In this document: positions 1 through 64,000 of the stretch, piece after piece
Numbering within the stretch: position 1 is the first letter of the stretch
Layout of the letters: every line of letters begins with the position of its first letter
NCBI GenBank assembly: GCA_051362555.1
Contig: CM120644.1
Coordinates: 938,954 to 1,002,953 of the forward strand
Origin: Lingula anatina
Lineage: Eukaryota > Animalia > Brachiopoda
DNA length: 64,000 bases
Direction of reading: 5' to 3'
Notes under the pieces: generated by a model
What the model was told of the DNA's origin: nothing
The model's database searches: none
The model's input: the letters and a program-made list of their open reading frames with translations, nothing else
Program-made: the position numbers and the translations under genes

Positions 1-761
1 GATTTCAGGATACGTGTACGCGTTGATAACTATAGGCAGTCAACACAAGTAAGTACACGTGAACGTACAAAGGGAATGTTTTTACATTCACACTCACAGA
101 TTCAGACATTTTGGTACAGACGTCCTCAGCTTGGCCAAGCACGTGGTCTGAATACAGAGTCAGCTCGTGCAGTTGGCGGGAATACAGGGCGATTATTAGT
201 TGACGGAGATGAGATAACGGTAGAGTGCGCGTGTACGTGTACTGCTTGTTTTCCATTTAATTCACAATCTTTTTTTTTGTGTGCAGAACGCGCTGAATGC
301 GGTACGTTACTAACTTTCAGAATATATCCGTTGGAAAGGAAACCTAACTTTAACATAACTGATTCTGAGACAGAATATGAGGGCCCCACGACAAACAACA
401 AACAAACAAATGAATTTTAAAAAATAATTACATAAATAAATAGATCTACGCCCCTTTAACTTCCCCATCTAGAATGACAATCTAATTTCTAGAGCTCAAA
501 TCGAAGAATCCGTCACGTGATCACGGTCGTTTGATGGATCGAAACATGGCTAAGAGGTAAAAACACTTTCAGTCATTTCAGAGATTTCCCTTTTTTAACT
601 ACCTTCTAACATGAGACAACAAAAACCAATTTAACCCTCTTTATTTTCAGTATATATTTGGCTTCGTGGCTTTTATGTATCCCAAGTTGGGCCAAAATGG
701 CCGCGAGATGCTGATGCCTCTACATCGGTACTGGGGCGTCGCCGTGTATGGGTTGGCTATA

Positions 762-1045
762 CCCGCACGAAAATGCAGTAGTATCGAAGTAGTAAAGAAG
801 CATTAACGCAGTAGTGGTGTGGAGCATATTTGCAGTAGAAATGCAGTAGAGTCTACTTCAATTCTACTTCAAAAATTACATAGGGTTGTACAGAGGAGGA
901 GCATTAATGCAGTAGATTAGCAGCATGATAGAAGCATGTTTCAAATATGCTAATTAGCTCCCACATCGAAGCAGATTTGAAGCATGTTTGCAGTATGATT
1001 GCAGTAGTCTACTGCGCTGGAGTATCTACTTCGTTTTCTTGCGGG
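762..1045. mobile_element. 284-bp MITE (CCCGCACGAAAA termini, TA target duplication) inserted in the cyt b561 copy A exon
   Basis: TIRs cccgcacgaaaatgcagtag / ctacttcgttttcttgcggg; TA at 760-761 and 1046-1047; removing it restores GCT ATA GCC as in copy B; near-identical copy at 50322-50604. Confidence 0.92.
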
Positions 1046-1138
1046 TAGCCACATCACTGATGGGAATGGTGGAGAAAATCATATTTAGTGTGTAAGTAAA
1101 TGTAGCCTATCTACACTAGGTGTTGTAAAGACATGTGT

Positions 1139-3704
1139 TAAGATACTTCATGGTATATTACCACTTCATAGGATAAGAATTACTACTTCATGATAGAAGG
1201 CGACTTCATTGGTTAAAAAATAAGGACCCTTAGGAGACTTCGTAGTATATTACCACTTCATGGTACATTGTATCCAAACATGTTTCAGTTCTGGTTGGAT
1301 GTGGAAATTAGGCGTAAAGGTCGATATGAAGTTTCATTCTAGACCATGATTTCCAGAGTGACGTGTGTATTTGAAATGGTGTGTGTGTGTGTGTGTGGGG
1401 GGGGGGGGGGTAACATTACTCATGATAGTGCGTATTTTATCTCGTTGGAGTTTAATGAAGCTGTTATTTTCAGATGTTCTCGTAGATACCCGTGAGATTA
1501 ACTTCTATAAATAATGTATTTTATCTCAAGAGCTCCGATCCAGCGACGGAAAGCATAAAGCTAGTTTTTTGTTTTACCCATTTAGTTTTGACATTTTTCA
1601 GATTTCAGGACGATTAAAAACTGACAATATTTGGACGTTGAATCATGGCGGGTCTAAGGCACTAGATGTATAAGACAAACGAAGTGTATAAATAAACACA
1701 TAGCCTGCCTTTAAACTAGGGCATAAAACTGTGCTTTGATTGACGGCGCAGGTTTATAGATGTGGCTAGTACACAGTAGCAAGAATGTATGTGTTTCCAC
1801 TGTAGGTAGAGAACTCTACTAGGCAGAGAGGTTTTAATTTTGCTCCACACTAGGTGTACATTAATATCTTTAACAAACCGTCTATTCCATTATTCGTGTT
1901 ATAGAAGTATCTCTTTTGTAACTATGACATAAATGTTATGACTTGCAATAACAAGCTGTAAAAATAGGCTTTTCTATTGATATGCAACATAAATGTTTCG
2001 AAAATATCTCGGTCGTTTAAAAAGATTGACCTCCTGGCCTATATACTTAATGAAAACGCTTAGGTCGGAAAGTCTGAAATCTGAATGATTTGAAACGGTC
2101 AACTGTCCAGATAGATGTCGGGGAGAATGAAATACTGGGGATTCATAAAACTGGTGTAGCGCCGCATTTTGCAACTGCAACGCATTTTGCAACCAATGAA
2201 AATCGTGAAAACGAATTTTTCAACCGCAACGCATTTTGCAACCAGAATTTTTTTAAGTCAATAAATAGCTAGTGTGAAGTTCTATAGAGGTAGAATTGGG
2301 ATGGGGACGGGGTGGTCTCGGCTAGGTACGCTTACATTGGTCAAGCTTTCCCTGTGGTGGACAATTCATTATATACATACATAATCTATTTCACATTGTT
2401 ACTTCCTAAACCATCATAGTTAAGAACTTGATACGTCGGGGATTAATAAACCTATCATTATAGGAATTTGCAAAGGCTCTTCGGAATTCAATTGTGACTT
2501 GGGGTGTGGTCGACCCTGGGGGTGGTCTATTCTAATTTTTACATCGGATTTTATGCTAGGAACATGAAACGTGGCTACATACTATTTTGAATGTGGAAGG
2601 GCACTTCGGATTTTTTTTTTTTTTTTTGGGGGGGGGGGGGGGGGGGCTGGGGGCGGTTGAGTCTAATTGACATTGTTATTCCTGCCATATCTATCCTTAA
2701 GAACAATAAAGCTGGGAACGTAAGGGTATGGGGACTGAAAAATCTGTCTTTGGGGATGTGTATGGGTCCTTCTGGGTTTTTGTGACATTGGGTGTGGCCG
2801 TCCCTGGGGAGGTTGATTTTAAATTTTACATCGTTATTCGTGCTTCTACCCTTACGCCATTACAGTTAGGAACATGAAACCTTCCGGGCTGATAAGCTTA
2901 CCATTGAGGATATGCATAGGTTTCCGGGAATGTTAGTATGATATTTCAGGAGTGGCTATCCCGGGGGGTGGTTGATTCTGTTTTTCACAACTTTATTTCT
3001 GCCATCTATACCCTTAAATTTTAAGGAACATGAAACGGAAATTGATGAACCAGTCATTTTAATGAATGTGCAAGGGTCCTTGAGAAATGTAGAGAACAGC
3101 AGAAGCACATACAGAACTAAATGGACTTCCAGCCATATGCATAAATATAGGTCAGGGAATCCAATTAAAAACTAATTCAAGCCCCCACACACTCTATCAG
3201 GAATCCTAGCGTTTGACTGCTGTTGTGTCTTAACACAAAACAAAATGTTTATTTCCCAAGAGCAGTAATTAACATGTGTGTTTTATGTTAAAGAACAATG
3301 GGACTTGGACCCTAGGATTCCTGAGAGTATGGGGTCTTGAATGGGTTTTAATTAACTTGACCTATATTTAAGAATACGACTGAAGGTCTGTTATTTAGTA
3401 CTGTCTGCTGCTTTCTCTACATTTCCCCTTCCTTCCTAACCGCCATCAGATTCACACATAGAATGTAGTACTAGCTGGGTCGGTCCAACTCTGCAAGGAA
3501 TCTTAAGTGCAATCTATGGAATCAGCTTCATTGCCTGCAAACCACTAATCACTCCACCCCCTAGGGACGGTCACACCCCAAGTCACACTAATGTAGCCCA
3601 CCCATGCACCAAAGACTCATGTTCCTTATTCGAATGGTCTAGGGGGAGATGAAATAAATTACGGTAATATATATGTGTACCAGGGACAGCCACACCCCAG
3701 GTCA

Positions 3705-3755
<51 letters not shown>

Positions 3756-4897
3756 CCTATGCAAACCCCGACATTTTAGTTTCCTCAACCTAAAGACCTA
3801 TGGGTATATAGCAGAAAATACAATTTAAAGATAATAATCAACCACCCCTAGGTCACCAAAGTCACCAAAAATCCGAAGGACACGTGCACATCCCTAATGG
3901 CTAGTTTAAATATCCCCAACGTCTCATGTTCCTCACTTTAATGCATAGAGGATACCAGTAACAACGATATAAGAAATATATACCCCCCCCCCCCCAAAGG
4001 ACTGCAAAGTCCCACTACTAAAGGTAGATGGCAGAAATTACGATGTAAAAATTACAATCAACCACAATAACAATCAACCACAATTCTGAATAAATATCAA
4101 TCTACAAACCTGTTGATCTCGCTGATCAACTACGTTAGTTAGGCTGCTAAACAACGAGTAGGCCTACCCCCCCCCCCCCTCCGGACGCCTTATTAACAGG
4201 TTTCCAAATGCAGACTGTGCCGCAGATAATACTTTCGGGTCAAATGAGAGCCAGCCAAGGGCACATTTCGGGGACACCATTGATCACATCATGATGGACA
4301 TTCACAGGTGTAGGACCAGAACAGAGCATCTCGGAAACCAAGGGACAGACGTAAATCATTACACTTGCGCGTGTCTTTCCTCATGGAAAAATTAGTCTTA
4401 TAATCCAGTAACCTATGCGTAAATTATGTTTTCATAGCCTGGTTTACCTGATCCATTAGTTTTATGCATCAAGCGGATCTGGGAAGGGAGGGCCCAGGGG
4501 GTCTGCACCCCCTTTTCTTCAACGCTGACCATAATGTCCCATAATGTACTGATTTTTAGAAATACTGAATCCTCACCTACATACGCCTGTGTATTTTAAA
4601 ATTACTCAAAACATGCATCCAATACCACTAAAAAAAACCCTATTCAGTCATACAAGTGAATTAAAACGTACAGTTTACCTATTTTGGATAATATTTACAG
4701 TACAAAAACATTATATTTCAAAAACGTTCTCTCTCATAGCGTTGGGCCAACAACAGGTACTATTTCACCATTATCCCATGAAGTCGCAGGCAATATCTTA
4801 TGTGGAGATGAAGTCGCAATTTATCCTATGAAGTCGATTTGACAGTAAAATCAGAGCATTTATCCCATGAAGTGGTAATATACCATGAAGTATCTTA
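1139..4897. mobile_element. About 3.76-kb non-autonomous TIR (fold-back-like) DNA element in the last intron of cyt b561 copy A
   Basis: About 38-bp TIR taagatacttcatggtatattaccacttcataggataa / ttatcccatgaagtggtaatataccatgaagtatctta; subterminal acttcat/atgaagt repeats; absent from the homologous copy B intron near 22160. TSD ambiguous. Confidence 0.8.
3086..3424. mobile_element. Palindromic MITE-like unit at the centre of the 1139-4897 element
   Basis: Imperfect long inverted arms: aaatgtagagaacagcag...taaatataggtca...tcaggaatcctag versus ctaggattcctga...tgacctatattta...ctgctgctttctctacattt. Confidence 0.6.
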
Positions 4898-7210
4898 CGT
4901 GTTTGTGCTGTTTTGTTGTTCGGGGTCTCGGACGTTCGGTGAAAATTCTATTAATAACTATAGGAGTTCAGGTACCAGAAACTAGAGTACATGTAGGACT
5001 ACATTGAAAAATTGACTTTTGCAAATATTTTGTTCTAGAATGTCCACAATTAAAATGCAATTGAGGATAATGGAAAATATTTTACATTTTCTTCGAAGCT
5101 AAAACATACAGGTAGACATGTTGATCTACGAAACTTAAAAGACGTCATCATCCACATCTGAAAAGATAGTTTCCCACCTTGCAGTTTACTGTCTAAGACG
5201 CACTTTCCGTATAACTGCTGGGCGACTGCTTGGCTGGAAATGGTCTGACCATTTGACGTCAATATTATTATTTTAGAACATTGAAAGTTCAAGTCATATG
5301 AAAAATTTCCCATGGTGTTGTGTTGCATGTTTTCAGGGAAGACTACAGCAAGAAAGGGAAAGAGGCGATCCTGGTGAACTTCATTTGCTTGGTAATGGTG
5401 GCTGCGGGACTGTGTGTGGTATATTTAGTCTGCAGGCCAGAGTATAAACGGATCCCACTGCCGGAAGAACAGGCAGTGAACGAAAAGTAGAAAGACGGAA
5501 AAAGACGATGGCATTCGGAACTCCTCGGGTTGTTCCGCCTTTCGGTAATCTTCGGAACTACCCGTGGTTGACCGAACGAAACAGAACCTCGGTGTGGCGT
5601 GACTCGAACATCACGTGATTGGACCTTAGTACCAAGAATTTTCTATCAGTCTTTGAATATAAACATTCCAATGAAGGGAGATGATTTTATTTTCAAATTG
5701 AGACATTTCGCTGAATGGTGATGGTAGGCCTTTCAACGTCTTTCACTTATTACAACAATAGGAACAGCTATGGTTTGATTATTTATCCTTTTGTTTTAAA
5801 CAAAAATGGCAGGAATTGACGTCATCACTGATGTTACCTCATGAAAAATCATGAAGAACAAGCTTTAATTTAAACATAATACCAATAAATTAATGTTTTT
5901 TTATAATACACTTGTGTTTTTCATCGCAGGGGTTCCCTTCTCGTTAAAATGATTAACAAGTGACCTGCTTCACTAAGGCTTAAACCGATTTAAGCCGACT
6001 TGGTTCATTGTACATGTAGGCCTACATGTAAGCCGACTCTTGGACGTAAAGCTCTAAAGGAACTCCTTTGAAACCTACGCCGTGGGTTTTGAATAATTTC
6101 TTGCCCGACCCCCCCCCCAAAAAAAAAAAAAAAAAAAGAGCGGGTAGTCAAAATAGCTAGTACAGTGAACATGGCACGTACGCCATAGATTCTCGGTCTC
6201 CCTACACGGCGCGGAGAGAGTAAGATTAGGCACAGCTTTCACTGTGAAAGCTACCTCTACGCCGTAGACACCTATCGGCGAGATCGTTTTGCCCTCCCCG
6301 CACGGCAGAAAGAGAACGTAACACCCTGTCCGGCTTCTACAGTGAAGGTTGCATTGTCTAATTGCAGCAGACTCTGCTCCCTTGTCGCCTTTTCCTCCGT
6401 CACTCTTGCTTCCACTGCAAAAACGATTCCGGTTTCTCATCGTCAGGATCGTTTTTGAAAAACGACACTAGTTTCTGGTTGCCAGAACCGTTTTTAAAAA
6501 TTGAATTAATTCAGACTTGGTACAGCTTTTAACAAAGTGAGACACCCAGGGGCCTGACATATCTCCCTTAGCTTAGGAGTTTTAATTGTAGGCAACACTC
6601 GGCGGCTGAGAGAGACCGTAATACTGAGCATGTAATCAGTTAATCTGAACTAAGATCTAATATAGCCTACCGTTTATTAGATCTTAGATCTGATTGATAT
6701 TTAGCGAGGATCCCCACGTAGATGGACCGATCCCGCTAGATCGATATAGGTATGGGAATGGGGTCTACCAGTCGTTTGTCCAAGACGCAACTTAATCACG
6801 TGGCCGACTTCGTTCATTGTATGCCAAGGACTCTTAAGCCTGTATGTTAAGTTCATTCGAAGCAATGTGAACGGCATTTAAGAATTGATACATTTTGGAA
6901 ACAAATTTTAATTAAATTTTGATTAAAATCACCAATGTACCTGTGTACTTTGATAAATGGGATGTCAGCCACAAGTTGTGATTTAACCGAAACCAGTACC
7001 GGTATGTCCTGCACGTTGTATAATTTCCAGGAGGAGTAAAAACAAATTTATCATTTGCATGAGATAAATTAGTTTGTAATCAAACGTATTCGGGGGTCGT
7101 TCTTTAACAAGCGCGCAAAAGATTGTACAGATGCACATCCGGCTGACTGGCACCAACGAGCATGATGATTACACAATATGGGGTAGGTACAAAGCACTAC
7201 TGGTAGCCAG

Positions 7211-7384
7211 TGCCAATCAATTTGACCTTCCAGCCAATGAGACCATTGGCTCATGCCACGTGATATAAACACAGAAGAGGGACCGTAAGCAGAATATGTC
7301 CAGTTTCCGAGGTGTCAACTCGTGAAGTCAACCCAAAGAAAGAGAGGTAGAAAGTAAAAGAAAAGAGTCACGAGAAGGAGGAAG
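7211..7384 (+). promoter_or_regulatory. Putative Pol II core promoter plus non-coding first exon (probably of cyt b561 copy B)
   Basis: Three CCAAT boxes within 7211-7250 (one reversed), E-box CACGTG 7257-7262, TATAAA 7264-7269, Inr-like tccagtt near 7300, strong donor AAG|GTAAGA after 7384. The link to the acceptor at 18893 is inference. Confidence 0.5.
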
Positions 7385-8774
7385 GTAAGAAATCTTATCC
7401 GAAAAATCTGTCAACGCTGTATCCAGGTCGTTCATACCCGGTAGTTTTCAAACTTAAGGTATCATAAAGCGGGCCTGGTGTTAACATACCCCCTTTTCAT
7501 GCTCAGCTATTTCAACTCAAAGGACAGGAATATCAAAACACTAGTCCATCCACTTCTTTTCCTAGTAATTGACAACTAGCCAATGGAGCCAGATGACTAG
7601 AGGTGAGGAAAAACCTACTTACGATCACAAACCCTCGGCTTTCTCACTCACAGTTATCCCACACTTTTGCATTAGTAACTTACTTTCATGTTAATCAGAA
7701 CAGATATCAACAAAGCAAGGTTTATTTTCTCACATTTAACGGCGAAGACCACCCTTGCACACAACAACAGGATGCGCAGTTTAAAGATCACTCTTGTAGA
7801 AATACCCAGTTGGAAGTCACTATTCAACTCCTCGTTTTCATCTGGTCTTACGCATCCTACTGTACAGTCCTACAACATATCCGTAACGGTTTTCACATTC
7901 TTTCCTTGCTCCTCATAACAGAGATATATATGCCCAGTGTTGCCCCCAGATTTTCTCTTTTGTCAGCTTTTATGCAACACTGGTAACACATTTCAAGGAA
8001 AACCCTTAGGCCTATATTCTAGAAAATAACAGGAGTGATCAATGTTAGGAAAATACTCGTCAATTCGAAAATCGGCTTGATTGGACCATTTTTACAGTTA
8101 CGTTTTTTCCCCCTTTTTTTTTTGCATATTTTATAGAGCTTGTCAAGCACAAGACCGGTGGTAGTGTCCCTTTTATGGTTTTAAATACGAATGCGCTTAC
8201 TCCAGCTGGTGGCACAATATCCGGAGGCGATATGACCTCTCTGATCCTCTAGTTTAGAGTGTAATTGAAATATATGATATATATATATATATATATATAT
8301 CTTTCCAATGAATTATTACTGTTTCTCCAACAAGGCGAAAAATCTATTCGCCGCCACGATCAGTATTTCACATCAAACCACAGCATTGCACCGTTACCCA
8401 GATTTAACTCGATGCATGCAAGCAGGCATAATCTGCACTTCGTACAGTGCCCTAAGTTTATGTTTCAGTAAGCCCCTATAGTTAAATAAATATACCGATC
8501 TGGGTGAAATTATATGCTGGAAATTTATTAAAAATAACTTTCAAAAATAACCGGCTAATCAAATCGCAGGGATATTTTTAATTGTAGGTGATGATTTAAT
8601 TACTAGTGAGAACTAAGCAATAATATCTGGGATATACATGCATAGATTAGGCTGCCCTCATCTGTACATTTACTATAGATTTACCAGGGAATCTGAAAAT
8701 CTGTGCAGACAATTTTCAAAGGTCTGGTTAAGCCCTGCCTCCTACTGGTGCATGTACGTACACCAATAGAGTAA

Positions 8775-9052
8775 GGCTATATTCCCATAGGTTTTAGATC
8801 GATCTATCCCCGCGGGGAATCTCACTAGATTATTTTCAGATAATCCGGCTTAAATGTCCGTCCCGCCTACTACAAGCTGTAAGGAGGTAATTAACTTTCG
8901 TTTCCGCCCGGCTGACAGCTATTTAGCGTGAACCCCCAGGGAGTTAGGTCGATCTAATCTATGGAAATGGGGTGTTAGACTGGGTTCCCATGCCTAGATC
9001 GATCCAATTGGATCGACCTTTCTCCCTGGGGAGTCTCACTAAATTGCTATCA
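8775..9052. repeat. Dispersed MITE family with gatcgatcta subterminal motifs (one full plus one partial copy here)
   Basis: Similar units at about 6545-6765, 9660-9880, 40972-41225, and a copy split by the Ginger-like element (43480-43660 plus 45627-45702); shared ttcccat/atgggaa ends and tctcactaaatt/aatttagcgaga cores. Confidence 0.65.
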
Positions 9053-9889
9053 ATATAATAATATAATATATAATAATATTACATGGGAATGATCAAACAC
9101 CAAATTGTATCACACGAGTCCGAGACGTATCTGTCATTCTTGCATCGCCATTAGTATTTATTTTCTTACCAAACTTTCCCTGGTGGACAATCTGTTATTT
9201 GTACGTATTGGTTCGAGGAGATTTGCTTCTAATTTTAATCCCTTCTCTCGTGATTAACTTCAATTTAAAGATGATTATAAACTTGCCAACCCTGCAGTGT
9301 TGTAATTTATATTCAGGTCGCTGACATGAAATATCAGCAAATAATATAATGGTTCCGTTTAAACATTATGGAGAGGGAAGGGGGTCTCTCAGCTGGCTGT
9401 ATATCTGCCCACGTGAAAACGTAATTAATCCATATGGCTGACAACCAAAGAAACTTCACAAAGAAACCCTTTTTTAAAGTCTAGATTGGACCTCAACTTA
9501 ACAACCGATAATTTAGTGAACTTTGATCCTAGAGGAAGTCATGAGGGAATATTTTTTCGTTGTAGGAAATATACATGACTTTAGATCATGGGTTTTCTTT
9601 ATTATTGAATTACTACAAAGTGGGTCTGGATCATAGACCACGTTCAGATTCCAACATCGTTTCAACTGGATCAACGTTACTCTGCTGGGGATTCTTGATA
9701 AAGTACATTCAGTGTAATCAGCTTAATTTTTCTGACACGCCTCCTTCTGTAGTTAGTTAATTAGTTAATTACCCAACTCAAGAAGGCATGTCAGATATTT
9801 AAGCCGAGTACAGTGATTGCACTTAGGGAGAATCCCCCGCAGAGTTAGATCGATGGTCTATCCAGTTGCACCCATAGTTAGACAACAGT

Positions 9890-11825
9890 TTTTATGTAGC
9901 CAAATGTTCACAAGCACAACGAAGCTCTGTTTTTGCTCCAAATTAAGTAGGATAAGTCCATATGACTGAAATTGTCATTTATTAATGACGAAAACTAATA
10001 AGATACAAAGTTACAAAACTGGGGAGATAATAAACATCCCCCAAACTATATAAGTGCTAAATATAAAAATAATAAAGTATGTTAATGAAATGTAACCAGG
10101 ATTAATTATGAAAAATATGAGAAATCACAACAGCTATAGGAGCAAAAAGTTGGCGCAAATGAAAATAAAAGGCCAAACTAATAAGATACAAAGTTACAAA
10201 ACTGGGGAGATAATAAACATCCCCCAAACTATATAAGTGCTAAATATAAAAATAATAAAGTATGTTAATGAAATGTAACCAGGATTAATTATGAAAAATA
10301 TGAGAAATCACAACAGCTATAGGAGCAAAAAGTTGGCGCAAATGAAAATAAAAGGCTTATGAAAAATATGAGAAATCACAACAGCTATACGAGCAAAAAG
10401 TTGGCGCAAATGTTTGGCGCAAATGAAAAGAAAAGGCAAAAGGCAAATTCTAAAGCCGGCCTAGGCTGAGAGCGAGCTACGCAACCCCTACCTTTTTAGG
10501 ACGGGGACGTAGGTTTCCTCATTGCTCTGACAGCCCAATCATAGAGTTGTCTCTCTTGGCCTACGTACTGCCTCATATGCCCTGCGTAGTACATTTACCT
10601 AACTATAGTTTTAAAGTAATAATCTCACATGTATGATATATATCAATAAACAAATGATAACCAGATAATCTGAAATGACTAATTAATGTGCCAAATGAGT
10701 TATAGCTAACAAGCATAAATACAACCATGTTACATTGAGCCAATGCTCAAATCTGCTTCATTAGTCATGGAAAGAGAAAAAAAAATATGGGGGGGGGGGG
10801 GGGGTTTGAAGAAGTTTACCAAACATCACCTCAAAATTTTTACTCCTGAATAATGCACTTCTTAATGTTGTGAATTTTACGAGAAAAGTGAGGGAGAGCA
10901 TTAACTGTCTCCTGAATAACTGAACTCATATGCCTCTGATTAGCAGGCCTACCAGAGGCAAAGTGGCACTGTCCAAATAGGTGCCCCCCTTAATTATGTC
11001 ACACAGGTGCCGCTTGAAAGTAATAAGTCTAAGTGTTAAAAACACCACAAGGATGAAGGCAGGTGGTAGGGGAGGGTGGAGGGTGTACAAATAACAATAA
11101 AGAAACGTAAGTAATAATACAGTGTAGCTGCTAAAACTGCGGGTAAATATATCCGCAGCTACAAAGCTGAATGACTTCTCACTGAATGCAGCTCGATGGA
11201 ATTAATCTCCAAAACATCTTTCATAGAATATACTTGTGTGTGCCTTGATACACAGCAGCTAAGACATTCCTTAACCCTGGACATCTGTTAACACCTTGTC
11301 TTGGTCAACTACTTAAGGTCAAAACGTGCAGACACAAGACCCAAACAAAACGTTGATGTATTACCAAAAAGTTAATAGCACCACTAAAACAAACCATTTG
11401 CTACATAAATACAATTAATTCTCTTAATTGTAGTTTTATGTAGCCAAATGTTCACAAGCACAACGAAGCTCTGTTTTTGCTCCAAATTAAGTAGGATAAG
11501 TCCATATGACTGAAATTGTCATTTATTAATGACGAAAACTAATAAGATACAAAGTTACAAAACTGGGGAGATAATAAACATCCCCCAAACTATATAAGTG
11601 CTAAATATAAAAATAATAAAGTATGTTAATGAAATGTAACCAGGATTAATTATGAAAAATATGAGAAATCACAACAGCTATAGGAGCAAAAAGTTGGCGC
11701 AAATGAAAATAAAAGGCCATATGATGTGAGAGAAGCTCACATCCCCGCCAACCGAGGAGTGCTTGTGAAAAAAAAATGGAATGATAAACAACATCTGACA
11801 TTATATCTGAATCCTGTGTGCGACT

Positions 11826-11862
<37 letters not shown>

Positions 11863-11972
11863 TATACCCCATGAAGAACTAGCTACAGGTGAATGAGGGA
11901 TAGGAAGAGAAACTGGCAACCATGAATAAAATTAAGGGAGCCAAAAAAGGCAGTAAAATGGTGATCCCACCC

Positions 11973-12017
<45 letters not shown>

Positions 12018-12896
12018 AAACATGACACACACATAATTATAAAAACAATACCGCTATATAACTATCCTGAAAAAGCAAGGGCTTTGGATAATTACGAAGA
12101 AACATAAGAATAAGTGACCGGTGTTCCATCAATAAACTGAAATAAAGGACCTAACATATGCGTAAAAGTTCGTCGATAATAGAAGAAGGCTTGCACTTGG
12201 CAAAGGAGAGGGCGAGATGTACCTGTCGGACTCAAACAGCTGAGATAACGAAAAATTCAAAGCAAGAACTATAGGAAACGGTTCTTTAACTATGATATGC
12301 CAAAGTGCAACAACCGCAACCCATTCATAAAGAATCACTGACAGCCAAAGACCGCCGCATAACCTATTGACCACGAGGCATTTGTAAACAAGTGTAAGGT
12401 ATCTGACGATTGTCATGATGAAGGCAGCAGGACCAATTTTCCATTAAGTAATGTGAAAAATGAAGCCACATGCCTAGGTCCGCTCTTGCTTCACTATTGA
12501 GTCGAATATAATGACGGGGGCGCCTAACACCAACAGTTAAATGAATTTAGCGGCGTAAGAAAGCCCTGCCCGGCACTACGCCTAAGCATGCAAAGTTTAA
12601 AACCCATAAGAGATGTAACTCTTTCAATTGTACCTATTCTCCTTTGAGAAAGCTAGGAACTAAAACATAACACTTTTCTAATTTGTCCTGTGGCACACGA
12701 CCTACTAGCGAATCTATTTCAACACCGCAATTAGTTGAACAAGTGGTCGGAATAATTTTTTTTTTTTTAAGCCATTAATGGGAACCTTACTCCCTTTGCA
12801 TAATGCAAGAAAATTTTGTAAATTAACTTGACAGTTATTGGAAATGGGGGTCCAATGAAAGAAAAATCATCCAATATATAGGATATGGCCGAGGCA

Positions 12897-12946
<50 letters not shown>

Positions 12947-15900
12947 ATCCATTTTAGAGCTGTGCTCAGTGATTAAATATTTGGCACGAACGACTTGCAC
13001 CCATTGGCAGACATGTTTCAAAATAAACAATTCATTCCAAGAGAAACAAAGAAGATGATAAACCAAAAGGCTAAGAGCTGAAATGCGGAAAACATCTAGA
13101 ATGTCAGACCTAGCTAAAAGAGCACCAGGGCCGAAATGTTGGACATGGGCGATAATCGTATAATATATTGAGTTGTACAGAAAATACTCTGGGTATATTA
13201 GAATTAACCGAGTCCAGGTGGGGATAAGAAAGGTCGCGAATAACACGGAAATTATAAGGTTCAGATTTAGTAATAATGGGTAATGGTGAACAATTAAAAT
13301 ATGGAAGAGGGAGATAAAATTTGGCCAGCAATCCGCCCAGAGGATAAACCTGATTAATATAATCCAAAATCGCTTCAGGATGAGTACGGGCTGAGAAATG
13401 ATTATGAAATGCGTGAATGCTAGGAGTGGTGGTGCAATGAAGGCAGGAACCCTTGGAAATATATTGATGAGAAAATCACCTGATGAGGATCCTAACCTTA
13501 AGTACCAATTGTAACAGGGAATGGGTAATTGGAGTTGTTAGACAATGTTGTAGGCGGGGTCTGTAACTGGGCGTGGGATGTGGGGCAATCGATTTTAGGA
13601 TGGGATCCCAGTACTGGCAACAGTGCTAAATTAGCATAGACTAAAGGTGTATTACTCCCTTTTATAAAAAGCAAAAAAAAAAAAGATGCCTAGACAAAAG
13701 GGACGTAAAAAAGGGGGGGGGGGGTATTCATGGTTGCCACTTTTAACGGTAACACGGGGATAACTTATCCCACGGGACCAGTAGTGTTGGTCGTAAGTTG
13801 CAAAAGGCGTCATCATAAAGACGCCAATCATTAGCATAAGGAGCTTTTTAATGTTCTAATAGATAAGCCGTACGTAAGTAAGTTTACAGAATCAAATCAT
13901 TCAGTCCAAAGGTAAAGGGAAATCAGCGATTTTTACGAGGGCAAGTGGATCACTTCCAAATTCATCGGCTGGACCCGTGTGTTTACAGTGTCGAGAGTCT
14001 GCTGATACTGGGTACAGGGTATCTGCTGCTGAACGTTAGTCTCTTGCAGGGAGGAGTCGGGAGAAGGAGAAGCGCACGGCATTACTGTGCCGGTGTGACT
14101 CGGCTTCTTTCCACCAGGAGCAGTGGATGCAGGAGCCAATCGTCGTTTGCTGGATAATGAGCGCGCATTGGAGACAACCGACATCCTGGACCGCTTACGG
14201 TACTCCACCCGGGAGGGGTCTTGGAAGGCATGGTAACATAAAAACAAAGGAAACTAAGAAGACCGAAGGCAGTTGCATTTATATATAAGACAATTCAGTA
14301 ATAAAAATTTCCCGGGCCAGGTAATTCAAGTAAGTAAACGGAATAAGTAATATGAATAAAATATACACTTGTACAGAGAACATATAAACCCGGCATAAAC
14401 CCAACGAATAGCCTGGGTAGATATGGCATGAGCCATATAGATATAATAAGTGCAAAAAATTAAACATCTCCTAGTCCGCCGCCAGAGAAAATCCATGCAG
14501 GCAACAGCCTCAGCTTAGCCGTGCACGTAAAAACAGGGATATCTGGAAAACCGACCAGGCAACGAACATATAGCTGGGTGACTCCCCAGAATAGGGGCAT
14601 AACAGCTCCCAAAAAATTAAAACCTAGTATACCAGATACCACCAAAGGGCTCTCACTACTAGGCAAACAGTTAAAAACCTGGGAATACACCCAGAACCTA
14701 GTATACCAGATACCACCAAAGGGCTCTCACTACTAGGCAAACAGTTAAAAACCTGGGAAATACACCCAGAACCTAGTATACCAGATACCACCAAAGGGCT
14801 CTCACTACTAGGCAAACAGTTAAAAACCTGGGAATACACCCAGAACCTAGTATACCAGATACCACAAAGGGCTCTCACTACTAGGCAAACAGTTAAAAAA
14901 CCTGGGAAATACACCCAGAACCTAGTATACCAGATACCACTACAGGGTTCTCACTACTAGGCAAACAGTTAAAAACCTGGGAAGTACACCCAGAACAAAG
15001 AGCATAAAAACTCCAAAAATGCATATCGCCTAGTCGACCAGAAACCCCCAATAATACTCCACCTGGTAATGCGGACACGGAGACAATCGGAAATAGGATA
15101 TGAATAGATTACGGCATGTCAATGACAGCCAGGAAATAGGAAATATGAAAACTGCAAAAACACCTGGCCCGATAGGAATATAAACATAAATGAAATAGAT
15201 GCACACAAAAGAAAAAAAAAAATCAAAAATAACATGATGAGTGACACCTAAACAAAATAGGTAACAAATGTAGTTGCATAACACAACAATTATAAATGTA
15301 TTGATAAGAACACGTGAAAAAAGGGGGGGAAATGAAAACAAATACTAGCCTGTGTGTGATCCAAAACTTGAAGTCATCCCGTAAAAGGAAACAGCCGTCG
15401 CCGAAACTTGAATATCAAATACTGGTGACTGGAGAAAAGTGAATATTGTCCAAATAAAATAAAGTCACCAAGTAACAAATAACCGTCAACAGCCGTCGCT
15501 GAATCTTGAATACCAAAACTGGTGGCTGGGGAAAACTGAATAATCCGAAGAAAATAGTCACCAAGTAACAAATAGTCGTCCCCAAATCTTGAAACCACAA
15601 AAGTGATGACCGGTAACCAGTGTACAAATAACAATAAAGAAACGTAAGTAATAATACAGTGTAGCTGCTAAAACTGCGGGTAAATATATCCGCAGCTACA
15701 AAGCTGAATGACTTCTCACTGAATGCAGCTCGATGGAATTAATCTCCAAAACATCTTTCATAGAATATACTTGTGTGTGCCTTGATACACAGCAGCTAAG
15801 ACATTCCTTAACCCTGGACATCTGTTAACACCTTGTCTTGGTCAACTACTTAAGGTCAAAACGTGCAGACACAAGACCCAAACAAAACGTTGATGTATTA

Positions 15901-15973
15901 CCAAAAAGTTAATAGCACCACTAAAACAAACCATTTGCTACATAAATACAATTAATTCTCTTAATTGTAGTTT
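9890..15973 (-). mobile_element. Ngaro-type DIRS (tyrosine-recombinase) retrotransposon, coding-decayed, with split direct repeats
   Basis: Repeat a = 15620-15973 = 11083-11436 (354 bp); repeat b = 11434-11719 = 9890-10175 (286 bp); minus-strand order a-internal-b-a-(spacer)-b. Minus-strand remnants: gag WRLYDDAF..PWD (about 13770-13830), RT CSPLPIITKSEPYNFRVIRDLSYP..SVN and GPGALLARSDI (13100-13300), ILDDFL (about 12865), PTTC..GVEIDS..VPQDKLEK and LNFAC..PGRAFLRR (12545-12750). No TSD; a TTT run is shared by both ends and the internal junction. Confidence 0.88.
14621..14997. repeat. Minisatellite, 5 x 74-75 bp, inside the Ngaro-like element
   Basis: Unit aacctagtataccagataccaccaaagggctctcactactaggcaaacagttaaaaacctgggaatacacccag starts at 14621, 14695, 14770, 14844 and 14919. 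Confidence 0.92.
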
Positions 15974-16007
15974 CTGTCATATAGATATATTCAACGTACA
16001 GCTACTT

Positions 16008-16038
<31 letters not shown>

Positions 16039-17002
16039 TTTTTTATTTATTTATGGAGCTGGGCCTTGCAGTATAAGCAACCCACGATATGCCCGTCGTA
16101 CGTGAGGGTAGGGATCAGAAAAACAAAGCAGCTCCTCTTGATGGTCCAGAGAGTCACCGATGTACAGGTAAGCTGTATACTGGATTCTGACCCGCTAAGG
16201 TCAGGCCAACCCAAACCATTATAACTAAATGGAGGGCAGACTTTGTATTACACGGGCCTTCAGTTTCGTTACACCGGGATGGGTCGGCTCCTCACGTGAC
16301 GCCCCTGATTAACGCCACCCCCGCTATCGGATTATAAGAGATGCAATGAGAAATCAACCTTTCATTAGTGGCGCCAAGGGCGGCAGGTAAAGTTCAGCAT
16401 TTTTGTGTGTTGATGGTTGATCAAATATTGCTATGTGTTGGATTGCAATGGGGGTGCTTCATGTGAAAGGGGATGGATTTGTTTTATTATTACAAACAAT
16501 TTTGTTTTTCCAAACATTGCTCTGTATTTTAATTTTTTTAAAATTCTTAGCCAAAAACGATTCTAAAACAGCGCTTTAATCTGGGAAACAGACAAACCAG
16601 TTTGTTTTGCAGCTGTACATTATGGCAAGGAATGCGCTCAGAATAGTATTATGTTTCTTTGGAAATCTCAGGGATCATTTACTGCAGATGCACAAGAGAA
16701 ATACATAAATTGTTTTTTATCTCAAATTCTGTTGAGTGAAGAAAATGGGTTATTGTGAGTTACCATCGTTTCCGTTTGCAACTTCAGTACAGTGTATGAT
16801 TCCCCATACACGTAAACACAACAAATCGTTCAACTTCGGGATATAAATACATGGAATTCACTCAGCTTTTTATAAAAAACAAAGTGTAAGGAAATCTTGC
16901 CTTCTTATCGTGTGCTCACAGGTGTTGCATGTATGACCCAATCCTGTTTCGATCATTCAGACACGCGCGACAACGAAACCGGTACCACAGCTAGCGTGTA
17001 GA

Positions 17003-17072
17003 ACTTTCGTTTCCCCATTCGGATACGGCCCAGGGACTTAGCGTGCATAGTGGAAATTCCCATTGATGACGT
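17003..17072. promoter_or_regulatory. Cluster of NF-kB, IRF-like and CRE-like motifs upstream of the cyt b561 copy B coding exons
   Basis: GGAAATTCCC 17052-17061 (reverse complement of the canonical GGGAATTTCC), actttcgtttcc 17003-17014, tgacgt near 17067. Motif match only. Confidence 0.3.
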
Positions 17073-18924
17073 TATGACTCGGTCACATGAATGTTAAATG
17101 AGAATAATTAAATTAGCTATGTCCTTTTCCCACTTTATAGCGAGTAACGCATAAGAGACGATTCAGGATCGCAGGAAGCTTTCCCAACTCTATGAGGTTA
17201 ACTGTACTCTTCCCTGATAATTTTTATATGTGTTTAATGTTGTATTTTCCAATATTTATGTTTTAAAATCAAAATACAATGCATATTCTAAGCGGAATAC
17301 GTGCTCATAAGATCGGGGCCATTTTGAAAATTTCATTTCGGAACAATCTACGCCAGTTACTTTTTATTTTAGGTTTATAATTATTTTTTTTTAGTTTTTA
17401 AGGCTGAAGTGAACGGTTAAATCATTCTGCATGACCCATAAAATAATTTGAAGAGTTTTGGTACGCGCACACACACACACACACACACACACATTAAAAG
17501 AGAGACGTAACAACAAAAATAACACAAAAACAACGAATACGGTTAATGCACATGAGAACATATAGCCAATATTTCGTTTTTAATGTAATGTCGAGTCTCA
17601 CGGCGGCTACCATTGTTTTCTCTTTGAAGGCAAGATTAAGAACAACCATCCCTGTGTTTCGTCCCGGTAAATTTATGTGCCACTACGCATAGTAATGGAC
17701 ATGGCCCCAGATTTCACTCGCGGCCAACTTTGAGGGTCAGCATCAGGTAGCTCTATTAATCAATTTAATTCATTCATATGCACGGCCATGAACAATAGCT
17801 ATTGACAGTAATTGTGAACTTGGAATTCAGATACACCGTACGCAATACATACATCTGTGCAAATTATGAAACGAGGGAGCTGCACGCGGAGAATCGTTGA
17901 ACCGAGCAGGGCAGAGCTATCTTCAGTGTAAACACGCCTTCTGTCTGCATTAGCATCGGCTACCCACGTGGCGTTTTAAAGTACCAGCATATATATGAGG
18001 GTAAGCTGGGTGAAACATGCTGAAAAAATAGATTGATTATAGTGGATGGCTTTTGAGTCAATGTTGAAATATATATTTTTAAATGAATAAAATGCACGTG
18101 GTCAGCAATTTCCCTGCATCTGATGCAGTCAGCTCTACTATTCGATGTTTATCACTAATCCGATTCATTTCATTTTATTAATAGGACCTTCAATAAATGT
18201 GGCCGTCATCGGCCAAATTTCGAACACCATATGTCTTATTACTTAAATCGGCTTAGATCAAGGAGACATAAACTGGGTAATGGTGTAAGTATTTGTGTTA
18301 GGTCATCACTCACAGGCGGTTCATCATTAGATTAACTGTCCTCTTCTCATGCTTACTGGGCCAATGGTGCATGCGTTGGTATTGTTTAAGGACCGAGTTG
18401 GTGTATGTGTGTGTGTGTGGGGGGGGGGGGGGGGGGAGGTATGTTCCTAGTCATGTTAGGTATATATAATTTAGTATATCCTCTTTAGGCAGGTCACTTG
18501 ATCGCGATGCTTAACCTCAGGAAGCCCGTTTATTTTTGCGCGTCTTTTTTCTTGGTTCTGAATGAGTCTGTTGAAAAATAGATTGATGACAGTATATCAG
18601 AAAAGAACTTGTACACATATATTTGGTACATGTTTTTTTTTTTTGTGATATATGCCATTCTAGGCGGCGGGTGATACAATGGAGAGATTACCTTGGCTTC
18701 TTAATTGTTATGGTGAGCTTCTCGTAATCAGGAGGTCTGTAGACATTGAACATACATGTAAAAAGAACGCCTGAGCTGAGAAATAAGAATATTTTACCCC
18801 TCTATATATTTTTATTAATAGTTTCTATATTTCTCGATGGACAATTAACTAAATTACAACCACCTCAAGCCTTGTTTACCTGCATCATTTCAGAGAAATC
18901 ATTCTCGGACCCACATCCGTCAGA

Positions 18925-21900
18925 ATGGACTACAGCCCAGAACTCAATTCCCGGCCGCCAGCGTCCTCGTTCATCTGTTTCTGGCTCGTCTTCACCTTGT
19001 CTCAAGTTCTGGGAGTGGCACTCGTAGTTATGCTGGGGTTGTGGCTTTACATATTCCAAAAGGGGTTCGCGTGGACGGAAAATCCCCGGTTAGAGATGAA
19101 CTTCCACTCCATCTTCTCGGTGATAGGGCTGATATTTCTGTATGGAGAGGGTAAGTCGCCATTTTTGTCAGTTTTGAGACACATTTAGCCCTTTGGTCGG
19201 AATAAAATCTCCTCGAATTAGAGGAAATCCAAAATGGCAACCAACAGGTGCAGTACAATTATGTTCGAGAAATATCCGTTTTGAGATCGTAAAATCCCTG
19301 AACCATGCCATCGGTGGTACAATTAGACGTCTTGTGTACATTTATGCTGTCTAAACATATAAGAATTAAAAACCTTTTAATTACCTACTGCTGAAATCAT
19401 TTGAATAATTATTCATTAATAATTCACGCAGCTATTTTGTAACGGTAATTTTGACTCTCATTATCACTGAATGATCATGAGGTTTTAAAACGATTGCTTT
19501 GCCATAGCACCGGAACCCGCCGTTGTATGGGAAACAATTGCAAGTTTACAAGATACTAGTTCACTATAAATTGGCAGTCTTAATGCCTTTGCAATAAATC
19601 ATGACTGTCCAACAGAGAGCTCATTCATGATCAATCATTGAATGGACTGAAAATAAAGTAAATTGGTGGACCATAATCGGCGATGCCTGCACCAGGCTTT
19701 ACATTTGAAGATGACGGCCCGGGTATTTCAGTCGTGCAATAGCGCACTGAAAATCAACCTGAATAATATTATGAATTCAACAAAACTGATCCTGTGTCTG
19801 TATCAACCCTCTATCCCAGGTATTCTGGTGTACAGGGTGTTCCGAAATCAAAAGAAGATCTACGTTAAAGTGCTCCATGCCTCCGTGCAGGCCATTGCCG
19901 TGATCTTCATCATAGTGGGGTTGAAGGCGGTCTTTGACTCCCACAACCTGGTCCAGTACAAGATTGCCAACCTGTACAGTATTCACAGCTGGCTGGGTCT
20001 AGCGACCATTATACTGTTTGGGTTACAGGTAAATACCGTGGTCTCTCTTACTCTCTCTCTTTCTCTCTCTCTCTCTCTCTGACGTTTGACATAACTTTAC
20101 ACACTTAAGAACTAGCAATTTCGATGGCCCCAGCGTTAAATCTCTTTTTTATTAATACTATTATCATTGTTCTGCTGGTAGTCGTAAGGGGGGGGGGGGG
20201 GTAGTGCTTACTGGGGGTAAGATTGCTTTGCTGGTGGATGGGTGGGTGTAGTCAAATAATAATTCCTTTTGAAATCAATACTCGTTTAACATTTTAAGTA
20301 TGTCACAATCAGTAAATAACAGGAGACCTCCTCGGTTAGCCTGATTCTTGAAAGTGAACCCTTTTGTTGTGTGTAGGGTGAAGTGCATTAATCTGTGGGG
20401 ACAAAACAGCTTGCATCTGAGACACTAAAGTTGCCATGTTTAATTGTATGGCATCAGCTACCATTTTGTTCACATCTGCTGGTGTAACTGACGCTACTGA
20501 TGCTAAAGAATTCCAAGTTGCAGATTCAGCCCTAACAGCTGTGTCAGTGAGGTCACTTAAAGATTGTGGATTTTCCAAAATCACAACCTGTTTAATGGCA
20601 GGGTTAAGCCCATTAATAACAGCATCAATGATTTGTGAATTATGTAAATCTAAATCACGACCTAAGGTAATGACTTTTGCTAGAAAATCTTGCACATTGT
20701 CTGTGCCTTGTGTTTGATTGTAAAATTGTGCTTTCTTTTCTCGTAATTCAGATTGGGATAGCCCATATCTATTTAAAAACAATGCTTTCAGATCATTAAA
20801 ACTATTTGCAGTTGATTCTAACGATTTATACCATAAACTTGCATTATCTTGCAGTAAAAACGGTAAATTGATCATTCTCTGCTGGTCAGAAAAATTTACA
20901 TAGTTGCAATACTGTTCATATTTGAGTATCCAGTCTCTTGCACGTTCGCCCCTTTTCCCTGAGAAAGGAATTGGGGTTAGGTGAGGAGGTACTGAGTACA
21001 TTACCACTGGCGCTGGCTGCATCAATTGGACCGGGGCCGCCTGTTGCTGCTGGTGCTGCTGCTGTGGTTGCTGCATGGCCGGCTGGAGCGGGGTGGCTGG
21101 CTGGTCCGTCTGGGGGGCCTGCTGTGGAGGCAGAGGGGCTGTCTGTTGGTGATCTGGGGATGTCTCTCCCTGCTGTGGAGGTTGAGGGTCTGCCTGCTGC
21201 TGCTGACCTGGGGACGTTTCGCTCTGCTGTGGAGGCGTCTGGGGCTCCAGGGTACCTGGAGCAGTGAGGGGGCTGCTGGGGATCACTCTGGAAGGTCCTG
21301 GTACTTCATGGGCTGGGTCTTCTGATGTATGTCTCCCCGAGGAGTCTCCCTGTCCTGACTGTGATCTAGTACCTGGTCGTCCTGGCACTAGGGTCTTAGA
21401 CATATCTCACAGGATTAGCCACAGGTCTCCACCAGTGTCACAATCAGTAAATAACAGGAGACCTCCTCGGTTAAGATCCTTTATTATTCTTCTGTCTGCT
21501 CCCCTAGCAGGCCAGTTCTTATACACTAACATGTATGAGTATTAATTATGTATGCTATTGTGTGCTGTGCTGGTACTGAAAAAGGCCTTGTCTACTTTGT
21601 CTAAACTATAACTAAGAGAACATTAATGTCATTGTAGTCAGGAGATATAGGATGTCAACTGTGTATAAGGACACATGTGGATATACATGCATAATTACTT
21701 TGGAACTGCATAATTAGTGCTTAATGAACTATTTTATGTGCTGTGGTCATGCACAACTTTGGAACTTCCTTGTAGAGTTGCCATTATCAAAATTACATGC
21801 ATGATAAGTATTTAAATGCTACGTTGCGTCCATGAACGAAAGACGAAGTTTTCACTGGGGTAAAAACTCTTTCAGTCACGTTAAAAGAGATATTTCATTT

Positions 21901-22740
21901 ATGCCATCATTTATGCCATCTTCTAACATGAGGCAGCGAAAACCAATATATCACTCTTTATTTTCAGTATATATTTGGCTTCGTGGCTTTTATGTATCCC
22001 AAGTTGGGCCAGAATGCCCGCGAGATGTTGATGCCTCTACATCGGTATTGGGGCGTTGCCGTTTATGGGTTAGCTATAGCCGCCTCACTTATGGGAATGG
22101 TAGAGAAAATTATATTTAGTGTGTAAGTAATTGATGGCTATCTACACTAGGTGTTGTAATGGCTTGTATATGCTGCTTTGTTGTTCGGGGTCTCGGAAGC
22201 CAAAATGTACGTTTGGTGAAAGCTCTATTAATCACAATTTGTAGGGCTACAGGTACCAGAAGCTGGAGTAGGACTACATTGAAAAATTGACTTTTGCAAA
22301 TATTTTGTAGTAGTTCTATAATGTCCATAAATAATATAAATGTGAAAGGAAGGAAAATATATGATACATGTACGTAAAAGCTAAACACAGAAATGTTGAT
22401 CTAAGGAAGTTAAAACACGTCATCAGTCACATCTTAAAATATAGTTTCCCACCTTGCAGTATATTTTGTGAAACATACGTTAAGTATAATGTCTGGGTGA
22501 CTGCTGGGCTGGAGATGGTCGGACTACTTGACGTCAATTATATTGTTTCAAAAAAGTTCAAGTCATGGCATTATTTCCCATTGTATTGTGTTGCACGTTT
22601 TCAGGAAAGACTACAGCAAAATGGGCGTAGAGACAATCCTGGTGAACCTCATTTGCTTGGTTATGGTGGCTGCAGGAATAAGTGTTGCGTATTTAGTCTG
22701 CAGGCCAGAGTACAAACGGACACCGCTGCCGGAAGAATAG
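18925..22740 (+). CDS. Cytochrome b561 family ascorbate-dependent ferric reductase (CYB561/Dcytb-like), copy B, 241 aa
   Basis: Exons 18925-19150, 19820-20028, 21968-22122, 22605-22740 (726 nt, phases 1/0/2 consistent, GT-AG). Four heme His (NFHS, VLHA, SIHSW, PLHR), family motifs GILVYRVFR and SIHSW, six hydrophobic segments. Confidence 0.93.
20301..21806 (-). mobile_element. Gypsy-type LTR retroelement, internally deleted (full 5' LTR, PBS, gag, 38-bp 3' LTR remnant), antisense in a cyt b561 intron
   Basis: 20301-20338 is identical to 21436-21473; LTR 21436-21806 with tgtca...tgata ends; 4-bp TSD agta (20297-20300 and 21807-21810); PBS TGGTGGAGA on minus just inside the LTR (tRNA-Ala-like); AATAAA on minus at 21480-21485. 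Confidence 0.87.
20336..21403 (-). CDS. Intact Gypsy gag-like capsid ORF, 355 aa, Pro/Gln-rich N-terminus, no zinc knuckle
   Basis: Uninterrupted ORF; PIPFSG..ARDWILKYE..LPFLLQDNASLWY..FNDLKALFLNRY..QTQGTDNVQDF..VINGLNP matches the retrotransposon Gag capsid pattern; the TAA stop comes from the LTR remnant. Confidence 0.85.
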   Translation of the reverse strand: MSKTLVPGRPGTRSQSGQGDSSGRHTSEDPAHEVPGPSRVIPSSPLTAPGTLEPQTPPQQSETSPGQQQQADPQPPQQGETSPDHQQTAPLPPQQAPQTDQPATPLQPAMQQPQQQHQQQQAAPVQLMQPAPVVMYSVPPHLTPIPFSGKRGERARDWILKYEQYCNYVNFSDQQRMINLPFLLQDNASLWYKSLESTANSFNDLKALFLNRYGLSQSELREKKAQFYNQTQGTDNVQDFLAKVITLGRDLDLHNSQIIDAVINGLNPAIKQVVILENPQSLSDLTDTAVRAESATWNSLASVASVTPADVNKMVADAIQLNMATLVSQMQAVLSPQINALHPTHNKRVHFQESG

Positions 22741-23095
22741 GCAGTGAACGAAAAGTAGACAGACGGAAAAAGACGATGGCATTCGGAACTCCTCGGCTTG
22801 TTCCGTTCCTCGGTAATGTTCGGAACTGGGGCTCGGTGGCTCGGCGTGGCGTGGCTCGAATATCGCGTGTTCGGAACTTAGTTCTGAGACTGTTCTATGA
22901 GTCTTTGAATATTAACATTGCTATAAGGGGAGATGGATTTATTTAAAATTAGACCTTTCTCTGTGTTTCTACAGGAAACAAATGTTGAGCACCAGTGTGT
23001 TTTTAGTAAAGTAAACGAAAATTGTTGAGCAAAGGGCAGGGGGAGAGAGAGAGAGAATACGCAACAATAAATGGAGACGGTATCAACGTCCTTAA

Positions 23096-23432
23096 AGGGA
23101 TAATAACTCTTTGTTTCGGCAAAAAAATGAATTTGCCTGGAGTAAACAACAATTTCCCCATACTTACCAATGGTTAATGAATCCATTTTTACATTAAAAA
23201 TTAGTCCCTGGTTTTTTTCTAAAAAGTTTGGTTTTTTGTTAAAATCTCTTAAGAGATTTTAACAGAGTATAGCCATCAATGGAGGTCACGTGGTCTAAAG
23301 ACAAGCTCAGATATCATAATAATAGCTATAACTGCCGTTTTTGTGGTAAAACAGAATATATTATTTTTCTATAAGTTATTCACAATGTTTTTATTGTGAA
23401 ATATAGATCTCATACGAGGAGTTATTATCCCT
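23096..23432. mobile_element. Kolobok-like MITE (TTAA TSD, AGGGATAATAAC TIR)
   Basis: ttaa|agggataataactc ... gagttattatccct|ttaa; reverse-orientation copy at 54417-54731 and a degenerate, interrupted copy at about 33535-34205. Confidence 0.8.
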
Positions 23433-24113
23433 TTAACATATTGCAACAGAAAAAAGGTACACAAATATATCACTGGTATGCATAGAGTTATTTAAGAAAA
23501 AACGCATTGGAACCATTTTGTGTTAACATTCGTCTTCGCATGCCTGTCTAATGTGCTGTTTGGTAAAGCGCGGCTTTCAGGTTTTACCTTTCCTTTTTAA
23601 ATCAAAACGGTTCTAAATGAAATATTTTAAAATGAAATGCATTTATTTATAAAAGCCCACAAAATGAAGCCACATTACACAGTAATCATACGAAGTCTGT
23701 TAAATTTCGGTTTGAAAAGTCTTTTGAGAAAAGCATGTTATCATCCCTAAATCTGACCAATAAAATCTGTCCCTTCACAGCAAATTACATTATTATCTCC
23801 AATATTCCCACTTTAAGCCATTTAAGCAATTTTATCGGGCATTTCTATGATTGTGTTTCATTAGATTTAATAAAACAGCTTTTTATTTCACTTAAAAGCA
23901 AAGTGAATCCGCCATAGTGTCGCCGAGTGCTACATGTAAAGGAATCTATAACGATAGAGGCAGGTTAGGGATCTCCCCAGTCTAGCTACAAGGATTATCC
24001 ACTCTGCAGTTCCATACAAGATTAGTTTGCTGTAAGTCCAATTAATCGGTCCAGTTCTTCGCCATTATGTCCTGGTGGGTGTTGCGACTTCAGTTCTGGG
24101 GTCAGTGCAGTCC

Positions 24114-40824
<16,711 letters not shown>

Positions 40825-42493
40825 CTTCCTCGACTGCTGTGGTATTAAAGAGCTTCTGCGCCGAGTTCCTTCCTAATGTGTGCCGAGCGCGCGGCGTTAG
40901 TTACCTGATAACCTCCATAGAGCAAACAGTTTGAGATGTCCTACAATTTTGTTTGATGATCGTGTGAAAGCGGTCTATTCCCAGCCCCTATCGGACTAAC
41001 TTTGGATCGATCTATCTCCAATGGAATTCTCGCTAAATTGCAATCAACTTAAACGGCTTAGATGTCTGCCACGCCTCCTGAAGCTGCTAGGGGTGATTAG
41101 TTATCGTTTAGCAGCTTCAGTAGCTGTGCCAGACATCTAAGCTACTTAAGCCGAAAGCAATTTAACGAGAAACCCCATGAAGATGTATCGATCCTATTAG
41201 ATCGATCTAGGCATGGGAACCCAGGTTATGCCAAAGTGAAGACGATTCGTGTCTCTATTAATGGTGCACTGTTCAAGTATTTTTTTGAAAACATGAAATG
41301 TATATAGGAAGGAACAATCCATGTTAAAATGAATAATTCAAATTTACGAATGCAGTTTTTGTTGTTTGTGGTTAACCAGATTAACATGTGATGCACGGCG
41401 CTTTCCTAAATATAGATAAACAAACTGTCAATTTTTTCAGTAGGTCTAAGTTTCCAATTTGAAATCACGGGCGTAATCGAAAGTGTTATGGGTAATAGGC
41501 AACGAATTAATGCACATATACTGGGACTTCTTCCTTGTTGACAACTAAATGTCAGTTCTCATGTCAAGTTGTTTGGTTTTTCAAACGGGTATCTATTTGT
41601 TTTGATAAACGTGCAGTGCAGAACAAACATAGACGACACACGATCGATATAGCAGACCAAACCGACACGGAGTATTAAACAGTTTTAAATCATTTGAGTT
41701 CTCTCTCGGCAAAGACCTCAAACACATTTAACACGTAAAGATGCTGGAGCAGATATGTGTTCTGCGGGCAGGAAATGCCAAAACTACTCGTAGCTCTCCC
41801 GACAGGCAACAACATCTATCAAAACGAGGGTCATCTCCCCCATTAATGGTCCATGACTGTACTGGATACAGTTTGGTCCTCTTCTAGAAATAAAATGAAA
41901 CCTAAATTGGTTTAGGTAGAATGACGTAACTGAAATAAAAACATGTTCATTCATAGCCCTAGGGGGTATTGAATTAGACCTTTCCGGGTTGACCCTTCAT
42001 CAAAGTGACCACAGAGCCGTAAACCCATGGCTGACCAATGAACGACCACTTTACAAATGGTTTTGTAACCGATGCAAGCACAATATCCGATAACTGTCAT
42101 TTTCTATAGAGATAGATTACTTATTTACAGATGAAAATAAATTGAAATATGAGATGCATTTTACTATACTAATATGCGACAGTGTATGTAGAGCTGAGTG
42201 TAGGGTCTATATATCGTACACACGCATTGATACAATAACAAATAAGTTTTATTTGTCATGCTATTAATGTGTGTGCACTTTAAAAGAGAGAGAGAGAGAG
42301 AGGCGTGTGTCATAGAGTGAACACAACACTATCGTGGCAGCAGAGGAAGACGGGTAGGCGGGAGATCAGTGTACACGTGTATAGTAGCGGTGCCAGTTTG
42401 TCACAGCTGTCACATTCAATATTCTGAATGATAAAGTTGTAAGTGGTGATATCATTATGTGTTACAAAATACAAAATAGATCATTCGACCTTA

Positions 42494-43470
42494 AGCCTCG
42501 GTCACAACTGGCCGCACGGGCTCTTACGGCCTGTTTGCGTCCAAATTTTGAGCAGAATCTCACGTGCAACGCAAGTCCCTCTTGCGAATTTTGGAGTCAG
42601 CAAACAGCCCGTATGCACGTACGGAGGATGTTGTACAAGGCCAGAAGATTGTACGAATAATCTGCGAACAGCGAGGCCGCAAACATAAAGCCTAGGTCCC
42701 AACCGAACGTACGGGCTGCTACGTGTGGTCTACGGCCAAAAAAATGGGGAAAACGTGGGAGTTCGTGCGTGAGGAGCACGTCCATCGTGCGACTTTTGGA
42801 GGACGCAAACAGCACCTAGTAACTTTTCGACATGATCAACAGCCGCTACGTGCGATCTAGCTACGTCCTTGCTGGACGCAAGGAACCAAAAACCCGTGCG
42901 TCCAAAACGTAGTTGGGACCTAGGCTTTACTTGCTTCACTCGCAAGGAGTTCGCAAGTGGGACGTGCGTGGTCTAAGACGCACGTCGCAAACAATGAAGG
43001 AGCAAGCGCCCTTTGCGTGTGGATTACAGCGCACGCCCTCACAAATAACGATCAAAGTCGAAAGCACCACGGAGGTGCGTCGCAGGAGCGTCACCCCTAC
43101 TCCAGGAGTATAAAAGGTGTAATCATGCCGCACGCTCGTGTCTCGACAGTACTACGTTTGTGCAACCTGTACAACAAATTCCAAAAATCTCGAATTTTGC
43201 TTAATTCAATTTCTAACATGCCCCCAAAAGGCAAGAAAAATCCTTACAGAGCAGTTAAGAGGGGAGAAAGAAGAAGAAAGAAGGGAAGAACAGTAGGCAA
43301 AACCGTTGCACGCTGTTAGTACGTCATTACAAGCGTGTGAGGCAAGTGTGAAACAAAAGGGAGCTACTTTCGCCGTGCGTTGCTTTCTCTTCAATAGTGG
43401 TGAGCGCCTGCCACGTACGCAGGTAGCAAGACAAACACGAGAAATAAGTACAATTTACATTGCACCTTGC
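42494..43470 (+). mobile_element. PIF/Harbinger-like element 5' end (truncated) carrying a nested related MITE
   Basis: tta|agcctcggtcacaac terminus, GC-rich cgtac/gcacg subterminal repeats, TATAAAA near 43109 and a short basic ORF start MPPKGKKNPY at about 43218. No matching right end found. Confidence 0.5.
42689..42926. mobile_element. Harbinger-like MITE
   Basis: Perfect 15-bp TIR agcctaggtcccaac / gttgggacctaggct flanked by taa and tta (a TA-TSD reading, 42688-42927, is also possible). Confidence 0.8.
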
Positions 43471-43660
43471 AATTAGCGTCCCTAGTTGGATCGTCCCTGG
43501 TTGGATCGATCTAATCTCTGGGAATGGGGTCTTAGATCGATCCATCTAGATCGACCTAACTTCCTGCGGGTTCACGCTAAATTGCTGTCAGCCGAGCGCG
43601 CACGGAAGTTATGGGTAACCCCTTGCAGCTGTTAATAGGTGGGGCAGACGCTTAAGCCGG

Positions 43661-45626
43661 TGTCAAGCAACACAGAGTCCTACCATTCTAGGGTCCGGCG
43701 GACCCGGTGTTTTAAAACTGAGAGTCCGGCGGACTCCCTGTCTCGAAATAACGGGTCCCGGACTCTATGTTCTGAAATGTAGAGTCCCCCTAGACACTCA
43801 ATTTCAGTAGGGAAATTCCTAGGACCCTACGTTTTAATACTGAAAGTCCGCAATAATGAAATCTCACACTTAAAACATGCAATTTAAAAATAACATTGAA
43901 CATGATGTTGACTGATACAGAGGGAAGAATTATAAGGATTAAAGGTAAAATAAACATTACTAACCTCTGTTAAAGTGTAACACGTAGTATAAATGTGCAT
44001 TATTCTCATTTCATAAACTTTAATTTGCAGTTTTATCTTTTGTATGCAATTGAGAAAGAACATCACTAAAGAAATATAAATTTATTCAGAATATATAAGT
44101 GCCTTTGGTGAACTTCCTGATTTTACAAAAAAGTTTATTTTATTAATCAGTATAGTTGTTGTCTTTTCTCCTCAATTTCATTTTCTCTTTGTCGTGCATT
44201 TCTTGTAACAAGGCAATTTCTTATCTTCGCTTTCTACTACTTTCCTCCTTCTCCCTCTCTTCCTTCCCACTCTCTACTCCAACTATCTTTCTTACAACTC
44301 TGTAACATAAGCAGCCGCTTACAAGCTAAAACAGAAAGATAAATATGTACCTTAAATGTACATGTAAGTTGCGCTTTTATTAAACAGTCTTGAAGTTAAG
44401 CGGGTATAATAAATGTATAAAACTTACTTTATAATGGTTTGCGGCGCTTCTCCTGATTGCTCTTTTCTGATTGTTGGATGTTCGTCTTCTGTACCTGCCA
44501 TATTGTAAATAAAGTCGCACTGCTTGAAAATCCCTGCTGACAGAGTAAGACATCGCGAAGAGCTAGACATTTTATACCCTGAGAAACATGGAATACATTC
44601 CTTTTGGATTGATTCCTTTTTCATTTAGGGTATGCAACTTAAATTAGAACTTTATATAATTTGTTAAATAAAATTAAGAGTACTTTTTCAATTACGCCCC
44701 ATAAGCATGTATATTTGATAACTAATTAATTTCGTCAGTTTCAAGAAAATACATATTTTGCACAATTTGGCATTGATGCACTGTATAACGCTAGCTGTCA
44801 CACATTTATGAGTGGTAGTCATTGTAGACTAAGTCACGCGTATAGTCTAAAGAAAAGAAACGTTTTGCACAGCTTAGCATCGATTCATTGTGTACCACTA
44901 GCTTACACACATTTGCGAGTGGTATTCAAATAAGTCACGCGTATATTCAGTCCAAAGCATCACAATGAAATGGGATGTGTGGGATATATTTTAAGTAAGT
45001 CCAATTAAAAAAAAGGTATGAAATGTAATCAAAAGTGTGTATATATCACATTTTATTGTGAAATGAAACACAATAAATGGACAGTAAGTTGAATATTTAA
45101 CTATAGATTTAAAAAAAAAAGAGTGAAAATTGAGGCGTTATAAAGTCAACTCTAGAGTTGGACTAGAACCAACATATATTGTTAAATTACTGCAAACTTC
45201 CCTGTCATTGGATACCACAGTAGGCTCACCACCTGTGTCGCTGTCCACTACACCACCAGGACGTTGTGCAAACCACCGCCTTTTTGTTATATTATATTTA
45301 CTTGCATCAAGGGCTTTGCTTTATTATAATTCTATTATACCCAGATTGTCAATATAAAGCGCTTTTACTAAATATCTACATTAGGACCCTAGCTTTTAGA
45401 CCCAGTTATTCTGTATGACGAGCGGACTCTGTGTTTCGTGATAGCTGTCATGAAACGTAGGGTCCGGTTAAATGCTGGGTCCGGGGGACCCTGTATATTA
45501 TATCCAATTACCATGATACAGAGTCCGGGACCCGTTATTTCAGAAACCAGGGGTCCGTACGACGCCTGGTTTCTGAAATAACGAGTCCCGGACTTTCTGT
45601 CATGAGGGACCTTCTGGTACATGACA
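43661..45626. mobile_element. Ginger1-like non-autonomous DNA transposon
   Basis: TGTCA...TGACA termini, 4-bp CCGG TSD (43657-43660 and 45627-45630), imperfect TIRs of about 175 bp (shared gaaataacgggtcccggactct and ggaccctacgttt); it splits a gatcgatcta-family MITE whose halves rejoin on removal. Confidence 0.8.
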
Positions 45627-46139
45627 CCGGCTAAGCTGACAGTAATCTAGTGAGACTCCCCACAGGGATAGATCGATCTAAAATATGTTGGAATGGGGTC
45701 TAAATCTGCGGGAATGCAGTCAATATACCCTTCACTAACAGACATTTGCGAAGGATTTTTTTTTAAAAGCTAAACGCGGAGCTAAAATATTCTGGATAGC
45801 AGCTATTGCCATCGCTATGTTTTATGCCTATTATATACTTCATACGTGCACGTGTTTCAGTATTTCTAACCAGTTTATCCGAAGACTTATCTTGTATACA
45901 CGTCACCGTATCAACACAGTAGCCCAGGTCCATACAGTACTAGAGTAGTGTAACTGTTCTAGTTCAAACAATGGTATCACCACGTCCAGTCTGGGAGACA
46001 GGACAACATATCTATACAGAGTTCCTGGCCCCTACTTGGTGATATAAAACATGTTCACATGTGACACATACAACTGAAGAACTATCTGATAACCTTATCA
46101 TCAGTGTATGTCAGTTATGTATATATCAGGCACATGACT

Positions 46140-46264
46140 ACGTAACCTGACGCCATTATTAAAAACTGCAGGGTCCAGGAAAGAGGTTGGGAGGCGACAC
46201 CAGTCCGTTCCTTTCAAGATATCTGCTGTCTGTGGAACTGGAAAGAACACTTGCTCTCCTTGTA
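46140..46264 (+). promoter_or_regulatory. Putative promoter and non-coding first exon of the CARD-TRIM-NHL gene
   Basis: CRE-like tgacgcca and AT-rich tattaaaa near 46150-46165, then a GC-richer segment ending in a gtaagt donor at 46265; the next plausible acceptor is 50712. Inference. Confidence 0.35.
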
Positions 46265-46326
46265 GTAAGTACATGTACCGTGCTGATATTGCTAAGTGGA
46301 CAGTTTCTTGCTTGTAAAAAATGTAG

Positions 46327-46329
<3 letters not shown>

Positions 46330-46384
<55 letters not shown>
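46330..46384. repeat. (TA)n microsatellite; others at 11841-11866 and 56845-56911, (GA)n 29176-29208, (TTTA)n 16008-16053, poly-A 3706-3751
   Basis: Direct reading. Confidence 0.9.
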
Positions 46385-46392
<8 letters not shown>

Positions 46393-48280
46393 GTACTAGG
46401 AGATTTCTATTTGTGTGTGTGGAGGTGTGTGGGGGGGGGGGAGGTCTGATCACAGTCCAGGGGAAATAAATTAACCAAATCACAAGTCGTTGTAGATAAA
46501 ACTTCATGCATATTTTATTGAAAATGCGAGTTTGGAGAGTTGAAAATCACGAATAACTTAGCATAATGACTTCGCTTACGAAGGACGAGGGAAAAAAGTC
46601 ATTTATGAGTCACATTTACACATGTATGAGTCACATTTATGAGTCACGGGAATGGGGTGCTTCGCAGATCACGCTAAATACATGTAATTTTAACATTTTA
46701 ACATCTCTGAAAATAAATTGTGGTCTTCCCCATAACGAAGATACCTAATGGGATCCTTTAGTTGCAGTAGCTTAGTAACAGTAACTGGTCAAAATAACAA
46801 TTCAATAGCGGGACAGGTGTCTGAAGTAAGCCTACAGGTCTAATCAATGTGCAGAATATTCGGGGCTACGTGACACCTATCACGTCCATGCCCATGTCCC
46901 AGTACCTCCCCTTGTTAAAAGGACAGCATTTTGGGTCAAATTATATCCCCTATCAGTCAGCTGACGAGCACATGACTTGAGAACATAACGCTATTTTGTC
47001 GATTACTTGCAACCCCTTGCTAAGTTCCAAAAGTGACTTTGGCCCATGGGCGTGCTCTTTCAATTAATTTTGGTTCCTTAAATTGGCATCTGGTGACAAT
47101 GGCAAATGGTGCTACTTACCCCTCCCCCCTCCTGCACCATGCACTTTATTCCTAGTGCGCCTAGCACCGGCTTGATTGAGAAAAGTAAGAGGCTGTAGCT
47201 TTATGCATGAAACCGAAAGCTTGGAAGTACTGAGTTTTAAAATGGGAGTTTCTAAAGAATATAACCATGAAAAGTCCTATGAGCCATTTTACTACCAACC
47301 AATAAAATAGTCTCTGCAAAGTAAAAAAAATGATTTCAATAAAGAAATGATTTTGCTGAGCTGGTGTTTCTTAAACCAAAGCCATGATTGGGATGCCTTG
47401 ATACAAAACTTGCGATTGCTCAGAAGATTGCTACAGATTCAAATATATTTAACAATGTCTGTTTCATTACATACGGCGTTGGAAATGTCACTGTTTCTAA
47501 AAAATAACTATTCACTTAGAGCCGTTTTATTACCCTCTAACAGGGCCGCAGATGAATAATGGCGACTTTTTCCAACGCGAGAATTATCAAGAGACGTCTG
47601 TGGATATCTAGTGAAAACGTCTATGTTTGGTCCAGATAGAGCGTGCTGTTTGACCCAGTTCTAACGTCAGATATTTCATTTTTCATTTAAATTTTTCATG
47701 TCGCACTATAGAAAATATGTCAAGCCTTGTGCAACAGGCGAACACAAATGAAAATAACGGGATTATAAACAATACATTTATTGTGTAAATAATAATATTT
47801 GTTTTCGAACACAAGACGAACCGATGGAGGCTACAACTCTGCCTCTGTAAGCAGCCATCGTGTCCGCATTCGACACAGTGTTCATGCCATAATGTTAGAA
47901 CTCTAGATAAAGTATATTGTTTGAATTCTATCCCCAATTACCAATTAACATTCACACCTGAATTGTTCAGTATAGCACATCCGTCCAAAAGCATAAATGT
48001 TTCATTTCCTGCTTAAAGGTAAGACAATAAGCCATAAACCCCTCAAAAGGTACATGAAATCAAAATTTTTTTTTTTTAATATACAGAAAGATATGACCGG
48101 GCAAATGATTTAATCCCCCCCCCCCGTGTACCTGTAACAGCACGATAGGCGCACATGCTGCATTCAGTTGAATGGGTCCAAAGTTCACACCTGCAGATGA
48201 GGCTTAATTGATGAATGTGAATGATTCCCTAAAATATATGGTAATTAATGTTCTCGTAAAAACTGAGTGTCACTGAGTGT

Positions 48281-49177
48281 CACACCCTGAGTGTCACTGC
48301 CTTGTCAACTAGCATGATGGCTGAAGTGAACTGAGGCCACACCCTGAGTGTCACTGCCTTGTCAACTAGGTTGATGGCTGAAGTAAACTGAGGCCACAAC
48401 CTGAGTGTCACTGCCTTGTCAACTAGAATAATGGCTGAAGTGAACCGAGGCCACACTCTGAGTGTCACTGACTTGTCAACTAGCTTGATGGCTGAAGTGA
48501 ACTGAGGTCAAACCCTGAGTGTCACTGCCTTGTTAACTAGCTTGATGACTGAAGTGAACTGAGGTCACACCCTGAGTGTCACTGCCTTGTCAACTAGCTT
48601 GATGACTGAAGTGAACCGGGACCACACCCTGAGTGTCACTGCCTTGTTAACTAGCTTGATGACTGAAGTGAACTGAGGTCACACCCTGAGTGTCACTGCC
48701 TTGTCAACTAGCTTGATGACTGTTGTGAAATGGGGCCACACCCTGAGTGTCACTGCCTTGTCAACTAGCTTGATGACTGAAGTGAACTGGGGGCCACACC
48801 CTGAGTGTCACTGCCTTGTCAACTAGCTTGATGGCTGAAGTGAACTGGGGGCCACACCCTGAGTGTCACTGCCTTGTCAACTAGCTTGATGACTGAAGTG
48901 AACTGGGGGCCACACCCTGAGTGTCACTGCCTTGTCAACTAGCTTGATGGCTGAAGTGAACTGGGGGCCACACCCTGAGTGTCACTGCCTTGTCAACTAG
49001 CTTGATGGCTGAAGTGAACTGGGGGCCACACCCTGAGTGTCACTGCCTTGTCAACTAGCTTGATGGCTGAAGTGAACTGGGGCCACACCCTGAGTGTCAC
49101 TGCCTTGTCAACTAACATGATGACTGAAGTGAACCGGTGCCACACCCTGAGTATCACTGCCTTGTATACTAGCTTGG
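48281..49177. repeat. Minisatellite, about 15.6 x 57-58 bp
   Basis: Unit cacaccctgagtgtcactgccttgtcaactagcttgatggctgaagtgaactg(g)ggc repeated head to tail without spacers. Confidence 0.95.
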
Positions 49178-50321
49178 TGTTTAAAATGTACTTGGGTTGG
49201 TTTTACAATAGAAGGTTTACCACTCATTTGGCTTAACACACATAAAATTTGGTCCACCTCAGTTTAATATAACTCCGCAATAGTCAAATTAAATGCCAGT
49301 AGAGTACGTGCGTCTTGGTCTGAAACATCAGTTATATTATGTCGTGCATTGAAACTGTTGTAATGCTTTATTCATTAAGACGGCTTCCGGTTAGTCTTGA
49401 ACCATCGTTTTTCCATTCTTTTGTCCCAAAGTCTGAAAAATCTAGACCAGTTTTTGGACTGAAGTTCTTTCATATTCATAATCTTTCTTGCTTATTTTGT
49501 GGAAATTTTTTCACGAGAGATTGAAGCAAATATATGAAGGGTGAAATCGCTTGTCCTATCACAGTGCTGAATTGTAGACTTGGTGATATCAGAAATGTAC
49601 ACACTTCAACTCCACTACTGTTGGCAGGAGGTGACGTCAGGTCAAACAGATTTCTCGTTTAGTAACAAACACACGAATAGTATAGGGGAAAAGGCTGAAT
49701 CGTTGATTTTATTTTAGCGCTCCTTGTCTACTTCTAAAAGAAAGAAAACATACTAGATGTAATTGCTTTTCAGTTTTGTTTCATTATTAAAAATAGCATG
49801 CACAGACTGGCAAACAGGGTTTGCACTTGATGTTTTCAACACGTATTATTAGTACTTTTTATCAGAAAACGTCATTAATAAAAGTGAGGCAATTTAGTTC
49901 ACCGGATTATTTTTCGAATGGGTTGACATTTTCGCTCACATTTGACTCCGGTATCCATCTTGCATTCGGCATTGCTGTAGATTATTTTGGATTCCACATG
50001 CTTTGGGGTTCACTCGTATTTAACCCATTCTTTCATATTTGTATGTGGACATTTTAAGGAAACACATCACGTTCCTATTTATCATTGGGTTATTTTACAT
50101 TTCAAATGTGTTCACATACTCGGGCATGTACGGGAAGATATATAGTCAACGGTTGCTGAAAAAACTTATATAAACGTGAGCATTATCCCTTCATTTTAAG
50201 CAAACATATTTTTATTTGTATTTTGTTTGCTCCATAAACAGAGATCCACGATATACAGAGATTCACGAAATGTATTACAAACAGTACTTTTATATACATG
50301 TAATGCAAAGGCCTATAGGTA

Positions 50322-50604
50322 CCCGCACGAAAATGCAGTAGTATCGAAGTAGCAAGGAAGCATTAACGCAGTAGTGGTGTGGAGCATATTTGCAGTAGAA
50401 TGCAGTATAGCCTACTGCAATTCTACTTCAAAAATTACATAGGGTTGTACTGAGGAGGAGCATTAATGCAGTAGATTAGCAGCATGATAGAAGCAGGTTT
50501 CAAATATGCTAATTAGCTCCCACATCGAAGCAGATTTGAAGCATATTTGCAGTATGATTGCAGTAGTCTACTGCGCTGGAGTATCTACTTCGTTTTCGTG
50601 CGGG
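50322..50604. mobile_element. Second copy of the 284-bp CCCGCACGAAAA MITE
   Basis: TA|cccgcacgaaaa ... ttttcgtgcggg|TA; near-identical to 762-1045; ends about 108 bp upstream of the CARD exon acceptor. Confidence 0.92.
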
Positions 50605-50719
50605 TATACCTATATATTCGTCTTTCTTTTTGTTTGTTTGTTTATCTGTATATGTATAACGTCTGTAGGGGTACAACGTGTATGATATGCAAGTGTTCAT
50701 TATGTATTTCAGAGTCATC

Positions 50720-53155
50720 ATGAATGAAGATCAAAAGCAGAAGATCAGACAGCAGTATGTCTACCTGGTCAACAACCTGACAGACCCGAGGAGTACAGGA
50801 CTTGCTGCACACCTGTACCAAGATGGCGTCATTGAGCTGCGAGATCGTCAGATTGTGGAGAAGGAAAAAGCAACAGAAGACGCCATAAAACATCTGCTTG
50901 ATGCCGTGATGAACTCTTCACATCAGGGCGCGTTCGACTGTTTCCTCAAACTTTTAGAAGAATATGGACAAGACTACCTGGCCAATGTTTTAAGACAAAG
51001 TACCAGTTCTGAGGGAACAGGTAATATATATAGCCTAATAATGATTGTATTGCAATGGTAAGGTTCTTATTAGTGATGTATTAACATCCGTATTATTAAA
51101 TATGGAATATTTTAACCGTCCATAATTTATATGCATAATGTAGATACGGTCATAGATCGCTGAGGGCTTAAATAAACTTTCCATTCCAAGCTTTTACGGA
51201 ATGAAGTTTACGTGAAGTGATGTTATGGATTGTTATATTATGTAATTAGTAATAATTTGAGTAATGTTATAGGGATTCCACAGCTCTATGTAAATTGAGT
51301 GGTGAAGCATTTCCCATTCTTGGCAGTAAAATATCACCTTTTTTATTTCAGAGAAAACAGTCAAGGGTGATATTTTACTGCCAGGAAGTGCAAATGTTTC
51401 ACAACTCATTTTACATGCATTTATTCATTGTGTTTCATCTAGCATACAGAAGTGTATTACAGCATCAAGACATTGAGAAATGCTCTCATGTTTCTTTTAT
51501 AGCACATTGATTTATGTATTTTGTACATTACTAACGTATAGCATTAGTTAGCCTCAGCTAAGTCATTGTGTATTTAAAATCCAGGCTTATGTGACGTGTG
51601 TCCAAAAGACAAGAAACACCCTGCCACCTCCCTGTGTTTGGACTGTAACGAGCTCATGTGTTCTTCGTGTGCTGACTATCATAGGAGGACAAGCATCTCG
51701 AAGGAGCACAGACTCAATGAATTAACAGCAGCCCTCACAGACAAATGTAAGGTACATCCATCCCTTTATCTTAAATCCTATTGTCCCCAATGTGACGTCC
51801 TGATCTGTGAGCGATGTATGGTGGACACACACAAAGGACACACAGACGCTTGGAAAGACGCTATAACAACGGCCGAGGACTTGAAATGTAAAGTGAACGG
51901 GATTATCGACGAAATCAAAGATATAACTCTCAACAAACCTTCGATAGAAAAAGAAGAACAGAAACGACTAACCGACTTGGACGAGCAAAGACAGCGCGCT
52001 AAACAAGCTATTGAGACACGAGTAGACGAGGTTTGCAAACTAGCAAAGGTCTGTGCTGAAAAAGCCAAAGAAGAAGTGGACAAAGCATATTTTAGTTTAA
52101 AACTTCAGCTGCAAATAACCAATAAAATTGATTCCCTCGAAAAACAACTGAAAGCCTATGAAAATATGGTGAATGACGCTTCCGTCTCTAGTGTAGTTAA
52201 AAATCACGCGGAATGGGAGGCTTCACTAAAGGAAATGTTGGAGACGCATTCCCCCACCTCTCCCGTGCCGGTGCTAAGATTTCAAACCATCACTTGGGCA
52301 GAAACAGCCATACAGCAGGCAATGGGTGCGGTGGTTATAGGAGAGATCACGCCGACATTGATCACACAACACCAACTGCAGTGTTCCAAGGATCCAAAGG
52401 AGTTCCCCATAACTGTGGACAGTATGCCTGGTGGGGACGTCGTGGTGGGGACGGGGTGTAAAGCTGATAAAACCAAGCGTCGTATTATCATCTGTTCCTC
52501 CACATGGGACATCAAGAAGGAGATCAAGGTTACGGGGCTGAGAGGACTGACAGTACTACGTGATGGTACAATAGCAGTCACTGTATATGACGGTAGTACA
52601 CAGGAAGTGAGGATATACACTAAAGACGGTGGTGTGAAATCATCGTTCAAGTGCAGCACACCCAGTCGTATTACAGTGAACCACGAAGGTTACCTGGTCG
52701 TGATGGATTCTAGAGCAAGCACATGTGGTAACGTAATGGTATATCATACTGACGGTACACAGGTCAGGGTATTCTCTGACATCTCATCGAAACCAGTACA
52801 ATATTTCAAGTACATAACAACCACACCCAGTGGTGACGTCATAGTATCAGATCCCAATGACCGCTGTATACGTGTCTACACACCTGAGGGTCAGCTACGG
52901 TACACGTACGGTGGGGAGGGCGTCATGAAGTATTCACAGGGTGTCTGTGTGGATGAAGATGGAACCATATTTATATCCGACCTCCATGCTGACAACATGT
53001 ATATCCACCAGGTGTCTCCTGCTGGCCAGTTCATGCGATATGTGCTGACAGACAAGGATGGACTGTGGGGACCCAAGGACGTGTGTATCAACAAGGAAGG
53101 GCACCTTGTGGCAGCTCAACAAGACGGATGGATCAAGGCTTACAAGTATAAATAA
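50720..53155 (+). CDS. CARD-like domain + B-box1 + B-box2 + coiled coil + NHL repeats (RING-less TRIM-NHL), about 623 aa
   Basis: Exon 50720-51020 (MNEDQKQKIRQQYVYLVNNL..LYQDGVI..LLDAV..AFDCFLKLLEEYGQDYLANVL, CARD-like helical pattern), phase-1 donor CAG|gtaata, acceptor ccag|51585, exon 51585-53155 (CDVC..CLDC..CSSCADYH..H; CKVH..CPQCDVLICERCMVDTHKGH; heptad region; NHL-like repeats PSRITVNHEG, SQGVCVDEDGTIFISD, PKDVCINKEG). 1872 nt, open. Confidence 0.88.
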
Positions 53156-54416
53156 CAATCTGTTATTTACTCCTGGTGTGTCATCAAATGTGACGCATAG
53201 CCTTCAATATGAAGAGTAACGCGTGTTATAGATAATAATTACATACCTAGTCTGCCTATAATCAAACCCGTGAATGAATATCACTTATTGAACTTGAATA
53301 TAAAATATGTATATTTTTGTTGATATAAAACTGTGAGACCATATCCCAGTTCTTTCACTTCTAGGAACTGTAAATGTTTGTCTAACTTCACGCAAATTAA
53401 GTTTGATTCTAGGGTTTCAGAAGATATGTGAGTCAAAACAAAGTCTATAAGTCAAGGAGAATCGTAAAAAAAAAGATTACTCCTGACAGTGACAGATTGT
53501 AGATGTTTTTAAATAGGTGTCCTTTATTTAGGAAGACTGAATATTTAAGCCTTTTAAACTATAACGTTTAGAATTGACCACGTCCAAATCTTATCCTTTA
53601 AATCCTCTCTCGTCTGAGTGTGGATGCAGTGGTGCGGTCTGTTACTGATAAGGGTAACGATACAAAATATTGATTTTGTGCATTCAGGTAAATAATTAAA
53701 GCATCGCTTATTTAGGAATTCATACTTTTCGGACTAAAGATTAGCATCATCCAGCCTCTGACTTGTTAAATTTTTTATGTCATCTATCGTCACCACGATC
53801 GTATCAGCGGTGTGGTTATCACAGTGGAAGTCTGAAATTGACTTTTTGAAATGATTACATCATAGCTATATTTTGATGTGTAATCAAGTTTGTTTTTCTT
53901 TATCAATAAAACTGATACCCCAACTTTATCAGAGTAGTTTTTTTCTTTATTTTAGATAAATGCCCATGCTGTTTTAAGACAGATGGAATACATTTGTATA
54001 ATTGAATCTCACAAACAAATTAACAAATAAATGAATAAGAGTTAAATAGATCTAGAACGAGAGATAGGGTCACGCGTGACAGGGCTCACACAGCATAAAT
54101 AGATGAATAAAAAAGTCCACATTGTTTTTGTAGTTAAATTATTTTTTTTCTGGATCGGTTGTTTGATGCCCAGTTTAATGTACTGAGAAACTAGTTGAAA
54201 AATTTTACACAAGATAAAGTCAACATGCTGGCTACCGCGTCGTAGGTTATAGGCCTAATTCAAAGCGATGTTTTTTTTTCACTCTGGTTGCATCATTTGT
54301 ATCAAACTGCATGAATGCAAAAAGTTATTATTTGGACAGGCGGTGTTTTAAAAAAATGGCAGTTCCCACACGTCTTGTGCAAGTGAACTGATCATAACTG
54401 TGGGGTTTGAATTTAA

Positions 54417-54731
54417 AGGGATAATACATGTAACTCTTCGTATGAGAATAACCCATAGAAATATAATATATTCTGTTTACCACAAAAACGGCAGTTAAAG
54501 CTATTATTCTGATATCTGAGCTTGTCTTTAGACCACATGACCTCCTTTGATGGCTATATTCTGTTATAATCTCTTAAGAGATTTTAACAGAAAACCAAAC
54601 TTTTTAGAAAAAGAAAAGGGACTAACTTTGAATGTAAAATTGGATTCATTAACCATTGGTAAGTATGGGAAAAATTGTTGTTTACTCCAGGAAAATTCAT
54701 TTTTTGGCTGAAACGAAGAGTTATTATCCCT
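54417..54731. mobile_element. Kolobok-like MITE, reverse-orientation copy of 23096-23432
   Basis: ttaa|agggataata ... gttattatccct|ttaa; the interior matches the reverse complement of 23096-23432. Confidence 0.8.
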
Positions 54732-56408
54732 TTAAAATCGTGTAATGCTGAAGGCCAGGCTTAGGAGAATGTGGTAGCGAAGCTAGTTTCACAGTTAACA
54801 CATTCAGTATTCCGCCGAACCCGTGCGGTGATAATGGTACAAATGGTGCTATTGTTACGTGTAAAGTAAATATCGCCAGGATCAGTAAATATCCCTGATG
54901 TGATAAATTATTCACACATGTCAACAAATAATTTCGCTATAATAGTGCATGATCGTATTATTAGCACTGTTACAATTATGGTAAATGTAAATGTAGTATT
55001 TTAATTTTCCAACTGGGGGTACAGCATATGAATGTATGTTTTTAGGAAAAAGGGACAATTTCCTATAGGATCCTATAGGAAATCTTATAGGATCCTATAG
55101 GAAATCTTATAGGAACCTATAGAAATATAATAGTGCATGATCGTATTATTAGCACTGGTACAATTATGGTAAATGTAAATGTAGTATTTTAATTTTCAAA
55201 CTGGGGGTACAACATATGAATGTATGTTTTTAGGAAAAAGGGACAATTTCCTATAGGATCCTATAGGAAATCTTATAGGATCCTATAGGAAATCTTATAG
55301 GAACCTATAGAAATTCATATTAACTGCTTTGAATATTTTTATAGCTTTTTATATATTGTTGGATCTTTGGCAAAATTGGTAATAGGCACTGGTCCCTCAA
55401 AACAAAAGAGAATATCATGTTTACATTCTTTATTCAATATGTATAAATGTATGTACATATTCCACAGTATGGTATGCAACCAGCTTACTAGAGAATTGTT
55501 TTATAGATTTTTTGCAAATTTAACGGTGCTGCTACTGCTTTTGAATTATAGGTTCTATAAGTTATCACAAGTATCCAATATGTCTTGTCAAGCTGTGGCG
55601 TCACTGTCTTTTTCTTGTGTGAGTTCGAACTCCTTCCAGAATGAGTGGCTAAAACCTCCCTTGGCCAGACCGTGTCCATTGTCAGCATACTGCTTTAGTC
55701 ACTTAATAATTGAAGAATTTCAGACAAAAGTCTTTTGCACATTGTTCAACTTTACTGTGATAAGTCTTTTGCACATTGTTCAACTTTACTGTGATGGCCT
55801 TCTTAACCTCTGAATTGTGTTGAACCATTTGCGGATGTATTCTGAAAGATAGACATTGTGAATTTCAATTAATTGTACATGTCTACAAAAATGCAAAATG
55901 ATGAAGGAAAAATTTTCTAATGAGATCAATAATAATCATTGCACCAATTCTATTTTGAGCAATTCATAGCCTTTATTAGTTAACTGAATTTTTTTCAAAG
56001 ACAAGGTATTAAAGCTGGATAATTTGTAAAAAAATATATAAAGAACATGAACATATTTCATAGGACCAAGTCCACAGGAACAATCAGAAATGAATTTTAA
56101 AATGCAGACATTTGCAGTGGAGAAAACTCTACTCTGGTTAAATATGCAATTGGGCCATTACAGAGCTGCCAGGGCCAAAAATGTCCCAAAAACTATAAGA
56201 AAACTTATTTCCGAGGGTAAACAGTAATTCCCTATTCTCACCAGTCTTTGCTTGACCTAAATCATCAGTCCAAACCAAAAAAAAAGCAATCCCCAAGTTA
56301 AAATTTAAAACTTTTGTGTACGCAAAATGGTCAGATTTTCACAATGCACATTTCATTTCCATTATGTATAGGTTAGCAAAAAATATTTTTAAACAAACTA
56401 TGGTGTTT

Positions 56409-56456
56409 CATCATCATCATCATCATTGCTCTTCGTCCCGCGTGGGACATAAGGCC
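56409..56456 (-). mobile_element. Extremely 5'-truncated RTE-type LINE 3' end
   Basis: Minus strand ggccttatgtcccacgcgggacgaagagca followed by (atg)n tail; perfect 12-bp TSD actatggtgttt at 56397-56408 and 56457-56468. Confidence 0.8.
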
Positions 56457-56842
56457 ACTATGGTGTTTACCTCACATTAAGGGTTGAAAAGAAATTAAAG
56501 GGAAAGAAAACTTGGCAAATAAACGATCCTGAAGAACGTGTGAGGTAATGAAATTTGCCCTGACAGCCCCTCTAACATGTTCATTGTATGTTATTTATTA
56601 GCATGGGTCTTCCTCAGTTATATATCATGATGGTCCCTTGGAGGCAGTTGTGGATAACATTAAATAGATAATTTTTAATAAATCACAAACCAAAAGTTAA
56701 ATGAAATGTCATTTTTTTTAGATTCAACTGCATTTAAAGAAATATGAACAATTGATCACAGTTTTATAAGAAATAAAAAGACTAAACAATGATTGCTTTA
56801 TGTATCCTTGTTTCTTCATTATAAATTATAACTTGTTTAATG

Positions 56843-56911
<69 letters not shown>

Positions 56912-56915
<4 letters not shown>

Positions 56916-58572
56916 CTTGACATTTAATATGGAATATTTTTTTCCAAGTAATTTTTTATCGTTTTTTTCCTATTTTGCTGACTGATAAATAAAAATAAGG
57001 ATTAAAATCGTGTTTTAATAACTTTAAATTATCGCTTTGATGTCATTGGGACATCAATTCATTAATGGAATTCGCCAGAGAAGCAAACAAAAACACATTG
57101 CCTATTCTATGCCATACGACTTCCATTAAAAGAGATATTTTGGATCTCCATATTTTCCAAATTATCTTCTGTAAAAGAGTTATACGCTCCATAAAAGACC
57201 CTCATGTCAATTGCTAGTCACAAGAATGGTCGCTGTTACGCCTGGCCTCTTCTGGCTGTTGCCAGCTCTCTCGGGCGGCAAGGCATTCCTTGGGGTAGGT
57301 TTTTAGAGTTCAATCGGGAATAATATTCTAGGCATCGGTCTAAAATTGTCCAATTTGGTCCAGTTTTGTTGTAGGACATGTAGGCAGTTGATTCGGCGAG
57401 TAATGGCCTACCGAAATATTGTCTATGTGGTTCAAATGTGGCGATTTTGATGACCAGGGTAGCTTCTCATTCCCTTGGTTCTGTAAGTTATCTGCTATTA
57501 AAAGTGCTCTGTGTGAACCGGCAACCTCACCGTGCAACCTAAAATCGTTCCTAAGGTGTCCCCTATCAAATGATAGTCAAGTGGTTCCGAGATTATCCCT
57601 TAATTTGATCTGGTTCAGGTTTTCGTCGATGACTACCATTGGTGTTTTGGCACCAATGTGGTATCCACTCCAAATACTGACGCTGTCAATCACCCTTGTC
57701 ACTTTAGACCCGGCATATGCTTCGTCGTAGGTCTCTTCTGGACAACTGTAAACTCTGTTTTGACTAATTGGGCGGTACAGGTGAAATCTGACCTCAATAA
57801 AGAAAGTCACGCAGTTTCAGTGTTCTACCCAGAAACGGCCATGGCCCCCAATTCATTAGAGAAACAGACGACGATGTTTTGCTGTTTACAGTGGGTGCCT
57901 CGGAGGTCGTTTGGTGTTCTTACCTGCTAAAACCAGTTTGGTGTTCGCTAAGGGCTTTGAAAAACGCATTTTGGTGGCAATTTACCCCTCGTTCTGAACG
58001 GACTAAGTGTTTTTTGTTTAGTTGCAGCAGCGTATCCCGAAAGACAGTGGGTCCTGTACCCTGTAGGTAAGATTTTGATACATTGGGGGTGACCTCTGTG
58101 TAGGTGCATCAGTCTGGGCATTACTCTTTAAAACTGTGGGGACCGTTCCGTTTGGCGCTATGATCTGTCTGGTAATGTCTGTCTTTTTCGCGCCATTCTG
58201 CCATAGATTAACAAATTTGTAATGCACTACTTGACTCATCTTACGCACTGCAAAACTGACCGCTTGCATGCAAAATTTCAAATTCTTCTATGCAGTGGTT
58301 GCCGACATATAGGTACTTTTTTGACAGAACCAAGCTTTGCCTAAGCCAAGCTTTGACCAGCCTAAAGGAACACTACCCAACTAAATCACTACATATTACA
58401 TAATATAGCAGCGCAACAGACATGAAAGTCAGTTAATTGGTAGCGACACACCTGACTACACACTTCTCCATTCACAAATCTTATATGAGATCGGAGTTTT
58501 TTGAAAAAAGAACGCATTTTTACCTAGACATACCTTCGAAACTGAAATATTCCATATTAAATGTCAAGTCTG
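56912..58572 (-). mobile_element. Tc1/mariner element with decayed transposase, copy 2, inserted in a (TA)n tract
   Basis: Same TIR and colinear interior as 25391-27052; flanked by (TA)n on both sides. Confidence 0.92.
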
Positions 58573-59712
58573 TATATATATATATATATATATGATGTTT
58601 ACAAGGTACACTACAAATTAGATCAATTAATTATCTTATTTTCAATTTGATGAGATGTCCAAATGATCCAATGCATTACTGTAATACATACCTTCCTTAA
58701 TCCGATTTTTCTACACTTAATTTTCATTTTCTACACTTAATTTTCATACTATGCTTCCACTATGCTCCTGAATTTAAACTGTCTTGATAGCTGTATACTC
58801 ATTTTCTGCTTGTCTCATATAAACAAAGACTTAGACAGGATACCACACATCTGATAACACCTAATAGGCGGTTACTGGAGTAGTGACCTAATAATAGGTG
58901 CCAGGCTAACAAAAGAAATTCACAGTTGTTGAATCTGTGGTTATGGCTGGTGGAGTAGGGCATTCTCTAGCTAACATCAGTTGACTGTTAAACCTTACAA
59001 GTGACTGAGCATGGTTTATAATAAAATGTATCTTTATAAACATATTAAATTGTCCTCGTTTCCCATTCTTATGAGGGACAGTACTATACCCATAATGTTC
59101 ACTTATGCTTTTACATTATATTTTATATATTAGGCAGGATTGCACTTTTACTTTTTAAAACAGCCAAGGTCAAGTAAAATCCGATTAGATAAGGTTGAAG
59201 TTCAATATAATAGAAGAAATATGAAGAAAGTGAATATGATCACACAAAAAGTAAAAATACATTATATACTGATATTAAGACCAGTTTCATTATTTTTCAT
59301 TCAACCCGGCTTTATAAAAAATCACAATATGAATTAGCATAGGATTTCCTATAGGTTCCTATAGAAATTCCTATAAGATTTCCTATAGGATCCTCCAGGA
59401 ATTTTTGTAATGGTCTGAAAATATATTAAAAATGAAAATTATATACTGATATTTAAACCAGATTCATTATTTTTCATATAACCCGTCCTTATAAAAATTC
59501 CCTATATGAATTAGCGTAGGAGTTCCTATAGGTTCCTATAGAAATTCCTATTAGATTTCCTATAGGATCCTATAGGAATTTTTGTAATGGTATGAACATA
59601 AATAAAAAATAAAAATTATATACTAATATTTAGACTAGATTCATTATTTTTATTCAACCCGCCCTTATAAAAATTCCTTATATGAATTATCATAGGGTTT
59701 CCTATAGGTTCC

Positions 59713-61272
59713 AATAGCGCCAGTATAATGTAAAGTGCATTCGATTGTAACGAGTAAACACAGCTGTATAGTACGTAATTGCCTCTAGCAGTGACACTTG
59801 GTCATCTGCCTGATTTGCATGTAAATAAACGCTGAGTGCCTTGTCGGCACTTGAGGTATATGATTTGGACACTAAAGACGTGTTTGTTTGCTTCCTGTCA
59901 TGGCGTGGTGGCAGCGGTATTTTTAAACCCTTACGAAAATGTCCTATAGGATCCTATAGGAAATTGGGCCAATTTCCTATAGGATCCTATAGGATCCTAT
60001 AGGACTTTTTCGTTAGGGAAAGTTCGTAACTACGTACGTCAGAGATACATTTGAAAATGGCTAGTACAAGCACAAGTTCACTTAGAGCACCAAAGCAATG
60101 GGTGCTTACAAAAACAGAGACAATAGGATCCTTCGAGAAGTGGAAGCAAAATCTCGAGTTTCTGCTCTCACAAGATGCAACATTTTCGCACTTTTTGTCA
60201 AGTAGTGTGACATGGTTGAAGAAAACCAAACAAAATTCTCTACGCGGATTTGTCGACGACGACGATACCATTTCTGAGAGACAAATTACGACGCACAGCA
60301 CAACAAAAGGTAACCCAATTAGAGGCTATACTAAATCAAATAGCCAACTTTTGTCCAGTAATTTCACGTGGATCTATTGTGAAAAGCTCTACCAGTCTGA
60401 ATTCTGTTTGGCAGTCTATTCGGTTACACTTTGGTTTTCAATCAACCGGCGCTCACTTTCTAGACTTTGCGCAAATAAAACTTGAACCCGACGAGAGGCC
60501 GGAGGATTTATATCAGCGTTTAATGGCGTTTGTAGAAGACAATTTGCTCACCGCCGATGGTGGTATTACTCATCACAACGAGGTTATGACAGACGACGAA
60601 GAAATTTCGCCTTCTTTAGAAAACTTTGTCATACTCACCTGGTTGAAGTTAATTCACAAAGATTTGCCCTTGCTAGTGAAAGAGCGATACGGAACGGAGT
60701 TACGATCTCGAACTCTCGCTTCAATCAAACCTGAAATATCTCAAGCTTTAGATTCATTATTGGATCAATTGAATTCTCACGAGGAAATTCGTGCCATGAG
60801 AGCAATTACAAAGCAAAAACCCAAAATGTTCTCTCCCGTGAAGGAGCACGGTCCTATTTTCAACGCAAAAAAACGTTCTTGCCCGCTTTGTAAACAGGCC
60901 GGTCGACAACGCTACGATCATTTTCTCAGCACTTGCAAATTTTTACCCGAGCAAGATAAACTTTACATCACCAGGACTCACCAGGTTATGTGCAATGAAG
61001 AGTCATCCTCTGATGAGGAAATTGTTGTAGCAGACGTGTCTACCAACACAAATTTTGAGATTCCCAGCGCAGAGGTTCAACGTGTCCGCATTAGTCCTTC
61101 GCCATGCTTCGATGCTTATCACAATCAACACCCGGTTCATTTAACACTCGATTGTAGTGCCGAGTCTAATTTGATAAGTCAGACTACTGCAATAGAGATA
61201 GGAGCGCCCATCTTACCTAACAAGTCACAAACAGCCAGCCAGGCAGACGGGAAATCCACCTTGAACGTTATA
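59713..61272 (+). mobile_element. Truncated Gypsy LTR retrotransposon (LTR remnant, tRNA-Leu-like PBS, gag and protease start)
   Basis: AATAAA near 59824, PBS TGGTGGCAGCGGT 59906-59918, gag from ATG 60057 (RAPKQWVLTKTETIGSFEKWKQNL) with one frameshift near 60280, CPLC..H..C knuckle, aspartic protease-like LTLDCSAESNLI; homology stops at about 61272. Confidence 0.85.
59928..60018. mobile_element. 91-bp near-perfect palindromic mini-element (CCC...GGG termini, 2-bp AA flanks) in the Gypsy leader
   Basis: cccttacgaaaa.gtcctataggatcctataggaaattgg-g-ccaatttcctataggatcctatagga..ctttttcgttaggg. Confidence 0.75.
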
Positions 61273-61314
61273 CAGTGGTCGGAAAAATTTTGTTTCCGTT
61301 GTACACCGGTGTAA
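60057..61314 (+). pseudogene. Gypsy gag-protease pseudogene
   Basis: ORFs 60051-60485 and 60250-61314 overlap in different frames; RT, RNase H and integrase are absent. Confidence 0.8.
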
Positions 61315-64000
61315 CAACGTTCGAAATGTTTTAATCCCTATCTTGTGAATAGAAGGGGGCGGACAGACAATGGAGGGCCGTATAAATCCCTTCAAAATTC
61401 GAACGCACAAACACAATAGCTTAGGTGGAATAACACAATACTTAATACGAGTGAACCCCATGACGCCGGTTTCTGTGGCCCAGCGCGAGCGTGACAATCC
61501 GCTGTAACTAGGTGTAATTAACAGCAGGATACTTCAGCCAGAAGGTCCCTATTGTTTGTTGCGGCGATAGGATTATAGCTTGAAGAGGCTAAACCCATGC
61601 TAAGGCGTGCCACGCGAAGCGAACTGTCCTTTTGTTCACTAGTTTGGCACGCGCAGCTGGTTTTTAGTGTTGCTAACAAACTGCTAGTTAAAATTTGTTA
61701 TCAATTATTTCATCCTATATGAAATTTCCGCAGTCAAAAATTGAACTAATTATTGTTTCTTTGGTTGAAATGCATGAGCGTCAGCATCAATCTGTCTCAA
61801 AAAATTCCTATTGCATTAATTTATAAATGTATAATTTATTTATGTACTTACGTTCTAATTTGAAATATCTGCATTCAAGCGTTCAAGTATTTATAAAACA
61901 TGAATGATAAGGAAAGAGGAATAAGGAAATAACATATTACTTATATTATGCTTATATTATAATATTGAAATTAAATGAGGTGCATTGACATAGGCGCAAT
62001 GACAATCCAACTACAACGTGCAACAGGGGGAAGTCTGGCTGTATGATCATACAATATACGAAAGTACGGTCAATTAAAAGTGTAAATCATCAGTTAAAGA
62101 GGAGGGGGTCTTACTATAGCTCGCTATCTATTGTTAAACCCGACTGTTATTATCTCTCGAACAAGCTTAAAGCATGCCTATACAATTACTGGGTCTCCGG
62201 CTGCCGTTCAGAAACACCATGTCGAACATAATTTGCTACAGTGAGAAACATGGTACACTAGCGACTTGCTTTAGATCACTCAAGAAAGGATGCATACGTG
62301 CGACACCAGAGGAAAAACAATCAAGTATGCATCTGATCCATTAATAGTAATTGCACAGTGCATGTTACTAGACCTTTGTCCTAACTCAGTAGTTAGGAAT
62401 AGGATATTTGGATAAAAAGCTTCTATTCAACTCGCTTAGACCTAGGGCGTGATGCTATCATCCGATGAAACACGTAACTGAACCCTCTACCTGAACCTGA
62501 AGTCCCTTTAGCTGAAACAAAAACTGCCCCTTGAACATGTCCATTTTTTAATCGTCAAATGATTTGTGATTTCATTGAACGTCTTTGATCGAAAGCTTTC
62601 AAGTGACAATAACCGAACCGTGTGTTGATTATTTATTAAAGCGTAATTAAGTTTATTCAACATGATCTATTTTGTAAACGATACTTGCCAAGATTGAGCT
62701 TGGATTGATCACCGTCACTATTTAGCTACTCGCCTATAATGCGTGCTGAAAGACAGACAACTTAAAAATATTATCTGTGTAACTGTGCAAATGAACGCAT
62801 TTAGTTAAAATATAACGAAGCCGGCATTTAATCCATCGAACATATTTATATTTGTTCTTTTAAAACCAGTGTAAGGTTAACGCCAAATCAAAGCAAGCCT
62901 TGCAGACTGGTTTTGTTTAAACTGTCGTGCATCTAGTAAAGCTAAGTAAAGCCTGTTTCTACTTCGCAGTGTTCATCCCAGCCATAAAACTGCATGAAGG
63001 ATAACAAGACTCCGTAGACCTGTGCTTCAGGTTTCCAGGAGTCCCGTGTAACACAATAATATCGAAGGCCTGAGAGTAATACATATATGAGGCCGTGTTT
63101 GAAAGATTTAACAAATTAGAAATTCAAGAATTTAAACATGCTAGGTACATGCACATCACTTAATAAGTCATTTCACAAAAATCGCATCTAATTGTTTAGA
63201 TTAACCTTTACTTTTATCGATCTCATCACATTGTCTCAACCACCTAAAAGAAATATAGAGAACATGAGGAAAAGTAACACGTTTACAAGCAGGCGAAGGA
63301 GTTATACTTCAATATTAATCGCGAACAATATCAAAAGCGCCTAAAGACTGTTGCCTGTCTTTCACACTTTTACACAAACACACGAAGGTTTAATAAAGGG
63401 AGTCGCGGCGCGATATCTATCTCTTTCATTCGAACAAGCAAAGGGCTGACCCGAAGTAAGCTTTCTATACTAATGTCCTTTTTATTGTATATTGTAATTA
63501 CTCTACTTGCTTGCCTCCATTGTCTTGTAAAAGTGACAAAGAATGTATTGCATTCACACACGAGTTGAAAGAACTTTGCATAACTCCTTTGCCTTAAGTT
63601 GCATAATGTCTTTCTCAAGGTTATAATCAGTGTGAAGAGGGTGTCTTGCCTCATTTAAAAAGGGTGTTGTTCTTCATACTGGTTGTTGCTTAACTTATGC
63701 TAATCTTAAACTTTTTTTGTACCAATATGGTTTTAATAAATCGCCAAAATTATGAATTTAATGAACATTGTGTATCAAACTTTTTGATACGATTTAAATA
63801 AATGGACGAGGAGGATTAGGTTAGATTAGGTTCTATTTACCTCTGGCTTTAACTTCGCCCTGCTATATAAAAAAAAACTTTCTTATAGTGTTTTATGACA
63901 TATATGATTTACACATTTGATAGTGAAACACTCCTCGACTTTAACGAATCACCTGACGTAAACTGTCTACCCGCGCTCCCCGAAAAAACCGTTTCTTTTA

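What the first reader, a model, noticed from the sequence alone, without database searches (positions are those of the whole stretch)
50720..53155. TRIM-NHL protein whose RING position is occupied by a CARD-like death-fold exon
Seen: a separate 100-codon phase-1 exon with a CARD-like pattern splices in frame onto a single intronless exon encoding B-box1, B-box2, coiled coil and NHL propeller, with no RING. Known: canonical TRIM-NHL proteins (TRIM2/3/32/71) begin with a RING, B-box/coiled-coil modules drive oligomerisation, NHL propellers bind RNA or protein, and CARDs signal by homotypic polymerisation. Inference: exon shuffling turned a TRIM scaffold into a sensor-oligomeriser-CARD receptor, logically like an NLR or RIG-I but using an NHL sensor, possibly a little-described invertebrate innate immune or cell-death receptor class.
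Basis: partly seen in the sequence, partly recalled or inferred. Interest (0 to 1): 0.8.

Follow-up and report, generated by a model that had tools for sequence, protein, structure and literature searches.

The report
CARD replaces RING in brachiopod TRIMs
This intact gene belongs to a lamp-shell (Lingula) family of TRIM-like proteins that carry a cell-death signalling domain (CARD) where their closest relatives carry a ubiquitin-ligase RING, in front of a propeller that varies on one face, so it likely acts as an intracellular sensor built like the human immune protein pyrin, though no function has been tested.

Summary
Exon 50720-51020 encodes a CARD (Pfam 40.4 bits, cut-off 23.9). It splices across a 564-nt intron onto exon 51585-53155 (two B-boxes, coiled coil, six-bladed NHL propeller), giving 623 aa without a RING. 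Thirteen reads in 3 of 4 runs skip this intron, but all laid reads come from paralogs or alleles (none 99% alike). The upstream exon is untranslated. Eight Lingula anatina proteins are 73-88% identical (6 with a full CARD); a further one, about 28% identical, has the same layout. A tree of the body alone nests the CARD proteins among RING-bearing Lingula TRIMs, so CARD probably replaced RING once. Among paralogs, 21 of 23 variable propeller sites lie on the ligand face, while the CARD has none. Positive selection is not shown, and a mostly RING-bearing control family shows the same bias. Best reading: a pyrin-like sensor whose CARDs cluster when it assembles on a repetitive target (0.55). It is neither an NLR nor an RLR. 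Ten literature searches found no description of this architecture; the main Lingula immunity paper could not be read.

The parts
46237..46264 (+). 3' end of a probable untranslated leader exon (its 5' end was not found), followed by a GTAAGT donor at 46265
   Evidence: Matches a loose read end (6 reads, agreement 0.72) at 24 of 28 letters, counted by eye. An 18-nt seed hit once, 0.09 expected. Joined to 50713 it gives an in-frame TAA three codons before the ATG.
50713..51020 (+). CARD exon: acceptor before 50713, ATG at 50720, 100 codons plus 1 base (phase 1)
   Evidence: Pfam CARD above the cut-off; loose read ends stop at 50713; helical bundle at pLDDT about 80 in the paralog model.
51021..51584 (+). 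564-nt GT-AG intron, holding a hairpin element at 51288-51416
   Evidence: 13 reads skip 564 nt.
51587..51860 (+). B-box 1 (about aa 103-142) and B-box 2 (about aa 155-186)
   Evidence: Pfam PF00643 E 9e-12 and PF22586 E 5e-10; zinc-ligand patterns complete.
51861..52352 (+). Coiled coil and short linker (about aa 191-357); no filamin domain
   Evidence: The family profile matches the TIF1-beta/TRIM28 fragment 6h3a over positions 82-351, E 3e-16; long helices in the model, at low pLDDT.
52353..53155 (+). Six-bladed NHL propeller (about aa 358-623) and stop codon
   Evidence: 24 strands at pLDDT about 85 in paralog P0005; Foldseek best hit TRIM2 NHL E 4e-18; profile best hit TRIM3 NHL E 2e-28.

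Best explanation
The gene encodes a CARD-B-box-B-box-coiled-coil-NHL protein of a Lingula family, which probably arose once when a CARD took the place of the RING in a TRIM-NHL ligase, and which likely works as a clustering-activated intracellular sensor. Shown: the architecture, the splice (in close paralogs or alleles), the family, and variation concentrated on one propeller face with a conserved CARD. Inferred from other TRIMs: the coiled coil forms an antiparallel dimer that holds the two N-termini far apart (about 170 A in pyrin), so with a linker of about 8 residues the two CARDs of one dimer could not touch. Inferred: the paired propellers bind a repetitive target (pathogen protein lattice, altered host complex or nucleic acid), B-box contacts join dimers, and CARDs of different dimers meet. 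Inferred: the clustered CARDs recruit a CARD partner, most plausibly a caspase-Y or the adaptor CRADD, turning a 'tag for degradation' output into a death or inflammation signal.
For: CARD above the Pfam cut-off, no RING. 8 of 16 hits are Lingula anatina proteins at 73-88% identity; 6 of the 8 list PF00619, none lists a RING. A divergent CARD-B-box-NHL protein, P0028 (Lingula anatina), is 27% identical to P0005 and collinear from residue 1, so the layout is old and kept. Nearest non-CARD relatives are RING-B-box-B-box-CC-NHL proteins (P0027, 32% identical; P0029, P0030, P0180) whose B-box 1 starts at 96-105 against 103-109 in the CARD proteins. Body-only tree: CARD rows form one group (93/93; 90% of bootstrap trees); holding the 5 near RING rows together is rejected, p-AU 0.032. 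21 of 23 propeller sites with 4 or more residues, and 10 of 10 with 5 or more, lie in the d-a and b-c loops; top against bottom loops p<=1e-4; the CARD has 0 of 94 such sites and the highest paralog identity, 0.87. 19 replacement against 20 silent codon differences to the reads, omega about 0.3-0.37, p 0.001. Pyrin precedent and geometry (PMC4455283 passages). Lingula lacks APAF-1 and caspase-2 but has six CARD caspase-Y paralogs and CRADD (PMC11463336 passages).
Against: No functional, expression-on-challenge or interaction data. Positive selection is not shown: the most variable sites need 7 changes, against 2.8-3.6 expected for a neutral site. An unrelated family with a RING in 6 of 8 members shows the same bias (11 of 12 sites with 5 or more residues in top loops), and human TRIM-NHL paralogs also differ most at the top opening (PMC9634614 passages), so the pattern may reflect tolerance. 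The propeller as a whole is not the most variable part (identity 0.81, against 0.70 for B-box 1 and 0.77 for the coiled coil). The CARD group is not starred, and two origins are not rejected (p-AU 0.136); both tested groups were named after seeing the tree. Some paralog models are damaged or truncated (P0004, P0005, P0006, P0010). No read matches this copy at 99%, and depth is low.
Confidence: 0.55

Rival explanations
1. A regulator, not a receptor: the CARD docks on CARD proteins (RLRs, caspases, CRADD) and sequesters them, or delivers them to RING-bearing relatives through mixed coiled-coil dimers, or to autophagy.
For: RING-bearing close relatives exist in the same species. A single, conserved CARD suits a fixed docking partner. 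That CARD-only proteins act as inflammasome regulators was seen only in a search listing (PMC7555848).
Against: A decoy would not need a family of propellers that differ on one face. The coiled coils of CARD and RING subfamilies are far diverged (32% identity over the body), which makes mixed dimers doubtful (inference).
Confidence: 0.25
2. An RNA-binding protein: the propeller binds RNA as in Brat or LIN-41, either as an mRNA regulator or as a RIG-I-like RNA sensor with a CARD output.
For: NHL fold shared with Brat and TRIM71; Brat and LIN-41 bind RNA on the upper face with unrelated residues (PMC5908797 passages); this copy's top loops are slightly basic (17 K+R against 13 D+E).
Against: Top-loop charge ranges from +4 to -5 among 10 propellers, and only 2 basic top-loop residues are invariant. 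The closest solved NHL domains are TRIM2/3, for which Brat-like RNA binding was judged unlikely. A conserved RNA target would predict a conserved face.
Confidence: 0.1
3. A birth-and-death array of chimeric genes with little present function; the variable face is merely relaxed.
For: Variable sites do not exceed the neutral rate; several paralog models are damaged; expression is low.
Against: Intact 623-codon frame with complete zinc ligands; purifying selection against the reads (40 of 239 differences were visible); the same layout kept in P0028 at 27-30% identity; spliced transcripts.
Confidence: 0.1

Closest known systems
Pyrin / TRIM20 (PYD - B-box - coiled coil - B30.2)
   Same: A death-fold domain stands in place of the RING on a B-box/coiled-coil scaffold with a C-terminal binding domain (PMC4455283 passages).
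   Different: CARD, not PYD; two B-boxes; NHL propeller, not B30.2; about 8 residues between death fold and B-box, against 60 or 280; a multi-gene family; derived from Lingula RING-TRIM-NHL proteins, hence a separate origin.
TRIM-NHL proteins (TRIM2, TRIM3, TRIM32, TRIM71/LIN-41, Brat) and the expanded invertebrate RING-B-box-CC-NHL proteins
   Same: B-box 1, B-box 2, coiled coil and six-bladed NHL propeller; direct relatives P0027, P0029, P0030 and P0180 carry a RING.
   Different: No RING, no filamin domain, an N-terminal CARD, and no conserved basic top face. RING-less members such as Brat exist (Table 1 passage of PMC3503706), but no CARD-bearing member was found in the searches.
Death-fold plus variable beta-propeller expansions in marine invertebrates (DED-TRADD-N-WD40 in amphioxus and oyster) and grafted N-termini of lophotrochozoan RLRs
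   Same: Lineage-specific expansion, death-fold head, variable propeller proposed as sensor (PMC8195603 passages); death-fold exons gained by Lingula RLRs (PMC8998645 passages).
   Different: Those use TRADD-N or a helicase as the switch; here it would be a TRIM B-box/coiled-coil scaffold.
RefSeq Lingula anatina 'TRIM71-like' and 'uncharacterized' proteins (P0003-P0010; P0028 = XP_013387785.1)
   Same: Same family and architecture, already present as automatic gene models with a precomputed CARD hit.
   Different: Their names ('E3 ubiquitin-protein ligase TRIM71-like') ignore the CARD and imply a RING that is absent; the window's copy is 12-27% diverged from each.

Membership tests
CARD (PF00619) | Profile match above the curated cut-off | tested here: met
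   40.4 bits against 23.9, E 2.9e-10; no other death-fold family at E<=1 apart from CARD_2. ESM Atlas: nearest clusters are CARDs, 0.92.
CARD (PF00619) | Six-helix death fold matching solved CARDs | tested here: inconclusive
   Helical bundle at pLDDT about 80 in the paralog model. The CARD-only model was poor (pLDDT 54); its searches gave only Z about 5 to PYD domains among unrelated rows, and no Foldseek hit at E<=0.001. PDB sequence hits to caspase-1, caspase-9 and RAIDD CARDs were not significant (E 0.3-1.4).
CARD (PF00619) | Homotypic CARD-CARD binding or filament formation | not tested
   No complex prediction was run; needs a bench assay.
TRIM (RBCC) E3 ligases | N-terminal RING finger | tested here: not met
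   No Pfam RING; no RING pattern in six frames of the window, and no tblastn match to the RING regions of P0011 or P0018; leader exons carry in-frame stops.
TRIM (RBCC) E3 ligases | One or two B-boxes followed by a coiled coil | tested here: met
   'TRIM-like' in the sense of PMC3503706 (passage).
TRIM-NHL (class VII) | Six-bladed NHL propeller | tested here: met
   24 strands; TRIM2/TRIM3 NHL are the best hits.
TRIM-NHL (class VII) | Filamin domain before the propeller (TRIM2/3/71 type; recalled) | tested here: not met
   No Pfam filamin hit; only about 35 residues lie between the last helix and the propeller.
LIN-41/TRIM71 or Brat RNA binders | Conserved basic RNA-binding upper face | tested here: inconclusive
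   Top-loop charge is near neutral and variable, 2 invariant basic residues; no residue-by-residue mapping or surface potential was computed.
Pyrin / TRIM20 | Death-fold domain in place of the RING | tested here: met
   pyrin layout.
Pyrin / TRIM20 | PYD head and B30.2 tail | tested here: not met
   CARD and NHL instead. It works like pyrin at most; it is not a pyrin.
NLR | NACHT/NB-ARC NTPase | tested here: not met
   No such Pfam hit; the 623 residues are accounted for by other domains.
RIG-I-like receptors | DExD/H helicase and C-terminal regulatory domain | tested here: not met
   No such Pfam hit.

The most novel reading that the evidence does not exclude
A brachiopod class of pyrin-like sensors built by convergence: expanded invertebrate TRIM-NHL proteins are a variable recognition library whose output head is swappable (RING to degrade, CARD to signal), and the CARD version is a direct activating platform for the six caspase-Y paralogs of an animal that has lost APAF-1, switched on by lattice-driven clustering instead of an NTPase.
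Probability: 0.3. Interest if true: 0.85.

Novelty: new variant of a known kind. Interest (0 to 1): 0.62.

Why it matters
It would be a second, independent invention of the pyrin design (death fold on a TRIM scaffold), here with RING-bearing sisters still beside it in the same species, so the swap of output domain can be studied directly. It gives a testable candidate for an open question: what activates CARD caspases in brachiopods, which lack APAF-1 (PMC11463336). It also shows that the database names of this family ('E3 ligase TRIM71-like') are misleading.

Tried and rejected
No genome is held for the window, so paralog number, intron positions in RING relatives and codon-level dN/dS could not be obtained. 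An upstream RING exon was rejected. The commoner leader seen in reads was not found in the window; its consensus has an in-frame TGA three codons before the joint (read off by hand). The CARD-only fold and its two searches were uninformative. A donor for the CARD was not found: a word-based search with it returned only 7 family members among 147 candidates. Positive selection was tested only by a protein-level stand-in and not shown. The same architecture outside Lingula was not seen: of the 149 new representative hits, 44 were scanned with Pfam and all with a family CARD profile; only P0028 had a CARD; only the best 150 of 10,685 hits were visible, so this is weak. Trees: one search was a quick tree of 29 rows (P0011 and P0122 dropped, no B-box 1 pattern); a careful tree of 16 chosen rows. 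No complex prediction was run. Literature: ten searches listed no paper that describes a CARD-B-box-NHL protein by title or abstract start; most listed papers were not opened. Gerdol et al. 2018 on Lingula immunity (doi 10.1016/j.dci.2017.12.021) and an amphioxus immune-repertoire paper were not held; the former may mention this family. No supplements were read; the domain-architecture source data of PMC8195603 could bear on novelty.

Full report
1. Observation. The frame at 50720 runs 301 nt to a GT donor at 51021. After a 564-nt intron ending in AG at 51584, exon 2 runs open to TAA at 53155; joined, this gives 623 residues. Pfam finds a CARD at residues 7-93 (E 2.9e-10, 40.4 bits, cut-off 23.9), two B-boxes and NHL repeats, and no RING, Death, DED or PYD family at E<=1. 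Raw RNA reads of the same species label cover both exons and not the intron; 13 reads in 3 of 4 runs skip exactly 564 nt (the tool places the joint 2 bases to the right). None of the 469 laid reads is 99% alike, so they come from close paralogs or alleles; expression of this very copy is not shown. At 95% likeness depth was about 1-2 in one run and near zero in three.

2. No RING upstream. Reads run on before 50713, an acceptor 7 bases before the ATG. One leader type matches 46237-46264, ending at a GTAAGT donor; spliced to 50713 it makes an in-frame TAA. The commoner leader is not in the window, and its consensus holds an in-frame TGA (read off by hand). No RING pattern or RING-like tblastn match exists in the window. 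No second copy of the gene lies in the window.

3. Family. A search with exon 2 returned 16 proteins; the top 8 are Lingula anatina models at 73-88% identity, 6 listing a CARD and none a RING. One of the other two starts inside the CARD and one is truncated; one paralog has two propellers. The window is therefore most likely from a Lingula or close relative (inference). Shared contig lengths and adjacent LOC numbers suggest tandem clusters. A profile search of 1.84 billion representatives (best 150 of 10,685 hits seen) added P0028, a Lingula anatina CARD-B-box-NHL protein 27% identical to the family and collinear from residue 1, and RING-bearing relatives P0027 (unnamed), P0029, P0030 and, through a cluster, P0180 (Lingula anatina).

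4. Origin. In trees of the body alone, without head columns, the CARD proteins form one group (quick tree, 29 rows: 96; careful tree, 16 rows: 93/93, 90% of bootstrap trees) inside a well-supported clade whose other members carry a RING. Forcing the five near RING proteins together is rejected (p-AU 0.032); two separate CARD origins are not rejected (p-AU 0.136) (groups named after seeing the tree; three long branches). B-box 1 starts at 96-105 in RING relatives and 103-109 in CARD proteins, so the CARD fills the RING-plus-linker slot. RING-to-CARD replacement is thus well supported, a single event moderately so, and exon shuffling as its mechanism is inferred from the phase-1 intron only.

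5. Structure and variation. AlphaFold2 of paralog P0005 (6-sequence alignment) gives a helical head (pLDDT about 80), low-confidence B-boxes and long helices, and a 24-strand propeller (about 85). Its best matches are TRIM2 and TRIM3 NHL domains. Across 8-10 family rows the CARD has 0 of 94 sites with 4 or more residues; the propeller has 23 of 263. Of these 21, and all 10 with 5 or more, lie in d-a and b-c loops as read from the model; top against bottom loop entropy differs with p<=1e-4 under three loop definitions. That these loops form the ligand face is established knowledge, recalled; papers place RNA binding on the upper face and divergence at the top opening (PMC5908797 and PMC9634614, passages). 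Against over-reading: the most variable sites need 7 changes where a neutral site would give 2.8-3.6; an unrelated family of 8 (6 with a RING; one named from the coral Porites lobata) has the same bias; B-box 1 and the coiled coil are less conserved than the propeller overall. The 40 of 239 read differences that were shown fall in 39 codons, 19 replacement and 20 silent, omega about 0.3-0.37, which fits a gene under purifying selection.

6. Mechanism. In pyrin the RING is replaced by a PYD and the antiparallel coiled coil puts the B-boxes about 170 A apart, with the binding domains near the centre (PMC4455283, passages). Carried over by homology (inference), a dimer of this protein would hold two propellers centrally and two CARDs at opposite ends on 8-residue tethers. 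CARDs would meet only when dimers assemble through B-boxes on a repetitive target, as RINGs do in TRIM5alpha (recalled; lattice recognition is also discussed). The output would be CARD nucleation. Lingula lacks APAF-1 and caspase-2 and has six CARD caspase-Y paralogs and CRADD (PMC11463336, passages), which are the natural candidate partners. I put this at 0.55, a decoy or adaptor role at 0.25, RNA binding at 0.10 and a relaxed array at 0.10.

7. Comparison and novelty. It is TRIM-like but not an RBCC ligase, not an NLR, not an RLR, and not a pyrin, though it shares pyrin's design. Death-fold heads on variable propellers, and grafted death-fold exons, are documented in marine invertebrates, including Lingula RLRs (PMC8195603 and PMC8998645, passages). 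Ten searches listed no paper on CARD-B-box-NHL proteins; eight papers were read as passages only (searches cover seven of them by id: PMC8195603, PMC3503706, PMC5908797, PMC9634614, PMC8998645, PMC11463336, PMC4455283; no eighth was opened, so the count is seven), and the key Lingula immunity paper was not available. The architecture already sits in public gene models. Earlier unchecked notes of this scan report Death-, TIR-, CARD-CARD- and kinase-headed NHL genes in other invertebrates; these are leads only, but they suggest a recurring theme.

8. Verdict. Real, intact, and a genuine RING-to-CARD swap in a Lingula family; a new variant of a known kind; function untested. Interest 0.62.

Noticed in passing
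P0019-P0026 (one named from Porites lobata): A family of B-box-NHL proteins 74-86% alike in the propeller, 6 of 8 with a RING, whose propellers are also hypervariable in the top loops (11 of 12 sites with 5 or more residues). Expanded invertebrate TRIM-NHL proteins may be a general variable recognition class.
   Followed up: partly
P0003 (860 aa) and P0007 (N-terminal 49 aa): P0003 has two tandem NHL propellers; the extension of P0007 looks like a propeller fragment, perhaps from an upstream tandem copy.
   Followed up: no
P0006 residues 100-125: An internal duplication of the CARD end replaces the first two cysteines of B-box 1 in this model; it may be a gene-model error.
   Followed up: no
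window 52997-53002: A 6-nt insertion in blade 5 specific to this copy: absent from the 8 paralogs and left out in 24 of 29 reads there.
   Followed up: partly
window 48218-49253: Minisatellite of 57-58 nt units, about 17 copies, inside the probable leader intron.
   Followed up: no
window 45627-45684, 50330-50600, 54446-54735; hairpins 45512-45604, 51288-51416: Interspersed repeats or hairpin elements; the first three draw many partly matching RNA reads from other loci.
   Followed up: no
window 19660-20079 (+) and 30165-30551 (-): Exons of a cytochrome b561 gene and of an SRCR-domain gene.
   Followed up: partly
window 20339-21406 (-) and 60220-61311 (+): Retrotransposon gag-like frames (Retrotrans_gag E 3e-10; weak aspartyl protease hit).
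   Followed up: partly
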